Shown piece by piece: positions 1 through 64,000 of a stretch of 64,000 nt of DNA. A model generated the notes under the pieces. That model worked only from the letters and a program-made list of their open reading frames with translations. It did not search any database and had not been told where the DNA came from. The stretch is from contig JAUXNU010000151.1 of the NCBI GenBank assembly GCA_030682655.1, forward strand, positions 22,196 through 86,195. The letters are read 5' to 3'. The stretch's first letter is position 1. The number at the start of each line of letters is the position of its first letter. The stretch is from Actinomycetota bacterium. Its GTDB lineage: Bacteria > Actinomycetota > Coriobacteriia > Anaerosomatales > JAUXNU01. Made by a program: the position numbers and the translations under genes.

Positions 1-1407
1 CTCATACGAGCGGCATGCGTCTTCGATCTGTCCCGCCGCACGGTACAGATTGCCGAGGTTCAGGTGTGCGAGCACGAAGTCAGGATCGGAGTACACCGTC
101 CGTTTGAGCTCTGCAATAGCCCGTTCCGGCTCCTCCTGACGCATGTGGATGATGCCGAGGATATAGCGCGCGGCGGACAGCAGTGGATCCCTCGTGAGCG
201 CGCTCTTGCATTCGTCGAGAGCAGCGCTCAGGTCACCGAGGTCGGCGTGCGCGTAGGCAGCCATGAGGAACGCCTGCGGGTCATCCGGATCCGCGTCGAG
301 CATGTCCGTCACAATGCCCAGAACATCACGCGGACGACCGTCGCTCGAAGCAGCGCGGGCCTGATCGAACAGGGTCGGTTCCTGCAGGTCGCCCTCGACC
401 GATTCCTGTACCACACCAGAAGGCACGGAGCGCGGCTCGCGCTTCGAATCGACGCTGGCACGACGCACCTCCACATCCGCTTCCGTCTGCCTTGAGGCAC
501 GAAGCTCATTGCGTGCGGTTCCTCGTTCGGGGAGCAGGGCGGCACCTCGACGTCGCAGCTGGGGTCGGCGGTACAGGAACACCCCGCCCAGTTCCACCGG
601 ATCAAACTGGTCAGAGATACTGGTGAGCGTTTCGGAGTGCCCGATGAACAAATAGCCACCGGGATTGAGGCTGTTGTAGAAGTTCTGCACGACACGGCGG
701 GTCGACTCGAGCTTGAAGTAGATTGTCACGTTCCGGCAGAAGATGACGTCCCAGTTGCCCATCAGGCCGAGCGGATACGGTTCCTTGATGAGGTTGTGGT
801 ACTGAAACTCGATGAGCGAACGAGTACGGTCCGTCACACGGTGACCCGTGGCCGTCGGCTCGAAGAACCGCGTCACCACCGCGTGCGGCACGCTCAGAAG
901 CGCCCGCGCCGGGTACACGCCCTCATTGGCTTTTCGCAGCGCGTTGGTCGAGACGTCCGTGCCAAGCACCTGAACGTCGTATCCGAGTCCTTCGAGACCG
1001 GAGTCGAGCAGGGTCATCGCGATCGAGTACGGCTCCTCACCCGTGGAACACCCTGCCGACCAGACTCGAAACGTGCGCTGAGTATCTGACTTGCCGTCGA
1101 CGATCTCGGGGATCACCATGTCTCGAAGAGCGTCGAACTGAGCCGGGAAGCGAAAGAAGCTGGTCTCGTTGATGGTGACGAGGTTCATGAGCTCCTTGAA
1201 CTCGGCCTCGTCAGAGGTCAGTAGCCGGTAGTACTCGTCCAGGGTACAGAACCCGAAGCGTGTCGCCCTCGTGATTAGCGAGATGCGCAGCGAATCGACC
1301 TTCATCTCTTCCAGGTAGATGCCAGAGTGCTGATGGATGTAGTCCCTGAAGCGGGTGAACTCCGCAGGGGTCAGGTTCTTCGAAAGGCTCGCGCCATCGC
1401 CGGGCAT
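1..1407 (-). CDS. cheR: CheR-type chemotaxis methyltransferase with C-terminal TPR repeats (3' end runs off the window)
   Basis: Not in the ORF track; translated by hand from ATG 1407 (RBS AGGAG). Motifs: 'LVTINETSFFRFPAQF', 'RVWSAGCSTGEEPYSIAM', 'GTDVS', 'WDVIFCRNVTIYF', 'GGYLFIGHSE', then TPR-like helices. Confidence 0.93.
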   Translation of the reverse strand, partial: MPGDGASLSKNLTPAEFTRFRDYIHQHSGIYLEEMKVDSLRISLITRATRFGFCTLDEYYRLLTSDEAEFKELMNLVTINETSFFRFPAQFDALRDMVIPEIVDGKSDTQRTFRVWSAGCSTGEEPYSIAMTLLDSGLEGLGYDVQVLGTDVSTNALRKANEGVYPARALLSVPHAVVTRFFEPTATGHRVTDRTRSLIEFQYHNLIKEPYPLGLMGNWDVIFCRNVTIYFKLESTRRVVQNFYNSLNPGGYLFIGHSETLTSISDQFDPVELGGVFLYRRPQLRRRGAALLPERGTARNELRASRQTEADVEVRRASVDSKREPRSVPSGVVQESVEGDLQEPTLFDQARAASSDGRPRDVLGIVTDMLDADPDDPQAFLMAAYAHADLGDLSAALDECKSALTRDPLLSAARYILGIIHMRQEEPERAIAELKRTVYSDPDFVLAHLNLGNLYRAAGQIEDACRSYE

Positions 1408-1415
1408 AGCCTCTC

Positions 1416-2165
1416 CTATGATTCCACCGCTGCCTCGTCAGGTGCTCCGAGCTTCTCGATCAACCCTGCCGAGTACATGCCGTAAAGAATCTTCGCGGTC
1501 TCGAAATCGTTGTAGCCGGCAAGCTCCACGAGTTCGCGAACGGTGCGCCCTCCATGAAGGTAGCAGAGGAGCATCCACTCCTTGGGCTTGAGGTGGATCT
1601 CCATGGACTTGTCACCAGGAGCCGACGCCATGATGAACCGGGTGTCCATCGAAGGGATCTTCTGACGTATGCGGTTCCACAGCTCGAGCCGTCGCGAGGA
1701 TTCCATGATGATGTTCTCGACGGACACCGATATGCCGATGTCCTCGTCTTCGCAGGTCTCGTCGGCCTCGAAACGCAGTTCACCGTCCTCCCAGCGGAAG
1801 AGGTCGAACAGCGTGTCATTGATCTGCTCCTGGATGAAGTTCTCGAGGACTTTGCCCTCAAGGTATCCCTCGTCAACAAGAATCTGGCCAAGCCTGCGGT
1901 TGGCCTTCTCCTTCTTCTGTATCTTCTGGAGACCCAGCGCCTGACGCAGCTGCTTCTCCGAGATCACGCCCGCCTTGACCAGGCGGCGTCCAAGGGATTC
2001 GCGGTTCCAGTTGCTCGAGGCAAAGAACACACGGCCCTTCTTGAAACAGACCTTGCCTCCAGCGTCCGCTCGCTCCATGTACAGCGCCCCGGTCTTGCGA
2101 CCGGACGACAGAAGCCGAAACATGTCCTCGAGCGAGAAGTCTCTGAGGTTGCCCTCCAGAGCCAC
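1416..2165 (-). CDS. DUF4388 (PatA-N-like) protein with an internal MshEN-like motif
   Basis: 'ALEGNLRDFSLEDMFRLLSSGRKTGALYM' is DUF4388-like; two LG..L...G...Q repeats follow. GTG start at 2165 chosen over the ORF-track start 2249. Confidence 0.85.
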   Translation of the reverse strand: MALEGNLRDFSLEDMFRLLSSGRKTGALYMERADAGGKVCFKKGRVFFASSNWNRESLGRRLVKAGVISEKQLRQALGLQKIQKKEKANRRLGQILVDEGYLEGKVLENFIQEQINDTLFDLFRWEDGELRFEADETCEDEDIGISVSVENIIMESSRRLELWNRIRQKIPSMDTRFIMASAPGDKSMEIHLKPKEWMLLCYLHGGRTVRELVELAGYNDFETAKILYGMYSAGLIEKLGAPDEAAVES

Positions 2166-2370
2166 GAGCACCCTCCCAGATGACATGCCCGAAGAAATCG
2201 GGCACGGAACAGGCATCTTCCACGCGCCGAAACAAGCTGCGCGACGCACTCATCCTATCATGCGTGCCGCCTACGGAAAAAGGCACGTTCACGCCCGCAA
2301 ATGCACCGTGCTGCCGGCTGCGCGACCGGCGCTGCATGGCAGCGCGTCGGCGCTGCGACTCAGAGGGACC

Positions 2371-4071
2371 CTAGATCCCCTCTGAGTCGGGAAGTTGAGC
2401 GGGAATGCGAAGCTCGAAGAGCGAACCGATGCCAGGCTCACTGTGCACGAGCACGAGGTCACCCCCCAGGACCTGCGCAAGGAGACGGGAGACCGAGAGA
2501 CCGAGACCTGTGCCGGTCGGCTTCCCCACCTCGGGCGTTCGAATCTGGTAGTACCGCTCGAATATCGCATTCTGCTGGTTCGCGGCGATTCCCGCCCCGG
2601 AGTCGGCGATCCGAAACACGACCCCGTCCTCGGAGCATTCGGCGTCGATGTCGATCCCCCCGGCGGTCGTGAACTTGGCGGCGTTGCTCAGGAGGTTGTA
2701 CAGAATCTGTCCGGCTCGACCGCGGTCCGTGAACACGACCGCCGGGGCGGCGCACTCGTGCACGGTCAGTTTGACGCCCTTCTCATCTAGAGAGGCGCGG
2801 AACGGTTCGACAGCGTCCTGGATGAGCACGTTGATGTCGAACTCCTCGGGGACGAGCCGCATGTGACCCGTCTCGATCTTCGACAGGTCAAGCATGTCGT
2901 CTACGATCGCCAGCAGATGCACACCTGCCCGGTTGACCATGTCGAGTTGGCGGAGCTGCTCCTCGGAAAGCTCTCCAGTCAGACCCTTCAACATGACGCC
3001 GCTGAATCCGATGATCGAGTTCAGCGGCGTGCGCAACTCGTGGCTCATGGACGCGAGAAACTCGTCTTTCGCGTGCAACGCCTGGACCAGTTCGTCGATA
3101 GACCCGCGCAAATCGCTGGTGCGCTCCTCGATGATGTGCTCCAGACTCCCCTTCACCTGCTCCAGCTCACGCACCGCCTCCTCGAGATCGCGCTCGCGCC
3201 AGCCGCGTTCAAGCTGGGCACGAAGTACTGGACCGACTGACTCGGCGATTGACTCGAGGAGGGCGACGACCTGCTCGTCATAGCCGTCCGGGCGATTGGC
3301 CACACTGATTTGGCCAATGACCTCGCCGTGATCCTTGATGGCCACCACAGCGTGGCATTTCACCGGGATGTGCCCATCCGGAACACGCGCCGGTTCGTTG
3401 GAGAAGCGCGACAGTCCATCCCGAAGACACTCAGCCCAGGTCGCAGCTCCCCACTCGTCACGGAGATACACGATCGACTTCGCGGCAACGCCGCACCCAT
3501 CCCATACGTCCCCCGCGAACGTAGGAACTATCGAGTTTCCATCGCGATCGATGTGACCGAGTGCCCCGATCTCGCTCCCCGTAGCCTCAAGAATCTCCTT
3601 CAGGACCGCTGAGTGCGCCTCGGCGTCTGTCCCCTTCATGAAGATCCGCGCAATCCGGTTGATGACGGCGGCGCGTTCCTCGGCAGCGCGCTCACACGTA
3701 ACGTCCACAAAGATGCAGTGCGTCTGCCTGAAGGAGCCGTCATCGTTGTGCGCGATGCGCCCGTTGGCCATCCAGCGAACGTGGGCGCCGTCCTTGCGCC
3801 TCATGGCGAAGTCGGCGCCGTGGGTCTCTCCGGCCTCCTTGAAATGGGGAAACCGCTCGCGGAACTTCGGAACCTGGTCCTCGGCGAGGAAGTCCCCGAA
3901 CCAGCGCCCGATAGCCTCCTCCGCAGAGTAGCCGAGACCTTCGAGCCACGCCGGGTTCACTGCGATGATGTTGCCATCCGAGTCGAGAGATTGGTATGGC
4001 AGCGGGGCGTTCTCGTATAGAAGACGAAACTCAACTGATGCATCGAGCGCGCGTGACTCCCGTTCGTCCAT
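2371..4071 (-). CDS. PAS-GAF sensor histidine kinase
   Basis: PAS at the N-terminus, GAF ('IGQISVANRPDGY'), H-box 'FLASMSHELRTPLN', N-box 'ILYNLLSNAAKFT', G boxes 'DSGAGI' and 'GTGLGL'. Confidence 0.95.
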   Translation of the reverse strand: MDERESRALDASVEFRLLYENAPLPYQSLDSDGNIIAVNPAWLEGLGYSAEEAIGRWFGDFLAEDQVPKFRERFPHFKEAGETHGADFAMRRKDGAHVRWMANGRIAHNDDGSFRQTHCIFVDVTCERAAEERAAVINRIARIFMKGTDAEAHSAVLKEILEATGSEIGALGHIDRDGNSIVPTFAGDVWDGCGVAAKSIVYLRDEWGAATWAECLRDGLSRFSNEPARVPDGHIPVKCHAVVAIKDHGEVIGQISVANRPDGYDEQVVALLESIAESVGPVLRAQLERGWRERDLEEAVRELEQVKGSLEHIIEERTSDLRGSIDELVQALHAKDEFLASMSHELRTPLNSIIGFSGVMLKGLTGELSEEQLRQLDMVNRAGVHLLAIVDDMLDLSKIETGHMRLVPEEFDINVLIQDAVEPFRASLDEKGVKLTVHECAAPAVVFTDRGRAGQILYNLLSNAAKFTTAGGIDIDAECSEDGVVFRIADSGAGIAANQQNAIFERYYQIRTPEVGKPTGTGLGLSVSRLLAQVLGGDLVLVHSEPGIGSLFELRIPAQLPDSEGI

Positions 4072-4177
4072 GGCAGGTCCAATCGCCGCTCAACGCGGCC
4101 GGCCCTACAAGCCCCTCCGGCGCGAGTATAGCCCTGCGCGGCTGGCAGCGGCGCGGTAGACTGACGAACGGTGATGC

Positions 4178-4855
4178 ATGGTGCGTAGAGTGGTTACGAT
4201 AGCCCTGGGCGTGTTCGCGGTGTTCGTCGTCGTGCTGCTCGCACGACCCGTTCGCAAGACCGAACGTTCCGTCCCGGAAGGCGCGGATGTGGACACCGGT
4301 CCCGAGTCGCACGACGACACGCTCGCTCCTGCGCGCACGGAGACGCCTGAACCCGTCCTCGGCACAGTCGTTGGAGAGCTACCCGCAACCCTCATCAATC
4401 CTGAGATCGTGATATCGAAGTCGTTACGCACGCTCACCGTCATGTCCGAGGGTGCACGTGTCAAGACGTACCGCATCGCCCTGGGACGTGATCCGATAGC
4501 GGACAAGCTGAAGGAGGGCGACGGTCGAACTCCAGAGGGCGACTTCTACGTCTGTGGCCGACACTCAGAGACTCGCTACCACCGGACGCTCGGACTCTCG
4601 TATCCGAATGAGGAGGACGCCGAACGCGGCAGCGCAGCGGGAATCATCTCGCGGCGCGAGTACACCGACATCGTGCGGGCTATCCGCGCGATGAAACGTC
4701 CTCCGTGGCACACCGGACTCGGCGGCGAGATCATGATTCACGGTGGCGGGACGGCGGACGACTGGACTGATGGGTGCATCGCAATGTCTGATGCCGACGC
4801 CGAGGAGCTGTTCGCTGCCACGCCACTCGGAACGCCGGTGTGTATCGAGCCGTGA
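4178..4855 (+). CDS. L,D-transpeptidase (YkuD family), membrane-anchored
   Basis: N-terminal TM segment; 'EGDGRTPEGDFY'; catalytic 'IMIHGG...WTDGCIAM'. Confidence 0.9.
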   Translation: MVRRVVTIALGVFAVFVVVLLARPVRKTERSVPEGADVDTGPESHDDTLAPARTETPEPVLGTVVGELPATLINPEIVISKSLRTLTVMSEGARVKTYRIALGRDPIADKLKEGDGRTPEGDFYVCGRHSETRYHRTLGLSYPNEEDAERGSAAGIISRREYTDIVRAIRAMKRPPWHTGLGGEIMIHGGGTADDWTDGCIAMSDADAEELFAATPLGTPVCIEP

Positions 4856-4933
4856 AGCTTCGGAACCCACCACACCGGTGGGCGCCGAAAGACGTGCGAT
4901 GCGCTTTCGTACCCTGTGACCCAGAAGTGTCAC

Positions 4934-7240
4934 CTATAGCGAGATGTTGCCCTGAGTGAGCTGGTTCACCGGCTCAAGTAGGTCGACGGTGCCGGGCGCG
5001 CTATCGTAGAGCAGTGACCCGTCCGGCGAGACAAGCCTCAACCGAATGTAGTCGGGTGCGCGCCGCGTGCCACCATCTCGAACGGTGAAGGTGAATCGAA
5101 CGGCGCTGCCGTCCTTGGCACGCCCACTCCCGGACACATATGCCTTGCCTGCTGCCACAACCATCCAGTCGAACGACGTCGCGCCAAAGAAGACCCCTGC
5201 CTCGCGCGACTCGAACCGGAACAGCCCCTCCGGCACGGTGCTTCCCGCAGGATACTCGACATCCGTTTTGAGCGATGCCTGACACGACAGTGCCGGCTCC
5301 TCGACGAACGACCCGACCGGACTGATGTACTTCCCGTTCCCAGATACCGAACCGGCAGAATCGAACACGACAAGTCCAGTCGATACGATTCCGGAGGTAT
5401 TGCCCGCAGCGTCAGTCGCCCGAATCTCCACTGTGTGCAGCCCCGCTGTGGTGAACGCGGGAACGACCGCAGCCACAGGCTCGACCGGCTCGTCGAACGC
5501 CAGATCGATGGCGCTCATTGGGGTCCACGCTCCGTCGTCCACGCGGTACTCGACGGACGAAATGGTAGACGCGCCAGAGGCGGTATCATCGGCAGTGGCG
5601 AAGAGCATCACGTCCTGACCCACGCTCGCCACGGCGGGAACAGCGACCGTATCGCGAACCACGGGCGTCTGCACGTCTACATACTCGGTCACCGTGAAGC
5701 CATACGTGGCACTTCCGCCGAACGCCTGCCCGGCAAAACCCGAGCCGAACTCCGAGGTCGCACTCACGGCGGCCGCTTGGTCGAGCGCGGCCACGTGAAC
5801 CTTGTGGGTCCCGTACTCGAGCACCACGGGCGACGCAACGCGCCATCGCACGGACGGACTCCCCAGCCCCTCCACGATCTCGGCACGTTGCCAGGCGACG
5901 TCGTTGTCGAGGCGGTAGTACACCCCAACAATGTTCGAGACATACGGCGACCTGAGATCCTCGGCAGTCCCCTCGATGACGGGCTGGGTCGATGTTGTCG
6001 CATCGCCCGGCAGAGGCTCAACCGCAACAGCGACAGCCGGTGGTGCCGCGGCATGGGCGACCGACGGCGTCACGAAGCCGAGCGCAACAGGCGCGGGTTC
6101 GTCGATGACGGTCACACTGTCACCCGTCCAGTTACCGACGTAGGTCTTGTGCGGCGAGATACCCTCGTTGACGGCGACGGCGTATGGCCGCACGCCGGTG
6201 GCAACAGTCGTGGTCGCGAGAGTGTTGGAGATCACCGTGACGTTCGCCGATCCGTAGTTCGTGACGAAGGCCTTGCCGTCCGACGCGTCAAACGCGACCG
6301 CGTAGGGATTCGTGCCAACAGGAATCGTCGCGGTGACCGTGTTCGTGTCGGCATCGATCACCGAAACCGTACCGCTGTAGAAATTGGCGACAAACACACG
6401 CCTGTTGGCGGAGTCAACCGCAATACCCACAGGCCGATCGCCGACCGGAATCGTGGCAGCAACGGCGTCGGTGTCGTCGATGACCGTGACTGAGTCGCCG
6501 GTCTCGTTCGAGACGTACGCGTAGCCGGTCGCCGGATCTACGGCGATCGACTTGGGCGCCGCTCCGACGCCGATCGTCGTGATCACCGTGTCCGTCGTCG
6601 GGTCGATCACTGTGACTGTGTTCGCGCTCGCGTCCGCCGCATACAGGCGGTGCCTGCTTGCCGAGGAGAACATCCCGAGAGCCCGTGGAGCCGTACCGAC
6701 CGCGATATGACCGACGACTGCATTGGTGGTTGCGTTGATGACCGCGATTGTGCCGCTACCGTAGTTGGCGGCGTAGACCTTGGGCGGCGACAGCGTGGGA
6801 TCGATGGCAAGCGCACGGGGACCCGAGGCGTGAACGGCCCCCGTGTCCACCGCAACGGGCGGGGCGCCCGGCGCTGACTCATCGATGACGGCGACGCACG
6901 CCGCCCAGAAGTTCGCTACGAAGGCCTTGGCAGGCGATTGGAGCGAGTCGACCACGATCGAAATCGGGACCGAGAAACTCTCTGGCATCGTGGCCGTCGC
7001 GACCACCGAGTCGGACACGCCGTCGATGACCGACACGGTATTGCCGTAGTAGTTGGCGACGTAGACCGCATGACTCACGGGGTTCACGGCAATCGCAACA
7101 GGGGCATCGCCTACCGGGATTGTCGCGATCGGGATGTCGGACGGATAGCCGATGCCCACGAGCGAGAGCAGAATGACCGCTACGAACGCGGCGAGTGTCG
7201 CCGATCTGCCCAGTCGACGAAGCAGTCTTCCGGACCACAT
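4934..7240 (-). CDS. Secreted YVTN/YncE beta-propeller protein with Ig-like domains
   Basis: Signal peptide; about 7-8 repeats of 'YVAN..S.TVSVID...V.ATIPVG..P..IAV'; two Ig-like modules ('EY.LD...W', 'HTVEIRATDAAGNTS'). Confidence 0.88.
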   Translation of the reverse strand: MWSGRLLRRLGRSATLAAFVAVILLSLVGIGYPSDIPIATIPVGDAPVAIAVNPVSHAVYVANYYGNTVSVIDGVSDSVVATATMPESFSVPISIVVDSLQSPAKAFVANFWAACVAVIDESAPGAPPVAVDTGAVHASGPRALAIDPTLSPPKVYAANYGSGTIAVINATTNAVVGHIAVGTAPRALGMFSSASRHRLYAADASANTVTVIDPTTDTVITTIGVGAAPKSIAVDPATGYAYVSNETGDSVTVIDDTDAVAATIPVGDRPVGIAVDSANRRVFVANFYSGTVSVIDADTNTVTATIPVGTNPYAVAFDASDGKAFVTNYGSANVTVISNTLATTTVATGVRPYAVAVNEGISPHKTYVGNWTGDSVTVIDEPAPVALGFVTPSVAHAAAPPAVAVAVEPLPGDATTSTQPVIEGTAEDLRSPYVSNIVGVYYRLDNDVAWQRAEIVEGLGSPSVRWRVASPVVLEYGTHKVHVAALDQAAAVSATSEFGSGFAGQAFGGSATYGFTVTEYVDVQTPVVRDTVAVPAVASVGQDVMLFATADDTASGASTISSVEYRVDDGAWTPMSAIDLAFDEPVEPVAAVVPAFTTAGLHTVEIRATDAAGNTSGIVSTGLVVFDSAGSVSGNGKYISPVGSFVEEPALSCQASLKTDVEYPAGSTVPEGLFRFESREAGVFFGATSFDWMVVAAGKAYVSGSGRAKDGSAVRFTFTVRDGGTRRAPDYIRLRLVSPDGSLLYDSAPGTVDLLEPVNQLTQGNISL

Positions 7241-7390
7241 GAAGCATCATCTCCCTCGTCCGGTACAACGGAGTATACCCACGAGAGGGTGCGCCCGCTC
7301 TCCTTCGTTTCGGAGGGGTTGGAACACGACGCAACAACCTGTGCCTCACCTACAGCATCTTCCCTGTCGCGAGAAACACGCCGAAACAGC

Positions 7391-7424
7391 GATGCGGGAC
7401 CGGTCTTGGCTCCGGCCCCGCATC
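7391..7424. terminator. GC-rich hairpin downstream of the 44-aa ORF
   Basis: GATGCGGGACCGG...CCGGCCCCGCATC imperfect inverted repeat. Confidence 0.4.
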
Positions 7425-7460
7425 GGCCACGCACCTGCGTCGCACTTCTCAGCCTACAGG

Positions 7461-7595
7461 CTAGGGCGTGACCAGGCAGCTTCCGTCCTTGAGCTTCAGC
7501 TGCGTGCGGAGCTGATCCGCACCAAAAGCCGCCGTTGGCGCCACAACGAGCGCCATGAGCGCGCACACGAGTGCAAGAGCCACTATCTTGCGCAT
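7461..7595 (-). CDS. 44-aa secreted microprotein MRKIVALALVCALMALVVAPTAAFGADQLRTQLKLKDGSCLVTP
   Basis: RBS AGGAGG upstream of ATG; clear Sec signal peptide (K, hydrophobic core, AFG|A); TAG at 7461-7463; missed by the ORF track. Confidence 0.7.
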   Translation of the reverse strand: MRKIVALALVCALMALVVAPTAAFGADQLRTQLKLKDGSCLVTP

Positions 7596-7675
7596 AGAGG
7601 AGTCCCTCCTTTCGACCGCAACGCCCCTCTCGTGGTCGTAACGTCCGAAGAGCGCAACCGGATACCGGCGAGACG

Positions 7676-8110
7676 CTATCCTCCGGTAGCCCGCACGTGC
7701 ACACCGGACGATCTCGCGAGAACGCCGGTCTCAGGGTGTGCGAGACCCCCCACTAGCAGAGACGGCCAGAACACGACCGCGGAACCGAAGCCCCACATGA
7801 GAGCGCGGAAGAGTCCCGGGCGTTCATCGTCGAATCCTAGGTCGAACAGGTACATGCCTGGAGTTCGACCCAGGAGGACTGATGTGAGCGCAACGTATAG
7901 CGCATGCGCGATGCCGATGACGACGAGTATCGAGACGACGAACACCCAGACGGGAACGTAGGCCCGAACGATGGGAAACGGGAAGACGATCACGCCAATC
8001 ACCACCGCTGCAGCGTAGTCGATCGCGGAAGCAGACCGAACGCGCCCCTGTCGGGCCGGCCCCGTGGTCTGGTACTCAGCAAACCTGCCGTTCACGGACG
8101 TTCCTCCCAT
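7676..8110 (-). CDS. RDD-family membrane protein
   Basis: 'R..SAIDY' followed by TMs and 'GRTPGMYLFDL'; start uncertain. Confidence 0.65.
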   Translation of the reverse strand: MGGTSVNGRFAEYQTTGPARQGRVRSASAIDYAAAVVIGVIVFPFPIVRAYVPVWVFVVSILVVIGIAHALYVALTSVLLGRTPGMYLFDLGFDDERPGLFRALMWGFGSAVVFWPSLLVGGLAHPETGVLARSSGVHVRATGG

Positions 8111-8970
8111 ACCGCAGGCCGACGGGATGCCTCGACAGCCGCGACCAGCGCCGCGACCTCCTCTGAAGTCGTCAAACCTCCGTCATCGGCAAGAAGCAGG
8201 CCTTGTGCGGCGGCAAGAACACCTGCACGCACGCCCGCCCGAATCGCCTGCGGCGCACCCGAACGTAGGTCATCGCCGGGCAATCCTCCGATGACCGCGA
8301 GACCGGCGGCACGGGCCGACGCGTAGATGGTCTCGAACGTATCGTAGCTCACTCCCCCGACATGAAGCGCCCGAAACCCGGCACTCGCGATTGCACGCAT
8401 GAAGACGCGTGTGTCGCCGTCGGAGTGCAGCACCGGATCCATCCCGCGCTCCAACGCAGAAGCGGCGAGCCGACCCAGACGCGGAAGCAACTCGGCGAGG
8501 ACGTGGTCGGGCGCGTACAGCGGGCCATCGAGCACCGCGATGTCCTCGGCAATCACGCAGGCCACCGCCCCGGGGGGAGCCGATGCGACATCGCTCGCCG
8601 CCGCCTCGGTCGCACGGTCGAGAGCGTCGGCCAGATCGGGCGCGTGTCTGGCGGTGTCGACCACCGTCTGCGACCAGCCCCTCTCGGCCGCCACTCGTCC
8701 GAGAGGGCCGGCGACCGTCCAGAACACCGAGGTCCCGCAGGAACCGACAGCCTCCGCAAGGCTGGTCGCGCCGGGTTCCCAGGCGGGAACGAAGGCAAAG
8801 TCCAGCTCGATATCGCAGCATGCGGCGACAAGCCGCAGCTGCCCCAGATGACCCCACATCACGCCGGCGATGGCATCTTCAGGCACGAGCGAGAATCCGA
8901 CCGCGAGCCCCGAGCCGCCACGCAGCACGGCACGCACGAGGTCACGACTCACGGAGAGTGCATTCCTCAT
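8092..8970 (-). CDS. Uroporphyrinogen decarboxylase / MtaA-like TIM-barrel protein
   Basis: 'IAEDIA..DGPLYAP...ELLPRL...PVLHSDG' pattern; ATG 8970 with RBS GGAG. The ORF-track extension overlaps the next gene. Confidence 0.6.
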   Translation of the reverse strand: MRNALSVSRDLVRAVLRGGSGLAVGFSLVPEDAIAGVMWGHLGQLRLVAACCDIELDFAFVPAWEPGATSLAEAVGSCGTSVFWTVAGPLGRVAAERGWSQTVVDTARHAPDLADALDRATEAAASDVASAPPGAVACVIAEDIAVLDGPLYAPDHVLAELLPRLGRLAASALERGMDPVLHSDGDTRVFMRAIASAGFRALHVGGVSYDTFETIYASARAAGLAVIGGLPGDDLRSGAPQAIRAGVRAGVLAAAQGLLLADDGGLTTSEEVAALVAAVEASRRPAVWEERP

Positions 8971-8984
8971 GCTCCCGTGTCCCC

Positions 8985-9461
8985 TCAGAAGAAGCTCACG
9001 CCTGCGGCTACCGCCTCGTAGAATCCCCACATGATGAAGAACGCACCGAGAACGCCAAGCCCGACAGCGAGGAACGACTTGCGCCAGTCCATGTCGAGCA
9101 TCCACGCGGCAACCGACCCCGAGTAGGCGCCGGTTCCCGGTAGAGGGATCGCGACGAACACGGCGAGGCCCAGCACGCCGTACTTCTCGACGAGGGGATG
9201 CGCCTTCTTGCGGACGCTCTCGAGCTTGCGATGGAGCCAAGAGCCCTCGGGAATATGCTCGTAGACCCGCTCCAGAATGAAGAACGTCGGGAAGAAGATC
9301 AGTCCGTTCGTGATGAGGATGAGCGGCAGGTACAGCCGCTCGCCCTGCTGGACAGCTAGCCCTATCGCACCGCGCAGCTCAACCCACGGCACCAACGTGA
9401 GAACGACGTACTTGACATAGGGAGGCAGACTCGAGGCGAAGTCGATCACTGCCTGAGTCAT
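8985..9461 (-). CDS. Small multidrug export-like membrane protein (COG2426 type)
   Basis: 'VPWVELRGAIG' and 'FVAIPLPGTGAYSG' family motifs. Confidence 0.85.
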   Translation of the reverse strand: MTQAVIDFASSLPPYVKYVVLTLVPWVELRGAIGLAVQQGERLYLPLILITNGLIFFPTFFILERVYEHIPEGSWLHRKLESVRKKAHPLVEKYGVLGLAVFVAIPLPGTGAYSGSVAAWMLDMDWRKSFLAVGLGVLGAFFIMWGFYEAVAAGVSFF

Positions 9462-9835
9462 CGCTCCGACTCCGCCCAGGCGTCCCAGACCTTCTCGACC
9501 TCACGGCGCCAGAACGAGACCCGGTCCGACGTGTCGCGCCCGAGTTCCTCTGCGTGGCGGAAGTATCCGTCACCGGGTATGCCGTCGGACACCCGTACGA
9601 CAACGGAGCCCAGCATGGTGCCGCGGGCCATGTCCTCCATCTGACAGACCTCGCCGAGCATTACCGACAACGCCGAGGAGCGAGGCGACATGCGCCGCCC
9701 GGAGATGCGCGTCACGAGGTTCCCGTAGGTGATGGTCTGCCGTTCGCACGCGATCTCAGCCAGCACCGATCGCATCTCGTCGCGGCAGCGGTGCCACTCC
9801 TCGGCAGTGAAGCCGTAGCGCGTGCCCCCTGGCAT
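9458..9835 (-). CDS. Hypothetical protein (winged-helix-like)
   Basis: RBS-preceded ATG, 4-nt overlap with the next gene; 'TITYGNLV...LGSVVVRVSDGIPGDGYF'. Confidence 0.65.
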   Translation of the reverse strand: MPGGTRYGFTAEEWHRCRDEMRSVLAEIACERQTITYGNLVTRISGRRMSPRSSALSVMLGEVCQMEDMARGTMLGSVVVRVSDGIPGDGYFRHAEELGRDTSDRVSFWRREVEKVWDAWAESER

Positions 9836-9927
9836 GGAAGTCCTTTCGCGAGACTACATCGGGATTCTATCCCATGCCCACACGCAAGACGGTACCGGCT
9901 GCGCAGCGTTGCCGGAAGGATGCCGCT

Positions 9928-11640
9928 TCAGACACGCGCGCATGTGCCGTAGACCCGGATCAGTTCGCCGAGGTCGGGACCGGGCATCTCCAGGTGATAG
10001 CCCTGGCCGAGCGTGAATCCCGCGTCCCTCACTCCCTGCAGGAGACCCTCTGTCTCGACCCACGATGCGACCGCAGTGCGTCCCTGCGACTCGACCAGCG
10101 AGCGTACCGCAGTCACGAACTGGCGGCTCTCGCCGTTCGCCGACAGCTCCCGCACGATCGAACCGTCCAGCTTGACCTGGTCGAAGTCGAGCTCGCGCAG
10201 CAGCCCAAAGAGACCCAGTCCGGCGCCAAAGTCATCGAGCACGAACCGGCACCCGAGCGGGTGCAGCCGCTTGATCCAGTACCTGGCCGAGGCGAGATTC
10301 GCCACGACACACGACTCCGACATCTCAAACGCGATCCGACCAGGGTCGATGTTGCGACGTCGCAGTTCCTGCTCGACGAAACGCGGCAAGGACTCGTCGT
10401 CGAGATCGCCGCCGGCGATGTTCATCGACACGACCGCCGAAGGGTGATCGACGAGGGCTTGGAGCAACATCGCCACGACGATTCTCGTCAGTCGCGGCAT
10501 CAGTCCCAGGCGCTCGATCGTCGTGAGGAACTCCCCTGGCATCAAGAGCGAGCCGTCCGCGTCGATCATCCTCGCCAGCGACTCGAAGTATGCGACACGG
10601 CCGTCCGCAAGACGGATGACTGGCTGGTAGTAGAGCATGAAGCGCTTGTGGCCAAGGGCGTCCCTCACGCGACTCGCCATGCGCTCGCGATCCGTCGGTC
10701 CGGGCTCGTAGTCAGTGCGAAGCACGATCCTGTTGCGACCCGTCTCCTTGGCTTCGTACATCGCCGCGTCCGCTACGTCCACGAGCGCGCGCACGTCGAG
10801 CCTCCCGTCGACCGGCACAAGCCCCGCACTCATCCCGAGCTCATGACGGCGCGCCCCGGAAACGAAATCCTCCTCGGCGGCAGCGCGACGCATACGTTCT
10901 GAGATCTCCTGCGCCTCGTCGAGGGTCGTTCGCTCAAGAAGCACGGCGAACTCATCGCCTCCGATTCGTGCCAACAGATCGCCCGCACGAAGATGACGCT
11001 GCAACAGGAGCGAGAAGTTGATGAGCGCCTGGTCGCCTTCGAGGTGCCCGAGAGTGTCGTTGTAGCCCTTGAAGTTGTCGAGGTCGAGCAGAAGCAGCAT
11101 GCCCCCGTCGCCCCGTCGCGCCCGTTGGACCACCCGCTCAAGCGCATTGTCGAACATCCGCCGGTTGGGTAGCCCGGTCAGCGAATCATGGGTTGCCATG
11201 AACGCCAGCTGCTCCTCGCGCTGCCTGCGCTCCGTGAGATCCATGCACATGCCAAGGACACCCAATAGGCTGCCGTCAGGTCCGGCATACGGACAGCCGA
11301 AGCACGTGAGCCACCGGAACTGTCCATCTGACCGTCGCGCCTGGAACTCGGCGGTGAACGGCACCCGTGAACTGATGGCACGCTGGTACGCGTGACGCAA
11401 CGCGGAGCGGTCCTCGGCAAGCACGCTATCCAGCCAACCGTCGCCAAGCTGTCCGTCCATACCACGCCCGGTGAATTCGGTCCATGCCGCGTTGGCGTAC
11501 ATGAGACCGCCGGTCTCGCCGACCGCCCATGCGGGAAGTGGGAGACCCTCGAGAAACTCGTGGAACCCCCTGCCATGCGATGAGATGTTGCCGTCCGCGC
11601 GCTGTGCATCATGCCCTGCGGACGGTTGTTGGTCTTCCAT
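9928..11640 (-). CDS. PAS-GGDEF-EAL protein
   Basis: PAS/PAC; 'HDSLTGLPNR'; RAGD I-site and 'GGDEF'; EAL domain 'ESLAR', 'LDDFGAG', 'QGY'. ATG 11640 with RBS GGAG. Confidence 0.95.
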   Translation of the reverse strand: MEDQQPSAGHDAQRADGNISSHGRGFHEFLEGLPLPAWAVGETGGLMYANAAWTEFTGRGMDGQLGDGWLDSVLAEDRSALRHAYQRAISSRVPFTAEFQARRSDGQFRWLTCFGCPYAGPDGSLLGVLGMCMDLTERRQREEQLAFMATHDSLTGLPNRRMFDNALERVVQRARRGDGGMLLLLDLDNFKGYNDTLGHLEGDQALINFSLLLQRHLRAGDLLARIGGDEFAVLLERTTLDEAQEISERMRRAAAEEDFVSGARRHELGMSAGLVPVDGRLDVRALVDVADAAMYEAKETGRNRIVLRTDYEPGPTDRERMASRVRDALGHKRFMLYYQPVIRLADGRVAYFESLARMIDADGSLLMPGEFLTTIERLGLMPRLTRIVVAMLLQALVDHPSAVVSMNIAGGDLDDESLPRFVEQELRRRNIDPGRIAFEMSESCVVANLASARYWIKRLHPLGCRFVLDDFGAGLGLFGLLRELDFDQVKLDGSIVRELSANGESRQFVTAVRSLVESQGRTAVASWVETEGLLQGVRDAGFTLGQGYHLEMPGPDLGELIRVYGTCARV

Positions 11641-11768
11641 GAAATACGCACTCCCCCCGGGTGCCTCTCTCCGAGGTCTATCAGATGATTCCCTCATTTA
11701 CCAGCCCGTACACGATATTCCGGACGACAGACGGCCACGGCCTCTCCAACCGCAGGAATCGGGAAACA

Positions 11769-11797
11769 CGAAGGGTCCGGGAATCCCGGACCCTTCG
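11769..11797 (-). terminator. ssrA terminator hairpin
   Basis: Perfect 13-bp stem CGAAGGGTCCGGG/CCCGGACCCTTCG, 10 nt after the tmRNA CCA, followed by a short T run. Confidence 0.8.
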
Positions 11798-11807
11798 ACA
11801 TGTGGAC

Positions 11808-12461
11808 TGGTGGAGGCGCGGAGACCCGCTCCCCGACCTTTCGGTCGGACGTGGACTATTCCTTCTACCTGGAATGTCAGACCCCTCTGCTACCTTGATG
11901 GCATCAGTCGGGGTCTCCCGGGCAGGAGGGCGTTTGTGGAAGAACTCGAACACGACTTCTTCCACCCTAGTACACCGTGACCTCGCGGCCGTAGGTGCCT
12001 ATGAGTCTCTAGCCCGCTTACGCCTTTCGACTTCACGGGACGGCGTTGCCATAGCCTTGTCGGCCTTAGGTTTCACCGTTTGAGCCCTCTTTTCACCCGA
12101 CTGTTACCAGCCGGGGCGACCCTATTTGATCGAACTCCGGTCCACGACACACCCCTGGGAAGCATCTCCAGGCTCAGTCACCTGTTGGCATTCGGTCGAG
12201 CCGACGATCGGTGACCCACGTGGCTCTTCCTAGGTGATGAGGTTTCCCTCGCGGCCTATCACCGTCGGCCGTCCGGTAGTCCCCTGAATGACGTCGTTAC
12301 CGGTAGCGGGGACGCCTACCGGGCGACGTCGCTGCGCTATTTAGGCAGCGAGTGCATAATTATTGTCGACGCTTGAAGGCGTCTTGCCCCTGTTTAACGA
12401 GGTAAGGCGACCTCGGCCTGCTTCTTCCCTCAGACGTATCGTGTCGAAACCAGTCGCCCCC
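11808..12461 (-). ncRNA. ssrA: tmRNA, split by an intron (exon 1 12461-12129, exon 2 11824-11808; about 350 nt spliced)
   Basis: 5' GGGGGCG pairs with 3' CGCCUCC-A-CCA including G3:U70; tag (A)VDNNYALAA* at about 12372-12343; spliced T-arm CGGAG-UUCGAUU-CUCCG; lies directly downstream of smpB. Confidence 0.97.
11825..12128 (-). mobile_element. Group I self-splicing intron (IA-like, 304 nt, no ORF) in the tmRNA T-loop
   Basis: 5' splice after U with P1 CGAU|C/GGUCG (U:G wobble); terminal omega-G; P2 with GUAA loop; P3 GAGGGC/GCCCUC; P6 CCCG/CGGG; P7 GAGACU/AGUCC; two extra helices between P7 and P3; P9 CCGACC-GAAA-GGUCGG. Confidence 0.92.
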
Positions 12462-12582
12462 ACATGTGGCGGCACGAACGACATTGTCAAAGTGCACACG
12501 GCGTGTGCCGCGTGAGTGAGTATACCCCGGGAAGCATCAACTGCGCCTGAGAATCGGGCCGCCGGGCCGATGGGTGGGCCCG

Positions 12583-13050
12583 CTAGCCCTTCTGGCGCTC
12601 TCGCAGAGCGCGCTCGGTGTCGCGCTTCTGATCGCGCTCGGCGATGGTCGCACGCTTGTCGTACAGTTTCTTGCCCCGCGCAAGTCCGAGTTCGACCTTC
12701 ACCAGATTCGACTCGTTCAGATAGATTCTCACGGGCACAAGCGTGACGCCCTTCTCCTTCACATGGCCAAGGAGATAGCGGATCTCCTTCTTGTGCAGCA
12801 ACAGCTTGCGCGGCCTGTTGGTGTCGACATTCGCCCTGTTGCCGTGGCTGTACGGCGCGATGTGTACGTTGTGCAGCCACACCTCGGCCTGGCGCACGGT
12901 TGCGAAGGACTCGCGCAGCGAGGCGCCGTTGGCGCGCAGGGACTTGACCTCGGTGCCGGTAAGCACGATGCCTGTCTCGAAGACCTCGTCGATGAAGTAG
13001 TCATGACGGGCCTTCTTGTTGTTGGCTATGTTCTTCTCTTGACGCGGCAT
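12583..13050 (-). CDS. smpB: SsrA-binding protein
   Basis: 'NKKARHDYFI.EVFETGIVLTGTEVKSLR', 'RKLLLHKKEI', 'GKKLYDKR'. Confidence 0.98.
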   Translation of the reverse strand: MPRQEKNIANNKKARHDYFIDEVFETGIVLTGTEVKSLRANGASLRESFATVRQAEVWLHNVHIAPYSHGNRANVDTNRPRKLLLHKKEIRYLLGHVKEKGVTLVPVRIYLNESNLVKVELGLARGKKLYDKRATIAERDQKRDTERALRERQKG

Positions 13051-13150
13051 AGGACGATGCTTCCGGGACGGAGGACGAGTCGGTTGTGCATCCAACATTC
13101 TACCCTGACCGTCCGCAGCGACAGCCCGCAGCACGATATCGATACGCGCG

Positions 13151-14212
13151 CTACGGCGTGAAGTCGGTGTCCGGCTCGAGACGTCGCACAAAGGCAGCGA
13201 GCAGCTTCGCGGCGTTCTCGAGATCGTTCAGGTTGAGAACCTCGCTCGGCGTGTGCATGTAGCGGAGCGGGACACTCACCAGGCCTGCGGCTTTGCCTCC
13301 GCGCGAGAGCTGGATGGCGTTGGCGTCCGTGCCTGTTCCGCGCGGCTCGCCGTTGATCTGGTACGGGATCTTCGCGGACTCCGCCGCCTCCACGAGCAGC
13401 TCGAAGACTTTTGGATTGACGTTGGCGCCGCGCGTGATGATGGGGCCGAAGCCGCACTTCGCCTCGCCGTACCTGCGCTTGTCCACGTCTGGGTAGTCGG
13501 TCGCGTGACCGACTTCGATCGCGATGCCCACGACCGGATCGATCCCGTACGCAGAAGTCGTCCCGCCGCGTAGACCGATCTCCTCTTGCACGGTGGCCGC
13601 GGCGATAGCGTCGCCCTTCGCGCCGCCCGCTTTCTTCACGAGCCGCAACACCTCTGCGGCTGCCCAGGCACCCATCTTGTCGTCGAACGCCCGCGACACG
13701 GCCATGTCCGTCCCGAACAGCTCGAGACCGACATCGAACGTGATCGGATCGCCGATACGCAGACGCTTCTTGACCTCGTCTCCGGGAAGCCCGAGGTCGA
13801 TGAACATCTTGTGCATCTTCGTGACCTGCTTTTGCTCGTCTTCTTCGAGCAGGTGGATCGGCATGCGCCCAAGCACGCCGAGAAGCGGGCCTTCCTTGGC
13901 ATGTACTCGGACGCGCTTGCCGGGCAGTAGGTGTGCGTCGATGCCTCCCACAGCTTTGAAGGCGGCGAAGCCGTCGTCCGTGATGTAGGTGACCATGAGG
14001 CCCACTTCGTCGATATGACCGGCCAACATGACGGAGGGACCACCCGCGCTTCCGCGCAGGACCGCATGGACCGAGCCCATCACATTCGTGGTGACCTCGT
14101 CGGCGAGCGGAGTGACGTAGTCGCGGAAGACCGCAGCTGCAGGCTGCTCGTAGCCGGACGGCGAAGGGGCTTCGACAAGCTTGCGCAGGAAGTCGAGCGA
14201 CTGGGAACGCAT
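13151..14212 (-). CDS. M42-family aminopeptidase
   Basis: 'AGHIDEVG', 'RAFDDKMG', 'TVQEEIGLRG', 'GTGTDA', 'PLRYMHTPSE'. Confidence 0.95.
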   Translation of the reverse strand: MRSQSLDFLRKLVEAPSPSGYEQPAAAVFRDYVTPLADEVTTNVMGSVHAVLRGSAGGPSVMLAGHIDEVGLMVTYITDDGFAAFKAVGGIDAHLLPGKRVRVHAKEGPLLGVLGRMPIHLLEEDEQKQVTKMHKMFIDLGLPGDEVKKRLRIGDPITFDVGLELFGTDMAVSRAFDDKMGAWAAAEVLRLVKKAGGAKGDAIAAATVQEEIGLRGGTTSAYGIDPVVGIAIEVGHATDYPDVDKRRYGEAKCGFGPIITRGANVNPKVFELLVEAAESAKIPYQINGEPRGTGTDANAIQLSRGGKAAGLVSVPLRYMHTPSEVLNLNDLENAAKLLAAFVRRLEPDTDFTP

Positions 14213-14293
14213 GGGGTATCTCCTTCTGGGGTAATCGTGGTGACTCACACGACAGCATACGCGAAGAATCCGACATCGGCAGCCGACCGGTGC

Positions 14294-16234
14294 CTACGCG
14301 AGTTCCATGTCGATGCGCCCTTCGGCGACGCTCACGTTGAGGATGCGCACCTGCACGCGCTGTCCCAAACGGTAGGTGCGCCTGTGGTCCTCTCCGATGA
14401 GCATGAAGTGCTCCGCATCGAGTCGGTAGTAGTCGTCGGTCATCGCCTGGACGTGTACAAGACCCTCGGCGGTGTTGTCGAGCTGGATGAACAGGCCGAA
14501 GGACTGCGCGCCGGTGATGATGCCCTCGAAGACCTCGCCGAGGTGCTCGCCCATGAGCTGCGTGAGCTTCACGCGAACCGACTCGTCCTCGGCGGACTCA
14601 GCCTCCCGTTCCATCTGAGAGCAGTGATCCGTGAGCCACTCGAGCTCCTCGGCCATCGAGGCTGTCGGCTCGTCATCGAGCGCGGCAGTGAGCTGCGCGC
14701 GCAGGAGACGGTGCACGATCAGGTCCGGGTAGCGGCGGATCGGGCTTGTGAAGTGCGTGTACGCCTGGCTCGCGAGGCCAAAGTGCGGCGCCAGGTAGTC
14801 GACGTATCGCGCGCGCTGGAGCGCCCGCAGCATGAGCGAGTTGATGAGCAGAGCCTCGGGGCGGCCTTGCGAGAATGCGATGATCTTCTGGAAGGTCTGC
14901 GGCGATGCGCCGTGCACGTCCTGGATGGGGTAGTCGAACTCCTTGAGGATGACCGCGACCTGCGCGAGCGCGTCGGGGTCGGGATCCTCGTGGGTGCGGA
15001 AGACCATGGGGGCGCCGGCGCCGGCCATGTGACGCGCCACCGTCTCGTTTGCGAGAATCATGGCCTCTTCGATCATGTTCGTGGCCTGGGTCCGCTTGCG
15101 CAGTATGACCTCTACGGGTGTGATGTTGTCCTCGGCGAGCTTGACCTTCGCCTCGACCGTCTCGAAGTCGAGTCCTCCGCGCGCGACCCGACGCTCACCG
15201 ATGAGACCAGCGACGCGGGCGAACTCACGCAGCACCGGCTCGCTCTCCGCATCCGGGAACGGTGCTTCGCCCTCGAGCCAGCTGCGAACCTCGTCGTAGT
15301 TGAAGCGCCGATTGGAGCGCATGACCGAGGGGAAGAGCCGATACGACCGCACCGCGCCGTGCCGGTCGAGATCCATGACGACCGAGAACGACACGCGGTC
15401 CTCGCCGGGATTGAGCGAGCAGATGTTGTTGGAGAGCTCCTCGGGCAGCATCGGGAGGACCCGATCGACGAGGTAGACCGACGTGGCCCGCTTGCGCGCC
15501 TCGCGGTCGAGCCACGAGTCCCACGGCACGTAGTGACTGACATCGGCGATATGCACGCCGAGTCGCGTTCCGCCCTCGATGCGCTCGATGGTGATGGCGT
15601 CGTCGAAGTCGCGCGCGTCCACCGGGTCGATCGTGATCGTGAACCAGTCGCGGACGTCCTCCCGAAGCGACTCGGCAAGCGCCGCTTCGACATCGAGACG
15701 CGCGGCGGCGGCCTCCTCGGCCACCTCGGGCGGGAACTCGGTCCGCAGGCCATGCTGCCGGATGATGATCTCGATCTCGAGCCCCGGAGTACCTTCCTGG
15801 CCAAGGACCTCCTCGACGACCCCCTGAGCAGACTGGGACCGCGACGGATACGCGGTGAGCCGCACCACCACGATGTCGCCGGTCCTGGCACCGCCCTTGT
15901 CCTGCGACGCCACGAACACGTCATGCCGGATCCGTGCGTCGGTGGGAACGACCACGCCGATGCGACCGGAAAGCTCGAAGCGGCCCACAAGGGTCTCGTT
16001 GGAGCGCTCGACGACCTTCACGACAACGCCCGATCGTCCCATGCGGCCGTGCCCGGCCTGCGTCCGGACGCTGACGATGTCGCGGTGCATCGCTCCACGC
16101 ACGTCCCGGGAAGCGATGTACACGTCGCCCTCGGGCGCCTCCACGAACCCGTAGCCCTTGCGATTCATGGTTATGCGGCCAACGACCAACCCACTCTGGC
16201 GTGCCTTCTTGAGGTGCTTGTCTCGTCGGCCCAC
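14294..16234 (-). CDS. rnr: Ribonuclease R
   Basis: Cold-shock domains; RNB 'TIDPVDARDFDDA'; 'YTHFTSPIRRYPDL'; C-terminal S1 domain. Confidence 0.95.
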   Translation of the reverse strand: MGRRDKHLKKARQSGLVVGRITMNRKGYGFVEAPEGDVYIASRDVRGAMHRDIVSVRTQAGHGRMGRSGVVVKVVERSNETLVGRFELSGRIGVVVPTDARIRHDVFVASQDKGGARTGDIVVVRLTAYPSRSQSAQGVVEEVLGQEGTPGLEIEIIIRQHGLRTEFPPEVAEEAAAARLDVEAALAESLREDVRDWFTITIDPVDARDFDDAITIERIEGGTRLGVHIADVSHYVPWDSWLDREARKRATSVYLVDRVLPMLPEELSNNICSLNPGEDRVSFSVVMDLDRHGAVRSYRLFPSVMRSNRRFNYDEVRSWLEGEAPFPDAESEPVLREFARVAGLIGERRVARGGLDFETVEAKVKLAEDNITPVEVILRKRTQATNMIEEAMILANETVARHMAGAGAPMVFRTHEDPDPDALAQVAVILKEFDYPIQDVHGASPQTFQKIIAFSQGRPEALLINSLMLRALQRARYVDYLAPHFGLASQAYTHFTSPIRRYPDLIVHRLLRAQLTAALDDEPTASMAEELEWLTDHCSQMEREAESAEDESVRVKLTQLMGEHLGEVFEGIITGAQSFGLFIQLDNTAEGLVHVQAMTDDYYRLDAEHFMLIGEDHRRTYRLGQRVQVRILNVSVAEGRIDMELA

Positions 16235-16353
16235 GTGCTCCCCCTTCGCAAGTCATCCAGTGCGAGACTACCGCAAGATGGCCCGCGCGGGCAGGAGCAA
16301 CGGGTGGTACTATCGAAACACCCCACAAGCGTCCACCGAACCGGGAGTTTTGT

Positions 16354-16776
16354 ATGGATCACAACCGACCACTTGCACCATGCCTCATCGGGAACGGTAC
16401 GCTGACGAATCCCCGCGACATGATTCGCGCCCTCGAAACACTTGAGGCGCTCGACTACGAGTATGAGATCGACGGACAGACCGTCGCCGAGGGGAGCGCA
16501 ACTCTCGTCAAGCTGATGGCTGACGGAGACTCCGCGACTCTCGCCGTGAACGGGTGTCTCTTCCTGAACGTCGCGAGCTTCCGCTATCTCGATTTCTGCG
16601 TCGAGGGCGACGTCGCGGTGATGCGGCTGTTCGGAGATGGCACGACGCTCACCTTGCGCTCAGACGCCGACGCAGAGAACGCCATCGTGGCACGCGGACA
16701 GCTGCGTTTGCTCGAAGAGTCACCGTTCGACCTCGCGTCTTTCGTCATCATGGACGACGAGGACGACGAGGACTGA
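16354..16776 (+). CDS. Hypothetical protein with an acidic C-terminus
   Basis: RBS GGGAG before ATG; host-like codon usage; fills the rnr-ctpA gap; ends MDDEDDED. Confidence 0.75.
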   Translation: MDHNRPLAPCLIGNGTLTNPRDMIRALETLEALDYEYEIDGQTVAEGSATLVKLMADGDSATLAVNGCLFLNVASFRYLDFCVEGDVAVMRLFGDGTTLTLRSDADAENAIVARGQLRLLEESPFDLASFVIMDDEDDED

Positions 16777-16788
16777 CTCAGGTCCGCG

Positions 16789-17973
16789 CTAGAACTCGCT
16801 CGCAACGATCTCAAGGGCCTTCCTCAGTTGTGTGTCAGTTTTCGGATCGGCCTGCTTCTTCGCCTCCATCTTCACTTCGATGTCAGGCGACAGGCCCACC
16901 TTGTCGATCACACGCTTCTTGGGCGTGAGGTAGTGCGCGATGGTGAACTTCACCCCACCGCCGAAGGACAGCCTCTCGACGGTCTGAACACTCCCCTTGC
17001 CGAAGCTCTTCTCGCCCACGAGCTTCGCCCGGCCGTAGTCCTGTAGGGCACCGGCGACGATCTCGCTCGCCGATGCCGAGTTGCCGTTGACGAGCACGAC
17101 TAGCGGCTTGTCGGTGGTCATGTCCCCGGTCGCCCGATGCTCGACTTCCGCACGATTGCGCTCGTCGACGCGGACGATCACGCCGTCCTTCACGAACAGC
17201 GACGATATGTCGACTGCGGACTGGAGGAGCCCACCCGGGTTGTCGCGCAGGTCGAGCACGAAGCCCTTTGCGCCCTGCTTCTCGAGATCCTCGATCGCCT
17301 TCTGGACCTCCTCGGCGGAACGCATGTTGAAGCCAAGGAGACGCAGGTATCCAACGTCGCCTTCCATGCGGGTCATGAGATCAGGGATTGCGATCTTCTG
17401 GCGCACGATGTCGAACGTGAGCTTCTTATCCGTCTCGGGTCTGTACATCTCAACTGTCACAGTCGAGCCTTCGGGACCACGGATGCGTTTCACGACCTCG
17501 TCGACTGCCCACTCGGCACGCGTCACACCATCGATGCTGACGATCTCGTCATCGGGCTGGACACCGGCCTCCTCGGCCGGGGTGCCTTTGATGACCGACA
17601 CCACGTACACGGCGCCGTCGCGCTCGGCGATGGTGACGCCGATTCCGTGGAACTCGCCGTCCGTCTGCTCGTTGAAGTAGCGGAAATGGTCGGGGTTGAA
17701 GTACATCGCGTACGGGTCGCCGAGAGAGTCCAGCAGACCCGAGATCGCGCCGGCGGTCCTGGATTCCTCGCTGGACGGCTCGAGTGCTTCGAAGTCAAGC
17801 AACCGCTCGGCCTCTTCGATCTTCTCGCCAAGTGAGGACTGCTGCGGCTGCACCCCAAAGACCTCGGGCCAGGTCGGTACCGCTCGGTCAAAGACCACCC
17901 CGCCGGCGAACGCGGAGGTAGCGATGACAAGCGCGAGCACGACCGACAGGACGACACGCATTATGCGGCTCAT
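16789..17973 (-). CDS. ctpA: S41 carboxy-terminal processing protease (PDZ)
   Basis: 'LGDPYAMY', PDZ domain, 'LDLRDNPGGLL', 'SASASEIVAGALQD', 'GEKSFGKGSVQ'. Confidence 0.93.
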   Translation of the reverse strand: MSRIMRVVLSVVLALVIATSAFAGGVVFDRAVPTWPEVFGVQPQQSSLGEKIEEAERLLDFEALEPSSEESRTAGAISGLLDSLGDPYAMYFNPDHFRYFNEQTDGEFHGIGVTIAERDGAVYVVSVIKGTPAEEAGVQPDDEIVSIDGVTRAEWAVDEVVKRIRGPEGSTVTVEMYRPETDKKLTFDIVRQKIAIPDLMTRMEGDVGYLRLLGFNMRSAEEVQKAIEDLEKQGAKGFVLDLRDNPGGLLQSAVDISSLFVKDGVIVRVDERNRAEVEHRATGDMTTDKPLVVLVNGNSASASEIVAGALQDYGRAKLVGEKSFGKGSVQTVERLSFGGGVKFTIAHYLTPKKRVIDKVGLSPDIEVKMEAKKQADPKTDTQLRKALEIVASEF

Positions 17974-18017
17974 TGGTGTGAGACTCCTTGGACGGCGTCG
18001 CGCGTTGTGGGGCGGCG

Positions 18018-18932
18018 CTAGACTTTCAGATACCTCCGAAGTGCAAAACCTGAGCCAGCCAGGCCGATGAGCACTCCCGCACCGACAAGGATCAGAGAGA
18101 TCTGAGCGATCGTCCCGCCCGTGACGTCGACCGGCAGGAATGGCAGCGCCTCACGCAAACGGGGCATGATCGCCGCCTGCAATGTGAGTACCGTTAGTAT
18201 CGCCATCGTCGCGCCGATGAGGCTCTGAATCACGCCTTCCATTAGGAAGGGGGTGCGGATGAACCAGTTCGACGCACCCACGAGTCGCATGATTCCTATC
18301 TCCTTGCGACGCGCGTAGATGGCCAGACGGATGGTGTTGTTGATGAAGATGAGGCTGACGACAGCGAGCATCGCGATGAAGACGATCTCGACGATACGGA
18401 TGACATTGGTGAACGCGAAGAGCTTGTTCACGACCTGCTGTCCGTACTTCAGCGACTCCTCCGGATCATCGGGCCTGTCTGCGACCTTCACGAACAAGCC
18501 GTTGGCCTTGATTCTGGCGACCATGCTCTCGACCTCGCGAGGGTCCTTGAGTGTCACGTCGAGGGAGGCCGGCAACGGGTTTTCCTCGAGCTGGTCCAAG
18601 ATCTCGGGGCTCTGTGCCATCTGCTCCCTGAACTTGTCCAGTGCTTCCTCTTTGGTGGTGTAGTTGACGCCCTCGGCGAGTTCGTCCGAGGAGAGCCACT
18701 GCTGGAGAGTCTGCACGTCTTCGGTTGCCGCACCGTCCTTGATGAAGATCTGGATGGTCACCTTGTCTTCCACGGATTGCACGATGTCGGTGACGATGTA
18801 GCCGGTCGCAAGCGAGACGCCGACCAGCAGAAGCGACAGGTAGATCGTGATCACGGCACCGAGACTCATGACCCAGTTGCGCTTGAAGTTCTGAACAGAC
18901 TCCCTGAGGAAGTATCCTGCGTTAGTCGCCAT
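18018..18932 (-). CDS. ftsX: Cell-division permease FtsX
   Basis: '[35 protein letters not shown]'. Confidence 0.97.
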
Positions 18933-19617
18933 AGCCGTATACTCCCCGGTTCTGATCTCGAATGACGCGACCGCCCTCGAGGGCGATCACGCGCTTGCGC
19001 ATGGAATCGACCATCTCGCGGTCGTGGGTAGCTACCAGCACGGTCGTGCCGGTCTTGTTGATCCGGTTGAGCAGACTCATGATCCCGAGCGACGTGGCAG
19101 GGTCGAGGTTACCTGTCGGCTCATCGGCCAAAAGCAGCGGGGGTCGGTTGACGAACGCTCGCGCGATCGAAACTCGCTGCTGTTCCCCGCCCGAGAGCTC
19201 GTCGGGATAGCTCTCCATCTTGTCCTCGAGGCCGACGAGACGCAGTACTTCTGGGACCTGCGTGCGGATAACGTGCCTCGACCTGCCGATGACCTCAAGC
19301 GCGAATGCGACGTTCTCGTAGGACGTCTTGTTGGGAAGCAGCTTGAAGTCCTGGAACACGCAGCCTATGTTGCGCCGCAGGTACGGGATCTTCCATCTCT
19401 TGAGCCGAATGAGATCCTGGTCGGCAACGACGATCTGCCCGCGCGTGGGCATGATCTCCCTAAGCAACAGCTTGATGAAGGTCGACTTGCCTGATCCGGA
19501 GTGACCGACAAGGAAGACGAATTCGCCTCGTTCGATCTCAACATCGATGTCTGCAAGAGCAGGCTTGTCGGCTGAGTACTGTTTCTCAACGCCGCGCATG
19601 CTGATCATGTGGCGCAT
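18922..19617 (-). CDS. ftsE: Cell-division ATPase FtsE
   Basis: Walker A 'GHSGSGKST', 'VFQDFKLL', 'LSGGEQQRV', overlaps ftsX. Confidence 0.97.
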
Positions 19618-19771
19618 CGCTTTCTACGGGTGGCATCACGGAGGGCCTGTACGAGACCCCGATGGCCAATCTTAGCAAATACCCCACCGGAAGAGTGGGG
19701 CGCAAGAGGAGGCTACGGCAACCGGCACGTAATCTCCACAACCCTGCGCTGCTAGGCGCACGCTGCCGCGG

Positions 19772-21910
19772 CTAGAACTGACCAGCGCTATTCGTATGAG
19801 TGTGGCATGTGCCACCACGCGAGCAGTCCTTGGGAAAGGTCGCCCAGGTCTTGCCCCCGGAGGTGTGCGTCGCGTTCGCATCCTTGTGACATCCCATGCA
19901 CCAGAAGCGGGTGTCGTAGCCGGAGCCGCCTGTCACCTGGGGCATGTTGACGACCATCAGCCCCGTGCGTCCCGCGATGTCACTCCGGAGATTATGCAGG
20001 TTCACCGCGCCGTGCGCTTCGTGGCAAGAGCTGCACGGCATCTCGGGGTTCGCCCCGTACAATGTCGTGACATCCGGCCACACGTTCTCGTTGATCGTGG
20101 ATCCCTTGCCATGACGCTGCGACGCCCAGTTCGACGTGATGTTCGCCAGGTCGCTTGTCGTGTTCCCGTTGTTGTCCGAATCGCTCCACACGGGTGGATC
20201 GACCCAGGGCGTCGTATCGATGGAACTCGGCAGCGAGTTGTCGTGACACTCGAAGCAGAACGAGTTCTTTGGCAGGTTTGTGATCGCCGCAAACGCGGGT
20301 GCAACCGTGTTCGGGTAGGGGTTCCACGGTGCGGGGTCGTACGGGTTGATGCAGGGCGCTGCCGAGGACGCGGCATGGGAGTTGTGGCAGTTCTCGCAGT
20401 ACACCGCGCCGGCGCCTGGTTGGATCTGGTCGCGCCGGAGGATGTCGTGGTGAGCGTCGAGCCTGCTCGATGCAGTCATGCGCGCGTAGATGTCCGGTGA
20501 GCCAAGGCTCGCGCCCTCCGGCGCATTCGAGTGACACGGGAGGCACACGCGGTACCCCGAGTACATGAGAAGATCCTCGTTGGGCGAGCTGTGCGGCAGG
20601 TGGCACGTCCGGCACTTGATGCCGGTCCCGGACGGCGGATCGGCGATGCCCGGACCATTGTGCGACGAATTGCGGAACGCCGTCATGTCCCTCGTGCGTT
20701 CGGTGTAGGTCGAGTCGTCCGGGGTGGAGGGATTGTGGCAGACGAGACAGTACTCGATCGAGTCGACTTCGCCGTAGGCCGACAGGAGCTTGTATGACCC
20801 CGATACCGACGGGTCGCCGTGCGGGTTGTGACAGTCGGTGCAGGTGAGATCGCCGCCTATCCACCCACCAAAATCAACGGGATGCCTCGAATTGACGGAC
20901 GCGTTCACGAAGTCCGAGCAGATGTCGTATCTCGATCCCGTTCCGTCGTGGCAACTGGTGCAGAACTCCTGTTCGCTCCCAGCCTCGATGTTCAGCAGAT
21001 ACGTAGGGGATGGTGCGACATGCGGGTCGTGGCATTGCAGGCACGAGTCTCCTGTCGGCGATGCCCCTGAGTGCGGGGGGTCAAAGACGGTGTTCGCCAT
21101 CGGCTGAATGTGAATCTCGAAGCTCTTCGCTCCGACAGTGCCGTCGCTTGCCACCGCGGCGACGCGATACCAGTAGTGGCGCTCGACCTCGAGACCTGAC
21201 ACTGTGTCGTCAAACGTGGTGGTGGTGCCGTTCGCGGTCGAGCCGATGTAGGTCCCGTCACTGCCACTCTCCGTCAAACGCCACACGTCATAGCGCAGTA
21301 CGTTCGGTCCTGTCACCGCCAGCCAGCTCAACGTCACTTTCTGCACTGTTGAGCCCGAGACCGTGCTGGTGACCTCGAGTCCACGCGGTTCGATGGGCGG
21401 GCCGGTCGTGGGAGACATGAGTGCCTCAGCGGTCACGCCTGTAGGTGTTCCGGTCATGTACTGCGGTGTCAGGTTCAACCCGCCTGCGTCTTCTGCAGCG
21501 ATCCGGTACCAGTAGCGGGTCTTGTACCACAGAGGCACGGCAACCGTGCCCTTGTCGATGTACGAAATCGTGTACCGACCAGTCGAGACACCAATCTCAG
21601 AGTAGGGACCTACCGCGGCAGTCGCGCGATAGATGTGGTACTTGACCTGTGCTTCCGTGCCGGTGAAGGTCGCCAGTGGTTCCCAGTTGATCATGACCTC
21701 GTTCGTATTGGGCGCCGATGCGTACGCAAAGCGGGGGTTGGCGGGGGGCGCTGCCGTAGCGGTCGAGGGTGACCATGCCACGGCAGCAAACGCGAGCGCA
21801 GCGCAAACAAGAGTCAGGGGCGCAATGCGAGCGTGCCCCTCCCGACTCCCATAAAGACGCTCATGAAGCGCTTTGCGTCCCAGTTCAACCACCGTTTTCG
21901 CGCACACCAC
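19772..21910 (-). CDS. Secreted multiheme c-type cytochrome with two N-terminal FN3-like domains
   Basis: Signal-like segment; FN3-like 'YRIAAED' and 'YRVAAVA'; 10 CxxCH motifs plus a CX5CH near the C-terminus; start uncertain. Confidence 0.9.
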   Translation of the reverse strand: MVCAKTVVELGRKALHERLYGSREGHARIAPLTLVCAALAFAAVAWSPSTATAAPPANPRFAYASAPNTNEVMINWEPLATFTGTEAQVKYHIYRATAAVGPYSEIGVSTGRYTISYIDKGTVAVPLWYKTRYWYRIAAEDAGGLNLTPQYMTGTPTGVTAEALMSPTTGPPIEPRGLEVTSTVSGSTVQKVTLSWLAVTGPNVLRYDVWRLTESGSDGTYIGSTANGTTTTFDDTVSGLEVERHYWYRVAAVASDGTVGAKSFEIHIQPMANTVFDPPHSGASPTGDSCLQCHDPHVAPSPTYLLNIEAGSEQEFCTSCHDGTGSRYDICSDFVNASVNSRHPVDFGGWIGGDLTCTDCHNPHGDPSVSGSYKLLSAYGEVDSIEYCLVCHNPSTPDDSTYTERTRDMTAFRNSSHNGPGIADPPSGTGIKCRTCHLPHSSPNEDLLMYSGYRVCLPCHSNAPEGASLGSPDIYARMTASSRLDAHHDILRRDQIQPGAGAVYCENCHNSHAASSAAPCINPYDPAPWNPYPNTVAPAFAAITNLPKNSFCFECHDNSLPSSIDTTPWVDPPVWSDSDNNGNTTSDLANITSNWASQRHGKGSTINENVWPDVTTLYGANPEMPCSSCHEAHGAVNLHNLRSDIAGRTGLMVVNMPQVTGGSGYDTRFWCMGCHKDANATHTSGGKTWATFPKDCSRGGTCHTHTNSAGQF

Positions 21911-22057
21911 ATAGGAGACGGATTCGCCCCCTTCTAATGAACGATAATGGTTGCCGCAGATGCGAAGTGGTTAGCGACCTCAGGGAATGACAGGATGCGC
22001 CCTGTCGAGGACGAACAAGGGGTTGCCGATGACGATCGCGACTCGCCAGGACCGCGG

Positions 22058-22993
22058 TCAGGTCACCGTGACAATCTCCCGCGCGGCGGCTGCGATGTCG
22101 TCTGCGGTCAGCCGAAAGTGCGCCATGAGGGCTACGGGGTCGCCGGAGGTCCCGAACACGTCTCTGACACCGATGCGGCGCAACGGAACCGGAGCGGACT
22201 CACCGAGCAGCTCCGCGACCGCCGAACCCAAGCCGCCGATGATCGAATGCTCCTCGCACGTGACGACGGCGCCTGTCCTACGTGCCGAGGACAGCAGCGT
22301 CTCCATATCGAGAGGCTTGATGGTTGCGACGTCGATCACCTCCGCCGAGACGCCCGCAGTCTCCAGAGTGTCCGCCGCGAGCAGCGCCTGCTCGACCATC
22401 ACTCCGCATGCTGCAAGGGTCACGTCGCTACCCTCCCGCAGCACGTACGCCTTGCCGAGTTCGAAGTTGAAGTCCTCGGCGTAGATTTCCGATACGCCCG
22501 CACGCCCAAGGCGGATGTAGAAGGGCCCTGGGGTGGTCGCCGCGACGCGAATCGCAGCACGAGCCGCGTTGAAGTCGGCCGGCACGAGCACGCGCATTCC
22601 GGGCAGCACGCGCATGAGCGCGAGGTCCTCGAGCATCTGGTGCGACCCGCCGTCGGGGCCAACGGTCACCCCCGCGTGGGTCGGCGCAAGCTTCACGTCA
22701 AGTCCGGAGTAGCACACGGTATTGCGAACCTGGTCGTACGCACGGCCAGTCGCAAACACCGCGAAGGAGCCGGTGAACGCGACCTTGCCGGCAACGGCGA
22801 GCCCGGCCGCCGTGCCGATCATGTTCTGCTCGGCGACTCCGACGTTGAAGAACCGGTCGGGATAGGCCGCCGCAAACACAGCCGTCGTCGTGGACTTAGA
22901 AAGGTCGGCTTCAACGGCGACGACATCCACGCCCTCCTTGGCCAGCTCGACGAGCGTCTTACCGAATGCCTCTCTGGTGGCCCGCTTAGACAT
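22058..22993 (-). CDS. Transketolase, C-terminal subunit
   Basis: 'RFFNVGVAEQNM', 'GPDGGSHQ', 'EEHSIIGGLG'. Confidence 0.95.
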   Translation of the reverse strand: MSKRATREAFGKTLVELAKEGVDVVAVEADLSKSTTTAVFAAAYPDRFFNVGVAEQNMIGTAAGLAVAGKVAFTGSFAVFATGRAYDQVRNTVCYSGLDVKLAPTHAGVTVGPDGGSHQMLEDLALMRVLPGMRVLVPADFNAARAAIRVAATTPGPFYIRLGRAGVSEIYAEDFNFELGKAYVLREGSDVTLAACGVMVEQALLAADTLETAGVSAEVIDVATIKPLDMETLLSSARRTGAVVTCEEHSIIGGLGSAVAELLGESAPVPLRRIGVRDVFGTSGDPVALMAHFRLTADDIAAAAREIVTVT

Positions 22994-23840
22994 CGGCTGC
23001 ATCCTCCTTGGCGAGCACGCACGCGAGTTCGTCGAGCGCGCAGCGGGTCTGGTCCTCGTTCGTACACTTGCCGTGCCAGTCCGCGTTGTTCTCCATGAAC
23101 GAAACGCCCCGGCCCTTGACGGTCCGCGCGACGATCGCCGACGGCACTCCCGACGTGGCCGCGGCCCCGGCGAAGGCGGCCAGCAGCGCCTCTACGTCAT
23201 GCCCATCGCAGCCGATGACGTTCCAGCCGAACGCGCCGAGTTTGGCTTCGATATCGCCGAGCGACATGACGTCCTCGCAGGCGCCGTCGATCTGAAGCCC
23301 GTTGTGGTCCACGATGGCCATGACGCTGTCCAGGCGGTAGTGCGCAGCGAGCATCGCTGCCTCCCAGACCTGCCCTTCCTGCATCTCACCGTCGCCGATG
23401 AGACAGTACACGCAAGCGGGGTTGCCGTTCGCGCGCAACCCAAGGGCGAGGCCGTTGGCGATGGACAGCCCCTGACCGAGCGAGCCGGTCGAAACCTCGA
23501 CGCCTGGCGTCTTCTTGCTGTCGGGGTGACCCTGCAAGATCGAACCGAGCTGGCGCAAGGTCGCCAGATGGTCGCGGCCGAAATAGCCCGCCTCGGCGAG
23601 AGCGGCGTAGAGCACCGGGGCGGCGTGACCCTTCGAGAGCACGAACCGGTCGCGCTCGGTCCAATCCGGTCGTGCGGAGTCATGACGCATCACACCGAAG
23701 TACAGAGTCGCGACGATGTCGGCTGCGGACAGAGAGCCGCCGGGATGCCCGGAACCCGCCTGCGCGAGCATCTCGACTATGTCGCGGCGCATGCGGGCCG
23801 CCATGCCCTCGATCTCACTGACATCGGGCACTTCGGCCAT
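22986..23840 (-). CDS. Transketolase, N-terminal subunit
   Basis: 'SGHPGGSLS', 'DRFVLSKGHAAP', TPP motif 'GDGEMQEGQVWEA'. Confidence 0.95.
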   Translation of the reverse strand: MAEVPDVSEIEGMAARMRRDIVEMLAQAGSGHPGGSLSAADIVATLYFGVMRHDSARPDWTERDRFVLSKGHAAPVLYAALAEAGYFGRDHLATLRQLGSILQGHPDSKKTPGVEVSTGSLGQGLSIANGLALGLRANGNPACVYCLIGDGEMQEGQVWEAAMLAAHYRLDSVMAIVDHNGLQIDGACEDVMSLGDIEAKLGAFGWNVIGCDGHDVEALLAAFAGAAATSGVPSAIVARTVKGRGVSFMENNADWHGKCTNEDQTRCALDELACVLAKEDAADV

Positions 23841-23843
23841 GTG

Positions 23844-24746
23844 TCACACTCCCATCTCTTTGAAACCCTCGCCGATCGCTTCGTGAACGTCTGAGATTAT
23901 CAGAAGTGCCGTCGGGTCGACCGCATGCACGATCGCCTTCAGCCCGTCGATCTCCGTGCGCGACACCACCGTGAAGATCATCTCGCGCGGCTGATTCGAG
24001 TAGACTCCGCGCGCCGAGATGGCTGTGGCTCCTCGGCCAAGGTCGTTGTTGATCGCTTCAGCGATGCGATCGGAATGCTCCGAGATGATGAACGCTGCCT
24101 TCTCGACACGCAGGCCCTCGAGCACGAGATCGATCGCGTTGCTCATCACGAAGATCGCTACCGCGCCGTAGAGCGCGAGCTCCGGACCGAACACGATCGC
24201 GGCTACCACTGTCACGCCCGCATCGACGAGCAGCATGAGCTGGCCGACGCCGAGCGGCACCTTCGACGACAGAAGCTGCGCGATGATGTCGGTCCCGCCT
24301 GTGTTGCCGCCTGACTTGAACACCATCCCCATGCCGACACCGGCAAGCGCACCGCCGTAGAGGGCCGCCAGCAGGTTGTCTCCGGCGGCGAGGTGTGGCG
24401 TGAAGGGCGCGAGGACATCGATGGCCACCGAAAGCGCCACCATGCCGTAGATCGTCTTGGCAGCGTAGCGCCACCCGCGCGCGCGTATGGCGACCGCGAG
24501 CAGGACGAGGTTCATCGCGAGCATCTGAATGCCGACGGGAAGGTTCAGCCCCTGCGCTTTGGCGAGGTGGTAGAACACCGTGGCGAGTCCGGAGACACCG
24601 CCGGCGGCGAGACGGTTCGGGATGAGAAACGCGTTGAGGCCCCATGCGGTGATCAGGATGCCGAGAGTCATCCACGCGTAGTCTCGGACCGGGCGGTGCT
24701 TGAGCACGAGGCCCGGACGCAGTCGCTTAAGGATTGGTACCATCAC
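23844..24746 (-). CDS. YitT-family membrane protein (DUF2179)
   Basis: 'LAAGGVSGLA', 'GGNTGGTDII', C-terminal 'DPTALLIISDVHEAIGEGF'. Confidence 0.93.
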   Translation of the reverse strand: MMVPILKRLRPGLVLKHRPVRDYAWMTLGILITAWGLNAFLIPNRLAAGGVSGLATVFYHLAKAQGLNLPVGIQMLAMNLVLLAVAIRARGWRYAAKTIYGMVALSVAIDVLAPFTPHLAAGDNLLAALYGGALAGVGMGMVFKSGGNTGGTDIIAQLLSSKVPLGVGQLMLLVDAGVTVVAAIVFGPELALYGAVAIFVMSNAIDLVLEGLRVEKAAFIISEHSDRIAEAINNDLGRGATAISARGVYSNQPREMIFTVVSRTEIDGLKAIVHAVDPTALLIISDVHEAIGEGFKEMGV

Positions 24747-25530
24747 TCACCCCCCGGTTCTCGACCGCACTCGTCCAGACGCCGCCAGCGTCCAGGTACG
24801 GCCTCGTTCGACGCGCATTCAGATGGCCAAGGACGGTAGCCGCATCGCGGTTGACGATCCGGTCCTCGGTCAGGCCAAGCTCCTCGGCAACGCGGATCGC
24901 AGCGTCGAAGCGGCCGACGTGAAGGTGATAGTGAGCGTCCGAGTTGATGGCGATCGGGACGCCCGCATCACGCGCGGCAGCAGCGAATTCGCGCTCGCGA
25001 TCGGCCGAACCGTTGCGCGCGCCCATGCTGTCGAAGCTGTGGTCGTTGAGCTCGATGATGACTCTGTGGCGGGCCGCCATGGCAACAACCGCCTCAAGAT
25101 CGAGCGGGAACTCCTGCTCGTTGCCCGGGTGCGTGATCATGTCGACGAGCGGGTGCGCTAGCACGCGCAACAGGGCCTCGGTGTTCCTACCGCGGTCCCG
25201 ATCGTCGAAGCCGGTGAGCGGGTGGAAGCCGACCGCGACGAAATCGAGTGCTTCGAGCACGATGTCGGGGATGTCGATGCCGTTGTCGCTGTCGGGCGAG
25301 GGATTGGCCTCGCATCCCTTGAGTATGCGAACGCCGTCGAGCACGCTCGGAATGACCTTCAGGTTCCAGAAATGCCAAGGATGAGCACCCTGCGGTACCG
25401 ATGGCCCGTGATCTGTGACGGCTATGAGTTCGAGGCCGCGTGCCCGCGCCGCCGACGCAAGCTCGGTGACCGTCGAGTACGCGTGCCCCGACGCAACAGT
25501 GTGGGTGTGCAAGTCTGCGCGCAGAAGCAT
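24727..25530 (-). CDS. PHP-domain phosphatase (YcdX-like)
   Basis: 'DLHTHT..SGHAYST', 'VTDHGP', 'NSDAH'. Confidence 0.92.
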   Translation of the reverse strand: MLLRADLHTHTVASGHAYSTVTELASAARARGLELIAVTDHGPSVPQGAHPWHFWNLKVIPSVLDGVRILKGCEANPSPDSDNGIDIPDIVLEALDFVAVGFHPLTGFDDRDRGRNTEALLRVLAHPLVDMITHPGNEQEFPLDLEAVVAMAARHRVIIELNDHSFDSMGARNGSADREREFAAAARDAGVPIAINSDAHYHLHVGRFDAAIRVAEELGLTEDRIVNRDAATVLGHLNARRTRPYLDAGGVWTSAVENRGVSDGTNP

Positions 25531-26676
25531 CTAACTCTCGTTCCCAACCGACGCCGCCTGCTCCCGCCCGACGCGCCACCGGTGATACCCAACGATGAAG
25601 TCGTCGAGATCGCCGTCCTCAAGCACCGCGCTGATGTTTCCAGTCTCAACACTCGTGCGGTGGTCCTTGACCATCTGGTACGGATAGAGGACGTAGCTCC
25701 TTATCTGGCTGCCGAAGGCGATGTCCTGTTTTTCTCCCCGCAGCTCGTCGAGCTCGGCCTCTCGCTTCGCCTTCTCGTGATCGTAAAGCCGCGCCTTGAG
25801 GATCTTCATCGCGGTATCGCGGTTCTTGATCTGGCTCTTCTCGTTCTGGCAGGTCACGACGATGCTCGTGGGGACATGCGTGATCCGGACCGCGGAGTCG
25901 GTCGTGTTGACAGACTGACCACCGGGACCGCTCGATCGGTAGACATCGATGCGTAAATCTTCTTCCTTCATGTCGACCACGATCTCGTCCGGGAGCACGG
26001 GCAAGACATCGACCTTGGCAAACGTCGTGTGCCGACGCTTCTTCTCATCGGTGGGGCTGATGCGAACGAGCCGGTGTACGCCCATCTCGGACAGCAGCAT
26101 GCCGTAGGCGTTCCGTCCGTGCACCGTGAAGAGAGCACGCTCGATGCCGATCTCGACACCCTGGGGTGCATCGTGGAGGTCGACCTTCCACTTCTTCGAC
26201 TCCGCGTACTTGAACAGCATCTTCATGAGCATCTCGGCCCAGTCCTGAGCCTCGAGTCCGCCCGCGCCCGGAATGACGGTTACGATGGCGTCGCCAGCGT
26301 CGAACTCACCGGCGAACCAGGACGCAAGTTCCAGCGTGTCCACGCGTTTGCGCAGTCCGGAGAAGGTGGCCTCGACCTCGGCAGCCATGTCATCGTCGCC
26401 CTCCAGCGCAAGCTCGTTGGCGACCTCGATGTCCGCGAGCGCCGAGCAGATCTCGTCGTACGCCTTGACGTCCTCGCGCACGGCCGAGAGCTGCGACATG
26501 AGCGCCTGCGCGGCCTGGGCATCATCCCAGAAGCCGGGCACAGCGGCTTGCTCCTCGAGACGCGCGATCTCGGGGCGCTTCTCCTCGACGCGAAGATACT
26601 CCTCCATGGCGACCACGCGCTCGCGCAGTGCCGAGATGTCTACTGTTCGGTCTTGGATCACGTTTTCCCTGCTCAT
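25531..26676 (-). CDS. prfB: Peptide chain release factor 2 (no frameshift)
   Basis: SPT recognition motif 'VRISPTD', 'GPGGQSVN', continuous reading frame. Confidence 0.97.
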   Translation of the reverse strand: MSRENVIQDRTVDISALRERVVAMEEYLRVEEKRPEIARLEEQAAVPGFWDDAQAAQALMSQLSAVREDVKAYDEICSALADIEVANELALEGDDDMAAEVEATFSGLRKRVDTLELASWFAGEFDAGDAIVTVIPGAGGLEAQDWAEMLMKMLFKYAESKKWKVDLHDAPQGVEIGIERALFTVHGRNAYGMLLSEMGVHRLVRISPTDEKKRRHTTFAKVDVLPVLPDEIVVDMKEEDLRIDVYRSSGPGGQSVNTTDSAVRITHVPTSIVVTCQNEKSQIKNRDTAMKILKARLYDHEKAKREAELDELRGEKQDIAFGSQIRSYVLYPYQMVKDHRTSVETGNISAVLEDGDLDDFIVGYHRWRVGREQAASVGNES

Positions 26677-26812
26677 AGTGGTTGTACTGGTTCGCACTGA
26701 AGGGGTGTGGAGCATACGGATTGTAGCACGCACGGCATCGGTCTTCGGTACGTGGAAGACTGAAATCTATCGCACGTGCGCGCACCAGGCACGAAATCTG
26801 CGTAGCAGCCTC

Positions 26813-27217
26813 TCACCTGCCGAGGAGCCGCACTCTCTCCACCGCTCCATGCGCCCGCCGGTCGGCACTCACGAGGACAGCACCCACGCGCGTAGCGAGC
26901 GCGGGAGCCGCCGCGTCGTAGAAGGTGCAGCCGAGTACCTCGGCCATGTCGAGCGTCTCGCGAACGAGTCGGGAGTCGAGCCCGACAACCGTGATCTCGT
27001 CGTGCTCGAGGCGTTCCCACAGGCCGCAAGCGCGAGCGACGCCGTAGAGACGGCGTGTCACGTCGAGCACTTCGTGGACGAAGATGACCGGGACGACCAC
27101 ACACACGACGCCCTCGGCGTGCTGCGCGAGAAGCTCTCGCGCCTCGTCAGAACCCGGCTCCCGCCGCAGCCACTTCACGCCGACGGACGCGTCTAGGACG
27201 AGTACCTCGGGGCTCAC
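26813..27217 (-). CDS. vapC: PIN-domain toxin
   Basis: 'VLDASVGVKW', 'E', 'FYDA', 'LVSADRR' acidic PIN residues. Confidence 0.88.
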   Translation of the reverse strand: MSPEVLVLDASVGVKWLRREPGSDEARELLAQHAEGVVCVVVPVIFVHEVLDVTRRLYGVARACGLWERLEHDEITVVGLDSRLVRETLDMAEVLGCTFYDAAAPALATRVGAVLVSADRRAHGAVERVRLLGR

Positions 27218-27525
27218 GCGCGGCCACCCTCACCGCTGGTGTCGCCGCCCGGTGCACCATCGAGCGGTCCGCGGATCTCGCGCAGGATCTCCCCCACGGC
27301 GCGCTCATCGTGCACGGGGAGCTCTGCTAACTCGTCAAGGAACGCGAGTGTGTCGTTGACGGCGTGCTGGCGGCGTGTCTTGGCGGCTTCAGCCTGAGCA
27401 CCGGCGACCCACGAGGCCGACGCTTCGCGAATGACGCTCGAGCGCGAGCAGCCGGAGGCCTCAGCGAGTGTGTCAATCTCGGCGACAAGGTCATCGGGCA
27501 GGGTGATGGTGACTCGTTCTGTCAT
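27214..27525 (-). CDS. Ribbon-helix-helix (CopG-like) antitoxin
   Basis: 'RVTITLPDDLVAEID..A...SRSSVIREA'; GTGA overlap with the PIN gene. Confidence 0.85.
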   Translation of the reverse strand: MTERVTITLPDDLVAEIDTLAEASGCSRSSVIREASASWVAGAQAEAAKTRRQHAVNDTLAFLDELAELPVHDERAVGEILREIRGPLDGAPGGDTSGEGGRA

Positions 27526-27588
27526 GCAGGTAGCATACCATGGATGCATACCGATGAGTATGCATCTCCGGCACGGTGTTCAGTGCCG

Positions 27589-30348
<2,760 letters not shown>

Positions 30349-30401
30349 ATGTATGCGCACCTTCTATACACGGGTGATCGGCGGGGTGAGAAGCACAAGA
30401 G

Positions 30402-30410
30402 ATTCTAGCA
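30402..30410 (-). promoter_or_regulatory. Extended -10 promoter (TGCTAGAAT) of secA
   Basis: TGnTAnnnT about 54 nt upstream of the ATG; the same motif class precedes the BTAD gene and the raiA RNA. Confidence 0.6.
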
Positions 30411-30448
30411 CAGGGTGTGGCCCGACTCGCGTTTCGAGAGCGCACGAA

Positions 30449-30483
30449 GATGCAGGCGGATCGCGCCGCGATCCGCCTGCATC
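30449..30483. repeat. Perfect 16-bp palindromic hairpin
   Basis: GATGCAGGCGGATCGC-GCC-GCGATCCGCCTGCATC, between the BTAD gene stop and the secA promoter. Confidence 0.85.
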
Positions 30484-30707
30484 CGGCGGTTCCAAGCAGC
30501 CCCTCGGGTCGCACGGGTGGGCCTTGTGGCCGAATGCACGGTGCCCCTCAGGAGTCTCCCTCTCCTCACCTGCTGGCCAAACCACACGCCGCGCCGATGT
30601 CCCTCACGGGGAACCCGGCGAACCGCTCTGACCGCCGTCGCCGAACCGCATGCCCGTCCGACACAGCCAACGTAGCAAGTGAGTCTATCCAGACTCTTTA
30701 CGTTCTC

Positions 30708-33700
30708 TCACTTTTCGACGATTTCTTCGGGTTCGGACGCGACGCATTCCATCGCAAGAACCTGCTGGTAGAGGCGCGTGGTCTCCGAGGAAGGGTCGAT
30801 GCCCAGGTCATCGACCAACCGGCTGCGACATGCGAAGTACGTGTCGATGGCTGCGCTTCGCTGCCCGGTCGCGATCTGACAACGCAGTGCCGCCTGGTAG
30901 ATATCCTCGCGCCATGAGTCGTACCGGAGTCCCCGTCGCAGAAGGCCCAGTGCCTGCGCCGGCTCTCCTCCGGCTTCGTGCAGGCGCGCTCCGGCGAGCA
31001 TCGCGTCTCCGAACTCGTGCCGATAGCGATCGCGAAACTCGCTGAACCAGTCCTCGTAGAGATCTCCGGGGAGAAGGTCTCCTCGGTATATCTCGGAGAT
31101 GCGCTCGTACGCGGCGAGGGCCTTGGTCGCATCTCCCGCCCGCCCAGCCGCAGCTGCCGCAGCGCGCAGCGCCTCGAACTCCGCAACGTCGCTTTCCACG
31201 AGCTCTCCTACGACGCGACACACGCCCCCAACGCTTTGGACGTACGGACACGGATCGTTCTTGCCAGCGCCTGGCGTCAGGGTGCCCTTCATCGCGCTCC
31301 ACACGACGTACAGGTTGTTGCGCGAGCGCGTCGCATCCATTTCCGGCCAAAGATGGTCGTGGACCTGGTCACGCGGAACGTCACGCCCCTGCTGCAGAAC
31401 TAGCATCGCGAACAGCAGTCGCGCCTTGCGCTTCTTCCACTCACGCTCGCCAACGACGCGCTCCCCGATCGACACATCGAAGCCGCCGAACATCTTCACG
31501 CTGCAGCGCGGAAGCGCATCTCGCTCCAGGAATCTGGCCAGCTCCTTCTCGCCAAGGATGCGAACCGCGAGCCGCGCCCACCGCCCGGAGTCCATGATCT
31601 CGCGCGCGGCGCGGAGTGCGCCTTCGGCATCCCTCGGCAAGACCATGCGAAGCAGATGAGCGGGCAGTAGGTCAGGGTCGATCGCGTTCGCGAACACGCC
31701 AAGGAGAGACGGGAACGCGCGGATGTACATCGCTATCTGCCAGTTCGAGCTCTCGGTGAGGATGTAGTCCTCGTGCACAAGAATGCGAGCGACGGCTTCG
31801 GTCACGCGACCCTCGCGACAGGCGACTTCCGCCAGGATCATGTCGGCGCGGAGCACGTGGTAGGCTGCATCGGCGGCAGAGGCTGTCGCTCGCTCCTGCT
31901 TTGCCAGAGTGGCTGCACCGAGCTTGTCTCCCATCGCAAGGCGGCTCGCAGCCATCTCCAGTTTCGCGAGTGACTCGTGCACCAAGAACCCGCCGGCTGA
32001 GAAGGCTTCCGCTGCAATCTCCGCATCAGAGAATGCGGCTTCCGCGTCACCCAGCGCACGGCTCATGGTTGAGCAGTACAGTTGGTTGTAGGCCGCAGCA
32101 TGAGTGTCATCAAGCTCGAGACTTCGCACAATCGACTCCCTCATGAGCGAAATCCCCTCCGACAGCTCACCCAAGGCGAAGATCGCACCCGCCCTGGCAC
32201 CGTCGAATGCACCCACATACACTTCCAACCCGTGCCCGCGACACATCTCAAGTGCTCGTTCAGCGTGTTGGACAGATCGCACGAGTCTGCCCGCTTCGCA
32301 CAGACACACGCCTAGATTGCCCGTCGCTAGAACACGCGTCGAAAGCGGTGCTGCGCGTGCCCTCGCCACCTCCGCCATGAGTCTCCCCGCTGCTGAGAAG
32401 TGACCATCAAGCAGGGCGGTCTTGTTCGCCGCATGCAGATGGACCTTGCACCTGAGACCCTCGTCCATCGTTTCGCTGGCGATTCCATCCGCCTTGGCGA
32501 GGTGTTCCGACGCCGCAAGTCCATCTCCAAGGTAGGTCGAGGCAAGAGCGGCAGTCAGATGAACCCTGGCCTCCCGACGCGGGTCAAAGGAGCCGTCCTG
32601 TGAGTTCGACAATCCCAGCAACTCAGCTAGGGTCCTTCGCGCGGCATCGAATCGTCCCATGTCCATGTCGGCACGCGCAATCACGTCCAGAGCATCAACC
32701 GTGGTCGCGACGTCACCCATCGAATCCGCAAGCGCCCTGGCGACGACAGCCTTGCTCCGCGCCTCGTCAATCATGTTGGTCTCTCTCAGAAGTGCGGCTT
32801 CCAGGACCAGTAGGGCGGGTCGCTGCACCAGCACTCCCGGTGGGAGGGCATCAAGCAGCTCACGAAGCAGTTGGTGATGTCCGGAGGAGAGCAACCGCTC
32901 ACCGAAGCTTGCCAGCCAGTCCGCCGCACGCTCGCAATCACTTGATTGCAGAACCAGTCGTCCAGCGCGCTCGGAGTCACCTCGCGCTGTCAGGATTTCT
33001 AGAGCGCTTGACCACACCCGGGCGGCTTCTGCACCCAGACGTTCGACGCACTGGTCACCGGCAAGAATCGATCGGGCGATGTCATGCACGACGAACCGAT
33101 GACCGACGGGGTCAGCTGCTGCTGTCCCCCCCACGCACACGAGGGGCAGACAGCTCCCAATGTTGCGAAGGTTCGGCAGCTCGCGTCTTCCCAGAACACA
33201 TCGCAACTCCTGCGATGAACCGTCACGCAGAAGCGCCATCGCGTACAGGCACAGCTGGGATTCGTCATCCAGTTGACTGCAGACCAAATGCATCACAAGA
33301 CTACTGAGGCCGCGGATGGAGCCGCATTCATCAAGTTCGGAAGTACCCCGGAGGATCGCATGACGGAGAACCAGGCCGAAAAGTGCGACCTGCCCTGCTG
33401 TAGCCTCCCACACCTGATGCACGAACGACGGATCGTGGGCATCAAGCCCAAGAATACCTGCGAAGGTCAACGCCTCTTCCAGACTCAACCGTAGGTCCTC
33501 AGCCTGCAAAAGCATCGCCCGGTGCAATACGCCATGTATGTCATCAGGAACTTGCCGACACGTGATTATGATCGATAACGCATGCGACGCATGCGTTGCC
33601 GCCATTTCCGGCAGGGCCAGAAGCCCCTCGGATAGCTCAATTGCCGCGAGGTCATCGATGACAACACAGAGACCGGAATCGCACCTGCGCACCGCACGTA

Positions 33701-34025
33701 CGATTCGCTCCCGATAGTCACACGCAAGCTCATTCGGATCGATATCATCCGTGCAATCCGCCAGTCCACCACTATCCAGGGCCCGTAGAAGCAATCGTAG
33801 GATGCCGGACTCGGTGACGCGCTCTCCGTGCATGTCGAGCCAAAGTGGACACCCGAACTCACCCGACGATGCAATCTGCGCCGCCAGCACACTCTTCCCA
33901 TATCCCCCCGGCGCTTCTAGGATCAGAACGCGGGGACGAGTGCACTCGATCGATCGAGCGAGCCTCCTGCGTGTGAGAATGTGGCCGAAATCAGGTACTC
34001 CTGCGTGCTTGAGCCGCTCGCGCAT
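30708..34025 (-). CDS. MalT/STAND-like ATPase-TPR transcriptional regulator with C-terminal wHTH and BTAD domains
   Basis: Walker A 'APGGYGKS'; long helical region; 'FGGFDV...KARLLFAML...DHLWPE'; BTAD 'YRGDLLPGD...WREDIYQ'. ATG 34025 with RBS GGAGG. Confidence 0.88.
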   Translation of the reverse strand: MRERLKHAGVPDFGHILTRRRLARSIECTRPRVLILEAPGGYGKSVLAAQIASSGEFGCPLWLDMHGERVTESGILRLLLRALDSGGLADCTDDIDPNELACDYRERIVRAVRRCDSGLCVVIDDLAAIELSEGLLALPEMAATHASHALSIIITCRQVPDDIHGVLHRAMLLQAEDLRLSLEEALTFAGILGLDAHDPSFVHQVWEATAGQVALFGLVLRHAILRGTSELDECGSIRGLSSLVMHLVCSQLDDESQLCLYAMALLRDGSSQELRCVLGRRELPNLRNIGSCLPLVCVGGTAAADPVGHRFVVHDIARSILAGDQCVERLGAEAARVWSSALEILTARGDSERAGRLVLQSSDCERAADWLASFGERLLSSGHHQLLRELLDALPPGVLVQRPALLVLEAALLRETNMIDEARSKAVVARALADSMGDVATTVDALDVIARADMDMGRFDAARRTLAELLGLSNSQDGSFDPRREARVHLTAALASTYLGDGLAASEHLAKADGIASETMDEGLRCKVHLHAANKTALLDGHFSAAGRLMAEVARARAAPLSTRVLATGNLGVCLCEAGRLVRSVQHAERALEMCRGHGLEVYVGAFDGARAGAIFALGELSEGISLMRESIVRSLELDDTHAAAYNQLYCSTMSRALGDAEAAFSDAEIAAEAFSAGGFLVHESLAKLEMAASRLAMGDKLGAATLAKQERATASAADAAYHVLRADMILAEVACREGRVTEAVARILVHEDYILTESSNWQIAMYIRAFPSLLGVFANAIDPDLLPAHLLRMVLPRDAEGALRAAREIMDSGRWARLAVRILGEKELARFLERDALPRCSVKMFGGFDVSIGERVVGEREWKKRKARLLFAMLVLQQGRDVPRDQVHDHLWPEMDATRSRNNLYVVWSAMKGTLTPGAGKNDPCPYVQSVGGVCRVVGELVESDVAEFEALRAAAAAAGRAGDATKALAAYERISEIYRGDLLPGDLYEDWFSEFRDRYRHEFGDAMLAGARLHEAGGEPAQALGLLRRGLRYDSWREDIYQAALRCQIATGQRSAAIDTYFACRSRLVDDLGIDPSSETTRLYQQVLAMECVASEPEEIVEK

Positions 34026-34063
34026 GTGCCCTCCACCCTGGGAGTCACCTGAGGGGTAAAGGG

Positions 34064-34072
34064 ATTCTAGCA
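34064..34072 (-). promoter_or_regulatory. Extended -10 promoter (TGCTAGAAT) of the BTAD regulator
   Basis: Identical 9-mer to the secA promoter, 39 nt upstream of the ATG. Confidence 0.55.
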
Positions 34073-34110
34073 CTTCGGCGCCCAGTCAGGTAGACAGAGG
34101 CTCCCGCGCC

Positions 34111-34659
34111 CTACGGGTGCTCGGCAACCTTCATCATGTCGTACGCCACGAGCATCGCCCCGATGGCGAGAACGCAGTCCCCGATACTCACAAGCCCACG
34201 CCTGGTACGGCCTAGCGGCACAGGAATCCGATCTCCGAGAAACGCCAGATTCGTCTTCTCGTCGGCCTCCACGTGGATAGGCGACTCGTCGAGTCTAGCC
34301 CGTGCAGTCGTAACCCGGCTGTCCACGATTCTCGAGAGGTCAACCGGCATGCCGCCGTTTGCGGACACGACGACAATGTTCAGAACCAACCCGCAGGCCG
34401 CGAGCAGCATCCAACAGCGATCGGAATTCGCAATCGCAAGCAACAGCAGGCTTGTGGTCATGAGCACCCAGAGCGCCGTGATTGCACCGTCACCAATGCC
34501 CATGAAACGCCCGAGTACTGGGACGGCGCCTTGAATGACCATCACAAGGACTACCACTCGCTCGCCCTTAAGAGTGTGCGTCGCGAGTCCACCGATGCTC
34601 CGGTACCTGACCAGTCCCGTTCCGACGCCAACAAGGATTCCCAGAAGGAGCAGTTCCAC
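34111..34659 (-). CDS. DUF5317-family membrane protein (candidate LspA-like aspartic peptidase)
   Basis: 'GLVLNIVVVSANGGMPV', 'LAFLGDRIP', 'VSIGD' motifs; several TMs. Confidence 0.85.
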   Translation of the reverse strand: MELLLLGILVGVGTGLVRYRSIGGLATHTLKGERVVVLVMVIQGAVPVLGRFMGIGDGAITALWVLMTTSLLLLAIANSDRCWMLLAACGLVLNIVVVSANGGMPVDLSRIVDSRVTTARARLDESPIHVEADEKTNLAFLGDRIPVPLGRTRRGLVSIGDCVLAIGAMLVAYDMMKVAEHP

Positions 34660-34663
34660 GAGC

Positions 34664-35842
34664 TCAGTCCAGTTCCGCAGACAGGACTCGCTCAAGTGCC
34701 CCAACGACGCGCGGGTCGTACTTCTCGGCCGAGCCTGCGCGAATCACCCCAAGCACATCCGCAGCGCGTGCCTGTGGGGCGCTGTATCCTCCAGCGAACT
34801 CATCGAAGTCGGACGCGACACGAATCACCTGGGAGAGCAGTCTGTCAACACCGGTCGACTGCATCACCTCGAAGTCAGCGTGGTGATTCGCAAGGACAGG
34901 CCCCAGGTCTGCCAGGAACTCAACACCCTCCACAATTCTGGCACCCGTCTCCCAATGGCAGTCATGCGCACCGGCGCTGTCCTGAATCTTCCCGATGTCA
35001 TGCAGCAAGGCGGCGAATCCGAGTCTCTGAAGGTGCTTCGGGCGCAGGCCTAGACGCCTGCCCATGGCAGTCGCAAGCTCCGCCACTCTCTCCGCATGAC
35101 CACTGAACTCAATCTTCTCAAACTCAGCAAGCCTGGCCAGAACGCCGACTGTCTGCGTGTACGCGGTTCGAATCCGCAGCAGCAGGGCGAACGCGTGCTT
35201 CATTACCATCATCAGAGTGACGAGCACCGCCACGCCCGCCACGTTCATGGTTGGGTAGACGATAGCGAGAACAATTCCAACCGAGACCTGCCCCAAGTAC
35301 ATTGCGCCAACTAGCCGCACGAGAGACTTGACGGACGACCAGACAGCCTCACCCTCACCGAAAGCCCAAAGTGCTGCATAGGATGCAAGATCGGCCAGAA
35401 CGTAAGCAGCGGCCAGGACTAGGGCGACTAGCATCGTAGGCACACTCGGTTCAAGTAGCCGCTGGGGAAACCCGAGTCCCTCTGCGGCGTAGCCGAAGCC
35501 CAAGACAAGGAGAGGAATCCTCGAGAAGTCTAGAAGCATCAAGCCGGATTGTCTCTCTAGGGCCATTCCCAGCAGGAATGAGAGGATTGCACCTCCGCCC
35601 GCTGCGGCGACACCAGCAGGCATGCCCAGCAGAAGAACGGAGGCTACAGCAATACCACAACCTGCCTGGAGGACACCTCCTCGCGACAAGCGAAGCGGCA
35701 GCGCGCTGACCAGTGCGTACGACAAAGCGAAGAGACCAATCTCGGGCAAGTCCGCGAGCCTGATGCCAGCCTTGGCGGCAACGGCCACGGCACCAACACC
35801 GAGAACCAGAAAGGCTGTTGCGATCAGGGCACGTCGGGTCAT
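34664..35842 (-). CDS. Membrane-bound HD-GYP protein, degenerate
   Basis: Multi-TM N-terminus; 'GHAERV', 'LLHDIGK' kept, but HHE is HHA, the GYP loop is absent and VAD is VAS. ATGA overlap with the upstream gene. Confidence 0.85.
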   Translation of the reverse strand: MTRRALIATAFLVLGVGAVAVAAKAGIRLADLPEIGLFALSYALVSALPLRLSRGGVLQAGCGIAVASVLLLGMPAGVAAAGGGAILSFLLGMALERQSGLMLLDFSRIPLLVLGFGYAAEGLGFPQRLLEPSVPTMLVALVLAAAYVLADLASYAALWAFGEGEAVWSSVKSLVRLVGAMYLGQVSVGIVLAIVYPTMNVAGVAVLVTLMMVMKHAFALLLRIRTAYTQTVGVLARLAEFEKIEFSGHAERVAELATAMGRRLGLRPKHLQRLGFAALLHDIGKIQDSAGAHDCHWETGARIVEGVEFLADLGPVLANHHADFEVMQSTGVDRLLSQVIRVASDFDEFAGGYSAPQARAADVLGVIRAGSAEKYDPRVVGALERVLSAELD

Positions 35843-37137
35843 GTGCGAGCCTCCCATCGGATATCCCCGCGAAGTACGCGCGCCAGGACATCAGCGTCGA
35901 CTCTGACCAGGAGCGCCTCGACAACAGACTGGTCGAGGGTGTCACCGGCCGCCCGGCGGACTACATCAGCTGCCTCTGAGAACGGAAGTGCCCGCCGATA
36001 GGCTCTGTCCGACGTAATGGCGTCGAACGTGTCGGCCACGGCGAGCACCTTCGCACCCTCAGGGAGCCCACTACCAACAAGTCCGAGCGGATATCCGCTA
36101 CCATCCATTCGCTCATGGTGCGCGGCGATGAGGGGAACAACCTCCGCCAGGAAGTCGATGCCTTCAAGCACCTGGGCGCCACTGAGGGGATGGAGCTTCA
36201 CCTCTCCATACTCCTCCGAAGTTAGAGCCGCTGGCTTGGTAAGCGTAGCGACGCTGACGCCGACCTTGCCGATGTCGTGCAAGAGCGCAGCGAGTTCGAT
36301 AGTCTGCACCGACTCGGGACCTAGCGAGAGCCCGTCTGCAATCTGCCTTGCATAGAAGGCGACGCGCTCTGAATGTCCGCGAGTGTACGGATCCTTCGCC
36401 TCAAGAACAGCGATGAGCGAGCGCAGTGTGTCACGGTAGGACTCCGACAAGTGCCTGTACACCTGGAAGGTCTGCCTCGAAACAGCAAAGGGAACGACCA
36501 CGAGGAGTGCTCCCGGGAGCCCAGCCAGCAGAAGCAATTGGGCCAACACAATACCCAGGAGCGCGAGAACGACGAGACTGACTGAATACGACGAGAAGCT
36601 CTGCCGCCAGACTTCACGAAACGGTACGTCCGCCGACAGCGAAATCGCGCCCGCCACGAGTAGCATGTTGGTGAGAGCCTGAACAGCAGCCGCAGCAAGA
36701 GCGGCCACGAGGATTTGGAGCGACAGCGCCGGAGTCGGCTGCAAGAGCAGTGGCGCCACCCCGAACGCACTCAGAGTCAAGCCCGCCACCACGCCCGACA
36801 GTGCAAGTTGGCTAACGTTGAAGAGCATGCGCAGTGGCGGCTTACGCGCCACGATGTCCTGAGGCGGAATGGCGGAGCAGACGCAAACTATTGCCCCCAT
36901 GAGTGGTCCGCCCAGCAACACCGCAGCGAACTCGATGGCAAAGGCCAGGGAGACCGACCCGCCAAACGGGATACGGAACGCGAAACACTCCGCCAGGAAA
37001 CTCAGTGCCCCGAGAAAGAGCGTCAGCCGCCAGTCAGGGACTGCGCCGTCGCGTGCAACAGCAGCGACCGCAACGGTTGCGACCATGGAAACCAGCACAG
37101 TGTAAGAGAGTACTCTGTTCTTCAACGGCGCACTCAT
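35839..37137 (-). CDS. Membrane-bound HD-GYP c-di-GMP phosphodiesterase
   Basis: Multi-TM N-terminus; 'EAKDPYTRGHSERV', 'LHDIGK', 'HHERMDGSGYP', 'AVADTFDAITSDRAYR'. Confidence 0.93.
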   Translation of the reverse strand: MSAPLKNRVLSYTVLVSMVATVAVAAVARDGAVPDWRLTLFLGALSFLAECFAFRIPFGGSVSLAFAIEFAAVLLGGPLMGAIVCVCSAIPPQDIVARKPPLRMLFNVSQLALSGVVAGLTLSAFGVAPLLLQPTPALSLQILVAALAAAAVQALTNMLLVAGAISLSADVPFREVWRQSFSSYSVSLVVLALLGIVLAQLLLLAGLPGALLVVVPFAVSRQTFQVYRHLSESYRDTLRSLIAVLEAKDPYTRGHSERVAFYARQIADGLSLGPESVQTIELAALLHDIGKVGVSVATLTKPAALTSEEYGEVKLHPLSGAQVLEGIDFLAEVVPLIAAHHERMDGSGYPLGLVGSGLPEGAKVLAVADTFDAITSDRAYRRALPFSEAADVVRRAAGDTLDQSVVEALLVRVDADVLARVLRGDIRWEART

Positions 37138-37151
37138 CACAGGAAGTTCGG

Positions 37152-37379
37152 TGGGCCGACGCCGTGTAAACAGGGACGAGCTACCAACGGAAAGACGCGC
37201 CGCCACCAAGAACAAGAGCGGCCAGAGAGCTGAGAATAACGATCATACGCTTCATGTTGAGAAGACCCCCTCTCGGGATTCACGGTCTTCTCCCATTCCG
37301 CTAGTGATGGAAGAACCCTGTCCGCTCCGCTCATTTCAGTGCTGACAGTGTTCAAACCGATTACCACGGCGTCGGCCCA
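37152..37379. repeat. Perfect 15-bp inverted repeat enclosing the peptide gene (arms 37152-37166 and 37365-37379)
   Basis: TGGGCCGACGCCGTG at 37152 and its exact reverse complement CACGGCGTCGGCCCA at 37365. Confidence 0.9.
37181..37255 (-). CDS. 24-aa signal-peptide-like peptide MKRMIVILSSLAALVLGGGASFRW (putative pheromone precursor)
   Basis: ATG with upstream GAGAGGGGG; TAG at 37181-37183; KR, hydrophobic core, GGGASFRW tail; lies inside the operon; absent from the ORF track. Confidence 0.85.
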   Translation of the reverse strand: MKRMIVILSSLAALVLGGGASFRW

Positions 37380-37386
37380 AACTGGG

Positions 37387-38067
37387 CTATGAGGTTGTCA
37401 AGAAGCCAAGACGCCTGTTTATTGCATCAAGCGTGGCCCGGACAATTGAGTCGTTTTCATTTTGCCGGACGAGCGCGGATCCCGCGTACGACTGCTCTCC
37501 CAATGGAGAGACAAGCGTAACGCAAGACACAGCAACATGCTCGCGTCCGAGTTGTGTGATGGTTACGTCCTCCAGCGCGAAACTGTGCGCGCCATGAATA
37601 TACTGCTCGACCGCGCTGAGGGTCGCAAGCGCCACAAGGCGCTGCCTGCCCGTCCGGCTTGCCGGACCGGCGACATCCCCGACGTAGTGATCGCCTTCGA
37701 TCTCCAGTGTCACGGACACCGTCGCGTGAACACCGGTGACGGTGGCGTTGATGGTCACGATGCGCGCGCGAGCCTCGACCCCTGCGCTCGGTTCAGGCGC
37801 GAGAGAGTCCTGACCGAGCTGCGCGATCGAGATCTTCTTGTGATCGATGGGGATGCCGAATCGCGCCATGATCGTGGATTCGATGTCGCGCACGAGTTGC
37901 TTCGGCGACTTGGTCGGAAGCGCCAGGATGTGGACTTCCTGGATATTCCCCTCAGGAGAGGCCACAACGCGCGCAGCCTTGATCTCGGCGACTTGCCCGA
38001 GAAGCTTTTCGATTTCCTCGATGGAGACGTGCGACAATGCCTGGTCCACAAGTGCTCCCTGCTTCAT
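37387..38067 (-). CDS. Conserved hypothetical protein with a LeuA-regulatory-domain-like C-terminus
   Basis: Two beta-beta-beta-alpha-like repeats ending 'VALATLSAV' and 'DSIVRATLDAINRRL'. Confidence 0.8.
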   Translation of the reverse strand: MKQGALVDQALSHVSIEEIEKLLGQVAEIKAARVVASPEGNIQEVHILALPTKSPKQLVRDIESTIMARFGIPIDHKKISIAQLGQDSLAPEPSAGVEARARIVTINATVTGVHATVSVTLEIEGDHYVGDVAGPASRTGRQRLVALATLSAVEQYIHGAHSFALEDVTITQLGREHVAVSCVTLVSPLGEQSYAGSALVRQNENDSIVRATLDAINRRLGFLTTS

Positions 38068-38133
38068 GTACTACTACTCTAGCTGTCTCCATTCAGTCTG
38101 CGCATAGCCCCGAGGGCGCATTCTCTTCGCCCC

Positions 38134-38163
38134 ACTGTATTCGGGCGACAAAGGGAAAGTCAA
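38134..38163 (-). promoter_or_regulatory. SigA-type promoter of the peptide/HD-GYP operon
   Basis: TTGACT-N18-TACAGT just downstream of the hpf terminator. Confidence 0.55.
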
Positions 38164-38210
38164 CCGAAACGACAGCCTCGCGCGGTCACATTCCTTAAGC
38201 TCACGGCACC

Positions 38211-38243
38211 AAAAAGGGCGGGACGCCGACTGGCACCCCGCCC
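38211..38243 (-). terminator. Intrinsic terminator after hpf
   Basis: GGGCGGG...CCCGCCC stem followed by TTTTT on the minus strand. Confidence 0.8.
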
Positions 38244-38259
38244 CTGACAAACGCTCCTG

Positions 38260-38814
38260 CTATCTCAGCTGAGGCTCGATCAAGCCGTAGTCCCCATCGT
38301 TGCGTCGGTACAGAACGCTGACCGTCTCCGTTTCGGCCGACGTGAACACGAAGAAATCATGGCCAAGGAGCTCCAGTTGCAGGATCGCCTCCTCGGGGGT
38401 CATGGGCTTGAGCTCGAGGGATTTCGTCTTCACGATGGCTGGCTCCTCGGCCTCCGGCTCGCCGATGTCCGGCGCGGGCACCGGCGGTATGGCGGCCTTG
38501 GGAGAGTGACGATCGGCCATCTTTCCCTTGTACTTGCGGAACTGCGTCTCAAGCTTCTCGGAGACAAGATCAATGGCGGCGTACATGTCCATTGACGCTT
38601 CCTTGGCGCGGATGACCGGCCCGCGCGTGATCCACACAGTGACCTCGGCGATCTGGTTCTTCTCGATCGAAGGGTTCTTCTCGTGGTAGATCTCAACCTC
38701 GACCGTCATCGTGTCCTGGTCGAGGATCTTGCCCAAGCGGCCGATCTTCTCCTCGGCATAGTCGTGAATCGGCTGGGTGACCGCCATATGGCGTCCCTTC
38801 ACGATCATCTTCAT
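38260..38814 (-). CDS. hpf: Long ribosome hibernation promoting factor (HPF/RaiA)
   Basis: 'DMYAAIDLVSEKLETQFRKYK'; C-terminal 'KPMTPEEAILQLELLGHDFFVF...YRRNDGDYGLI'. Confidence 0.97.
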   Translation of the reverse strand: MKMIVKGRHMAVTQPIHDYAEEKIGRLGKILDQDTMTVEVEIYHEKNPSIEKNQIAEVTVWITRGPVIRAKEASMDMYAAIDLVSEKLETQFRKYKGKMADRHSPKAAIPPVPAPDIGEPEAEEPAIVKTKSLELKPMTPEEAILQLELLGHDFFVFTSAETETVSVLYRRNDGDYGLIEPQLR

Positions 38815-38957
38815 GTGAGCCCTCCTTGGTTACCGGTCCTGACAAAGAAGATACCCATGCCCCGACGCTATGGAGCACGCGCGTTCGACAAGCGGATGCA
38901 CACGAGCGTGCGCGGGAAAGGTTAGTTGAATCCGCCGGAGATGGCCAGCACACCAGC

Positions 38958-39707
38958 TCAGATGATATGGCCGAGGAAGTCTTTGGTGCGCTCGTTCTGG
39001 GGGTTGTCGAAGACTTCGGACGGCGTGCCCTCTTCGACTATCACGCCCTCGTCCATGAATACGGCGCGGCTCGCGACGTCGCGCGCAAAGCCCATCTCGT
39101 GTGTCACGACGAGCATGGTCATTCCGGCGCGAGCAAGTTCCTTCATGACGTCGAGCACGCCGCGAACGAGCTCGGGGTCGAGCGCCGAGGTGACCTCGTC
39201 AAACAACATCACGTGTGGATCCATCGCAAGCGCCCGCGCGATTGCCACGCGCTGCTGCTGACCTCCGGAGAGCTGCGACGGGTAGTAGTCGACCCGGTCG
39301 CCCAAGTCGACCCTCTCGAGCTGCTCGATCGCGATGCGATCGGCCTCCTCCTTGGAACGGCCGAGCACCCTACGCTGCGCGAGCATGACGTTGCCCTTGG
39401 CAGTGAGGTGCGGGAACAGATTGAAGGACTGGAAGACCATGCCGATGCGCTCGCGCACCTCGTTGATGTCGGTCTTTGGGGCATTGACCTGGATGTCTTC
39501 GAGCCAGACCTCCCCGCCGGTGGGTTCTTCTAGCCGGTTCACGCATCGCAGCAACGTCGACTTCCCCGACCCTGACGGGCCAAGGATAACCACCACTTCG
39601 CCCTTGGTGACGTCCATGTCGACTCCGCGCAACACTTCGAGGTCGCCGAAGCGCTTATGCAGGTTCTTGATTCGCACCACCGGTTCGGAGTTCACCGTAC
39701 TGCTCAC
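38958..39707 (-). CDS. Polar amino acid ABC transporter ATP-binding protein
   Basis: '[13 protein letters not shown]', '[15 protein letters not shown]', '[11 protein letters not shown]'. Confidence 0.96.
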
Positions 39708-40984
39708 GGGCGATCACCCACAGTCTTCGGAGTCGAATCACCGGGCGCTATCGCGTGCTCGGACTCGATCGGTTCAGGCATGAGCGCCTCTCGCGCGCCG
39801 CCCCCGCCACCCTCCGCTTCAGCGAGCCTACTCTCGAGACCAGCGACGAAGCGCCCGAGCGGAATTGTCACCACGAGATAGAAGCCTGCCGCAAGCATGT
39901 ATGGCGTCGTGTTGAACTTGGCGGCCGAAATCTCCTTGGCCTTGAGCGCCATCTCCGCCAAACCGACTGCAGCGAGCAAGGCGGTGTCTTTGAACAGAAG
40001 AATGAACTCACTCATCATCGTCGGCAGAATGCGCCGAACGGTCTGCGGAATGATGACGTAGGCCATGGCCTGCGGCGTCGACATCCCGAGAGAGCGCGCG
40101 GCCTCCATCTGGCCCTTGTGAATCGACTGGATGCCAGCACGGAAGATCTCGGCCATGTACGCCGCGGAGTTCAGGCTCAGAACCACGTATGCACGCATGT
40201 ACAGTGTGTTCGTGATGCCGAAGAGGCCCGCCTGGTTGAGCCAGGGTACCGTTTCGGTAAGCGTCTTGTAGGCCGGCATCAGCGGGAGTCCGAAGAATAC
40301 GAGCAGAATCTGCAGGAATAGCGGTGTGCCTCGGATGATGTCGACGTAGATCGTCGCCGGCCATCGCGCCCACCGCGTCCTCGCCATCTTCATGAACGAC
40401 AGGATCAGACCGAACGGAATCGCGAAAGCGAAAGACACGAGCACGATGGCCAGGGAGACGGGAAACGCCTTGGCTATGATGGGGAATGACTCTTGCGCAA
40501 CCTGCGGCGACAGGAACTGGTGCGTCACGGTGGACGACTCCCACCAGTCGTAGAACGCTGCGAAGCCTTCGGGTCCCGTGCCGAAGCGAATCTCGTAGTC
40601 CCCAATTACCAGGACATCGCCGTCGCTCAAGGGCGCCTGGTCGAACACGTCGCCGTTCAATCGGACGGCCTGTGTGCTCTCCCCGCTCGCCACAACGCGC
40701 CACGACGGCTGCTCCCCGGCCTCTTCGGCAGGCACCCGTTCGAGAGTCGCGACTACGCCGCTCTCGATGCCGGAAGTGATGCGCACGTCTCCGAGGCGGC
40801 CGATGGTCGCCTCGGGCTCGGTGAGCCGATACACGGATTCGCGAGCCTCTGCCGCCCGTGTGGCTTCGGTGTTGCGGAAGAACACGCGGTCGGGGCGCTG
40901 CATCGTCAGCAGTTGCCATGCTAGAACCCCGACAACCAGCGCGGCGATTGCGACGGTGAGGGTTCTGCGCTGCCTGCGAGTCAA
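39704..40984 (-). CDS. Polar amino acid ABC permease with an N-terminal FHA-like domain
   Basis: '[10 protein letters not shown]', '[11 protein letters not shown]', EAA motif '[10 protein letters not shown]'; extra domain of about 95 aa after the first TM. Confidence 0.92.
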
Positions 40985-41014
40985 CGGACCTGCCTCTGCG
41001 GGTCGACAATCAGA

Positions 41015-41049
41015 CTGCGGGGTCGGCGGTCACACCGCCGACCCCGCAG
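41015..41049. repeat. Perfect 15-bp stem-loop between the binding-protein and permease genes
   Basis: CTGCGGGGTCGGCGG-TCACA-CCGCCGACCCCGCAG; position typical of mRNA-stabilising or attenuating hairpins in ABC operons. Confidence 0.8.
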
Positions 41050-41068
41050 TCCAGCAAACCGATACGTG

Positions 41069-41947
41069 CTAGTCGGCTTTCTTCACCGTAAGCGACTGAT
41101 TGTTCCAGATGTAGATCTCGGAGAAGTCGACTGACTGCGAGCGCTCCGCTCCCAGGTCGCCCGTGGAGGTCATGCCCGACGCGATCATGTCGAACTCCGC
41201 CCCGGCCTTCATCGCAGGTACCAGAGCGTCGAAGTTGTATGTCTTGAATTCGACCTGAACGCCGAGCTTCTCGCCAATCGCAGTTGCGAGATCAACGTCA
41301 AAGCCGACGATCTTGTCGCCTTCAACGTTCTCGAACGGCGGGAACGATGTGTCCGAGCCGACCATGATCTTGCCGGGAACGATCAGCTTGAGTTCGGCGG
41401 CCGGCTTCGTGAAGCCGCTCGCGTCCGGAAGGGACATCGGAGCCTCGCCAAGCCACTTCTCGTAGATCTCGGCGTAGCTACCATCGGCCACGCACTCCTG
41501 CAGACCCCAGTTGATTGCGTCACGCAGTGCGGAATTCTCCTTGTTGAATGCGAAGCCATAGCCTTCGTCGGTCACGATCTCCTCGACGACTTCGATGCCG
41601 AGCGTCTGATCCTTGGCGACGTCGAGAGATATGGTTATGTCGTTGATGACGCCGACCACGTCGCCAGCCTGCAGTGCCTGGAACGCACCGAGAACGTCGT
41701 TGTACGGCACTACCTCGACGCCCTTGGGCACCAGATTCTCCTTGGCCCATGCTTCGCCCGTCGTACCGGACTGCACGCCGACCTTGTCGCCGGACTTGAG
41801 GTCATCGACACTCATGATGCCGGTTGCCTCTTCGGTGGTTTCCTCGGTCTTGGTTCCCTCGTCGCTGCTGCAACCGGCTACGCCAAGAACGGCGAGCGCC
41901 AGAACAACAATCAGCGAAAGAGCGAGAAACTTCCGTGCTTTCTCCAT
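41069..41947 (-). CDS. Family-3 amino acid-binding lipoprotein, circularly permuted
   Basis: Lipobox VAGC; 'DL...KVGVQSGTT...YGFAF...IYEKWL' precedes 'VGSDTSFPPF...GFDVDLA...ERSQSVDFS'. Confidence 0.9.
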   Translation of the reverse strand: MEKARKFLALSLIVVLALAVLGVAGCSSDEGTKTEETTEEATGIMSVDDLKSGDKVGVQSGTTGEAWAKENLVPKGVEVVPYNDVLGAFQALQAGDVVGVINDITISLDVAKDQTLGIEVVEEIVTDEGYGFAFNKENSALRDAINWGLQECVADGSYAEIYEKWLGEAPMSLPDASGFTKPAAELKLIVPGKIMVGSDTSFPPFENVEGDKIVGFDVDLATAIGEKLGVQVEFKTYNFDALVPAMKAGAEFDMIASGMTSTGDLGAERSQSVDFSEIYIWNNQSLTVKKAD

Positions 41948-42110
41948 CTTTCCTCCTCTAGGACTTGTGCCTCCACGCGAACTCCACTACGTGTGAACGC
42001 CCACGAATAACCGACTACGAACGATACACCATCGAGTGAATGATGTGAAAACGCGGGCGGCATATGCAGAAACACCCGCGCTCTATGCACCGACAGAAAC
42101 GGCGGGCTTC

Positions 42111-42944
42111 CTACGACGTCGATGCTTCCTCAACCGTCAACTCAGGAAGCTCCCCGACCCACTTCTTGCGGAGCGTATCTAGGACGCCGTTTGCGGCAAG
42201 AGTATCCAGGGCCTGACGCACGGCCCCCTCGAGCTCCGTGTTCTCGACAGCCACCGCCACTCCGAGAGCGGTCGCAGTGCCCGCCTGCCCGGCATAGCGC
42301 ACGGTCGGGTAGTCCCGGGCGATGTAGGCCGCGACTACCGCGTCGCCGCACACGACGTCCACCGAACCGTCCGACAGGGCCTGGAGCGCCTCCCGAAGGG
42401 TCGGGAAGGCCTCTGCGGCACCCTCGCCGTACTCGTACTCGAGAGCCCAGAACGCCTCCGAGCCCTTCTGCGCACCGATAGTCATGCCGCCGACCGAGTC
42501 GATCGTGAGCGTCTCGACCACCGAGCCTGTCTCCTCGGCGGAAACGAAGAAGCCGGGGCCATTGTCGATGTATGTGCCTGCGAAAGTGGATTCCGTGATC
42601 GCACGTTCGGTGAACGGCACCGACATCGCGATGTCGGCATTCCCCGCTTTCAACTCTTGCAGACCCCAGTCCTTGGCGTTGACTACCTCGAGTTCAAGTC
42701 CTAGCTCAGCAGCGAGCGCGCCCGCGATATCGATGTCCAGTCCGGCCTGGCGACCCTTGTCCGTGCCCGCGAAGGGAGGGTAGTCGAGATCGACCGTAGC
42801 GCGCAGGACGCCCGCTGTCCCTATCGTCGGGGGTGCGACCTGCGGCTCGAGTACGACCACGGGCTCGCTCTTGGTGCAGCCCGCAACAGCACCCAGACCC
42901 ATGCACATCACCACGACCAGCACTGCTAGCGCGATTCGGCGCAT
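42111..42944 (-). CDS. Family-3 solute-binding lipoprotein (canonical order)
   Basis: Lipobox VAGC; 'DYPPFAG...GLDIDIA' first, 'LRKKWVG' last; RBS GGGAG. Confidence 0.9.
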   Translation of the reverse strand: MRRIALAVLVVVMCMGLGAVAGCTKSEPVVVLEPQVAPPTIGTAGVLRATVDLDYPPFAGTDKGRQAGLDIDIAGALAAELGLELEVVNAKDWGLQELKAGNADIAMSVPFTERAITESTFAGTYIDNGPGFFVSAEETGSVVETLTIDSVGGMTIGAQKGSEAFWALEYEYGEGAAEAFPTLREALQALSDGSVDVVCGDAVVAAYIARDYPTVRYAGQAGTATALGVAVAVENTELEGAVRQALDTLAANGVLDTLRKKWVGELPELTVEEASTS

Positions 42945-42968
42945 CTCGCTCCCTTCGTACGGCAGTCT

Positions 42969-43223
42969 CGGTGCTTTCACCCGGCTGACCTGGTCTTTGA
43001 CCCCACACTCGCATACCGGAGCTTTCGCTTGATGCGATCTCACTAGCGGCCCTCTCGCCCGCCAGCCAGGATGGCTGGACCGGACGGTACGACTTACCCC
43101 TAAGACGCGCCATGCTCGCGCGACGGCCGAAACCGCCGGCTTACGTGGGTCCTTTCGGCCGCGTCTACCATGGACTAGGATCGCTTGCGCGACCCGCAAC
43201 CACAGACCCGAGTGAAAGCACCG
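42969..43223 (-). ncRNA. raiA-motif RNA
   Basis: Recognised conserved blocks GUGGUUG, CCACGUAAG, GAGCAUGG-GCG-CUUAG-GUAAGUC, GGCGAGAG, UAGUGAGA, GCGAGUGUGGGGUCAAAGACCAGGUCA; 16-bp closing helix; typical context downstream of comF and upstream of binding-protein and raiA genes. Confidence 0.9.
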
Positions 43224-43226
43224 TGG

Positions 43227-43235
43227 ATTCTACCA
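43227..43235 (-). promoter_or_regulatory. Extended -10 promoter (TGGTAGAAT) of the raiA RNA, overlapping the comF stop codon
   Basis: Lies directly before the 5' arm of the RNA closing helix. Confidence 0.65.
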
Positions 43236-43907
43236 TGCGCGGGCCACAACCCCCACCACGATGGCCTCGGCGCCTGCCGACCGCAGGACCCTGGAGGCCG
43301 CGTCTGCCGTGGCCCCCGTCGTCATGACGTCGTCGAGCAGGAGGACACTCGCGGGCACGCGCGCGCCAGGCACGAGCGACAACGAGCCGCCGATGTTCGC
43401 GCGGCGGTCTCCTCGGCCAAGTCCGCGTTGATCGCGTGCGCGACCGGGCTCAAGCGCCGAGACGATGGGGATGCCGCTCGCGCGGGAAACCTCCTGCGCG
43501 ATGAGGGCGACGTGGTCGAAGCCTCGACGGACGACTGCCGCGCGCGACGCGGGCACGGGCACCAGGGCGTCGAAACCCGGGGATGCGGACTCGACCGCGT
43601 GCCAAAGCAGCTCACCGAGTACGCGGCAGAGCCTGCGCTCGCCGCCGTCCTTGTACAGCGTGATGGCGCGGGACAGTGGACGCTCGAGGAGGCCGACCGC
43701 ACACGTCGCGTCGAACGCGAGCTCCTGGTTCCAGCACTCGGTGCACACGAGCCAGCCGAATGGCGCAGCGCACCGGGGGCACGGGTACCCAGGGTTGATG
43801 GACGCGACGGCGTTTCTGCACGAAAGGCAGAGCAATGAGCCCGGTAGTTCACATCCTGCGCACCGGGTGGGACAGATGGTCTCGAGCAGACCCTCGAGCA
43901 GGCTCAC
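43230..43907 (-). CDS. comF: ComF-family protein (zinc ribbon plus PRTase domain)
   Basis: 'CAGC...CLSC...CPRC...CTEC', 'RRGFDH', 'LLLDDVMTTGAT'. Confidence 0.92.
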   Translation of the reverse strand: MSLLEGLLETICPTRCAGCELPGSLLCLSCRNAVASINPGYPCPRCAAPFGWLVCTECWNQELAFDATCAVGLLERPLSRAITLYKDGGERRLCRVLGELLWHAVESASPGFDALVPVPASRAAVVRRGFDHVALIAQEVSRASGIPIVSALEPGRARDQRGLGRGDRRANIGGSLSLVPGARVPASVLLLDDVMTTGATADAASRVLRSAGAEAIVVGVVARAW

Positions 43908-43928
43908 GCAGCCTCCCGGCACATGGCG

Positions 43929-44843
43929 CTAGGAGACGAGCACCTGCCAAAGCGGAATCGTCGCGATGGACGCGACAGTCGTGACGAGTATCGCCGAGGC
44001 GATGAAGTCCGTATCGAGGCGGAATCGCGCACCGATCACCAGCGTCAGCATCATCGACGGCACCCCTGCTTCGAGCACGACGAGCCTCAGAGCCGCCGGG
44101 TCCTTCAGAACGAACGAGCCGACCCCCCACGCCACGGCCGGCGCCACCGCAAGGCGCAGCAGCGCGAGCGCACCCAGGGGAAGTGCATGTTCACGCAGTG
44201 TGCCCAGCCTCAGCGATATTCCGACCGAAATCATGATGAGCGGCACGACCAGTGTGGCGAGCGCGTCTATCGCATTGCTTACAGAAGTCGGAACGGCGAC
44301 CTGCTGCAGAAGGAGTCCTGCGAAAAGCGCGATGACCGCCGGGAACGCAAGTGCCTCGCGGATCGGATTGATCGGGCGCTCCCCGCTCGACCCGAACCTC
44401 TCCGCAATGAACAGGCCCACGAACAGGAGCGCCGCGACCGTGCCGAACACGTCGTAGAAGATGGCCTGCACCAGGCCCGCGTCGCCGAGGACCGCCTGCG
44501 AGATCGGGTACCCGATATAGCCGGTGTTGCCGAGAGCCGCGGCAAGCACGAACCCCCCGCACACGACGCGCGGCAGCTTCAGCGCAGAACACGCGAGCCA
44601 CGCGAGCGCCGCTATCGCGATGAAACAGACCCAGGCGACCGCCGCGATGCCGAGAAGCTGCCGATCGAGCGACGCGTTGTACACCGCGCGGAAAATCATC
44701 GCGGGCAATCCCGCGTAGATGATGACGTTGTTGATCGGGCGGGCGTCCTCGGCTTTCAGGACCCCGAACCGGCGCAATAGCCAGCCCACGCCGACGATCG
44801 CCACGAAGGACAGGATGATCCGCGCAAGTTCGGCAGCGTCCAC
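43929..44843 (-). CDS. AEC (auxin efflux carrier) family transporter
   Basis: 'GNTGYIGYP', 'EAGVPS', 'STV/TTVAS' pattern, about 10 TMs. Confidence 0.88.
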   Translation of the reverse strand: MDAAELARIILSFVAIVGVGWLLRRFGVLKAEDARPINNVIIYAGLPAMIFRAVYNASLDRQLLGIAAVAWVCFIAIAALAWLACSALKLPRVVCGGFVLAAALGNTGYIGYPISQAVLGDAGLVQAIFYDVFGTVAALLFVGLFIAERFGSSGERPINPIREALAFPAVIALFAGLLLQQVAVPTSVSNAIDALATLVVPLIMISVGISLRLGTLREHALPLGALALLRLAVAPAVAWGVGSFVLKDPAALRLVVLEAGVPSMMLTLVIGARFRLDTDFIASAILVTTVASIATIPLWQVLVS

Positions 44844-44847
44844 GAGG

Positions 44848-46104
44848 CTACCCGTCTATTGTGACCTCGTTGATGCCGCCCGCTCCCATGCACAGCATCG
44901 CCAAAGACATCTCGTAGTCCGGTCGCGCAACGCCGCGCTCGGTGATTATGGCGGTGATGTAGCGAGCTGGCGTGACGTCGAAGGCCGGGTTGAACACGGG
45001 AACGTTCAACGGCGCCATCCGGGCCCAACCGTCCAGCTGATACGCACCCCCGCGTCGGGTGACCAGCAGCTCATGGCCCCGCGGCAGGTCGAATTCGTAG
45101 TCACCGAACTCCGTGAGCGCGTCGAGCGCGCGGGTCGCCTCGGGCGTGGGAGATTCGAACGTCGAGGACCACGTAACACCCGTGACTTCCTCCTCCGGGC
45201 GCTGCTCGATGGGAATGGTGCTCCCATCAGAAGTCAGTAGATCCACCGACGAGCTCGGTGCCGCCACGTAGAACGGGATGTTGTGCTCGTGCGCGAGAAT
45301 CGCAAGTCCGTAGGTTCCGATCTTGTTGGCGACGTCGCCGTTGGCCGCGATCCTGTCCGCTCCGACGATGACCGCGTCCACGAAGGGCTTGTCGTCCTCA
45401 TCGCGCAGGTTCATGACCCACGACGCCGCGCTGTCGGTGATGAGCGCGCACGGGATCTCCGCCATCATGAGCTCCCACGCCGTCAGGCGGGCGCCCTGCA
45501 TGACCGGCCGCGTCTCGTCGATCCAAACGTGATCGATCTTGCCCTGCTCGTGGGCCGTGTAGATCACTCCGAGAGCGGTGCCGAAGTACGCCGTTGCCAA
45601 GGACCCCGCATTGCAGTGAGTCAGGATCTTCGATCCCGGCTCGATCAGCTCGGCACCGTGCTCGCCAAGCTTGCGGTTGCGTTCCTCGTCCTCGGCGAGC
45701 ATCTTCTCCGCTTCTGCCAGGAGCATGGCACGCAGGTCGGAGACGGGGAGCACGTCATTGCCCCACGCAAGCCGCCTGAGGCGCTCCGCACCCCACAGCA
45801 GGTTGATCGCGGTCGGCCTGGTCTCGACGATCTCTTGCACGACCTCTTCGAGCCTGCCAAGGAACTGCTCGGTACTCCAGTCGTCCTCGGCTTCGTTCTG
45901 GGCCCACGCCGCGATTCCGAGCGCCGCTGCCACCCCGAGCGCCGGAGCGCCACGCACGGCCATGCCCTTGATGGCCCAACACACGCCGGTGTGCGTGTCG
46001 CACTCGAGAATGTCGCCAACAAGGGGCAGGCGGGACTGATCGATCAGTCTGACCTTCCCGTCTTCCCACCAGATCGTGCGCGGAATGCGGTCTTCGATGC
46101 TCAT
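44848..46104 (-). CDS. mtnA: S-methyl-5-thioribose-1-phosphate isomerase with an internal insertion
   Basis: 'MAVRGAPALG', 'TRPTAINL', 'LTHCNAGSLA', 'ETRPVMQGARLTAWEL', 'NPAFDVTP'. Confidence 0.95.
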   Translation of the reverse strand: MSIEDRIPRTIWWEDGKVRLIDQSRLPLVGDILECDTHTGVCWAIKGMAVRGAPALGVAAALGIAAWAQNEAEDDWSTEQFLGRLEEVVQEIVETRPTAINLLWGAERLRRLAWGNDVLPVSDLRAMLLAEAEKMLAEDEERNRKLGEHGAELIEPGSKILTHCNAGSLATAYFGTALGVIYTAHEQGKIDHVWIDETRPVMQGARLTAWELMMAEIPCALITDSAASWVMNLRDEDDKPFVDAVIVGADRIAANGDVANKIGTYGLAILAHEHNIPFYVAAPSSSVDLLTSDGSTIPIEQRPEEEVTGVTWSSTFESPTPEATRALDALTEFGDYEFDLPRGHELLVTRRGGAYQLDGWARMAPLNVPVFNPAFDVTPARYITAIITERGVARPDYEMSLAMLCMGAGGINEVTIDG

Positions 46105-46171
46105 TGCGGCTCCTTGCCTGGTCGTACGGAATCTGTCATCGGAGACATGCGGTCTCCGGTTCGTCACCGAT

Positions 46172-48302
<2,131 letters not shown>

Positions 48303-48323
48303 CGCGTCCTCCGGTTCCAAAGG

Positions 48324-49481
48324 CTACGGGCGCAGACCCTCGTAGGCTCGTATGAGGCGCGCCGAGGCGGCCTCCCAGTTCAGTCCCGCATCCACGATTC
48401 CCCGGCCGCGCTCGCCCATGCGTGCCGCCTCGTCGGGATCGTCGCGCAGCCGGACAAGGGCGTCCGCGATGCCGTCGGGGTCGCCCTCCCGGACCGCAAG
48501 ACCGATGCCATGCTGCTCGACGTAGTCAGCAACCCACGTGCCTTTCGATACGAGCACCGGCACGCCGAGCGCCATGCCCTCCATGGCTTTCACCGGGAAG
48601 TGCGTCCGGTAGTTGCCGTACGTCGTGTCGTAGACGGCATAGACCACATCGCATCCCTCGTAGAGCGCGGGAATCTCGTCGTAGGCGACCCGACCGCGCG
48701 TCTCGACGCGCTCGTACCGGGTTCCCAGCCGTTCGATATCGTCGGCCGCCGTGCCTCCGCCTGCAAGCAGCGCGCTCATGTCGGCGTGCGGCTCGATCGC
48801 CCTCATGAGCGCCTCGAGCTGCGACACGCTTCGCTTCTGGCCGATGAAACAGACTTTGAACGGATCGCCGGCCTCGCGCTGACGGCTAGCGGGCTCGAAA
48901 CGATCGCGCTCGGGGGCGTTCTCGACTATCGCAAGCCGTGGATCGTCCTCGGCAAGACCCGCGACGAGAGACACCTGTCCGGGGTTCGCAACGACGACGA
49001 GGGAAGACCTGCGCACGCCACGGCGCTCGTACGACTTCACAGCCCCGCGTGCCGCAATGCCTTTCCAGCCTCGCTGGGGGATCATCTTGCTTTGCGCATA
49101 TAGTTCGTGCAGGTCCACGACCAGATGCGCCCCATCGAGTCGCCGCACGGCTCGCGTGCCGACCGGGATGGCGTCGGCGTCGTGGCAGTGCACGACATGG
49201 GGAGCGAGATCCGCGACGGCATCCGTCGCCCCCGACCAGAACCGCTGGTATGCATCGAGGTTGCCCAGGCCCGCTCCATGACGCGCGACCGGCCCGACTC
49301 GGTGGAGTCGCCAACCACCGGCGCGTGTCTCCTTGGCGGGGAGGGTCTGCGAGCGGTCCCACGCGACCACGGTCACGTCCCATCCCGCGTCGACGAGCGC
49401 ACGGGCTTCCTTCTCCACCCGCGGGTCGGCGGAACCGTCGTTCGAGAGCACCATCGCGACGGAGGGACGCACGTCACCCAT
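48324..49481 (-). CDS. GT4 glycosyltransferase
   Basis: 'DPRVEKEARAL', 'HCHDAD', 'FPVKAMEGMALGVPV'. Confidence 0.9.
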   Translation of the reverse strand: MGDVRPSVAMVLSNDGSADPRVEKEARALVDAGWDVTVVAWDRSQTLPAKETRAGGWRLHRVGPVARHGAGLGNLDAYQRFWSGATDAVADLAPHVVHCHDADAIPVGTRAVRRLDGAHLVVDLHELYAQSKMIPQRGWKGIAARGAVKSYERRGVRRSSLVVVANPGQVSLVAGLAEDDPRLAIVENAPERDRFEPASRQREAGDPFKVCFIGQKRSVSQLEALMRAIEPHADMSALLAGGGTAADDIERLGTRYERVETRGRVAYDEIPALYEGCDVVYAVYDTTYGNYRTHFPVKAMEGMALGVPVLVSKGTWVADYVEQHGIGLAVREGDPDGIADALVRLRDDPDEAARMGERGRGIVDAGLNWEAASARLIRAYEGLRP

Positions 49482-50679
49482 CGGAAGCCCCCTTCCCGCC
49501 GGCGACGTCGCGGTACAGGCCCAGCAGCTGTGCGCCGACAGCGGCACGTCCGAAACGCGCGGTCACACTGCGTGAGATCGCTTCGGGATCGAAGGTCCCG
49601 AGCCTATCGAGCGCCTGCTCGATCCCTTCGGCGAGGGCGTCGACCCGACCGGGCACGACCAAGACGCCCGTCTCCGGCGTCAGGATCTCGCCGGGGCCGC
49701 CGCTGTCCGTGGCAACCGCCGGCAATCCCGTCGCCATAGCTTCCACGAGCGCCAGTCCGAACCCCTCGCGACGTGAGGCCTGCACGTAGAGGTCGGCGCG
49801 ATGCATGGCCGCCAACATGGCCTCTCCTGTGAGAGCACCGAGAAATCTCACGTGATCACCAAGTGAGAGCGCGGCAGCCTTCACGCGCAGGTCCCCTTCG
49901 AGAGCGCCGCCTCCAACGATTTGGAGCTCGATGTCAGACCCGTCTGTGATGATCCGGGCAACAGCCTCGAGAAGCAGGTCGTGGCCCTTCTCGGGCACGA
50001 GCCGACCGATAGAGAGGAGTCGCGTGGGTCCACCGTGCGTCTCTCGCACGTACGGAGCATAGATGCCGTCGTCGAATGCGTCCGGGATCACCCGGACGTG
50101 CTCTCGGGCGATTCCCAGTTCGCGAACGCAGTCCTCGGCGAGTTGCGTCCCGACGCACACCACCGCTGCGGCGCGCGACGCTGCATCGCACAGAGCGGCC
50201 GTCCATGACGGCTTCGCGAGGTTGGAGTACAGATCGGAACCGTGCACGGTGACGATCACGGGCACACCAGTCCGACCGGCCAAGGAGACTGCCGCCGCGC
50301 CGCTCGGGTAGAGCTCGTGCGCGTGAACGAAGTCGGGGCGGTGTCTTTCGAGCGCACGCGCGAAAGCGGCTGCCGACGCACGCGCCATCGACGCCGAGAC
50401 GGTCGCATAGAGAGCGCGGCGCGGCAAGACCGGGTACCTTGGGCGGTCGACATGCCAGCCGAACATCGTGTCCGGACCAGTCACATAGGGTCGCCCAGAC
50501 ACCCCGGAAAGTGCCCGCGGCACCCACGGCACCGGGGCGATGGCACGCCACGCGACATCGGTGTCGGTCGCGCGCATCTGCTCGACAACGAACGTCCCTC
50601 GATGAGGCTGAGAGGGGTTGGGAAACTGCCTGGTGAACACCAGGCCGCGCAGCGACGCTGAGTCCGCCGGGCGTGTCAC
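49474..50679 (-). CDS. GT4 glycosyltransferase (TuaC-like)
   Basis: 'FPNPSQPHRGTFV', 'EKGHDLL', 'EGFGLALVEAMATGLP'. Confidence 0.92.
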   Translation of the reverse strand: MTRPADSASLRGLVFTRQFPNPSQPHRGTFVVEQMRATDTDVAWRAIAPVPWVPRALSGVSGRPYVTGPDTMFGWHVDRPRYPVLPRRALYATVSASMARASAAAFARALERHRPDFVHAHELYPSGAAAVSLAGRTGVPVIVTVHGSDLYSNLAKPSWTAALCDAASRAAAVVCVGTQLAEDCVRELGIAREHVRVIPDAFDDGIYAPYVRETHGGPTRLLSIGRLVPEKGHDLLLEAVARIITDGSDIELQIVGGGALEGDLRVKAAALSLGDHVRFLGALTGEAMLAAMHRADLYVQASRREGFGLALVEAMATGLPAVATDSGGPGEILTPETGVLVVPGRVDALAEGIEQALDRLGTFDPEAISRSVTARFGRAAVGAQLLGLYRDVAGGKGASDG

Positions 50680-50685
50680 TGTCGC

Positions 50686-51426
50686 CTAGCCCGCAGCGCC
50701 CGCACGAGGACGCCTCATGCGCTCGCGCAGGCCCGCCAACACCACACCAATGAAGAGACCGAGGAGTCCACCCGCGGCGACGTTCTTCGCCGCGCTCGAC
50801 CCAACTGCGGTCTTGGACACCGAGGGCTCCCCGGGGTAGGTGTAGGCGGTCTTCATGAAGTCGAGCGCGGCCTGATCCGTCTGCATTGCGCGCTCGATGT
50901 TCCACGCACTCGCTGCGGATGTCTGGCCCGGCAAGGAGTGCTTCTCGAGCTGCACGATAGCCTCTTCCGACGAGTCGATGAGCGCCTGCAGGCGCTCATA
51001 CTCCGGCCGGGCAAGTTCGTTCTCGGCGGCAACAACCTCCGTGGCAGCCGCGTCGACAATCTCCTTGGCGGTGTCCTGCTCGGGGCCGGTGAAGGTGACG
51101 ACGACCTTGTCCTGGGGATTGCCGCTCGTGAACGCGTTGAGCCCGGACTTCACGGTCGCGGCATCCTCTCCGACGACTGCGGCGACCTTCTCCGCCAACT
51201 CGGCGGTCTTGGCCAACGACATCACCTCATCGGGCTTGGGCAACCGTGCGTAGCTCGCGATGCTCACGTTGTCCACGCGCACGGTCGCCTTGGCCTGGTA
51301 GGTGATGGTCTCGCTCGACCCGACGGCGAAGGCCACTCCGGCGGCAACAACGGCCACGACAGCGACGACCCACCAATGGCGGCGTATGATCTCGATCCAC
51401 TTGGCAACGGTGGTCTCAGTTGACAC
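50686..51426 (-). CDS. Wzz/CpsC-like chain-length determinant
   Basis: 'IIRRHWWVV' TM, 'YQAKATV', coiled region, C-terminal TM 'GGLLGLFIGVVLA'. Confidence 0.75.
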   Translation of the reverse strand: MSTETTVAKWIEIIRRHWWVVAVVAVVAAGVAFAVGSSETITYQAKATVRVDNVSIASYARLPKPDEVMSLAKTAELAEKVAAVVGEDAATVKSGLNAFTSGNPQDKVVVTFTGPEQDTAKEIVDAAATEVVAAENELARPEYERLQALIDSSEEAIVQLEKHSLPGQTSAASAWNIERAMQTDQAALDFMKTAYTYPGEPSVSKTAVGSSAAKNVAAGGLLGLFIGVVLAGLRERMRRPRAGAAG

Positions 51427-52825
51427 GATCGGTCTCCTCATCTCGAGCGGCGAGGCGATTTGCCGCAATCGCAAAGGCAACGAACAGCCAGAGGTAGTCG
51501 AAGTATAGATAGTACTGGAACAGTGATTGCACCAGTAGGCTCACGAGGCCCGCCGCAGCGAACGATTCGGCAACGGTCCAGGACGCCAGCCTGCGCCGCA
51601 CGAACGTCCTGACCAGCGTCCACACAAGCACGACTTCGGCGATGATGCCAGCCATCCCCATCTCCGCCCACAGCGCGAGGGGGAGTTGGTGCGGGCGAAT
51701 GACGCCCGACAGCGTCCCGGCAGCACGGTACGCCGGGAACGCGACATCGTATGCGCTGAGCCCTGTCCCGAACGTCCAGTAGTCACGGATCATCTCCACC
51801 GAGGACCCGACCATGTAGTAGCGGGTGCCGATGGAGTTGTCCCCGCCAACGTCACCGATAGACGCGATGCGTTCGATGATCGCCTCTGGTCGTGCCGCAA
51901 ACACCGCAGCGACGAGCACCCCGCCAAGGATGACCAGCCACAGGCGGCGCTTGGGCGGCGCGGTCATGACGAGCACCACAGCCCCGACAGCGACGCCGAC
52001 CCATCCCGTTCGGGAGAAGGTAACCAGCACCGCGCCACCACAAAGAGCGCAGCATCCCAGCAGCGGTGCCACGACACGCGATCTGCGCGCGTGGAGCAGG
52101 TACCCAAGCGCGACGATGAATGCAAGACTCGCGAAGCCCGCGAAGTAGTTCGGGTCGTCGAACAGAGCGCCCACGCGACGCATCACGACGCCACCCTGCC
52201 TGACCTGGATGACATTGCCGTAGTCGAAATCCGGCAAGAAGTACTGCGCGAGAGCGAACGCCGAACTCGCGGCTCCGGTGACCATCAGCGCGCTGGCGAC
52301 CCAGCCGAACACGCGCCGGCTGCTCATGGCGTTGGCGTAGAGCAGGACGAAGGCCCACAAGAAGGCAAGCCGGATAATCGCGACGATCGTGTCTCGGCGA
52401 TCGAGCGAGAAAGGCAACGACCACACCGCGGCCAGCACCAGCAGCGCCATGCCGATGTCGACGATCGAGAACCGCACCTTGGCGTCGACGCGCCATGCGA
52501 GAGCGACAGCCCACGAGACGAGCGTGAGACCGAGCATCACATGGAACGCGGTGATGGTGACCGAGCCGGAGGAGAGCACACGGCCGTACATGTCGAGCGG
52601 CAGCGTCACGACCATCAGCACGGTACCGATCTCGAAGCGCCAGAGGATGAGGCCGGCGGCGGCGATGCCGAGCAGCCCGACCGCGAGTGTCGTCCCACGG
52701 GACACCGCGTAGCCGGCGATCGCACCTGCGATCACCGTTCCGAGCAGCCACAGGAGCGTCTCGGTCGAGACGATGCGGGGAGTCGCAATATCCCCCGCAG
52801 ACCCTGCCTCAGCCGACTTGCGCAA
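51416..52825 (-). CDS. O-antigen ligase/polymerase (Wzy/WaaL-like)
   Basis: About 12 TMs; 'FDDPNYFA', 'TFSRTGW', 'R..M.....FGTG', 'PHQLPL..WAEMGMAG'. Confidence 0.9.
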   Translation of the reverse strand: MRKSAEAGSAGDIATPRIVSTETLLWLLGTVIAGAIAGYAVSRGTTLAVGLLGIAAAGLILWRFEIGTVLMVVTLPLDMYGRVLSSGSVTITAFHVMLGLTLVSWAVALAWRVDAKVRFSIVDIGMALLVLAAVWSLPFSLDRRDTIVAIIRLAFLWAFVLLYANAMSSRRVFGWVASALMVTGAASSAFALAQYFLPDFDYGNVIQVRQGGVVMRRVGALFDDPNYFAGFASLAFIVALGYLLHARRSRVVAPLLGCCALCGGAVLVTFSRTGWVGVAVGAVVLVMTAPPKRRLWLVILGGVLVAAVFAARPEAIIERIASIGDVGGDNSIGTRYYMVGSSVEMIRDYWTFGTGLSAYDVAFPAYRAAGTLSGVIRPHQLPLALWAEMGMAGIIAEVVLVWTLVRTFVRRRLASWTVAESFAAAGLVSLLVQSLFQYYLYFDYLWLFVAFAIAANRLAARDEETDRVN

Positions 52826-52914
52826 CAGCGAACCTCTCTTCTATCCTCAGACCGAATCGCGCAGCTACCCGCGCGTCACCGACAACTCCTCGCGGCCGAG
52901 GGCCGTCTCCGCCT

Positions 52915-54252
52915 ATGTCACGTTGCGTCCTCATTATGACCTACGAGTTCCCGCCGACGGGAGGCGGGGGCGTCCAGCGCGTCGCAAAGTTCAGCCGCTA
53001 CCTGCCCGAGTCTGGCTGGACACCGGTCGTCGTGGCCGCTGAGCTCGTACCCGGTAGGCCGCTGGACGAATCGCTCGCGTCCGAGACCGCTTCCGTGCGG
53101 GTCGTCAGAACACCGGCCCGCCATGTCTCCTCGGCCATCTCCCGGCTCATCAAACCTGCCAAGGAGATAGCTGCCGGCAGCTCCCGCGACGCCACGCCCG
53201 AGCGCACCGCCGTAGGCACACCGGCGCTTCACAAGCCGTCGCTTTCGCGACGCCTCGCACGATGGGTCACCGTACCAGACGACGCCGTCTTCTGGAAGGG
53301 ACCCGCGACCGACGCCGCAGTACGACTGGGGCGCGACTCCGGCGCGGAGGCCGTCATCGCCACCGGGCCTCCGTACTCGGTCGTCGTCGCAGGTGCGGAT
53401 GTAGCGCGCAGGCTCGGCGTGCCGCTTGTCGCTGATATGCGCGACGCTTGGGACCGGAATCCCGGCGCGGTCGTGCCCTCACCCCTACATCGCGCCATCT
53501 CCCGGGCGCAGGAACGCCGCTCGCTCGCGGCGGCGACCGTGGTCACGTGCACTTCGCTCGCTATCGCTGACGAGGCCCGCGCGTTCGGGGCCGGACGTGT
53601 GGAAATCATCCCTAACGGCTTCGATCCCGGCGACCTTCCACAACCGGCACGCGATGCGGCAGCACCGCTGCGAATCGCGTTCATGGGCCGCATCTACTTC
53701 GCGCAGTCCGATCCGACACCGCTCCTCGAGGCCATGGCCCGGTGCGCGACCAAAGCCGGACCGGCGTCGCGGATCGGTCTCGACATCGTCGGGACGTGGC
53801 CCTCATCCGTCGAGACCGCTGTGGAGAGGCTCAGCCTAGGTGACCGCGTGCACTTCCACGCGTACCGGCCGCACCGCGAGGCACTGGCGATCGTGGCCCA
53901 CGCAGACGTCGGCCTGGTACTCGTCGAGGACCTTCCCGGCGCCGAGGCGACCGCGCCCGCCAAACTCTACGAGTACCTCGGCCTCGGCATGACCGCTATG
54001 GTCATCGGCCCGACGGACGGCTTTCCCGCCCGCGTCATCGGCGAGACAGGCGGCGGCTTCGTGCTCTCGACCGACGACGCACCCGGGCTCGATGCGGCCC
54101 TGCGCGAGCTCGCAGCCGCGAAGACGTCGGGTGCGCTTCCCTCGCCCGACCCGGAGGCCGTCGCACGGTACGATAGACGCCGACAGGCACGCGAGTTGGC
54201 CGGCGTCCTCGACAGCATCTCCTCGGCAAGTGGGGCGGTGACGCGCCGGTGA
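52915..54252 (+). CDS. GT4-like glycosyltransferase
   Basis: 'YEFPPTGGGGVQR..KF..YL', 'ATGPPYS', 'DMRDAW', 'PAKLYEYL'. Confidence 0.9.
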   Translation: MSRCVLIMTYEFPPTGGGGVQRVAKFSRYLPESGWTPVVVAAELVPGRPLDESLASETASVRVVRTPARHVSSAISRLIKPAKEIAAGSSRDATPERTAVGTPALHKPSLSRRLARWVTVPDDAVFWKGPATDAAVRLGRDSGAEAVIATGPPYSVVVAGADVARRLGVPLVADMRDAWDRNPGAVVPSPLHRAISRAQERRSLAAATVVTCTSLAIADEARAFGAGRVEIIPNGFDPGDLPQPARDAAAPLRIAFMGRIYFAQSDPTPLLEAMARCATKAGPASRIGLDIVGTWPSSVETAVERLSLGDRVHFHAYRPHREALAIVAHADVGLVLVEDLPGAEATAPAKLYEYLGLGMTAMVIGPTDGFPARVIGETGGGFVLSTDDAPGLDAALRELAAAKTSGALPSPDPEAVARYDRRRQARELAGVLDSISSASGAVTRR

Positions 54253-55373
54253 GCGAACTGCGGATCTGCATGCGCCTCAATAACGCCTTCACCCACGACC
54301 GGCGAGTCCGACGCGAAGCCGAGGCTCTCGTCGAAGCCGGCCACGAGGTGACGGTGGTCGCCGACCTTAAGGGGAACGTGCCTGCAGGAGAGAGTGTCGC
54401 CGGCATTCGGGTGCATCGGATCCGCAAGACAAGCCGGATCCCCTACTGGAGCATCATCGCACCCTTGCGCGCAGAGGCGGCCGACGTCTACCACGCACAC
54501 GACATCGATTCGCTGTTCCCGTGTCTGGCCGCATCACGGCTGGGATCCAAACGCAGTCTGGTCGTCTACGACTCCCACGAGCTGTGGAGCGGCCACGCCC
54601 GCGACAAGGTGCATGCGAAGCGCCGGGTGCTCGTGCGCTACGAGGGCACGATGCTGCGTCACGCGGACGCGCTGATCACGGCCTCGCCGGCGTACACGGA
54701 CGAGATCGTCTCGCGCTACCGCTTCGGCGGAACCGCGATGACCCTTCTGAACGTGCCGCGCTACTGGACTGACGAAGAACTCGCGTGGGACTGGGGATGT
54801 CGCGACGCCGCCGGAGAGATCCGCATCGCCGCCGTCTCGGTCTTCCAGCATGGCCGAGGAGCCGTACAGCTGATCCAGTCCCTCGCCCACCTGCCCGCCA
54901 ATCATGTGGTCGAGCTGATCGGCCCCATCGCACAGCCGGACTACGAAGCGCTCATGCGCGCGGCCGCCGAGCCTTTCGGCGACCGGGTGCGATTCGCCGG
55001 CGCGGTGCCGGCTGCCGAGGTCATCCCCCGGCTCGCGCAATGCCATGTCTCGACGGTCCTGATCGAGCCGCTCTCTAAGAGCTACCGGCTGACCGCCCCG
55101 AACAAGCTCTTCGACTCGATGGCCGCCGGTACCCCGGTCGTGGCCTCCGACATGCGCATGATCGCCCAGATCACGCGCGAGACCAACATCGGACGCATAT
55201 GCGATGTGTCCGATCCCGCTGACATCGCCCGCGCTGTGCGAGAGGTCGTTGCCGACTTGCCTGCGCTGCAGGCCAGTGCACGCGCAGCCGCTACCCGGTA
55301 CAACTGGGACGCCGAGCGCTCCAAACTCGTCGAGCTCTACGCGGACCTCGGCAAACGGTTGCGCAACACCTAA
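54249..55373 (+). CDS. GT4 glycosyltransferase
   Basis: 'HDRRVRREAEAL', 'VYDSHEL', 'PNKLFDSMAAGTPVV'. Confidence 0.9.
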   Translation: MSELRICMRLNNAFTHDRRVRREAEALVEAGHEVTVVADLKGNVPAGESVAGIRVHRIRKTSRIPYWSIIAPLRAEAADVYHAHDIDSLFPCLAASRLGSKRSLVVYDSHELWSGHARDKVHAKRRVLVRYEGTMLRHADALITASPAYTDEIVSRYRFGGTAMTLLNVPRYWTDEELAWDWGCRDAAGEIRIAAVSVFQHGRGAVQLIQSLAHLPANHVVELIGPIAQPDYEALMRAAAEPFGDRVRFAGAVPAAEVIPRLAQCHVSTVLIEPLSKSYRLTAPNKLFDSMAAGTPVVASDMRMIAQITRETNIGRICDVSDPADIARAVREVVADLPALQASARAAATRYNWDAERSKLVELYADLGKRLRNT

Positions 55374-55434
55374 GGACGCGACTTCGGGCAAACCGCTATC
55401 CTTGGCGGGTATGCACGGCACACGTGGAGGACGA

Positions 55435-57030
55435 GTGACGACCCCAGACCCGAACCAGGGCCCGATCGACGCAACCGAGCCGCTCGACGCACCCGACGTC
55501 GCCGATGACACGACCGGGCTCGCCGAGGAGCCTGAGACCTCACTTCTCGAGCGCGCATTGCGTGCCGCCGGCTCCGACGCCGCTCGCTACATCCCCGTGC
55601 GGTTCATCCCGGCACTTACGTCGCTGGTCACCACCCCGATCTTCACACGCTGGATCGACAAGGCCGACTACGGTGCCTTCTACCTGATCAGCCCGATCGC
55701 CTCGCTCGTCGCCGCCGTTTCGGTGGGCTGGCTGCAGTCATCTACCGTCCGCTTCTACTGGCCCTCTCACAAGAAGGGCAAGGTGGACGCGTTTCTGAGC
55801 ACGGTGATCTGGACGGGGCTCACGTCGCTGGTGGCCTTCGCCCTCGCCTGCGCGATCGGTGTCTGGCTCGGTGCCGCACACATCGACGCAGCGATTATGC
55901 GCCTCATTCCCATGTCGCTGTTCTACTTCATCACCTTCACATGGGCGGGGCTTCTCTTGCAGGTGCTCCGTGCGGCGAACCGTTCCGCTTCGTACGCGAA
56001 GCTCTCGATCGGCGTCACGCTGCTCGTCACAGCGATCTCTGTCGGACTCGTGCTCGCAGGCTGGGGCGCCACTGGAATCTTCGCCGGAGCGGCGATCGGC
56101 AATCTGGTCTTCCTGCCATTCATGTTGCGGGCCGTCCGCGAGGAAGGCGACATCGTCCCCCACGGCCTCGACCGGCCACTGCTTCGCGAGATGCTCGTTT
56201 ACGGCGCACCGCTGGTGCCCGTCGGGCTAGCCGGCTGGGCGCTGGCCGTGCTCGATCGCTTCGTCATCCAGGCCTTTCGCGGGCCGTCCGAGGTCGGCCT
56301 ATACGCAGTCGCCTACAGCCTCGGCGACAAGATCATGCAACTCGTGACCATGCCGCTCATCCTCACGATGATGCCGTCGCTCACCGAAGCCTACGAGAAG
56401 CGGGGCCAGCGTCTCGCGGAGCAGATGCAGACCCATTTCACGCGCTATTTTGCCCTGCTGACGCTCCCCCTCCTGACGGGGCTCACGATCACGTCTCAGG
56501 TCTTCATGCGAGTGTTCACCGGCCCCGATTATCGCGAGGCGTACGCGGTCCTTCCCATCGTCGCTGCCGGCTCAATGCTCGGCCAGCTCGCGAACATCGC
56601 GGGCACGGGCCTTGGCATGCACAAGAAGACCCGGCTCATCATGGTCAATACTCTGGTGGCAGCGGCCTTCAACGTGGCGGCGAACATCGTGCTGGTGCCG
56701 CGAATCGGCTACATGGCCTCGGCCATCAACACGGTTGCCGCCTACGGAATACTCCTCTTCATGACCTGGCTGCAGTCGAGGCGCTACATGCGCTGGCTGC
56801 TGCCCTGGGAATCCCTCGTGCGCATCGCTCTCGCGTCCGCGGGCATGGGGGCCGTCGTCTGGGGCACCACACTCATCCTTCCCGCAACGCTATGGGCGCT
56901 GATCGCCGAGGTCTGCATCGGTGTGGCAGTCTATGGGACACTGCTCGTGGCGTTCGGTGGAGTACGTGCCGAGGAGCGCGCGTTCGTCCGCACGTTAGCG
57001 GCCCGCGGCATGGCACGCCTGCGCCGCTAG
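55435..57030 (+). CDS. Wzx-type polysaccharide flippase
   Basis: 12-14 TMs; 'DKADYGAF', 'LDRFVI', 'VGLYAVAY'; RBS GGAGG before GTG 55435. Confidence 0.9.
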   Translation: MTTPDPNQGPIDATEPLDAPDVADDTTGLAEEPETSLLERALRAAGSDAARYIPVRFIPALTSLVTTPIFTRWIDKADYGAFYLISPIASLVAAVSVGWLQSSTVRFYWPSHKKGKVDAFLSTVIWTGLTSLVAFALACAIGVWLGAAHIDAAIMRLIPMSLFYFITFTWAGLLLQVLRAANRSASYAKLSIGVTLLVTAISVGLVLAGWGATGIFAGAAIGNLVFLPFMLRAVREEGDIVPHGLDRPLLREMLVYGAPLVPVGLAGWALAVLDRFVIQAFRGPSEVGLYAVAYSLGDKIMQLVTMPLILTMMPSLTEAYEKRGQRLAEQMQTHFTRYFALLTLPLLTGLTITSQVFMRVFTGPDYREAYAVLPIVAAGSMLGQLANIAGTGLGMHKKTRLIMVNTLVAAAFNVAANIVLVPRIGYMASAINTVAAYGILLFMTWLQSRRYMRWLLPWESLVRIALASAGMGAVVWGTTLILPATLWALIAEVCIGVAVYGTLLVAFGGVRAEERAFVRTLAARGMARLRR

Positions 57031-57063
57031 CCGCATGACCGAGGTCGTCGTGGAGGTTCACCA

Positions 57064-58155
57064 GTGCGAATCGGAGTCGTGACCGTCTCGAGGAGCGTCC
57101 ATACGCGCGTATTCGTCGAATACCTCGTCGACGCCGGCCACGAAGTCACGGTCATCACGAACCGCGACCGCTTCGAGGTCGATGGCGTGCGCACCATCAA
57201 CGTCCGCCCCTTCAAGGGTCGTCGCTTCAAGCTCTCCGACCGCACTCTCCTCGGCATACGTGATCGCAGGATCGGGCGGGTGCTCGAGCGCGAGCGCTTC
57301 GATGTCGTCAACGTACAGATGCTCATGAGCGACGGGGTCGCGGCAACGCTTCTGTCCCCGTCGCCGGTCGTGCTCACGCTCTACGGATCCGACGTCTACC
57401 ACCGCGACCGCCTGCCCGACGACTATCTGCGTCGACTCCCCGAGGCGCTGCAGCGAGCGCACACCATCCACGCCTGTTCCGAGCACATGGCCGAGGAGCT
57501 GGTGCGTGTCGGAGCGCCTGCGGAGCACATCGTGACGTTCCAGTACGGCATCGACCCACAACGCTTCGTCCCGCTCGCCGAAGCCGATCGCGCACCGCGC
57601 ATCATCTCGTCACGGCAGCTCAAGCCGCTGTACCGCGTGCACCTCGCAGTGGAAGCAATGCCGGCTGTCCTTGACCGATTCCCGGATGCGCGCCTCGTCA
57701 TCTACGACCGCGGGCCCGAGGAGCCGCGCCTGCGCGAAGCCGTGGCGCGACTCGGCATCGGCGACGCCGTCGAGTTTCCCGGGTTCCTGCCTCCCGAGTC
57801 ACTCGCCGAGGATCTAGGACACAGCGCGGTCTGGGTGTCGATAGCCGAGTCTGACGGAACACCGATCTCGCTGCTCGAAGCAATGGCAGCGGGCGCGTTC
57901 CCGGTGGTAGCGGACATCCCCACGCTGCACGAATGGCTTTCGCCGGATACTGCGGCGTTCGTTGGCGACCCAACGCCGGAGACTCTTGCGCACGCTCTCA
58001 TCGGCGCGCTTGAGCGAGCACGGACCGGGAAGCACATCGAACCCAACCGCCGCGCCGTCACCGAACGGGCAGACCGCACTGCGAACCTTGCACGATTCGA
58101 GCGTCTGCTCCAGAACGCGGCCGTCGGGCGCAGCTCATGGGGGCTCCTGGTTTAG
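57064..58155 (+). CDS. GT4 glycosyltransferase
   Basis: 'SRQLKPLYR', 'SDGTPISLLEAMAAGAFPVV'. Confidence 0.9.
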   Translation: MRIGVVTVSRSVHTRVFVEYLVDAGHEVTVITNRDRFEVDGVRTINVRPFKGRRFKLSDRTLLGIRDRRIGRVLERERFDVVNVQMLMSDGVAATLLSPSPVVLTLYGSDVYHRDRLPDDYLRRLPEALQRAHTIHACSEHMAEELVRVGAPAEHIVTFQYGIDPQRFVPLAEADRAPRIISSRQLKPLYRVHLAVEAMPAVLDRFPDARLVIYDRGPEEPRLREAVARLGIGDAVEFPGFLPPESLAEDLGHSAVWVSIAESDGTPISLLEAMAAGAFPVVADIPTLHEWLSPDTAAFVGDPTPETLAHALIGALERARTGKHIEPNRRAVTERADRTANLARFERLLQNAAVGRSSWGLLV

Positions 58156-58365
58156 TCGACGGCATAGGGATGCGTCCTGTGTGAGGCCGATTCCATTGAT
58201 GCTTCGAGGATCTTGAATCGGCCGAACGAGCATCCCGTTGCCGTCGCGGCGGCTGATGTACTCCAGCTTGGTCCGCTCTCTCAGAATGATGCACGCCCAT
58301 CGGCCAAGGGCACAGACATCGGTTCGGTCAAGAGCGTTTGGCACGCCAAAGAGCGCGCTCGAATA

Positions 58366-58398
58366 GGCATCTCACTGGCATCTCACTGGCATCTCACT
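58366..58398. repeat. Tandem repeat (GGCATCTCACT) x3
   Basis: Three exact 11-bp copies. Confidence 0.95.
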
Positions 58399-58443
58399 CA
58401 AGCACAGGGCTATTCCCAAGCGCCACATCGGCGTATTCTATGC

Positions 58444-58478
58444 GGGGGGGGGTATCAGTCCAAGGGTATCAGTCCAAG
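58444..58478. repeat. G9 tract and tandem (GGTATCAGTCCAAG) x2
   Basis: G run at 58444-58452 overlapping two exact 14-bp copies (58451-58478), directly before the RBS. Confidence 0.9.
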
Positions 58479-58492
58479 CGAAGGGAGGAACC

Positions 58493-59188
58493 ATGAGTCG
58501 TCGCATTATTGTCGTCTTGCATCTCGTTGTTCTGCTGCTTGCGTCTTCGGTGACGCATGCATTCGCGGAGGAGAGCCTGCCACACTACGTGCTTGGCTAT
58601 CAGTACTCGAAGTCGTATGCGGGCATGCAGGGCAGCATCTGGGCCTACAACTGGTTCACGACCGAGAATGAGCCTGGCGGGCATCACGTCAGTTCGTTCT
58701 ACATCAACCCAGATGGCTGGGAAGGGCTGATGGATGACTACATCGAAGCCGGTCTCTGCAAGGGTGCGTTCACAATCTACTCCGGTAGCGGAGATCAGCG
58801 CCCGGTGTTCTTCCATGCCTATGAGGACTATCCAAAGGTGGTCACTCAAGTGTATCGAGAGCACGGCAGGGCCAGCATCGGCGCGTGGCATACGGTGAAG
58901 ATAGCAAACTACCAGACGTCCACCGGTGCCCCCAGTGACTGGTGTGTGTACTTCAACGGCGTTTGTCGCGTGGATTCGGCCCCGTATGGCTGGTACGTCG
59001 GACAGCCCATCACAGCCTCAGAACGGAAGCTGGTGACTGATCATAATCACTCAGCGTTCTCCGGACTGATGAATCGCAAGCTGTCCGGTACGCACGCGAA
59101 CTGGACGTCCATCGCATACTACGACAATGACATCGGCTACCGCCCGTTCACGGTAGGCGGGAACGCGTGGAACTGCATCATACAGTAG
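58493..59188 (+). CDS. Secreted protein, possibly a neprosin-like glutamic peptidase
   Basis: Signal peptide (AFA|EE); 'YAGMQGSI', 'YIEAG', 'WCVYFNG', 'ASE'; rich in aromatic residues. Confidence 0.6.
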   Translation: MSRRIIVVLHLVVLLLASSVTHAFAEESLPHYVLGYQYSKSYAGMQGSIWAYNWFTTENEPGGHHVSSFYINPDGWEGLMDDYIEAGLCKGAFTIYSGSGDQRPVFFHAYEDYPKVVTQVYREHGRASIGAWHTVKIANYQTSTGAPSDWCVYFNGVCRVDSAPYGWYVGQPITASERKLVTDHNHSAFSGLMNRKLSGTHANWTSIAYYDNDIGYRPFTVGGNAWNCIIQ

Positions 59189-59210
59189 CCCGAGTTCTGG
59201 AGGTCTCGAA

Positions 59211-59828
59211 GTGAACAGACAGCGTGAGTTGAAGAAGCTAGCAGTCTTGGCGGCAATGGTTCTGGTCGTATCGATTGTCGGCTGCGGAAGCGGCTCCGCG
59301 GACGTCGGGTCCAGCCCAGCTGCCCCCTCAGCATCGAAGTACGAGCCGACCGGCAATGAGACGTTTCCGGAGTTTGCGACGGTCGAAGAGGCCCAGAAAC
59401 AGATTGCGTTCAAGCCAAAGGTGCCCGCGAAGGCGATCGGCAAGCTGAAGAAGGTCGTTGTGCGAGATGTTGACGGGGGGAAGGAGCTGCCCACGTCGAA
59501 GAAATCCGCTGACCTTCACTATGAGTCATTCTGGATCGCGGAGGCGCCCTTTGCCAGTGCGGAAGAAGCGGCAGCTCAGCTCGATAGATTGATGTCGCTG
59601 GACGAATCGCCAACGTACCTTATCGAGGTGTCGGTGCACGGCCTCAGAGCTCTTGCGCATGACCCAGTGAACATTCCCCTCACCGAGAACGCAGATGGGA
59701 CCTTCTCAGGCGGTCTCAGAGTAGACGGCTCTTCGGTAGTCTGGGTCGACGGAAACATGCTCTACAACATGGCAAGCGACAAGCTGAAATACAGAGAGCT
59801 TCTCGACATCGCAGAGTCGATGTACTAG
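59211..59828 (+). CDS. Lipoprotein (DUF4367-like)
   Basis: Lipobox IVGC; 'TVEEAQKQIAFKPKVP'; 'WVDGNMLY...ELLDIAESM'. Confidence 0.7.
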   Translation: MNRQRELKKLAVLAAMVLVVSIVGCGSGSADVGSSPAAPSASKYEPTGNETFPEFATVEEAQKQIAFKPKVPAKAIGKLKKVVVRDVDGGKELPTSKKSADLHYESFWIAEAPFASAEEAAAQLDRLMSLDESPTYLIEVSVHGLRALAHDPVNIPLTENADGTFSGGLRVDGSSVVWVDGNMLYNMASDKLKYRELLDIAESMY

Positions 59829-59914
59829 GCAAGTCACGGCGAGAGCTGCCCCATCTGGCATCGCTCTCAAGTCCAACTCCAGACGACACAAGTACAGCGC
59901 ATCATCATTGGTCA

Positions 59915-59976
59915 TGGGGCGGCGCTCTTTCTGCTTGAACCTTGGGCAGTCCTTGCAGAAGCGATGCGCCGCCCCA
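59915..59976. repeat. Long imperfect hairpin between convergent genes
   Basis: TGGGGCGGCGC/GCGCCGCCCCA outer stem with an inner TTCTGC/GCAGAA stem. Confidence 0.6.
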
Positions 59977-60029
59977 ATCAGGGCGACAACGGACCCCGAA
60001 ATGTCGCGACGACTCGGAGATAGGACAAC

Positions 60030-62282
60030 CTAGTCGAGCACCTGTGCGATCCGGCGCACGACCTCATCGCTGACTGACGCTGTCCCGCCCACGATCACAA
60101 GACGTTCGCACGTGCCGGCACAGCTCTCGAGGTATAGCTCTGTCGCGCGGGGCAGCGACGAAGTCGCCGTCAGCACCAGCGGGTTCTTGTTCGCCGCTGC
60201 GAGCACGCCGCCGGTAACGGAGTCCGGGAATCTCTCCCCGGTCGCTACGTACACCTTGGTGACGACGAACCCGAATGAGCTCTGACACCACCGCGCAGCC
60301 TGCACCGCGACGTCGTAGCGAGTACCTGTCGTCCCAAACCGCTTCGCCGGTGCAGTCTCGCCCGTCACGGCCAACAGCTGCTTCATCGCCGCGTCACCGA
60401 TAGTGTTCGGTCCGCCGAAGACTGCGCACTGCGTGGCCCCGAGGTCGCGGAGAACGTTCCCCGAACCGGCGGGTAGTCTGCTCGAGGCGATCAGCACGAC
60501 GGGGCGTCCCGATCCGGCCGACGTCGCGCTCGCGATGGCCGCATCAGTCCACTTCTCGCCGGATGCTACGAGCACCATCGACCCGTCCGCTCCGAGCGCC
60601 TTCATCTTCATGGCAACGCTCGCAGCGGTCCCATAACGGTCGGTACCATACCGCGTGCTGCCGGCCAGGCGCTCAACGTTCGCAGAGCCGAAGACCGACG
60701 CGATGGTGCTCGCAACGACCGGCTTGACGCTGGCCGTCCCCCCGACGATGTAGGCTTTCGTCGCACCAAGGCCTTTGAGCCTTGTCAGCTCCGAGATCAT
60801 GTCCTTGGTCAACGCATCGGCGTAGACGAGGAGTACCGGCCCCTTTGCAAGTCCTGCGAGCCCGGACGCGGTGAGCGAATCAGCATACTTGGCATCAGCG
60901 CCGTTGGCGATGACGACCGCTTGCGGCAGACTCCCCGTCGGATACAGGTTGCGTGAGACCTCGACCGCGGTTGTGTAGCGGTCGCTGTAGGCGATGCGAT
61001 CGTACGGTACGCCCACGTAGTACTTGCGGCTCTTCAGTCCAAGAGCGCTCGAAAGAGTGTAGCCGCCGACTCCGGTTGACTTCGCACCGTTGGACCAGGT
61101 CAAGGTCACCGTATTCACGAATCCCGAGTCCGGGAAGCGGTAGATCGAGATCGACTTCACCCATACCGTGCTCCCGGCCCCGGAGGGCTCCCCCGTGATC
61201 TTGGGTGCGATGGCCTTGGCGATCTGCATGCCGTCCTTCGTCACAGATGGCCAGGGGTCGTTCGGGCTTCCGGCGTCATCGCAATACGGATCGTCGACTC
61301 CACCGAAGTAGGGGTACGACGTCGAGGGGAATCCCGTGCCCGTCCATATGTTTTCGATCTTGGCGGTATGCCCGCCTGAGCTCGAGTGGAAGAACGTCTG
61401 CACGACGTTGTCGTACGTGGACGGCGCCTTGCTGTGCTTCACGACCTTGCCGGCCGTCCCGTCGACAGCACTGTTCAGCGTATCGTTCTCTGAGCTGTAT
61501 CCCACGTAGACCTGATCATCGGTATCACACTCGACCGCGCGGTTCACCTTGTAGGCGTAGTACGCGTACGAGCGCGCCATGACGGCCTGCGTCTTCAGTG
61601 CATCCATGTCCCAGGAAGCGCTCCCCATCTCGCCGGGAATGACGCCCTTGATGTAGCCCTCCATGCCGAGGAGATTGCGCAACTGCACGGTGCTCGTGCC
61701 GGCACGCAACTCCATGTCGCCGCGGTACCAGCGGTTCTCGAGCATGCGGTAGCCGGACTTCTCGGCGACCTGGATGATCCTCGGCGAGGCGTTGGTGGTC
61801 ACGCGCACCTTGTCGCCGAGCGTGCCGAAGCTCGTCCCCTTGCTGCCGGTCGCCTTGACCTTGCCGCTCGCGGCAGTGAAGGTGACCGCCTCATCTGCCT
61901 GGCCAGCCGTACCGGCGACCGTGAGCAGCTTGCCTGTGGACGGTCGGAGCGTGTAGCTCGTCTTGAACGCGTGTGATGTGTCGAGGTAGACGGACATCTC
62001 TGGGTCGCCGATCGTGCCCAGATACGAGCCCGGGAAGTAGTACGTAGAGATCCACTCCCAGGACTTGCCGTGCTCGGCCCAGCCCTTTGCGCCCCACTGG
62101 CTCATACCGATACCGTGCCCCCAGCCAAAGCCGGTGAAGGTGAAGTCGGGGTATGCGGCCGCAACCGCCGGAGCAGGACCCGTCATCCCGATGCCGGCGC
62201 ACAATGCGACGGCAAGTGCAAGGCGGACGATGCGGAGAAGCCGCACACGACCACGACTACAGTCATATCTGAGATACCTCAC
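60030..62282 (-). CDS. SpoIID/LytB-domain protein with cell-wall-binding-2 repeats
   Basis: 'GHGIGMSQWGA', 'YIKGVIPGEM...ALKTQAVMARSY', 'CDTDDQVY'; three CWB2 repeats ('DRYTTA', 'DRYGTA', 'TRYDVA'). Confidence 0.9.
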   Translation of the reverse strand: MRYLRYDCSRGRVRLLRIVRLALAVALCAGIGMTGPAPAVAAAYPDFTFTGFGWGHGIGMSQWGAKGWAEHGKSWEWISTYYFPGSYLGTIGDPEMSVYLDTSHAFKTSYTLRPSTGKLLTVAGTAGQADEAVTFTAASGKVKATGSKGTSFGTLGDKVRVTTNASPRIIQVAEKSGYRMLENRWYRGDMELRAGTSTVQLRNLLGMEGYIKGVIPGEMGSASWDMDALKTQAVMARSYAYYAYKVNRAVECDTDDQVYVGYSSENDTLNSAVDGTAGKVVKHSKAPSTYDNVVQTFFHSSSGGHTAKIENIWTGTGFPSTSYPYFGGVDDPYCDDAGSPNDPWPSVTKDGMQIAKAIAPKITGEPSGAGSTVWVKSISIYRFPDSGFVNTVTLTWSNGAKSTGVGGYTLSSALGLKSRKYYVGVPYDRIAYSDRYTTAVEVSRNLYPTGSLPQAVVIANGADAKYADSLTASGLAGLAKGPVLLVYADALTKDMISELTRLKGLGATKAYIVGGTASVKPVVASTIASVFGSANVERLAGSTRYGTDRYGTAASVAMKMKALGADGSMVLVASGEKWTDAAIASATSAGSGRPVVLIASSRLPAGSGNVLRDLGATQCAVFGGPNTIGDAAMKQLLAVTGETAPAKRFGTTGTRYDVAVQAARWCQSSFGFVVTKVYVATGERFPDSVTGGVLAAANKNPLVLTATSSLPRATELYLESCAGTCERLVIVGGTASVSDEVVRRIAQVLD

Positions 62283-62340
62283 AAGCCGGGTCCTTCCAGG
62301 TAGCAGAGGCCACGAGCCTGCCGAAGCGAGCCTCTGGCCA

Positions 62341-64000
62341 TCAGTAGCTGTTCATCTCCATCTTCACGAACATCTTCGATATGTACGCCGAGATCGAAGC
62401 GGGTCCACCCGCGACGACAGCATCGATCTCCTCGGCACGCCGATTGTAGACCCACTGGCGAACATACCCCGGCATGGCACTCTTGCCCACAAGGAGTATC
62501 GGCCGCCCTTCGCGAGCCGCGAGAGGTCCTACGACAAGCGCATCGGGAAACACCTGGGACGACGCTATGACCGGTCTCAACCGGGCGGCCTCGTCGTAGC
62601 GAGCGTTGAACACCGCCCAGTTGGTCTCGTAGCGCGTGGCACCGGCCAGTCGCGTGTACTCGATACCCTCGAGCACGGCCTCGGGCAGGGTCGTCGTGCC
62701 ACCCACGACCGTGACCGGCCGCTGCTTGTCGCCGCCGACGATGTAGTCCTTGATCTGTGGGGCGAGCCGGGCTCGCGATGCGAGCAGTATCGGCTGGCCC
62801 TTCTGCGCGGCGCTGGCCGCGATGCTGAGCGCATCGGGGAAGACCTCGCCAGATGCGACAACGACCCCAGTCGAAGGCTCGCTGCTCATCTCGCGGGCGA
62901 CGTTCATGGACACCTCGTAGCGGTCCCTGCCCCCGATGCGGCGGACCTGCGCCGGCTTGCTCACATCGAGTCCCGCCGCGGCCGCGGCCTCTCGCACCAC
63001 GCTGTCGGGCACCGAGTCCGGGCCGCCCACGACGACTATCCGCGAGGGTGCGAGTCGCTTGATCTCGCCGGCGATCACGTTCGGCAGCTTGTCGCCACCG
63101 GTCGTCAGTATCGGGCCCCCAAGCTTGGTGGCGAGCGGTGCGGCCACGAGGCTGTCGGCGAACTTGACTCCCGACGCAAGGACGACCGCTGGAGCGCGAT
63201 CCCACCCGGCCCGTGAGACTGCGGCTGCCGTCTCGTACCGGTCCGCGCCCCACCAGCGATCGAACGTCTCGTCGACAGTCCTGTCGGCGAACCGCTCGAT
63301 TCCGTCGGCGATGCCGCGCGCGACCTTGCCTTGATACGACGACGACCGAAGCCGCGACAGCTCGGACGAGTTCGACATGAAGCCGCACTCGACGAGCACG
63401 GCTGGCATGTTGCTCCACCGGATCACGTAGAACTTCGCCGAGTGGACACCCCGGTCGGACGCACCGGTCGCGTCGATCAGCTCGTCTTGCACGTCCTCGG
63501 CGAACTGGTTTCCCAAGGGATCGTTCGGCGCGCGGTACGATTCCGCTCCAACAGCCGAGGAACTGGCGGCATTGTTGTGAATGGATACGAAGAGGTCGGC
63601 GCCGGACGCGTTGGCGACATCACAACGGGCCTGCAGATCCTGCCGAAGCCGGTCGGTCGAGTCGGTGGCTGGCCAATCGGAGTAGCGGTAGGCGTCAAGC
63701 TTGGAGTCCCACAGCCAGGTCTTGATGCCGCCGCCCCGGTAGACCTTGGTGTCATCCGACCGCGTGAGCGTTACGCGGTATCCGCGCGAGCGGAGAGTCG
63801 CGGCGACCTTCTTGGCTATCGCCAGGTTGAGAGTCTTCTCGGCAGTCCCACCGTAGTAGGCGCCCGAGTAGCCGCCGCCATGTCCGGCATCGATGGCGAT
63901 GTGCAGCGAAGCGGGGCGGATGGGGTCAGCGAGGGCGGGAGTCGGAAGCGTGGCGCAGATCAGAACCGCAACACACGCGAACCTAACGAGACGCCAGAGA
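62341..64000 (-). CDS. N-acetylmuramoyl-L-alanine amidase (Amidase_3) with CWB2 repeats; start lies beyond the window
   Basis: The frame stays open upstream of the ORF-track start: signal peptide, 'IAIDAGHGG', 'EKTLNL', 'LFVSIHNN', 'AVLVECGFMSN'; then three CWB2 repeats ('GADRYETA', 'GRDRYEVS', 'GATRYET'). Confidence 0.93.
   Translation of the reverse strand, partial: LWRLVRFACVAVLICATLPTPALADPIRPASLHIAIDAGHGGGYSGAYYGGTAEKTLNLAIAKKVAATLRSRGYRVTLTRSDDTKVYRGGGIKTWLWDSKLDAYRYSDWPATDSTDRLRQDLQARCDVANASGADLFVSIHNNAASSSAVGAESYRAPNDPLGNQFAEDVQDELIDATGASDRGVHSAKFYVIRWSNMPAVLVECGFMSNSSELSRLRSSSYQGKVARGIADGIERFADRTVDETFDRWWGADRYETAAAVSRAGWDRAPAVVLASGVKFADSLVAAPLATKLGGPILTTGGDKLPNVIAGEIKRLAPSRIVVVGGPDSVPDSVVREAAAAAGLDVSKPAQVRRIGGRDRYEVSMNVAREMSSEPSTGVVVASGEVFPDALSIAASAAQKGQPILLASRARLAPQIKDYIVGGDKQRPVTVVGGTTTLPEAVLEGIEYTRLAGATRYETNWAVFNARYDEAARLRPVIASSQVFPDALVVGPLAAREGRPILLVGKSAMPGYVRQWVYNRRAEEIDAVVAGGPASISAYISKMFVKMEMNSY

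What the first reader, a model, noticed from the sequence alone, without database searches (positions are those of the whole stretch)
11825..12128. Group I intron in the tmRNA T-loop
Seen: removing 304 nt restores a perfect T-arm and the alanine acceptor stem. The insert folds into P1-P9 with a U:G splice site, the G-binding P7, an omega-G and two P7 insertions typical of subgroup IA, and it has no homing endonuclease ORF. Established: a group I intron in the tmRNA T-loop was first reported in Clostridium botulinum, and such introns are rare. I am not aware of one described in Coriobacteriia. Ribosome rescue here would depend on self-splicing, and standard annotation would truncate ssrA.
Basis: partly seen in the sequence, partly recalled or inferred. 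Interest (0 to 1): 0.8.

Follow-up and report, generated by a model that had tools for sequence, protein, structure and literature searches.

The report
Group I intron splitting tmRNA gene
The only ribosome-rescue RNA gene (ssrA/tmRNA) of this groundwater Coriobacteriia genome is interrupted in its T-loop by a 304-base group I intron; the reading is correct, but this gene form is already catalogued in hundreds of bacteria, so it is ordinary.

Summary
Confirmed, but not new. The tmRNA gene lies on the minus strand (12461..11808). It is interrupted between T-loop bases 6 and 7 by a 304-nt insert (12128..11825). Removing exactly that insert gives a 350-nt tmRNA that ARAGORN accepts (tag VDNNYALAA); the unspliced gene is invisible to ARAGORN and truncated by Rfam. 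I collected 68 homologous inserts, all at the same T-loop position in Coriobacteriia and Gammaproteobacteria, delimited by exon logic alone. On a structure-blind alignment the full group I topology pairs in 97.7% of cells (31-44% when slid). The topology comprises P1-P9, the P3/P7 pseudoknot and IA-type P7.1/P7.2. 37 pairs carry compensatory changes, and U(-1):G is present in 68/68. Rfam's Intron_gpI misses the whole family. A core model I built from the family retrieves 11 Clostridia tmRNA T-loop introns. The 2025 tmRNA database (PMC11915505) lists 883 such genes in 21 phyla, most at this subsite, including 18 instances in Actinomycetota. In the class, 6 of 301 species representatives carry the intron. 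There is no homing endonuclease inside or beside it. In vivo splicing could not be shown: ligated-exon RNA contigs exist, but an intron-less relative has identical exons. An ArfB-like backup rescue factor is present. Low interest.

The parts
12129..12461 (-). ssrA (tmRNA) exon 1: 5' acceptor strand GGGGGCG, tag region, pseudoknots, 5' half of T-arm ending ...CGGAGUUCGAU
   Evidence: Rfam RF00023 93.5 bits; ARAGORN on the spliced sequence
12341..12370 (-). tag reading frame GUC GAC AAU AAU UAU GCA CUC GCU GCC UAA (VDNNYALAA*)
   Evidence: ARAGORN, tmRNA positions 92-121
11825..12128 (-). group I intron, 304 nt, ORF-less, IA-type, at T-loop internucleotide position 7
   Evidence: exon-defined boundaries; covariation over 68 homologues
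11808..11824 (-). ssrA exon 2: last T-loop base, 3' T-stem CUCCG, 3' acceptor strand CGCCUCC, ACCA
   Evidence: the only copy of this 17-mer in the window
12117..12132 (-). P1: exon CGAU (12132-12129) plus intron C1 (12128), paired with the internal guide GGUCG (12121-12117); U(-1):G wobble at the 5' splice site
   Evidence: helix 1: U:G in 68/68, 100% paired
12096..12115 (-). P2 hairpin CCCGGCUG-GUAA-CAGUCGGG
   Evidence: 7/7 pairs with compensatory changes
12084..12089 (-). P3 5' strand GAGGGC (pairs with GCCCUC at 11931-11926)
   Evidence: helix 3, 100% paired, one covarying pair G:C/A:U 38/24
12040..12079 (-). P4 (ACGGUG/CGCCGU) enclosing J4/5 AAA, P5/P5a hairpin and J5/4 CAA
   Evidence: helices 4-6; P5 outer pair C:G<->G:C, P5a 3 covarying pairs
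12013..12039 (-). P6 (CCCGU/GCGGG) with P6a (GUC-GAAA-GGC)
   Evidence: helices 7-8
12004..12009 (-). P7 5' strand G-a-GACU (bulged A followed by a G:C pair = G-binding-site pattern); pairs with AGUCC at 11857-11853, forming the pseudoknot with P3
   Evidence: helix 9, invariant in 68/68, 100% paired
11972..11998 (-). P7.1 hairpin (GCACC..GGCC-GCGA-GGUC..GGUGU)
   Evidence: helices 10-11, 6 covarying pairs
11936..11965 (-). P7.2 hairpin (GUGGAAGAA...UUCUUCCAC)
   Evidence: helix 12, 5 covarying pairs
11926..11931 (-). P3 3' strand GCCCUC
11869..11925 (-). P8, closed by CUG/CAG, with a lineage-specific extension P8a (AGACCCC/GGGGUCU)
   Evidence: register inferred from the gammaproteobacterial copies (helix 13) and from a fold of the segment; weakest part of the model
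11858..11867 (-). J8/7 UAGAAGGAAU (UGAAGGAAU in the gammaproteobacterial copies)
   Evidence: alignment A3
11853..11857 (-). P7 3' strand AGUCC
11832..11849 (-). P9 hairpin UCCGACC-GAAA-GGUCGGG
   Evidence: helix 14, 6 covarying pairs
11825..11825 (-). omega-G, last intron base
   Evidence: a G precedes exon 2 in all 68 exon-delimited introns
11769..11797 (-). perfect G+C-rich hairpin 10 nt after the CCA end; probable transcript end or processing signal, but with no T-run
   Evidence: sequence; picked up as spurious miRNA-like hairpin hits; not called by the terminator scan
12583..13191 (-). smpB, directly upstream of ssrA on the same strand
   Evidence: Pfam SmpB PF01668, E 1.1e-59

Best explanation
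The 304 nt at 12128..11825 (minus strand) are an ORF-less group I intron of the IA type. It sits between bases 6 and 7 of the T-loop of the genome's only tmRNA gene. It belongs to the known 'intron form' of ssrA. Shown here: the boundaries, the conserved and covarying group I secondary structure, and homology to tmRNA introns of Gammaproteobacteria and Clostridia. Inferred: smpB-ssrA is transcribed as a precursor and the intron folds. Exogenous guanosine bound in P7 attacks after the U (12129) of the U:G pair in P1. The freed exon-1 3'-OH then attacks after omega-G (11825). This joins ...GGAGUUCGAU to UCUCCGCGCCUCCACCA, restoring the T-arm and the alanine acceptor stem, so the tmRNA can be charged and work with SmpB. 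The intron itself is best seen as a selfish passenger. It has no endonuclease, is sporadic in the class, and is present or absent within a single genus.
For: Exon logic and ARAGORN. RNAalifold on a structure-blind MAFFT alignment of 68 introns recovers P1, P2, P3, P4, P5/5a, P6/6a, P7.1, P7.2 and P9; 34 of its 67 pairs have compensatory changes. Explicit full topology with the P7 pseudoknot and P8: 97.7% of 4743 cells paired vs 31-44% when slid; 37 pairs with double changes; covariation 0.333 vs 0.121; 0/500 shuffles reach it; U(-1):G in 68/68. Every core helix pairs in the window's own copy apart from one G.A cell in P5a, and the single-sequence MFE fold reproduces most of them. Core model R1 finds 11 Clostridia tmRNA T-loop introns at E 2e-15 to 7e-11. 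Literature: the intron form of tmRNA is catalogued, 883 unique sequences, most at position 7, 18 in Actinomycetota. There is a single ssrA in a 97.4%-complete genome with smpB adjacent, so a non-splicing insert would abolish trans-translation. DNA contigs confirm the insert.
Against: No Rfam Intron_gpI hit at E<=10, here or in any family member. No direct evidence of splicing for this gene. Metatranscriptome contigs with the ligated junction, or ending at the 5' splice site, exist for relatives. They cannot be assigned to intron-bearing genomes, because intron-less G245 has the identical exon sequence. P7 and P4 are invariant, so they carry no covariation signal. P8 in the window closes with only 3 bp, and its register rests on comparison with other lineages. 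P10 is weak (about 3 pairs including a wobble, by eye).
Confidence: 0.9

Rival explanations
1. The intron is a decayed relic that no longer splices. On this reading ssrA is in effect a pseudogene, and rescue is left to an ArfB-type factor.
For: No splicing evidence for this gene. An ArfB-like short RF-1-domain ORF exists. The window's copy is the most divergent of its clade (end branch 0.34, at most 86% identity in the tree alignment). Its P8 closing stem is short.
Against: Every column invariant across the 68 introns is by definition intact in the window. All core helices pair, and differences from relatives are compensatory. The exons, the tag frame and the adjacent smpB are intact. There is a single ssrA copy.
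Confidence: 0.07
2. The insert is an assembly or binning artefact: foreign sequence joined into the tmRNA gene.
For: The genome is a 221-contig metagenome-assembled genome with 4.6% contamination.
Against: Independent contigs of DNA run X1 cover both junctions at 100% identity and even depth. Five other genomes of the same order have a homologous insert at the same position.
Confidence: 0.01
3. The insert is another kind of element (miniature transposon, integration scar of a genomic island that uses the tmRNA 3' end, or a different ribozyme class).
For: tmRNA 3' ends are frequent island integration sites (stated in PMC11915505). There is no Rfam group I hit.
Against: There is no duplicated tmRNA 3' end in the window and no integrase or endonuclease nearby; the neighbours are smpB and a PAS-GGDEF-EAL protein. 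The covarying structure has the group I topology with a U:G 5' splice site and omega-G.
Confidence: 0.01

Closest known systems
Intron-form tmRNA genes: group I intron at T-psi-C-loop position 7 (Williams 2002, NAR 30:179; tmRNA database 2025, PMC11915505)
   Same: Same host gene and same internucleotide subsite (UUCGAU|U). U(-1):G and omega-G rules hold. The length is typical (founding set average 293 nt). It is HEG-less, like about 96% of them. It has a P7.1 region. A core model built from this family retrieves Clostridia members.
   Different: Host class. Most catalogued cases are Bacillota, and Actinomycetota has only 18 instances. The Coriobacteriia-type introns form their own clade with an extended P8. 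In sequence they are closer to gammaproteobacterial copies (66%) than to the sampled Clostridia copies (55%).
Gammaproteobacterial tmRNA introns (Methylophaga, Halieaceae, Chromatiales and others) found here
   Same: Same site. 72-84% BLAST identity over P3-P7. Identical P4, P7 and J6/7, and near-identical J8/7.
   Different: They have a short P8 hairpin, different P2 and P5a sequences (compensated), and a different host tmRNA.
Subgroup IA group I introns (e.g. phage T4 td; the tmRNA intron was assigned to IA3, from my memory of Williams 2002)
   Same: Two extra hairpins, P7.1 and P7.2, lie between P7 and P3'. P7 has a bulged A next to the G-binding G:C pair.
   Different: No ORF. The subgroup was not tested with subgroup-specific models, and the IA3 label rests on the literature and my memory.
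Bacterial tRNA anticodon-loop group I introns (bioRxiv 10.1101/2020.01.27.920355)
   Same: Small HEG-poor bacterial group I introns in tRNA-like RNAs. They are poorly covered by Rfam Intron_gpI, whose 12 seed sequences include none from bacteria.
   Different: They sit in the anticodon loop of tRNAs, not the T-loop of tmRNA.

Membership tests
Group I intron | 5' splice site follows a U that forms a U:G wobble with the internal guide sequence in P1 | tested here: met
   exon CGAU|C pairs with GGUCG; U:G in 68/68 homologues
Group I intron | 3'-terminal guanosine (omega-G) | tested here: met
   G at 11825; a G precedes exon 2 in all 68 exon-delimited introns
Group I intron | Conserved core: P4-P6 and P3-P8 domains, with P3 and P7 forming a pseudoknot | tested here: met
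   70 pairs in 14 helices, 97.7% paired, 37 pairs with compensatory changes, 0/500 shuffles; independent RNAalifold recovery of the nested helices
Group I intron | Guanosine-binding site in P7 (G:C pair next to a bulged nucleotide) | tested here: inconclusive
   The sequence pattern G-a-GACU/AGUCC is present and invariant in 68/68. Being invariant it gives no covariation, and binding itself cannot be tested here.
Group I intron | Self-splicing by two transesterifications started by exogenous guanosine | not testable with these tools
   RNA contigs with the ligated junction exist but cannot be attributed to intron-bearing genes
Rfam RF00028 Intron_gpI (model membership, not a defining biological feature) | Covariance-model hit | tested here: not met
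   No hit at E<=10 in the window, nor at E<=1 in five other family members. The seed holds no bacterial sequence, and the tmRNA_intron model is not in Rfam.
Intron-form tmRNA (tmRNA database) | Intron lies in the T-psi-C loop, and its removal reconstitutes the T-arm, acceptor stem and CCA | tested here: met
   position 7 (UUCGAU|U); ARAGORN calls a 350-nt tmRNA only after removal
Intron-form tmRNA (tmRNA database) | Homology of the intron to other tmRNA introns | tested here: met
   BLAST to 60+ gammaproteobacterial copies; model R1 finds 11 Clostridia tmRNA T-loop introns at E 2e-15 to 7e-11
Intron-form tmRNA (tmRNA database) | Score of at least 150 bits with the published tmRNA_intron covariance model | not testable with these tools
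   the model is in Supplementary File S1 of PMC11915505 and is not available here
Subgroup IA | Extra helices P7.1 and P7.2 between P7 and P3' | tested here: met
   helices 10-12: 11 pairs with compensatory changes
Subgroup IA3 specifically | Match to an IA3 subgroup model or signature | not tested
   no subgroup models on hand; the label comes from the literature

The most novel reading that the evidence does not exclude
The intron is more than a passenger. Because it makes tmRNA maturation depend on a guanosine-cofactor ribozyme reaction, it would couple the supply of functional tmRNA to the cell's nucleotide, Mg2+ or energy state. In this slow-growing subsurface lineage it would act as a post-transcriptional valve on trans-translation, with the ArfB-like factor covering the off state. 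Nothing here excludes this. Unspliced precursor-like contigs are seen in some metatranscriptomes at a sizeable fraction of exon depth (51 vs about 230 in X36), but they may be DNA or come from other organisms.
Probability: 0.04. Interest if true: 0.55.

Novelty: new member of a known kind. Interest (0 to 1): 0.14.

Why it matters
Mostly as an annotation note. ARAGORN and Rfam miss or truncate ssrA in such genomes, so this MAG would wrongly look as if it lacked an intact tmRNA. For intron biology it adds a small, well-delimited Coriobacteriia sublineage of the tmRNA intron. That sublineage is HEG-less and sporadic (6 of 301 species representatives). It is present or absent within one genus, and it is closer to gammaproteobacterial than to Clostridia copies. 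That makes it a possible natural case for studying how endonuclease-free group I introns move or are lost. It does not change what is known about tmRNA or group I introns.

Tried and rejected
(1) Rfam Intron_gpI gave no hit, even at permissive thresholds, on the window or on five other family members. I rejected this as evidence against an intron because the model misses the whole family.

(2) ARAGORN on the native sequence found nothing.

(3) In vivo splicing from public metatranscriptomes. In X8-X17 I saw only the 5' parts of relatives' tmRNAs. In X21-X26 and X36-X40 there was one joint skipping exactly the 299-nt intron of relative L057. There was also a loose end, TCTCCGCGCCT, at the 5' splice site, and contigs ending exactly at the splice site with zero intron depth. 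I rejected this as proof because intron-less genome G245 has the identical exon variant. In addition, the X21 contig runs into a different 3' flank, and the X23 spliced and unspliced contigs differ at one exon base.

(4) Homing endonuclease inside the intron: no Pfam domain in any overlapping ORF.

(5) Free-standing HEG or spare tmRNA 3' end next to the gene, a lead from earlier notes. Neither is present in the window. The relatives L057 and L008 have no HEG downstream either; their neighbours are URO-D-like and aminotransferase genes.

(6) Consensus promoter and terminator scan around ssrA: nothing.

(7) The 17-mer scan: L048 (Paenibacillus) and L064 (Lachnospiraceae) were chance matches without intron homology, and neither genome has the core.

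(8) Williams 2002 (PMC99078) is not held in the library, so 'Clostridium botulinum' and 'IA3' rest on memory and on the citation in PMC11915505.

Full report
**What is there.** The window holds one tmRNA gene, on the minus strand. Rfam's tmRNA model matches 12454..12111 at 93.5 bits, but the alignment breaks inside the T-loop and the 3' acceptor strand is missing. ARAGORN reports nothing.

Reading the minus strand gives four parts:
- the 5' end GGGGGCG at 12461;
- exon 1, ending ...CGGAGUUCGAU at 12129;
- a 304-nt insert at 12128..11825;
- exon 2, UCUCCGCGCCUCCACCA, at 11824..11808.

Joining the flanks in a script gives a 350-nt tmRNA that ARAGORN accepts. It has a 5-bp T-stem, a 7-nt T-loop UUCGAUU, the acceptor stem GGGGGCG/CGCCUCC with the G3:U alanine identity pair, CCA, and the tag VDNNYALAA.

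The insert is real DNA. In DNA run X1, three independently assembled contigs tile 11700-12560 at 100% identity across both junctions, at even depth, and no intron-less form appears.

**Context.** smpB (Pfam SmpB, E 1e-59) lies directly upstream on the same strand at 13191..12583. A PAS-GGDEF-EAL gene lies downstream. A perfect G+C-rich hairpin follows the CCA end, but no canonical terminator or sigma-70 promoter is called. The genome is 97.4% complete and has no second tmRNA; the other nine RF00023 matches are below the cut-off, most of them about 76-90 nt long, the size of tRNA genes.

**Is it a group I intron?** Rfam Intron_gpI gives no hit, even at E<=10.

A DNA search found homologous inserts in 2 of 60 related genomes. 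A scan of the named genome collection with a 17-mer from J6/7-P7 returned 73 loci. BLAST showed that about 70 of them share 72-84% identity with the intron core. In every complete case the homology begins right after ...TTCGAT of a tmRNA T-arm.

Using exon logic only (T-stem, TTCGAY, a G, one loop base, the complementary T-stem, 8 bases, then CCA), I delimited 68 introns of 250-496 nt. The hosts are Coriobacteriia MAGs and many Gammaproteobacteria (Methylophaga, Halieaceae, Chromatiales and others).

On a structure-blind MAFFT alignment of these 68 (A3), RNAalifold recovered P1, P2, P3, P4, P5/P5a, P6/P6a, P7.1, P7.2 and P9. Of its 67 pairs, 34 show compensatory changes.

I then wrote the full group I topology and counted pairs. 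This included the P7 pseudoknot (G-a-GACU with AGUCC) and P8. The results were:
- 97.7% of 4743 cells form standard pairs, against 31-44% when partners are slid by 1-3 columns.
- 37 pairs have changes on both sides.
- The covariation score is 0.333, against 0.121 for shuffles, and 0 of 500 shuffles reach it.
- The U(-1):G wobble is present in 68/68.
- P4 and P7 are invariant, as expected for the catalytic core, so they carry no covariation signal.

In the window's own copy every core helix pairs except one G.A cell in P5a, and the single-sequence MFE fold reproduces most of them. The two hairpins between P7 and P3' (P7.1, P7.2) are the IA hallmark. No ORF overlapping the insert has a Pfam domain.

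The weakest element is P8. In the gammaproteobacterial copies it is a short hairpin, CCUGC...GCAGG, followed by J8/7 UGAAGGAAU. In the window it closes with only CUG/CAG around a lineage-specific extension, AGACCCC/GGGGUCU.

**Why Rfam is silent.** Intron_gpI also misses five other members of the family, including gammaproteobacterial ones. Its seed contains no bacterial sequence (bioRxiv 10.1101/2020.01.27.920355). The dedicated tmRNA_intron model could not be placed in Rfam (PMC11915505).

As a positive model test, I built a 104-position covariance model of P3-P7 from 32 family members. I searched 399 Clostridia genomes with it. 12 matched, 11 of them at E 2e-15 to 7e-11. All 11 are inserts at the same tmRNA T-loop position with a -1 U and omega-G. 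The window's intron is thus homologous to the classical Bacillota tmRNA introns.

**What is already known.** PMC11915505 (2025) treats 'intron' as one of three tmRNA gene forms. It lists 883 unique sequences in 21 phyla, all in the T-psi-C loop and most at position 7; the average length of the founding set is 293 nt and 4.1% carry a HEG. Its Supplementary Table 2 gives these position-7 instances: Bacillota_A 902, Bacillota 481, Pseudomonadota 159, Actinomycetota 18. The first report is Williams 2002 (reference 11 there). That paper is not held in the library, so the details 'C. botulinum' and 'IA3' are from memory. The finding is therefore another member of a catalogued kind, in a phylum where it is already recorded.

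**Distribution and history.** In the class, 6 of 301 species representatives (6 of 114 genera, four families, all in the window's order) have the intron. Within genus g68, G188 has it, while G245, G237 and G261 have a contiguous T-arm.

The Coriobacteriia-type introns form one clade with 100% SH-aLRT support. Over 250 well-filled alignment columns they are 66% identical to the gammaproteobacterial group and 55% to the sampled Clostridia; the gamma-Clostridia figure is 56%. This does not follow host phylogeny and suggests horizontal spread, although shared high G+C could inflate the affinity.

There is no HEG inside the intron. There is also no free-standing HEG or spare tmRNA 3' end beside it, in the window or in two relatives.

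**Does it splice?** This could not be shown. Metatranscriptomes contain several kinds of relevant contig for relatives:
- contigs with the ligated junction (loose end TCTCCGCGCCT after L057:2033, run X23);
- a joint skipping exactly 299 nt (run X21);
- contigs that end at the 5' splice site with zero intron depth (runs X37, X39, X40);
- low-depth unspliced contigs.

However, intron-less genome G245 has the identical exon sequence, so mature-looking RNA cannot be assigned to an intron-bearing gene. The argument for activity is indirect: an intact core, compensatory evolution, intact exons and smpB, and a single ssrA copy.

A third RF-1-domain ORF of only 121 aa looks like ArfB. Loss of trans-translation might therefore be tolerated, which keeps the 'relic' reading alive at a few percent.

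**Verdict.** The novelty claim is not supported. This is an ordinary member of the intron form of tmRNA, of interest mainly as an annotation pitfall and as a small HEG-less intron lineage with presence/absence polymorphism.

Noticed in passing
window 42976-43216 (-): A full-length raiA RNA motif (Rfam RF03072, 159.8 bits, E 4e-40).
   Followed up: no
window 9928-11697 (-): A 589-aa PAS-GGDEF-EAL protein (cyclic-di-GMP turnover) lies immediately downstream of ssrA on the same strand.
   Followed up: partly
own genome G000:C56:3924-4193 (-): A third RF-1-domain ORF, with only a 121-aa open frame (94.8 bits), besides the two full-size release factors. It is probably an ArfB-type alternative ribosome-rescue factor.
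   Followed up: no
L060 (CAZIPN010000004.1) 7136-7645; L087 (G169:C4): A MAG labelled 'uncultured Eubacteriales' carries a Coriobacteriia-type tmRNA and intron. A genome with a 496-nt intron of the same length sits in family f8 of the window's order, so the NCBI label is probably wrong. In L060 the 496-nt intron contains an internal repeat of the P7.2-P3'-P8 segment, partly masked by N. This may be a duplication or an assembly artefact.
   Followed up: partly
L018 (Anaerolineae MAG) and L058 (Flavobacteriaceae MAG): Both contigs carry a gammaproteobacterial-type tmRNA T-arm and intron, and they nest inside the gammaproteobacterial intron clade. This is probably mis-binning, as PMC11915505 warns; less likely recent transfer.
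   Followed up: no
genus g68: G188 vs G245, G237, G261: Intron presence/absence polymorphism within one genus. In G245 the 52 bases around the T-loop (end of exon 1 plus exon 2) match the L057/G052 variant exactly.
   Followed up: partly
window 11769-11797: A perfect 14-bp-class G+C hairpin lies just after the tmRNA CCA end, with no T-run. It produces spurious miRNA-family hits in Rfam at permissive thresholds.
   Followed up: no

Follow-up and report, generated by a model that had tools for sequence, protein, structure and literature searches.

A predicted micro-ORF within a structured leader RNA accompanies MASE9-HD-GYP and DUF5317 genes between hpf and secA

Gene content between hpf and secA

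The window, a stretch of 64,000 nucleotides from a bacterium of the Coriobacteriia, contains six genes between hpf (38260-38814) and secA (27589-30360), both flanks being identified by family scan. These genes are all encoded on the minus strand, in the order P226, a 24-aa ORF, an intact MASE9-HD-GYP, a degenerate HD-GYP, DUF5317 and a STAND-TPR-SARP regulator. Upstream, the module is bounded by the intrinsic terminator of hpf (38209..38245, minus strand), a 14-bp GC stem followed by UUUUU with an RNA fold of -30.7 kcal/mol, and a sequence scan detected a promoter-like site, TTGACT-18-TACAGT (38134..38163, minus strand), in front of P226; 17 of 21 related loci retain the element TTGACA-18-TAnnnT. 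A previous sequence-only reading had described six co-oriented genes with a promoter of their own after the hpf terminator, and the gene coordinates, the hairpin with its U-run and the promoter-like site were all confirmed. The same reading considered the block more AT-rich, which is correct (61.1% GC versus 63.9% for the genome, and GC3 of 65-71% versus 83-86% in hpf, secA and the ABC ATPase), although the effect is modest. The genome as a whole encodes 15 GGDEF and approximately 10 HD-GYP genes.

P226 (37387..38067, minus strand) is an acidic (pI about 5.9) cytoplasmic protein of 226 residues, whose predicted structure (AF2, pLDDT 83) shows two domains: a small alpha/beta N-domain, and a C-domain formed by two beta3-alpha units that resembles the LeuA regulatory domain and has a dsRBD-like order of elements. 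The family scan gave no Pfam match, and distant homologs showed weak LeuA_dimer matches with Pfam scores below threshold; nevertheless, the top Foldseek match of the model was LeuA from M. tuberculosis (E 6e-6), so that the earlier description of this protein as LeuA-regulatory-like is supported at the fold level. The C-terminal half shares the duplicated beta3-alpha fold of the LeuA allosteric domain; in contrast to LeuA, P226 lacks the catalytic domain and has the additional N-terminal alpha/beta domain. The family comprises 2088 clusters at 50% identity; within the order, 34 of 41 genomes encode a member.

HD-GYP1 (35839..37137, minus strand) combines a MASE9 membrane domain (30.3 bits) with an HD-GYP domain (HD_5, 126.9 bits) in which the catalytic motifs HD, HHE and DGSGYP are all present, and almost every locus has HD-GYP1 in an intact form. 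Its architecture and full set of catalytic motifs are those of the MASE9-HD-GYP proteins TM1467 from T. maritima and HdgA from S. venezuelae (bioRxiv 10.1101/2021.11.05.467447); the paper describing MASE9 proposes that the domain binds ligands within the membrane, and a search of its text revealed no associated micro-ORF, DUF5317, P226 partner or leader RNA. In the window, HD-GYP1 has no obvious Shine-Dalgarno sequence. Its stop codon overlaps the start of HD-GYP2 as ATGA (35839-35842). HD-GYP2 (34664..35842, minus strand) is a degenerate membrane paralog that matches the N-terminal part of the HD_5 profile only (41.7 bits); it retains HDIGK, but HHADFE replaces HHExxDGxGYP, with loss of HHE and GYP. 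The second copy has degenerated throughout this Coriobacteriia order, and Thermincola-like loci have an intact one, so the coupled pair of an intact and a degenerate HD-GYP that had been read from this one locus turned out to be a feature of the clade. Like HnoD from S. oneidensis and the inactive RpfG-type forms from X. campestris, HD-GYP2 keeps the fold without HHE and GYP, and inactive HD-GYPs act through protein-protein contacts; unlike these proteins, it is no REC-domain response regulator but a membrane paralog. Because it is translationally coupled to the active copy, a heteromer of HD-GYP1 and HD-GYP2 is suggested.

The following gene encodes DUF5317 (34111..34659, minus strand; PF17248, 68.9 bits), a five-helix membrane protein with invariant positions N94, N101, M-P-V, D143, S158 and G-D161, the invariant Asn, Asp and Ser residues being located near the membrane surface. 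Its AF2 model is confident (pLDDT 93.9); however, no PDB fold scored better than E = 4.7 in a comparison, and none of the 22 listed matches was a peptidase. A sequence search of the PDB gave no relative, and no paper in the literature library searched mentions DUF5317. Since this model matches no solved fold, the previous proposal that DUF5317 is a peptidase is unsupported. The last gene (30708..34073, minus strand) encodes a STAND ATPase-TPR-SARP regulator with a wHTH and BTAD (78 bits), a MalT-like N-terminus (53 bits) and the Walker A motif APGGYGKS. It was found only in loci of this Coriobacteriia order, and it therefore cannot be the general receptor of the peptide, a sensing role having been suggested earlier for its TPR part.

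Conservation of the block

The arrangement hpf-P226-ORF-HD-GYP(s)-DUF5317-(regulator)-secA was present in 20 of 20 relatives, and the block is order-wide in this Coriobacteriia lineage. The core formed by P226, the small ORF, HD-GYP and DUF5317 occupies the hpf-secA interval also in records that are labelled Bacillota, Armatimonadota, Atribacterota and Sumerlaeota, and a micro-ORF with a folded RNA ahead of a membrane HD-GYP occurs in bacteria of at least five phyla. The locus is best explained as an ancient signalling module that has been vertically kept. It had been regarded as an insertion that interrupts the adjacency of hpf and secA; its ancestral and conserved position across relatives and phyla contradicts this, and a recent insertion peculiar to this genome is ruled out by the same placement.

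The peptide was found in 75 of the 83 loci that have a downstream HD-GYP. Among the 67 loci that have the peptide and 5 kb or more of downstream sequence, 65 encode DUF5317. Three loci in which P226 is directly followed by secA are devoid of HD-GYP, peptide and RNA alike, and in some loci P226 is inverted while the peptide and the AGCGR leader remain beside HD-GYP. In locus L071 the intact HD-GYP was lost, yet the peptide and DUF5317 are both there.

The micro-ORF and its leader RNA

The micro-ORF (37181..37255, minus strand) encodes the 24-aa peptide MKRMIVILSSLAALVLGGGASFRW, and was recognized by conservation, coding pattern and profile search. A Shine-Dalgarno sequence, GAGAGGGGG (37266-37274), is located 5-13 nt upstream of its ATG, and such a sequence is conserved ahead of every micro-ORF ATG. 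The ORF occupies a fixed position in 20 of 20 relatives, its entropy at the three codon positions is 18.2/7.7/30.3, and dN/dS is about 0.24 over the whole ORF. A six-frame profile search of whole genomes gave one strong match per genome (E 1e-6 to 1e-11), which adjoins P226 wherever both sets of coordinates are comparable. Judged by this pattern in the sequences, the micro-ORF is a real, single-copy gene under purifying selection, and it had never been annotated before: Pfam, NCBIfam and a collection of 15 billion proteins contain no entry for the peptide, and its best quorum-peptide match in NCBIfam was NprX (E = 0.84). None of the RNA runs searched contains the locus. The conservation of a small ORF beside HD-GYP and DUF5317 in other genomes, on which the sequence-only reading had staked its proposal, was thus borne out across phyla by an ORF with a coding pattern that tracks HD-GYP.

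Across loci the peptide has 24-30 residues, with N-terminal K/R, a hydrophobic core of 14-19 residues, an invariant A-G-G-A face of small residues and an aromatic-basic tail. Its conservation peaks near the C-terminus in the core motif L-V-L-A-G-G-A-x-[FWY]-[KR]-[WIM], where G19 and A20 are invariant and the tail reads x-aromatic-[KR]-hydrophobic; a G-A-x-x-[KR]-W type tail had indeed been predicted, and this kind of tail is conserved across phyla. Depending on the locus, 4 to 9 residues separate G-G-A from the stop. The best 19-mer has a summed Hessa dG of about +0.7 kcal/mol, and in the versions from Bacillota the h-region has only 14-16 residues; such a short hydrophobic core is equally compatible with the h-region of a signal peptide and with a weak transmembrane helix. 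In Desulfosporosinus the leader part of the peptide is nearly invariant and its four-residue tail is variable, which would also be expected of a diversifying secreted cue. Two actinobacterial loci carry amphipathic, non-hydrophobic ORFs in the place of the micro-ORF.

What appears to be new here is that the micro-ORF is embedded in a conserved structured RNA, as indicated by the alignments. The sequence-only reading had overlooked this leader in its account of the block, although it recorded the inverted repeat elsewhere. A long-range helix closes the structure, its 5' arm TGGGCCGACGCCGTG (37365..37379, minus strand) pairing perfectly with the 3' arm CACGGCGTCGGCCCA (37152..37166, minus strand), which is located 14 nt past the ORF stop and 14 nt ahead of the HD-GYP1 ATG. 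Compensatory changes were detected in 7 of its 10 pairs, with a score reached by 0 of 500 shuffles, and the helix appears in the MFE fold (fold z = -3.4). Across loci the 3' arm begins 5-25 nt past the micro-ORF stop, and in AT-rich Bacillota a U-run follows the equivalent arm. Within the closing helix there are invariant, unpaired tandem AGCGR repeats, GAGCGGAGCGG (37322..37332, minus strand), and a hairpin, UUCUUCCAU-[CACUAGCGGA]-AUGGGAGAA (37288..37315, minus strand), that exposes a third AGCGR in its loop. This hairpin is indicated by covariation across phyla: the stems are wholly different between phyla and the UAGCGR loop is retained, and stems of at least 7 bp were found in 71% of 69 leaders versus 3% of shuffled controls. 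RNAalifold, pair counts and the MFE fold revealed another helix, GAGAAGACC/GGUCUUCUC (37259..37292, minus strand), adjoining the Shine-Dalgarno sequence. The extended hairpin, of 10 bp, competes with this helix; because the 5' arm of the Shine-Dalgarno helix is the 3' arm of the extended hairpin, the two folds are mutually exclusive.

The leader could in principle be a riboswitch that senses a metabolite, for example a nucleotide messenger or an amino acid, needing no protein and with P226 functionally unrelated. Invariant unpaired nucleotides beside covarying helices and an alternative pairing that involves the Shine-Dalgarno region would suit it, as would the acidity of P226 and its persistence without the RNA. 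Nevertheless, we consider it improbable: the AGCGR copies in the leaders of other phyla vary in spacing and in number, from 3 to 7 between lineages, which is more typical of sites for oligomeric proteins than of a fixed ligand pocket, and no Rfam model matches the leader. Moreover, the motif is single-copy in this genome, and at one copy per genome it does not have the look of a regulon-wide riboswitch. The arrangement recalls HutP (UAG repeats) and TRAP (GAG/UAG repeats), where the gene of a ligand-binding-type protein immediately precedes a leader in which short tandem repeats are combined with a terminator or a sequestering structure. It differs from them in the repeat, AGCGR, and in the LeuA-regulatory-like fold of P226 with its dsRBD-like order; P226 is acidic, and its binding here is putative. 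Because P226 persists alone in three loci, its link with the RNA is only positional.

Possible roles of the micropeptide

The association of micro-ORF, RNA and HD-GYP points to an undescribed form of control of c-di-GMP. Our tentatively preferred reading, based on sequence patterns and held with somewhat less than even confidence, is that an RNA-gated membrane micropeptide is a partner of a complex of MASE9-HD-GYP and DUF5317. The core of the module would be the c-di-GMP phosphodiesterase, the DUF5317 membrane protein and the translated micropeptide of 24-30 aa, which would insert into the membrane and remain there in partnership with the MASE9 domains and/or DUF5317, either as a subunit or as a ligand within the membrane, thereby setting phosphodiesterase activity. 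Its dosage would be controlled at translation by the leader, through the choice on the same strand between the UAGCGR-loop hairpin and the Shine-Dalgarno helix; a trans factor probably binds the AGCGR repeats, and P226, with its ligand-binding-type fold, would be the best candidate for this factor. In the Coriobacteriia, HD-GYP2 as a pseudo-enzyme partner and the STAND-SARP regulator as transcriptional output or input would be later additions. By analogy, this logic seems to resemble that of the connector micropeptides MgrB and SafA, acting on PhoQ, and also MzrA, acting on EnvZ, in that a very short hydrophobic product, encoded beside a signalling system or controlled by it, is proposed to target the sensor domain of a signalling enzyme from within the membrane. 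There is no sequence relationship with them, however, and the proposed target is a MASE9 HD-GYP phosphodiesterase instead of a histidine kinase; the peptide, of 24 aa here, is cross-phylum and lies in a structured RNA that would gate its translation, and its interaction is predicted.

A secreted cue, close to what had been proposed previously, seems rather unlikely. According to it, the peptide is a passenger-less signal peptide that would be exported and cleaved at A-G-G-A or close to it by DUF5317 or signal peptidase, and its tail of 4-6 residues or the hydrophobic fragment would be sensed by the MASE9 domains (in the Coriobacteriia, also by the TPR regulator), so that a cell-cell or autocrine signal would be coupled to c-di-GMP turnover. 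The layout of n-, h- and c-regions with small residues at -3 and -1 (G-G-A), the short h-region of the Bacillota versions, the tail that varies among congeners next to a fixed leader part, and the almost constant company of DUF5317 with its invariant residues near the membrane surface are in agreement with this idea. Signals of the SHP, Phr and enterococcal pheromone type derive from comparably short precursors, and SHP/Rgg, Phr/Rap and the pheromones share with this peptide a precursor of 20-45 aa with a basic N-terminus, a hydrophobic stretch, a Gly-rich part near the C-terminus, and a conserved leader part followed by a variable C-terminal part. In contrast to those systems, the conserved core has no exporter, no Eep/PptAB genes, no Opp system and no RRNPP-type receptor, its partners being HD-GYP and DUF5317; the model of the latter (pLDDT 94) resembles no peptidase, and the TPR-SARP regulator is restricted to one order. 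Sec export is disfavoured by a K/R at +4 from the cleavage site, and the peptide has a conserved one at that distance from the putative site; L-V-L-A-G-G-A is conserved far beyond the needs of a Sec h-region, and gating of translation by a structured leader would point to an input from inside the cell.

It is also conceivable, but quite improbable, that translation itself is what matters, as in the TnaC or Erm leader peptides: the position of the ribosome, possibly through arrest by the nascent peptide, would remodel the closing helix or the terminator-like 3' arm and affect read-through or translation of the HD-GYP operon. The 3' arm shortly past the stop with its U-run in AT-rich genomes, the HD-GYP1 start that has no obvious Shine-Dalgarno sequence in the window, and a peptide of 24 aa, a typical length for arrest peptides, conserved most strongly near its C-terminus, would all suit such a role. 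On the other hand, the conserved residues are hydrophobic and helix-like with N-terminal K/R, unlike those of known arrest peptides, and the variable distance from G-G-A to the stop goes against a precisely positioned arrest. The dN/dS of 0.24 extends across the whole ORF, and peptide and DUF5317 stay together even in L071.

Gene order between hpf and secA

In the window, hpf (38260-38814) and secA (27589-30360) are separated by six genes of the same orientation. Directly after hpf there is a 14-bp GC hairpin with a U-run, followed by a promoter-like site, TTGACT-18-TACAGT (38134-38163, minus strand), which is kept in the form TTGACA-18-TAnnnT in 17 of 21 related loci. The first gene (37387-38067, minus strand) encodes P226, a LeuA-regulatory-like protein of 226 residues that has no Pfam family; it is followed by an ORF of 24 codons, MKRMIVILSSLAALVLGGGASFRW (37181-37255, minus strand), with a strong Shine-Dalgarno sequence in front. 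The next two genes encode HD-GYP1 (35839-37137, minus strand), with MASE9 and HD_5 domains and the HD, HHE and DGSGYP motifs all present, and HD-GYP2 (34664-35842, minus strand), the start of which overlaps the HD-GYP1 stop codon as ATGA and which retains HD but has lost HHE and GYP. The series is completed by a DUF5317 gene (34111-34659, minus strand) and by a regulator of 1121 residues (30708-34073, minus strand) formed by a STAND ATPase, a TPR region and a SARP module (wHTH and BTAD), after which secA is found. The gene and family scans returned these coordinates, strands and domains as the sequence-only reading had described them, so that description was accurate. The sequence belongs to a Coriobacteriia MAG from groundwater, of the Anaerosomatales type, in which 15 genes for GGDEF proteins and about ten for HD-GYP proteins were counted. 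Among sequencing runs, the window was found in groundwater DNA runs only, and for the Desulfosporosinus and Symbiobacterium relatives no usable RNA run was found. Two known RNAs were also detected: a raiA RNA (RF03072, 159.8 bits) at 42976-43216 (minus strand), upstream of an ABC operon for amino acids, which in turn comes before hpf, and a tmRNA gene (RF00023, 93.5 bits) at 12111-12454 (minus strand). In an Atribacteria locus (L102) a raiA RNA (RF03072) lies upstream of hpf as well.

The same reading had placed the block between hpf and secA, which is correct, and had considered it an insertion there, which is not supported. Of 41 genomes sampled from the order, 34 have P226, at 47-81% identity; in one of the seven genomes without a match (G008) the module seemed to be present without P226, and this apparent absence was traced to a contig break. 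The whole series (hpf, P226, small ORF, HD-GYP1, HD-GYP2, DUF5317, regulator and secA) is syntenic in 20 fetched relatives, and DUF5317 is present in 61 of 68 sampled genomes of the order and in none from other orders of the class. The P226 family comprises 2088 clusters at 50% identity, and a profile scan of species-representative genomes yielded 80 loci; the two locus sets used in this work overlap, some loci being the same genome fetched twice. According to MAG record titles, which may be imprecise, these loci belong to Coriobacteriia, Bacillota (Desulfosporosinus, Thermincola, Symbiobacterium, Thermosediminibacter, Thermoanaerobacterales and Syntrophomonadaceae), Armatimonadota, Atribacterota, Sumerlaeota and other Actinomycetota. 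In them P226 is followed by a MASE9-HD-GYP gene, the set usually lies between hpf and secA, and DUF5317 was detected in most cases with an iterated profile. A foreign insertion was rejected on account of the synteny of the block throughout the order and the presence of its core in other phyla. The block is indeed more AT-rich, as had been noticed by eye (61.1% versus 63.9% GC), and this is mainly a GC3 effect: GC3 is 65-71% in the block genes (30708-38067) versus 83-86% in the flanking genes (secA at 27589-30360; hpf and the ABC ATPase gene within 38260-39707). Given that the block is ancestral, its lower GC3 is read as a contrast in codon bias between weakly expressed genes and their highly expressed neighbours and not as a sign of foreign DNA. 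A partial second copy of P226 with 66% identity was detected on a contig of 1.5 kb (C193:923-1525); it is probably not a paralog but part of a contaminant contig from a related organism, the bin contamination being 4.6%. The constant chromosomal position of the module, next to the ribosome-hibernation gene hpf and to secA, hints that c-di-GMP and growth state could be connected.

The small ORF and its leader RNA

All of the 20 relatives have the micro-ORF, which lies 132-148 nt past the stop codon of P226. In an alignment of 23 codons, column entropies add up to 18.2 at the first, 7.7 at the second and 30.3 at the third codon position, and the mean pairwise dN/dS is 0.24. Loci of other phyla, with GC contents from approx. 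35% to 65%, carry this ORF between P226 and HD-GYP as well, as in Desulfosporosinus (MSKLFKAISVLVTLVLAGGASFKW), Thermincola (MKAMVKVVMAIVTLVLAGGAGVRW), Thermosediminibacter (MKLNAALVKILLALMALVLAGGANFKFG) and Sumerlaeota (MKLAKVILALMALVLAGGANIKWGW). The codon-position pattern, the dN/dS value and the conservation of amino acids across phyla of differing GC rule out a chance ORF or conservation of the RNA only, and indicate on comparative grounds that the small ORF is a gene. A motif search recovered the peptide in 81 loci from several phyla, with 77 distinct sequences; this bears out the expectation that small ORFs with a tail of the G-A-x-x-[KR/x]-W type would be conserved beside HD-GYP and DUF5317 in other genomes. 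The core of the peptide is L-V-L-[AGS]-G-G-A, and its tail, x-[FWY]-[KR]-[WIML], has four residues in two thirds of the cases. When whole genomes were searched in six frames with a profile of 25 positions, one strong match per genome was obtained (E from 1e-6 to 1e-11), which adjoins P226 wherever the coordinates could be compared and is the single match in the genome studied here. The peptide matched no family in Pfam or NCBIfam, and an exact look-up of eight peptide sequences in a collection of 15 billion proteins found none of them; with fewer than 30 codons, it is never reported by gene callers. Longer variants with Pro-rich tails, such as ...ITAGAPFGIVPPRP, occur in five loci labelled as Armatimonadota (L088, L092, L094, L109 and L110), among them an ORF of 43 residues with a hydrophobic stretch and PPPKPPPPP, and these variants lie behind the same AGCGG/hairpin leader.

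The leader, of approx. 130 nt, shows stronger conservation than synonymous sites in the neighbouring genes. It is enclosed by a helix of 15 bp in which positions 37365-37379, just past the P226 stop codon, pair with 37152-37166, 14 nt past the stop codon of the ORF. In an alignment of 20 sequences, compensatory changes were found in 7 of 10 predicted pairs of this closing helix, 96% of the cells can pair versus 38-51% when the partner strand is slid, and the observed covariation was reached by none of 500 shuffles. The core of this helix, GGNCCGRC with GYCGGNCC, recurs in other phyla, and in AT-rich Bacillota a U-run comes after it. Inside the closing helix there are tandem AGCGR repeats, GAGCGGAGCGG (37322-37332), a hairpin with UAGCGR in its loop, and a helix formed by GAGAAGACC and GGUCUUCUC that abuts the Shine-Dalgarno sequence; the strands of the leader include UUCUUCC, GGGAGAAGA and GUCUUCUC. 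The number of AGCGR copies varies from 3 to 7 between lineages, and the UAGCGR loop is kept across phyla while the stems of the hairpin are wholly different: stems of at least 7 bp flank UAGCGR in 71% of 69 leaders versus 3% of shuffled controls. In Coriobacteriia the hairpin can reach 10 bp by taking a strand of the helix adjacent to the Shine-Dalgarno sequence; as both folds need the same strand, they are mutually exclusive. For the cassette of 236 nt the folding energy is -99.4 kcal/mol (z = -3.4), and the closing helix is part of the minimum free-energy structure. Rfam searches gave nothing relevant at E values up to 10 for the leader of the window or that of locus L100, and no match that reached the gathering score for seven loci of other phyla. 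The leader represents a new structured RNA motif with clear covariation. It is single-copy in this genome; the only other match, on contig C65, falls within an apparent coding sequence (PNPase-like by eye) and was taken as due to chance. Inspection by eye also covered CsrA-type GGA sites and a possible complementarity between the AGCGR repeats and the ORF, and both ideas were dropped. In ten loci (L019, L022-L025, L027-L029, L031 and L032) an extra strong GC-rich hairpin, in some cases with a U-run, follows the 3' arm of the closing helix; located between the peptide stop codon and the HD-GYP1 start, it is a possible attenuator between the two genes. The window has no such extra hairpin in this position.

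Genes linked to the peptide and their products

The motif-defined peptide is present in 75 of 83 loci with an HD-GYP gene downstream of P226, and in several of the remaining 8 (L014, L088, L092, L094 and L108) divergent hydrophobic ORFs occupy the same spot. HD-GYP, the peptide and the leader repeats are all missing from the three loci in which secA directly follows P226, and in two loci with an inverted P226 the peptide and the leader are found upstream of HD-GYP on the other strand. This persistence next to HD-GYP places the peptide in the HD-GYP operon, as judged from gene order. Of 67 loci that carry the peptide and extend for 5 kb or more downstream, 65 have DUF5317. A decaying module was observed at L071:10654-11550, where the C-terminus of HD-GYP is fused to that of DUF5317, and the leader RNA and an intact peptide ORF persist. 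In two actinobacterial loci with a divergently oriented P226 (L104:9350-10000 and L107:8550-10000, both minus strand), AGCGGAGCGG and the hairpin are retained, the small ORFs are amphipathic and not hydrophobic (MKKIVSVFEHAMESIAKGAPTLTWR and MSKLVSLVERAFTAPVGIWR), and no DUF5317 was detected.

HD-GYP phosphodiesterases with membrane sensor domains are common. HD-GYP1 carries the complete phosphodiesterase motif set (HDIGK and HHERMDGSGYP; HD_5, 126.9 bits versus a cut-off of 27.2), preceded by a MASE9 domain at residues 55-203 (PF20972, 30.3 bits versus 24.3), and its catalytic motifs are intact in nearly all loci. For HD-GYP2 the profile match covers just positions 2-55 of 170, and with HHADFE and no GYP the full motif set is absent. 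Such degeneracy marks the second copy in the whole Coriobacteriia order; in Thermincola-like loci both copies are intact. The regulator has a BTAD domain (78.2 bits versus 22.1, residues 962-1106), and the approx. 90 residues before it resemble a SARP-type winged helix by eye, although no profile matched them. Its likeness to MalT is limited to the STAND ATPase part (NF003420, 53 bits versus a cut-off of 537), so that it is not a MalT equivalog. In RRNPP-type quorum cassettes, a peptide that is exported, processed and re-imported is paired with a cytoplasmic TPR receptor. The STAND-TPR-SARP regulator is the only TPR protein of the block, it was found in Coriobacteriia loci only, and none of the 56 loci from outside the lineage (L057-L112) has it. 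It therefore cannot be the general receptor of the peptide, and the receptor gene that an RRNPP-type cassette would keep beside its peptide gene is not conserved.

The AF2 model of DUF5317 (pLDDT 93.9; PF17248, 68.9 bits versus a cut-off of 25) shows five transmembrane helices and a small beta element, with N94, N101, M-P-V, D143, S158 and G-D161 as invariant residues. Its two invariant Asp residues, 18 apart, resemble aspartyl peptidases at the level of the motif only. The best Foldseek match in the PDB had an E value of 4.7, no peptidase was among the matches listed, and a profile search of PDB sequences gave nothing relevant; neither fold nor sequence supports LspA or another intramembrane aspartyl peptidase, and the earlier idea that DUF5317 cleaves the peptide found no backing. 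P226 is an acidic protein. Its model is good (pLDDT 83) and shows an alpha/beta domain at the N-terminus and, at the C-terminus, a domain built from two beta3-alpha units that shares the allosteric/dimerisation fold of LeuA (Foldseek 3hps_B and 1sr9_B, E 6.2e-6, probability 1.00), the best PDB neighbour being the M. tuberculosis LeuA regulatory domain. No sequence relatives of P226 were found in the PDB; the LeuA_dimer profile (PF08502) did not match the P226 of the window, and distant homologs reached 15-19 bits, under the cut-off of 24.9. After LeuA, tandem dsRBD proteins in RNA-bound form (DCL3, MLE, Loqs and TRBP), with probabilities of 0.9-0.99, dominate the Foldseek list; the order of elements in residues 138-220 is alpha-beta3-alpha. 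These structural matches hint that P226 could bind the adjacent structured RNA.

Possible roles of the peptide

Comparison of these loci revealed a conserved, translated-looking micro-ORF with a structured leader, tightly co-inherited with MASE9-HD-GYP and DUF5317. Searches of Pfam, NCBIfam, Rfam 15 and the literature that could be searched yielded no entry or paper on the peptide, on the RNA motif or on the association of these genes. DUF5317 (PF17248) was named in none of the papers, and none of the literature matches listed ties HD-GYP to small proteins. The loci supply a genomic context and partners for DUF5317 and for the P226 family (approx. 2,000 clusters), both of unknown function. They offer a concrete candidate input for MASE9: a genetically linked micropeptide conserved in Coriobacteriia and also in Bacillota, Armatimonadota, Atribacterota and Sumerlaeota. 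Should this peptide control the enzyme, it would be a new class of input for second-messenger signalling.

Small membrane proteins of the MgrB/SafA type bind the membrane domain of a sensor and change its activity; they would be a functional class for comparison and are not homologous. We tentatively favour, as plausible but short of probable, a similar role for the peptide, which would insert in the membrane and partner the MASE9 domains and/or DUF5317, setting the phosphodiesterase activity; the leader would gate its translation, with P226 or a metabolite possibly acting on the AGCGR leader. A ligand bound within the membrane has been proposed for MASE9 (bioRxiv 10.1101/2021.11.05.467447), which makes a membrane peptide a natural candidate. 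Alternatively, the peptide could be a secreted cue. Sec-type signal peptides have a basic n-region, an h-region of 7-15 residues, small residues at -3/-1 and a passenger with a neutral or acidic start; here the n, h and c features are present and, in place of a passenger, there are just 4-6 residues with a conserved K/R. The n-h-c layout, the short hydrophobic run (14-19 residues) and, within Desulfosporosinus, a variable tail on a fixed leader part would suit a cue. However, the conserved K/R stands right past the putative cleavage site, the core of the module has neither exporter nor receptor, DUF5317 lacks any peptidase fold and the translational switch looks intracellular, so we regard secretion as unlikely. 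A pure leader-ORF mechanism would agree with the RNA context, but the hydrophobic, length-tolerant pattern of conservation does not fit it and makes it quite improbable.

More speculatively, and in our view doubtful, the module could be a three-layer signalling device with no described counterpart, in which an RNA-protein switch acts on a 24-aa peptide ligand and this on the HD-GYP phosphodiesterase. A ligand-sensing AGCGR leader together with the LeuA-like/dsRBD-like P226 would dose translation of the peptide; the peptide, intact or cut at A-G-G-A, would be an intramembrane or extracellular ligand of MASE9, and this ligand would switch the phosphodiesterase. The enzyme that cuts at A-G-G-A would be DUF5317, as the founding member of a new family of intramembrane enzymes. 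If true, this would be the first peptide-controlled c-di-GMP pathway, ancient across Terrabacteria. DUF5317 is also present in the control genomes of Thermus thermophilus and Thermotoga maritima, the latter being the home of the founding MASE9-HD-GYP, TM1467 (bioRxiv 10.1101/2021.11.05.467447).

Follow-up and report, generated by a model that had tools for sequence, protein, structure and literature searches.

Why should a very short open reading frame (ORF) be enclosed by the two arms of a perfect inverted repeat? The question is raised by a 249-nt spacer within the 64,000-nt stretch of Anaerosomatales DNA analysed here (the window), in which all the genes around the spacer lie on the minus strand. 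Upstream are found hpf (38814-38260) and a gene encoding a conserved, two-domain protein without Pfam family (37387..38067), here called p226, a mere label for the conserved 226-aa protein that is present near every cassette described below. Downstream lies an hdgA-like gene encoding a c-di-GMP phosphodiesterase with MASE9 and HD-GYP domains (35839..37137), followed in order by the genes of a degenerate HD membrane paralogue, a DUF5317 protein and a BTAD regulator, all on the minus strand. The spacer itself contains a cassette built around a 24-codon ORF (MKRMIVILSSLAALVLGGGASFRW plus a stop codon; 37181..37255, minus strand), predicted to encode a conserved hydrophobic membrane peptide. The 5' arm of the repeat, UGGGCCGACGCCGUG (TGGGCCGACGCCGTG), occupies 37365..37379 of the minus strand, 7 nt past the TAG stop of p226, and the 3' arm, CACGGCGUCGGCCCA (CACGGCGTCGGCCCA), occupies 37152..37166, 14 nt past the stop of the peptide ORF. 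The ATG of the HD-GYP gene (37137) is located 14 nt past the 3' arm.

A preliminary description of this locus, made from the letters alone, had proposed that a perfect 15-bp inverted repeat flanks the peptide gene and that the whole forms a folded cassette of about 230 nt. The repeat is indeed there: its arms (37379-37365 and 37166-37152) match in all 15 positions (100% complementarity) and are separated by 198 nt, an arrangement for which we estimate a chance expectation of roughly 3e-5 within about 250 nt. The 15-mer of the arms has only two sites in the 2.94-Mb genome, the arms themselves; the inverted repeat is therefore not a dispersed repeat, and a MITE is likewise ruled out. The 251-nt stretch that contains the cassette has a minimum free energy (MFE) of -100.3 kcal/mol vs -85.6 +/- 4.5 for 200 shuffled sequences (z = -3.27), none of which was as stable, and the arms are paired in both the MFE and the centroid structures.

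Comparison with relatives indicates that this pairing has been maintained while its sequence changed. In 65 distinct cassettes, the 60 nt past the p226 stop were paired with the 75 nt past the ORF stop; cognate arms gave a best-helix score of 33.4 (median 14 bp), against 23.4 for non-cognate arms and 17.9 +/- 2.9 for shuffled 3' regions. In a MAFFT alignment of 64 cassettes, made from sequence without any structural guide, the 15 pairs of the window helix are paired in 87% of the cells and 13 of them change on both sides; the cells with double changes number 95 vs 35 +/- 5 in shuffles, and none of 500 shuffles reached as high a count. Compensatory changes in the same helix were also found by RNAalifold on 25 spacers of the order (GC to AU 13/10; AU to GC 14/7 and 13/8). 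The contiguous helix is 15 bp long in the window and 7-19 bp in relatives, with a 5' arm that starts 0-13 nt past the p226 stop and a 3' arm that starts 5-31 nt past the ORF stop. Three genomes in which p226 is transcribed divergently (L119, L121 and L122) have retained a closing helix of 12-27 bp, from which it follows that the helix belongs to the cassette and not to the p226 stop codon. Two of the checks named in the preliminary description, RNA folding and covariation, thus speak for the proposed fold, which is more stable than all its shuffles and shows compensatory helix changes in more than 60 cassettes from two phyla. Taken as a whole, a structured RNA of about 230 nt is closed by the inverted repeat, whose helix is conserved with covariation.

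Besides the closing helix, the RNAalifold consensus of the 25 spacers comprises three inner elements, P2, P3 and P4. The P2 hairpin (GAAC-ACUGU ... ACAG-G-GUUC; 37313..37353, minus strand) presents the invariant GAGCGGAGCGG (37332-37322). Its covariation is weak because P2 is almost invariant within the order; a compensating variant, GAGUUCU/AGAACUC, occurs in one cassette (L079). The motif AGCGRAGCGR is invariant in both phyla. P3 (UUCUUCCAU / AUGGGAGAA; 37288..37315, minus strand) carries a third AGCGR copy in its loop, CACUAGCGGA, which appears as CUAGCGG in the RNAalifold of the order's 25 spacers. This hairpin is supported by covariation, six of its seven pairs being changed on both sides; 91.7% of its cells are paired vs 50-65% when the arms are slid, and none of 500 shuffles does as well. 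The three invariant AGCGR copies, two displayed by P2 and one in the P3 loop, most likely form a binding site or tertiary-contact module. Matches complementary to AGCGRAGCGR, as would be expected of a target in cis or in trans, number 4 in the window vs 1.5 expected, a difference that is not significant.

The fourth element, P4 (GAGAAGACC / GGUCUUCUC; 37259..37292, minus strand), contains the Shine-Dalgarno (SD) sequence AGGGGG (37271-37266) of the peptide ORF together with the spacer between SD and AUG. Its two arms (37292-37284 and 37267-37259) form a perfect 9-bp pair, the 3' one filling the gap between AGGGGG and the AUG, which bears out the earlier proposal of a helix that partly occludes the ribosome binding site of the peptide. 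The support for P4 is weaker than that for P3 (78% paired vs 47-61% when slid), and in Bacillota the SD-AUG spacer pairs instead with a segment located 5' of P3. Extended by its outer pairs (UUCUUCCAU/AUGGGAGAA), P3 competes with P4 for GAGAA, and the two alternative structures might possibly act as a translational toggle. Another inner helix that had been proposed, ACAGGG (37321-37316) with CCCUGU (37170..37175) on the minus strand, fared less well: the letters are present as described, but the pair lies outside the conserved structure and its partner is found in only 1 of 49 cassettes, that of the window itself, so that this pairing is best regarded as due to chance.

The peptide ORF behaves as a real gene, as its codon periodicity indicates. 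Among 64 distinct orthologous ORFs, all of 24-26 aa with start and stop codons kept, the positional entropy is 1.02, 0.55 and 1.56 at codon positions 1, 2 and 3, respectively, and G20 and A21 are invariant whereas the third positions of their codons vary freely. Judging from these patterns, the ORF is under selection at the protein level. The consensus opens with M-K-[KRT]-x, continues with about 14 hydrophobic residues and closes with [GAS]-[GS]-G-A-x-[FWY]-[RKQ]-[WFL], and the peptide is predicted to be a single membrane span or a signal-peptide-like sequence. Its hydrophobic core is conserved in character, not in sequence, and resembles a membrane segment rather than an arrest peptide. No Pfam or NCBIfam profile matched the peptide above its cut-off, and none of eight orthologous peptides was present in a collection of 15 billion proteins; the family is thus unannotated. 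The profile Phr_nterm gave 14.8-15.5 bits with peptides of Bacillota only (cut-off 25) and no match with the peptide of the window, and a secreted pheromone precursor of the Phr/AimP type was rejected on the basis of this below-cut-off profile. As the first base of the ORF stop lies 17 nt before the 3' arm, the ORF could probably be translated while the helix is closed.

How widespread is this arrangement? Within the same order (Anaerosomatales-type Coriobacteriia), p226 is encoded by 50 of the 61 genomes, all of them from other families, and the fetched loci that are long enough to include it carry the HD-GYP gene about 240 nt further on. The nucleotide conservation of the spacer exceeds that of the flanking genes. 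Twenty-five families of the order carry the cassette in this gene context, as do Bacillota and other classes of Actinomycetota; in total, it lies between p226 and a MASE9 HD-GYP gene at more than 60 distinct loci of the two phyla. The carriers among Bacillota, whose p226 homologues have 36-46% identity, include Caloranaerobacter, Brassicibacter, a MAG labelled Symbiobacterium, Carboxydocellales and Desulfosporosinus, among others. The order of the elements is constant: 5' arm, AGCGRAGCGR, hairpin with a UAGCGRA loop, SD (within a hairpin), ORF of 24-26 codons, 3' arm and HD-GYP gene.

A genome survey with an 86-position covariance model of the cassette core detected one copy per genome in 34 of 301 genomes of Actinomycetota and in 33 of 401 genomes on the Bacillota side, frequencies that are lower bounds since the model misses some divergent cassettes of Bacillota. 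According to the same model, the element is absent from the other orders of Coriobacteriia in the sample. Twenty-six of the matched loci were fetched and 20 could be parsed; all 20 lie beside p226 and an HD-GYP gene, have a peptide ORF and are closed by a helix of 8-27 bp. None of the covariance models of Rfam 15, including those of c-di-GMP-I and c-di-GMP-II riboswitches, raiA and 6S RNA, gave a hit at E <= 1 either on positions 34000-40000 of the window or on the cassettes of eight loci from Bacillota and Actinomycetota, and a scan of the whole window at gathering thresholds returned only raiA and tmRNA, both away from the cassette. What the cassette contributes is a structured RNA that is new and widely conserved, together with a family of unannotated small proteins, and about one genome in ten in the samples of the two phyla carries it.

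Is this RNA made, and where does it end? The evidence comes from relatives whose p226 is 41-63% identical to that of the window, the window's own sequence being matched in DNA metagenomes only. The most informative of them is the cassette of Coriobacteriaceae bacterium EMTCatB1 (L082), a member of the same order, which is present in four biocathode metatranscriptomes. Its arms (3169-3185 and 3373-3389) form a 17-bp helix, and its ORF starts at 3292. The depths given here are means of assembled, unstranded contigs with a ceiling near 25,000, and the RNA ends are deduced from contigs joined to an adapter or to a run of A. In one of the metatranscriptomes (X14), the upstream p226 has a depth of 277, the cassette reaches 22,567-25,000 over exactly 3171-3390, and the depth then decreases to 723 (read-through) and to 117 in the HD-GYP gene; the Illumina adapter is joined at 3171 and at 3390. 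Some reads of X14 run continuously from p226 into the cassette. In two others, p226 and the cassette belong to a single contig, with a mean depth of 3,922, a downstream depth of 14 and an end at 3387 followed by 23 A in X12, and with a mean depth of 1,800, a downstream depth of 0-12 and a contig end at 3374 in X15. The library of X12 adds runs of A or T to the ends of tmRNA, and its A-run hence marks a real RNA end.

With a depth of about 23,000, the L082 cassette exceeds the upstream gene roughly 80-fold and the HD-GYP gene 200-fold, and the depth falls 30- to 280-fold at the 3' arm. In X14, the tmRNA of the same genome is at the same apparent ceiling of 25,000 while its own flanking genes are at 142-226. 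The L082 cassette is thus a discrete RNA of about 220 nt with a tmRNA-like abundance, which places it, on the basis of expression in relatives, among the most abundant small RNAs of the cell. Its 5' end, U3171, pairs with A3387, and its 3' ends, 3387 in X12 and 3390 in X14, lie 0-3 nt beyond A3387. The preliminary description had anticipated a discrete peptide mRNA in excess over the downstream genes, to be sought by mapping the ends of a species of about 200 nt; in this relative such a species exists, its ends coincide with the helix (3171-3390) and the coverage across the region is not uniform.

An excess over the neighbours was also found in the second phylum. The cassette of a Bacillota MAG (L109; arms 3167-3177 and 3364-3374) is represented in three independent bioreactor metatranscriptomes by contigs from its interior only (3175-3348, 3192-3356 and 3201-3353), with nothing from the flanks, and in a fourth run it has a depth of 31 vs 4-5 upstream and 0 downstream; these contigs do not have sharp ends at the helix. 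By homology with L082 (3171 to 3387-3390), the stable RNA of the window is predicted to span 37149..37379 of the minus strand, with a length of 228-231 nt and U37379 as its putative 5' end.

As regards the origin of these ends, the only promoter-like site in a scan of positions 36900-38400, TTGACT-18-TACAGT (38134..38163, minus strand), is located upstream of p226, and none was found between p226 and the cassette; a promoter of its own between p226 and the 5' arm was accordingly rejected for the cassette of the window. A TTGACA at the C-terminus of p226 was excluded as a -35 box because it ends 19 nt before the position of the mapped L082 5' end, which is too close, and no -10 box is found at the right distance from that end. 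The presence of a promoter-like site upstream of p226 only, the continuous reads and the missing -10 box together favour co-transcription with p226 followed by processing. Processing of a p226 transcript is not universal, as the cassettes with a divergent p226 must have their own promoter. In L082, the 5' end falls 2 bp within the 17-bp helix and the 3' end 1 nt past it, a geometry that differs from a staggered RNase III cut by a nucleotide at most. This enzyme cuts both strands of a duplex of about two helical turns and leaves a 2-nt 3' overhang; the ends of L082, with an overhang of 0-3 nt, are compatible with it but not diagnostic of it. Trimming by RNase J from 5' to 3' combined with 3' trimming up to the helix would also fit. 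The genome encodes both RNase III and RNase J.

These data suggest that the helix is probably an end-defining and stabilizing clamp on a processed peptide mRNA, which possibly has a second function as an RNA, and the lifecycle of the transcript can be viewed as follows. The cassette of the window would most likely be co-transcribed with p226, and the transcript would be cut or trimmed back to both ends of the helix. Pairing between the 5' end and the 3' end would then shield the RNA from exonucleases and, as the clamp protects both ends, the RNA would accumulate far above the mRNAs of p226 and of the HD-GYP gene. This accumulation would uncouple the dosage of the peptide mRNA from that of the neighbouring genes. 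P4, which lies over the region from SD to AUG, should throttle its translation, and the RNA may also act as such through its AGCGR motifs. That the same RNA species is made in the organism of the window appears probable from the homology with L082; its ends would arise from processing and not from a promoter and a terminator, and it is presumably the helix that causes the stability of the RNA. If so, the cassette would be a clean case from nature in which one long-range helix sets both termini of an mRNA and uncouples its amount from that of the genes around it.

Other explanations have to be weighed against this clamp. The helix might instead be a long-range terminator or attenuator which, together with a pyrimidine- or U-rich run, stops transcription past the ORF; termination would yield the abundant RNA, and regulation would act on the read-through to the HD-GYP gene. 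The 30- to 280-fold drop in depth at the 3' arm would be expected from such a device, and U-rich runs follow the 3' arm in many Bacillota and non-Coriobacteriia Actinomycetota (e.g. UAUUUUUUU, UCUUUUUAU and CCUUUUUUC), low-GC lineages in which termination could make the 3' end. However, the tail of the window, CCGAACUUCC, has no U run, the loop to be closed would measure 198 nt and a scan for intrinsic terminators at the 3' arm was empty; moreover, the mapped 3' ends lie 0-3 nt past the last pair and not in a U tract, and a 5' end exactly on the partner base is left unexplained. We consider this explanation unlikely, although plausible for the low-GC lineages. A riboswitch-like leader, in which AGCGR, P2 and P3 would make up a sensor that switches between the extended P3 and P4 and thereby controls the peptide, the HD-GYP gene or both, has a slim chance of being correct. 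Invariant unpaired nucleotides next to covarying stems, the competition for GAGAA and the fixed association with a c-di-GMP phosphodiesterase gene would all suit a sensor whose signal is perhaps related to c-di-GMP or is p226, dsRNA-binding domains coming second among the fold matches of the latter. Yet both c-di-GMP classes are among the Rfam models without a match at E <= 1, the element encloses a coding ORF and accumulates as a separate abundant RNA rather than as the 5' end of the HD-GYP mRNA, the register of the SD helix differs in Bacillota, and p226 has the LeuA regulatory domain as its best fold and a generic N-terminal domain.

The hydrophobic 24-aa peptide, the sequestered SD and the long-range 5'-3' helix also recall type I toxin-antitoxin systems; on this reading, a membrane toxin would be encoded by an mRNA which, like that of hok or aapA1, is silenced through the pairing of its 5' and 3' parts and the burial of its SD. 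The cassette, however, occurs once per genome and in both phyla keeps strict synteny with p226 and the HD-GYP gene, a distribution unlike the patchy and multi-copy one of type I systems; no antisense gene is evident and the RNA reaches tmRNA-like levels, all of which makes a toxin highly improbable. The preliminary description had offered, besides the discrete mRNA, a translation-coupled switch worked by ribosomes on the peptide ORF. Ribosomes that reach the end of this ORF, or of p226 in a variant considered here as well, would open the closing helix and in this way control the HD-GYP gene. The position of the 5' arm 0-13 nt past the p226 stop, and of the 3' arm often within 10-20 nt of the ORF stop, could accommodate this proposal, which is nevertheless weakened by a stop-to-3'-arm distance that ranges over 5-31 nt; it is further disfavoured by the retention of the helix where p226 is divergently transcribed and by a hydrophobic core that, unlike that of an arrest peptide, is conserved in character only. 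We give it hardly any credence. Leader-peptide attenuation of the TnaC type, which would require a fixed spacing between stop and structure, was rejected on the same range of distances.

Among known systems, dual-function small RNAs with a very short ORF, such as RNAIII/hld of Staphylococcus aureus (delta-haemolysin, 26 aa) and SR1/SR1P of Bacillus subtilis, offer the closest parallels in their coding capacity. Like them, the cassette gives an abundant, stable and highly structured RNA of a few hundred nucleotides with a very short ORF, whose fold is organized by long-range helices, and two hallmarks of such RNAs were found, an abundant discrete RNA (in relatives) and a peptide under selection. 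Unlike RNAIII and SR1, to which it has no sequence or Rfam relation, the cassette has its two ends linked by one helix and keeps to a place beside p226 and the gene of a MASE9 HD-GYP protein in both phyla. Type I toxin mRNAs that fold back 5' onto 3' (hok, aapA1 and fst) also have a small hydrophobic ORF, a buried SD and a 5' end that interacts with the 3' part of the mRNA to close the structure, but differ from the cassette in that the latter is single-copy, syntenic across phyla and very abundant, with no antisense partner seen. As for the ends, rRNA precursors and the scRNA of B. subtilis (by RNase III), as well as 6S RNA during its maturation, are released by cleavage in a stem formed by their flanks. 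The flanks of the cassette pair in the same way and the mature ends of L082 map to the stem; in contrast to these RNAs, that of the cassette carries an ORF, and its helix of 12-19 bp is shorter than classical RNase III substrates. The cassette RNA functionally most resembles coding sRNAs such as RNAIII/hld and stable RNAs ended by a stem, and is a member of no described family. On the protein side, MgrB is a small membrane protein that regulates a membrane sensor, PhoQ. The peptide, about 25 aa in length and predicted to cross the membrane once, is encoded beside a membrane signalling enzyme and is reminiscent of this pair; unlike MgrB, it is unannotated, has a candidate partner only and displays a sub-threshold resemblance to Phr_nterm (15 bits, cut-off 25).

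What the peptide and the RNA might act upon is suggested by their neighbours. The AlphaFold model of p226 (pLDDT 88) has a C-terminal (beta-beta-beta-alpha)x2 domain. Compared at full length, the fold closest to it is that of the LeuA regulatory domain (E = 5e-6), tandem dsRNA-binding domains coming next (E = 1e-4 to 1e-3) with low TM-scores; the N-terminal domain has a generic alpha-beta-beta-alpha-beta fold, found in the C-terminal subdomain of AMP-binding proteins and in secretion-ring motifs. Sequence searches of PDB, Pfam and NCBIfam with p226 returned nothing. Since the LeuA domain ranks first and the dsRNA-binding domains second at low TM-scores, p226 was not accepted as a demonstrable RNA-binding protein, but it might still bind RNA; its constant association with the cassette makes it a candidate partner.

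The tandem of an intact and a degenerate membrane HD-GYP protein downstream matches hdgA/hdgB of Streptomyces venezuelae, whose deletion causes no developmental phenotype; the signals that activate them are presumed to have been absent in the conditions used (PMC6205966). MASE9 has been proposed to bind a ligand within the membrane (bioRxiv 10.1101/2021.11.05.467447), which makes the co-encoded membrane peptide an attractive candidate partner. The literature on MASE9 and on hdgA/hdgB mentions neither a small ORF nor an RNA, and no paper mentions DUF5317. From its position, the peptide may act on the adjacent membrane HD-GYP protein, and it is in this sense a concrete candidate input for MASE9 HD-GYP phosphodiesterases. 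A bolder model, which we put forward tentatively and regard as rather doubtful, would make the cassette an undescribed class of dual-function RNAs at tmRNA level, the obligate third partner of a c-di-GMP module of p226 and MASE9 HD-GYP (hdgA/hdgB-like) in Actinomycetota and Bacillota; MASE9 would have the 24-aa peptide as its ligand or partner inside the membrane, and the module of three AGCGR copies would bind a protein, possibly p226, or another RNA. A covarying helix, defined RNA ends and cultivable carriers, namely Caloranaerobacter azorensis DSM 13643 and Brassicibacter mesophilus DSM 24659, make these proposals testable.

A raiA motif RNA (RF03072) is located in the same window, in the hpf neighbourhood and 5.6 kb from the cassette. 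Both are large conserved structured RNAs of Actinomycetota and Bacillota found near hpf, but they are different RNAs, as the cassette has no raiA match at E <= 1 and contains a coding ORF.

In the biocathode metatranscriptome run X14, whose assembled contigs include the cassette RNA of Coriobacteriaceae bacterium EMTCatB1 (locus L082), the RNA 5' end at L082:3171 is separated from the adapter by three untemplated letters, GTC. Their reverse complement is identical to the 3' overhang GAC (3388-3390), and their presence would be explained if the cDNA had folded back via the closing helix of the cassette and then been filled in. If so, the 5' and 3' ends belong to one molecule. The contigs of this run also show a third fragment end that is joined to an adapter and maps, with capped depth, to L082:3278. 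This position, which is the first G in the SD sequence, is homologous to approximately position 37271 of the window. These data suggest either a 108-nt species corresponding to the 5' domain (3171-3278) or a recurrent site of cleavage or priming in the loop of P4, the hairpin that holds the SD sequence.

The last codons of the p226 gene (..FLTT*; window 37394-37399, minus strand) and the homologous sites of relatives contain TTCTTGACAAC, i.e. a perfect -35-like TTGACA. The same string is found upstream of the cassette in L119, a locus in which p226 is divergently oriented and not upstream. The TTGACA within p226 was rejected as the -35 box of the mapped 5' end, as the distance is too short.

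Many relatives carry a second strong hairpin (12-17 bp) just 3' of the 3' arm of the cassette (loci L010, L012, L014, L015, L018, L019, L020-L024, L027, L029, L030 and L032). Its loop includes the start codon of the HD-GYP gene and its 3' arm lies within the first codons; this hairpin around the start codon is absent from the window's own genome. In low-GC lineages (L092, L097, L099-L103, L107, L108, L110, L117 and L124), a U-rich run of 4-8 nt comes after the 3' arm, and the closing helix looks like the stem of a terminator whose loop measures about 190 nt.

The window includes two other structured RNAs, both on the minus strand: a raiA-motif RNA (RF03072; 42976-43216; 159.8 bits), located 5.6 kb upstream and sharing its strand with the hpf, p226 and cassette genes, and a tmRNA gene (12111-12454). 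Therefore, hpf is flanked by two large structured RNAs whose role is at most partly known.

The p226 protein itself (gene at 37387-38067, minus strand) is a conserved two-domain protein without family assignment. It harbors the motifs PKQxVRDxES, DHKKISIAQ and ATLDAINRR, and its C-terminal domain is predicted to adopt the (beta-beta-beta-alpha)x2 fold of the LeuA regulatory domain. In some Bacillota (L090 and L093), p226 is followed by spoVS and not by the cassette. A partial second copy of p226 (66% identity) is located on a different contig, a short one, of the window's own assembly (G000:C193:923-1525). It may originate from a second strain (assembly contamination of 4.6%) or represent a paralogue. 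With the core RNA model, only one cassette is detected in this assembly.

Follow-up and report, generated by a model that had tools for sequence, protein, structure and literature searches.

A circularly permuted family-3 solute-binding lipoprotein encoded beside a canonical paralogue in a PAAT-type ABC importer operon

Can a solute-binding protein (SBP) keep the fold and the ligand site of its family when the two halves of its chain are encoded in the opposite order? In family 3, GlnBP, HisJ/LAO and the SBDs of GlnPQ are the standard models for Venus-flytrap dynamics, docking to ABC importers and biosensor design. The question is raised by an operon on the minus strand of the window, by which we mean the whole stretch of 64,000 nucleotides that was analysed. 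The operon encodes a canonical SBP (SBP1), a permuted SBP (SBP2), a permease and an ATPase, in that order. An earlier reading of the letters alone (the original prediction) had described SBP2 as a natural circular permutant next to a paralogue of canonical order. Both points held, as SBP2 gave split and swapped matches to PF00497, to NCBIfam models and to PDB sequences, and the paralogue at 42111–42944 (minus strand) was collinear with profile positions 1–132. The features are listed below with the evidence for each.

42111–42944 (−): SBP1, a canonical-order family-3 lipoprotein and distant paralogue, 277 aa from the ATG at 42944 (profiles, half-profiles, tree of the re-joined halves)
41069–41947 (−): SBP2, permuted family-3 SBP lipoprotein gene, 292 aa and stop, the operon's second SBP gene (ORF, profile and PDB matches, homologues, AlphaFold2)
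41870–41947 (−): signal peptide and lipobox V-A-G-C26, residues 1–26 (G25 and C26 invariant in 37 homologues)
41822–41869 (−): disordered tether, residues 27–42, now placed on lobe 2 (pLDDT 40–43, variable alignment columns)
41444–41821 (−): canonical C-terminal half, residues 43–168, with most of lobe 2, hinge 2 (126–130) and the C-terminal helices of lobe 1 (NCBIfam, PDB and GlnBP alignments)
41378–41443 (−): linker, residues 169–190, 22 residues (match to canonical tail and tether relics; pLDDT 90–93 without regular secondary structure)
41072–41377 (−): canonical N-terminal half, residues 191–292, with the lobe 1 core, hinge 1 (279–283) and the first lobe 2 strand (284–290), which forms the new C-terminus (NCBIfam, PDB, AlphaFold2, GlnBP alignment)
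41012–41052 (−): RNA hairpin, 19 bp, G+C-rich, between the SBP2 stop and the permease start (folding)
39704–40984 (−): permease, 426 aa, BPD_transp_1 at residues 188–387, N-terminal extension of about 170 aa (Pfam)
38958–39707 (−): ABC ATPase, 249 aa, its start overlapping the permease stop (ORF, profiles)

Order of the two halves, hinges and ligand site

The 292-codon ORF at 41069–41947 (minus strand) has a GGAGGA ribosome-binding site 4 nt 5′ of its ATG, and the tether that follows the lipobox consists of 16 residues and is acidic and Thr-rich. The Pfam family PF00497 (SBP_bac_3) matched SBP2 with 121 bits, against a cut-off of 26.4, in two stretches with the halves swapped, which is the outcome that the original prediction had expected of a split alignment. 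The NCBIfam model TIGR01096 aligned residues 46–166 with profile positions 125–250 (of 250), and the ArtI/ArtJ models aligned residues 192–290 with profile positions 21–115 (of 243). In the best PDB sequence match, AncQR (4zv1), residues 43–168 fell on chain positions 108–233 and residues 192–291 on chain positions 10–105. The E-values for each half were between 1e-20 and 1e-43, and a chance match was therefore ruled out. The swapped two-stretch match was seen throughout, in Pfam, in 12 NCBIfam models and in the 60 listed PDB sequences, and no collinear alignment to the family was found among them apart from that to the tandem protein 6h30. The order canonical C-terminal half, linker, canonical N-terminal half was thus confirmed. 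The linker had been estimated at about 20 aa and quoted as GEAPMSLPDASGFTKPAAEL, which corresponds to residues 167–186; it was delimited here as residues 169–190.

The AlphaFold2 model, computed with an alignment of 37 sequences as input, had a mean pLDDT of 87.6 and a pTM of 0.77. The tether alone was disordered, and the last 12 residues had a mean pLDDT of 73. The strands at residues 118–134 and 280–289 ran without interruption over both hinge segments, which is also the case in canonical proteins. For mapping of the hinges and the ligand residues, both halves were aligned to E. coli GlnBP (K-12 record), in which the large domain comprises residues 5–84 and 186–224, the small domain covers positions 90–180, and the hinge comprises residues 85–89 and 181–185/189 (PMC13229503). 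Hinge 1 (GlnBP 85–89) aligned with residues 279–283 and hinge 2 (GlnBP 181–185) with residues 126–130, the C-terminus at residue 292 corresponded to about GlnBP 98, and the first folded residue, 43 or 44, corresponded to about GlnBP 100. The alignment places the break of the permuted chain in the first loop of the small lobe, 9–10 residues past hinge 1. With a cut in this loop both crossovers would stay covalent, so that two details of the original prediction, a chain opened at a hinge strand and the loss of one covalent hinge, did not survive the GlnBP mapping. The two lobes are predicted to be joined through two hinge segments, as in the SBP_bac_3 family. Lobe 1 would have become continuous (residues 131–278, with the linker inside it), lobe 2 would be split into residues 44–125 and the C-terminal strand 284–290, and the lipid tether would have moved from lobe 1 to lobe 2. 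We infer that the C-terminal strand docks into the lobe 2 sheet, based on homology, on the DSSP strand assignment and on the invariant residues Q284, S285, L286 and V288.

The ligand site was divided between the two halves, with Q59–T63 and N102–D103 in the C-terminal half (residues 43–168) and D199, F202, F239, T260 and R269 within the lobe 1 core of the N-terminal half (residues 191–292). In the alignment, the GlnBP residues D10, F13, F50, G68, T70, R75, T118, D157 and Y185 were matched by the identical residues D199, F202, F239, G258, T260, R269, T62, D103 and Y130, respectively. Family-3 SBPs recognize the backbone of their ligand with an Arg for the carboxylate, an Asp for the ammonium group and loops of Gly, Thr or Ser. 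The set of residues that binds the amino-acid backbone (R269, D103, T260, T62/T63 and D199) was present in SBP2 and invariant across the homologue alignment. The ligand is likely an L-amino acid, polar or basic.

A four-residue insertion was seen at residues 263–266 (approximately 41150–41161), where SBP2 reads T-G-D-L-G-A-E-R in place of T-D-E-R. It occupies the loop of lobe 1 that is flanked by the two contacts to the ligand backbone, the Thr and the Arg, and was confined to a small subclade comprising the window protein, L004, L005, P0003, P0004 and P0015. The insertion may change the specificity.

Conservation, origin and recurrence of the permuted order

The source genome is fragmented, with 221 contigs, and a local mis-join or a collapsed tandem repeat could make an ORF look permuted. 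The search for full-length orthologues that had been suggested at the outset spoke against such an artefact, since the C-terminal half preceded the N-terminal half in 120 of the 120 best homologues when scored with separate half-profiles (57–86% identity, BLASTP coverage mostly 99–100%). These homologues were drawn from assemblies of NCBI, JGI, ENA and Logan, in some cases on contigs longer than 1 Mb, and the permuted gene was carried by 33 independent genome loci with matching neighbours and by 41 species-level genomes. With purifying selection at the codon level over both halves and the linker, mis-assembly is effectively refuted.

In the 37-sequence alignment the mean column identity was 71%, and the lipobox, the ligand residues and the C-terminal strand residues Q284, S285, L286 and V288 were invariant; PF00497 matched all 37 homologues. 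Compared to the nearest relative, L004 (dS 0.68), dN/dS was 0.11 overall, 0.09 in the C-terminal half, 0.06 in the N-terminal half and 0.14 in the linker. Together with the order shared by the best homologues, this low ratio indicated that purifying selection has kept the permuted SBP2. In a class-wide genome sample, the full-length permuted gene was present in 41 of about 143 genomes of the same order, across many families, with one more gene truncated, and no permuted SBP2 was found in the sampled genomes from other orders of the class. The locus records of the relatives were MAGs assigned to Coriobacteriia, Anaerosomatales and Coriobacteriaceae. No canonical copy of the SBP2 type was found in the window's own genome.

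The half-profiles, together with the permease and the ATPase of the window, were used to annotate 80 related genome loci. The order canonical SBP1, SBP2, permease, ATPase was conserved in these 80 loci, with SBP2 permuted in 33 loci (L004–L036) and canonical in L037–L083. In a tree for which the two halves were re-joined in canonical order, the 33 permuted SBP2 proteins grouped with eight canonical SBP2 proteins (L037–L044) from the same slot of the operon, and the branch to the permuted clade was short (0.03), which indicated that no burst of change followed the permutation. The permuted L027 and the canonical L040 were 78% identical, with 84% identity in the N-terminal half and 74% in the C-terminal half; compared to permuted proteins of other lineages, L027 was at most 52% identical. 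A virtual tandem was constructed from L040 followed head to tail by its own mature part. The permuted proteins aligned to this tandem collinearly, with scores of 905 and 708 and one gap of 7–8 residues in the tether. The canonical tail, WFGADPLSIP followed by the stop, matched the start of the linker, which reads WFGAKPMSTP, or WLGEAPMSLP in the window, in a pattern (A-x-P-M/L-S-x-P) that comes from the ancestral C-terminal tail. The end of the canonical tether together with the first strand (EPAPAFTTLVDGK) matched the end of the linker, and the signal peptides of permuted and canonical proteins were alike (M-x-K-A/T-R-K-L-L-S/A-L). The linker can be read as the C-terminal tail of the canonical ancestor joined to a remnant of its post-lipobox tether.

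The collinear fit, including the relics at the junction, supported duplication, fusion and trimming, and the original prediction of a tandem duplication with subsequent trimming agreed with this result. The operon's canonical second SBP gene would have been duplicated in tandem, and the last codon of the first copy would have been fused to the post-lipobox tether of the second copy. The outer half-domains would then have been trimmed, by an in-frame loss of the N-terminal half of the first copy and by a stop after the N-terminal half of the second copy, while the signal peptide of the first copy was kept; the order of the trimming steps is a proposal. A fusion of the C-terminal half of SBP1 to the N-terminal half of SBP2 by an inter-gene deletion would be mechanistically easy with two tandem SBP genes in the operon, but it was rejected as practically excluded, because both halves were nearest to the canonical SBP2 (84% and 74% to L040 in the N- and C-terminal halves), the SBP1 proteins fell into a remote clade of their own, set off by a branch of 1.15 substitutions per site, and SBP1 is still intact beside the permuted gene.

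Forms of the half-trimmed type were found in the wider family, where tandem proteins have the order NCNC, P0237 and P0257 (386–387 aa) the order CNC, and P0146 (437 aa) the order NCN. These one-and-a-half-domain proteins have the form expected of half-trimmed duplication intermediates. They were 35–43% identical to the window protein and are thus not its direct ancestors, and the direct sister lineage yielded no fused or half-trimmed intermediate.

When 1.84 billion representatives were searched, another nine permuted representatives with a single domain were returned, all of them with a lipobox of their own, together with numerous tandem arrays and proteins of the CNC and NCN type. Two of the representatives, P0131 and P0200, were taken further. 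The P0131 lineage had 9 permuted members, with canonical relatives up to 87% identical over one half, and the P0200 lineage had 16, with canonical relatives up to 88% identical over one half. Each of these lineages fitted a virtual tandem of its nearest canonical relative, junction included. The cut in the P0131 lineage was located about 12 residues further on, where the protein ends with ...EKSGITDxSQLK and restarts with HKKIGVQSG, and this shift excludes an origin shared with the window's clade. In a tree that omitted the columns adjoining the cut, forcing all permuted proteins together cost 661 log-likelihood units (AU p = 7e-52), and grouping the window's clade with the lineage of P0131 (p = 3e-5) or of P0200 (p = 5e-42) was also rejected. 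The permutation has been acquired independently in at least three lineages, one of them with a different cut site. The three lineages behind this argument have from 9 to more than 120 members each, and some of the permuted representatives come from single short metagenome contigs. A Treponema/Spirochaetia group (33% identity, four MAGs) probably, if only weakly, represents a further origin (p = 0.046). In each of the families of P0131 and P0200, permuted proteins were interleaved with canonical ones, and monophyly was rejected (AU p ~2e-4, for groups that were defined after the tree had been seen); the interleaving could reflect more events, reversions or recombination between paralogues. P0320 had the shifted cut site of the P0131 type and yet was placed apart on the tree.

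For the window's clade, the tree of permease and ATPase and the tree of the concatenated operon both nested the canonical L037–L044 inside the permuted operons. If the root is set on canonical outgroups, this nesting would imply a reversion or several gains. In the AU tests, however, a monophyletic permuted group was not rejected, with p = 0.46 for SBP2, 0.051 for permease and ATPase and 0.255 for the concatenated operon. The N-to-C junction of L037–L044 (SLAV-AADSAIATVDDL) had the D-S motif and the length seen in the canonical outgroup proteins, the permuted termini end in KKAQ, and the linker architecture P-M-S-x-P ... K-P-A ... T-L-T was common to all permuted members of the clade. The unrejected monophyly, the shared linker architecture and the outgroup-like junction favour one gain in the window's clade, with the ancestral order retained in L037–L044. 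That L037–L044 reverted to the canonical order is unlikely.

Multi-domain relatives were also observed. P0142, P0163, P0130 and approximately 45 other representatives are proteins of 750–1250 aa with a lipoprotein signal and two to four units of C-terminal and N-terminal half, the C-terminal half first. The three that were tested, P0142 (from a Melioribacteraceae MAG), P0163 and P0130, also had a C-terminal permease domain. The N-to-C junctions of these arrays had a median of 8 extra residues, compared to 1 in canonical proteins, and their C-to-N junctions had 13 residues, compared to 22 in single permutants. By sequence they may either be made up of permuted domains in a row or consist of canonical domains with an orphan half at each end, the two orphans pairing with each other.

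The mature chain of a lipoprotein begins with a disordered tether of 15–35 residues. If a tandem duplication is followed by a deletion that takes out the stop codon together with the spacer and the signal peptide of the second copy, the junction would already be flexible, and its tether-derived segment would have the length needed to span the distance between the former C- and N-termini on lobe 1. In the single-domain permutants the junction comprised 17–38 residues, with a median of 22. The tether relics in the linkers suggest that permutation may be easier in tethered than in free periplasmic binding proteins.

Operon context and proposed function

A PAAT-type permease and an ABC ATPase were encoded together with SBP2 in the window and in the 80 loci. 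The hairpin between SBP2 and the permease had a perfect stem, a 3-nt loop and no T-run, and the 96-nt stretch around it folded with −53.7 kcal/mol (z = −5.1). In malE-malF and hisJ-hisQ, intergenic hairpins keep the receptor in excess of the membrane subunits. The hairpin at 41012–41052 could act similarly, by stabilizing the SBP message upstream of it or by attenuating read-through, so that the receptor would outnumber the membrane subunits.

The mechanical ORF of SBP1 extended 85 codons 5′ of the lipoprotein start (42945–43199, minus strand; MRRIALAVLVVV...GC), and translation most likely begins at the ATG at 42944.

The N-terminal extension of the permease begins with one predicted transmembrane helix, followed by about 130 residues, and no Pfam match was found for permease residues 1–170. 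About 24 of the 33 permuted loci had a relative of the extension, and the eight closest canonical loci had none; more distant canonical loci had long permeases (385–483 aa) with extensions unlike that in the window.

Considering the fold, the ligand residues and the operon together, we think it very probable that SBP2 is a functional, membrane-tethered SBP of a polar-amino-acid (PAAT-type) ABC importer that was circularly permuted after duplication of the canonical SBP2. From the lipid-anchored Cys the chain would pass through the disordered tether into most of lobe 2, across hinge 2 and into the C-terminal helices of lobe 1. The extended linker of 22 residues would then lead to the N-terminus of lobe 1, and the chain would continue through the rest of lobe 1 and hinge 1 into the first strand of lobe 2. 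SBP2 would close on a polar or basic L-amino acid in the manner of a Venus flytrap and pass it on to the permease and ATPase encoded next to it. With both hinge crossings and the backbone-recognizing residues kept, the flytrap function should persist; the ligand class and the transport function are deduced from sequence.

Three other readings were considered. In the first, chain order would be labile and possibly selected: the tether would serve as a ready linker, with which gene duplications would yield viable permutants time and again, L037–L044 would be back-permuted, the C-first fusions would be arrays of permuted domains, and re-anchoring would alter how SBP2 encounters the translocator or shares it with SBP1. 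We regard this combination as possible but unlikely. In the second, SBP2 would not be a delivery receptor and would instead serve as a sensor on a tether or as a scaffold partner, for example of the permease extension. In most of the permuted loci the permease does carry an extension of about 170 unassigned residues at its N-terminus, and two SBPs share one translocator, but eight permuted loci had short permeases that lack the extension, and both the ligand residues and the slot directly upstream of the permease and ATPase equalled those of the canonical relatives, so a sensor or scaffold appears highly improbable. In the third, SBP2 would be a decaying, non-functional leftover of a fused tandem gene that no longer binds or delivers a ligand, since the canonical SBP in the operon could serve the transporter by itself. 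This is very hard to reconcile with a dN/dS of 0.06–0.14 in each folded part, with the invariant lipobox, ligand-site residues and C-terminal strand, with the confident fold prediction, and with a gene that is retained over many families of the order in a genome that has no canonical SBP2 copy, and we assign it only a very small probability. A functional, tethered receptor that arose by duplication of the canonical SBP2 remains our preferred explanation.

Comparison with known binding proteins

The permuted proteins are natural, selected permutants that exist beside canonical relatives with 72–78% overall identity and up to 84–88% identity in single halves, and for each origin the duplication, the fusion through the tether and the trimming can be followed at the level of single residues. 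Comparing matched pairs of permuted and canonical proteins would show directly what chain connectivity and the position of the anchor do to opening and closing, to affinity and to delivery, and the natural cut sites at about GlnBP 98 and 108 are candidate sites for sensor engineering. The permutation also degrades automatic annotation. The permuted proteins fell below each NCBIfam cut-off (149 bits compared to 256 for TIGR01096) and, where named at all, carry only the database name 'transporter substrate-binding domain-containing protein', compared to 'basic amino acid ABC transporter substrate-binding protein' for the canonical ones.

Each half of SBP2 was 35–50% identical to canonical family-3 (cluster F) SBPs, namely E. 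coli GlnBP (1ggg, 1wdn), AncQR (4zv1), ArtJ (2pvu) and LAO/HisJ. SBP2 resembles these proteins in its predicted two-lobe fold with a two-segment hinge, in the Arg for the α-carboxylate and the Asp for the α-ammonium group, and in an operon with a PAAT-type permease and ATPase. It differs in that the new termini lie at about GlnBP 98/100 and the old termini are bridged by the 22-residue linker, and further in the predicted tether on lobe 2, continuous lobe 1 and split lobe 2.

The tandem SBD1-SBD2 of Lactococcus lactis GlnPQ (6h30) was the only collinear match among the PDB sequences listed, with query residues 42–287 on chain positions 100–327, and it was also the best Foldseek match. It provides a model for the fused intermediate. 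In GlnPQ both domains are complete and fused to the permease, whereas SBP2 has one domain from which the outer half-domains are gone. Neither the sequence matches nor Foldseek returned a PDB chain with the order of SBP2, and the best query-normalised TM-score was 0.43. Long Foldseek alignments at 10–15% identity to type II MetQ, TauA and HisG were attributed to the pseudo-symmetry of the two lobes and set aside.

The full-text searches found no report of natural permutation in family 3, and the only natural case among ABC SBPs that they returned was a type I protein, TpMglB-2 (Tp0684) from Treponema pallidum, a lipoprotein that binds glucose and belongs to the 'Type Ic / Cluster Bc' group (PMC4990184). 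TpMglB-2 still binds its ligand and closes, and such proteins occur in spirochaetes and Gram-positives, where SBPs are tethered (PMC4990184). SBP2 resembles this group in principle only. The fold of TpMglB-2 is the sugar-binding one of type I (cluster B), its sequence is unrelated to that of SBP2 (PF00497, type II), its permutation adds a fourth hinge crossover whereas SBP2 is predicted to keep two, and it lacks the traceable close canonical relative that SBP2 has.

Engineered family-3 permutants for FRET sensors are listed in PMC7503967, among them cpLAO-BP, FLIP-cpHisJ194, FLIP-cpArgT194 and, from AncQR, cpFLIPR. They show that the fold tolerates joined termini and a new break, as in SBP2. 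In contrast to SBP2 they are man-made, and going by their names their new termini are near residue 194, whereas the natural cuts are near 98–108. By its sequence and predicted structure, SBP2 appears to be a family-3 amino-acid receptor in each family feature tested except the defining order of the chain.
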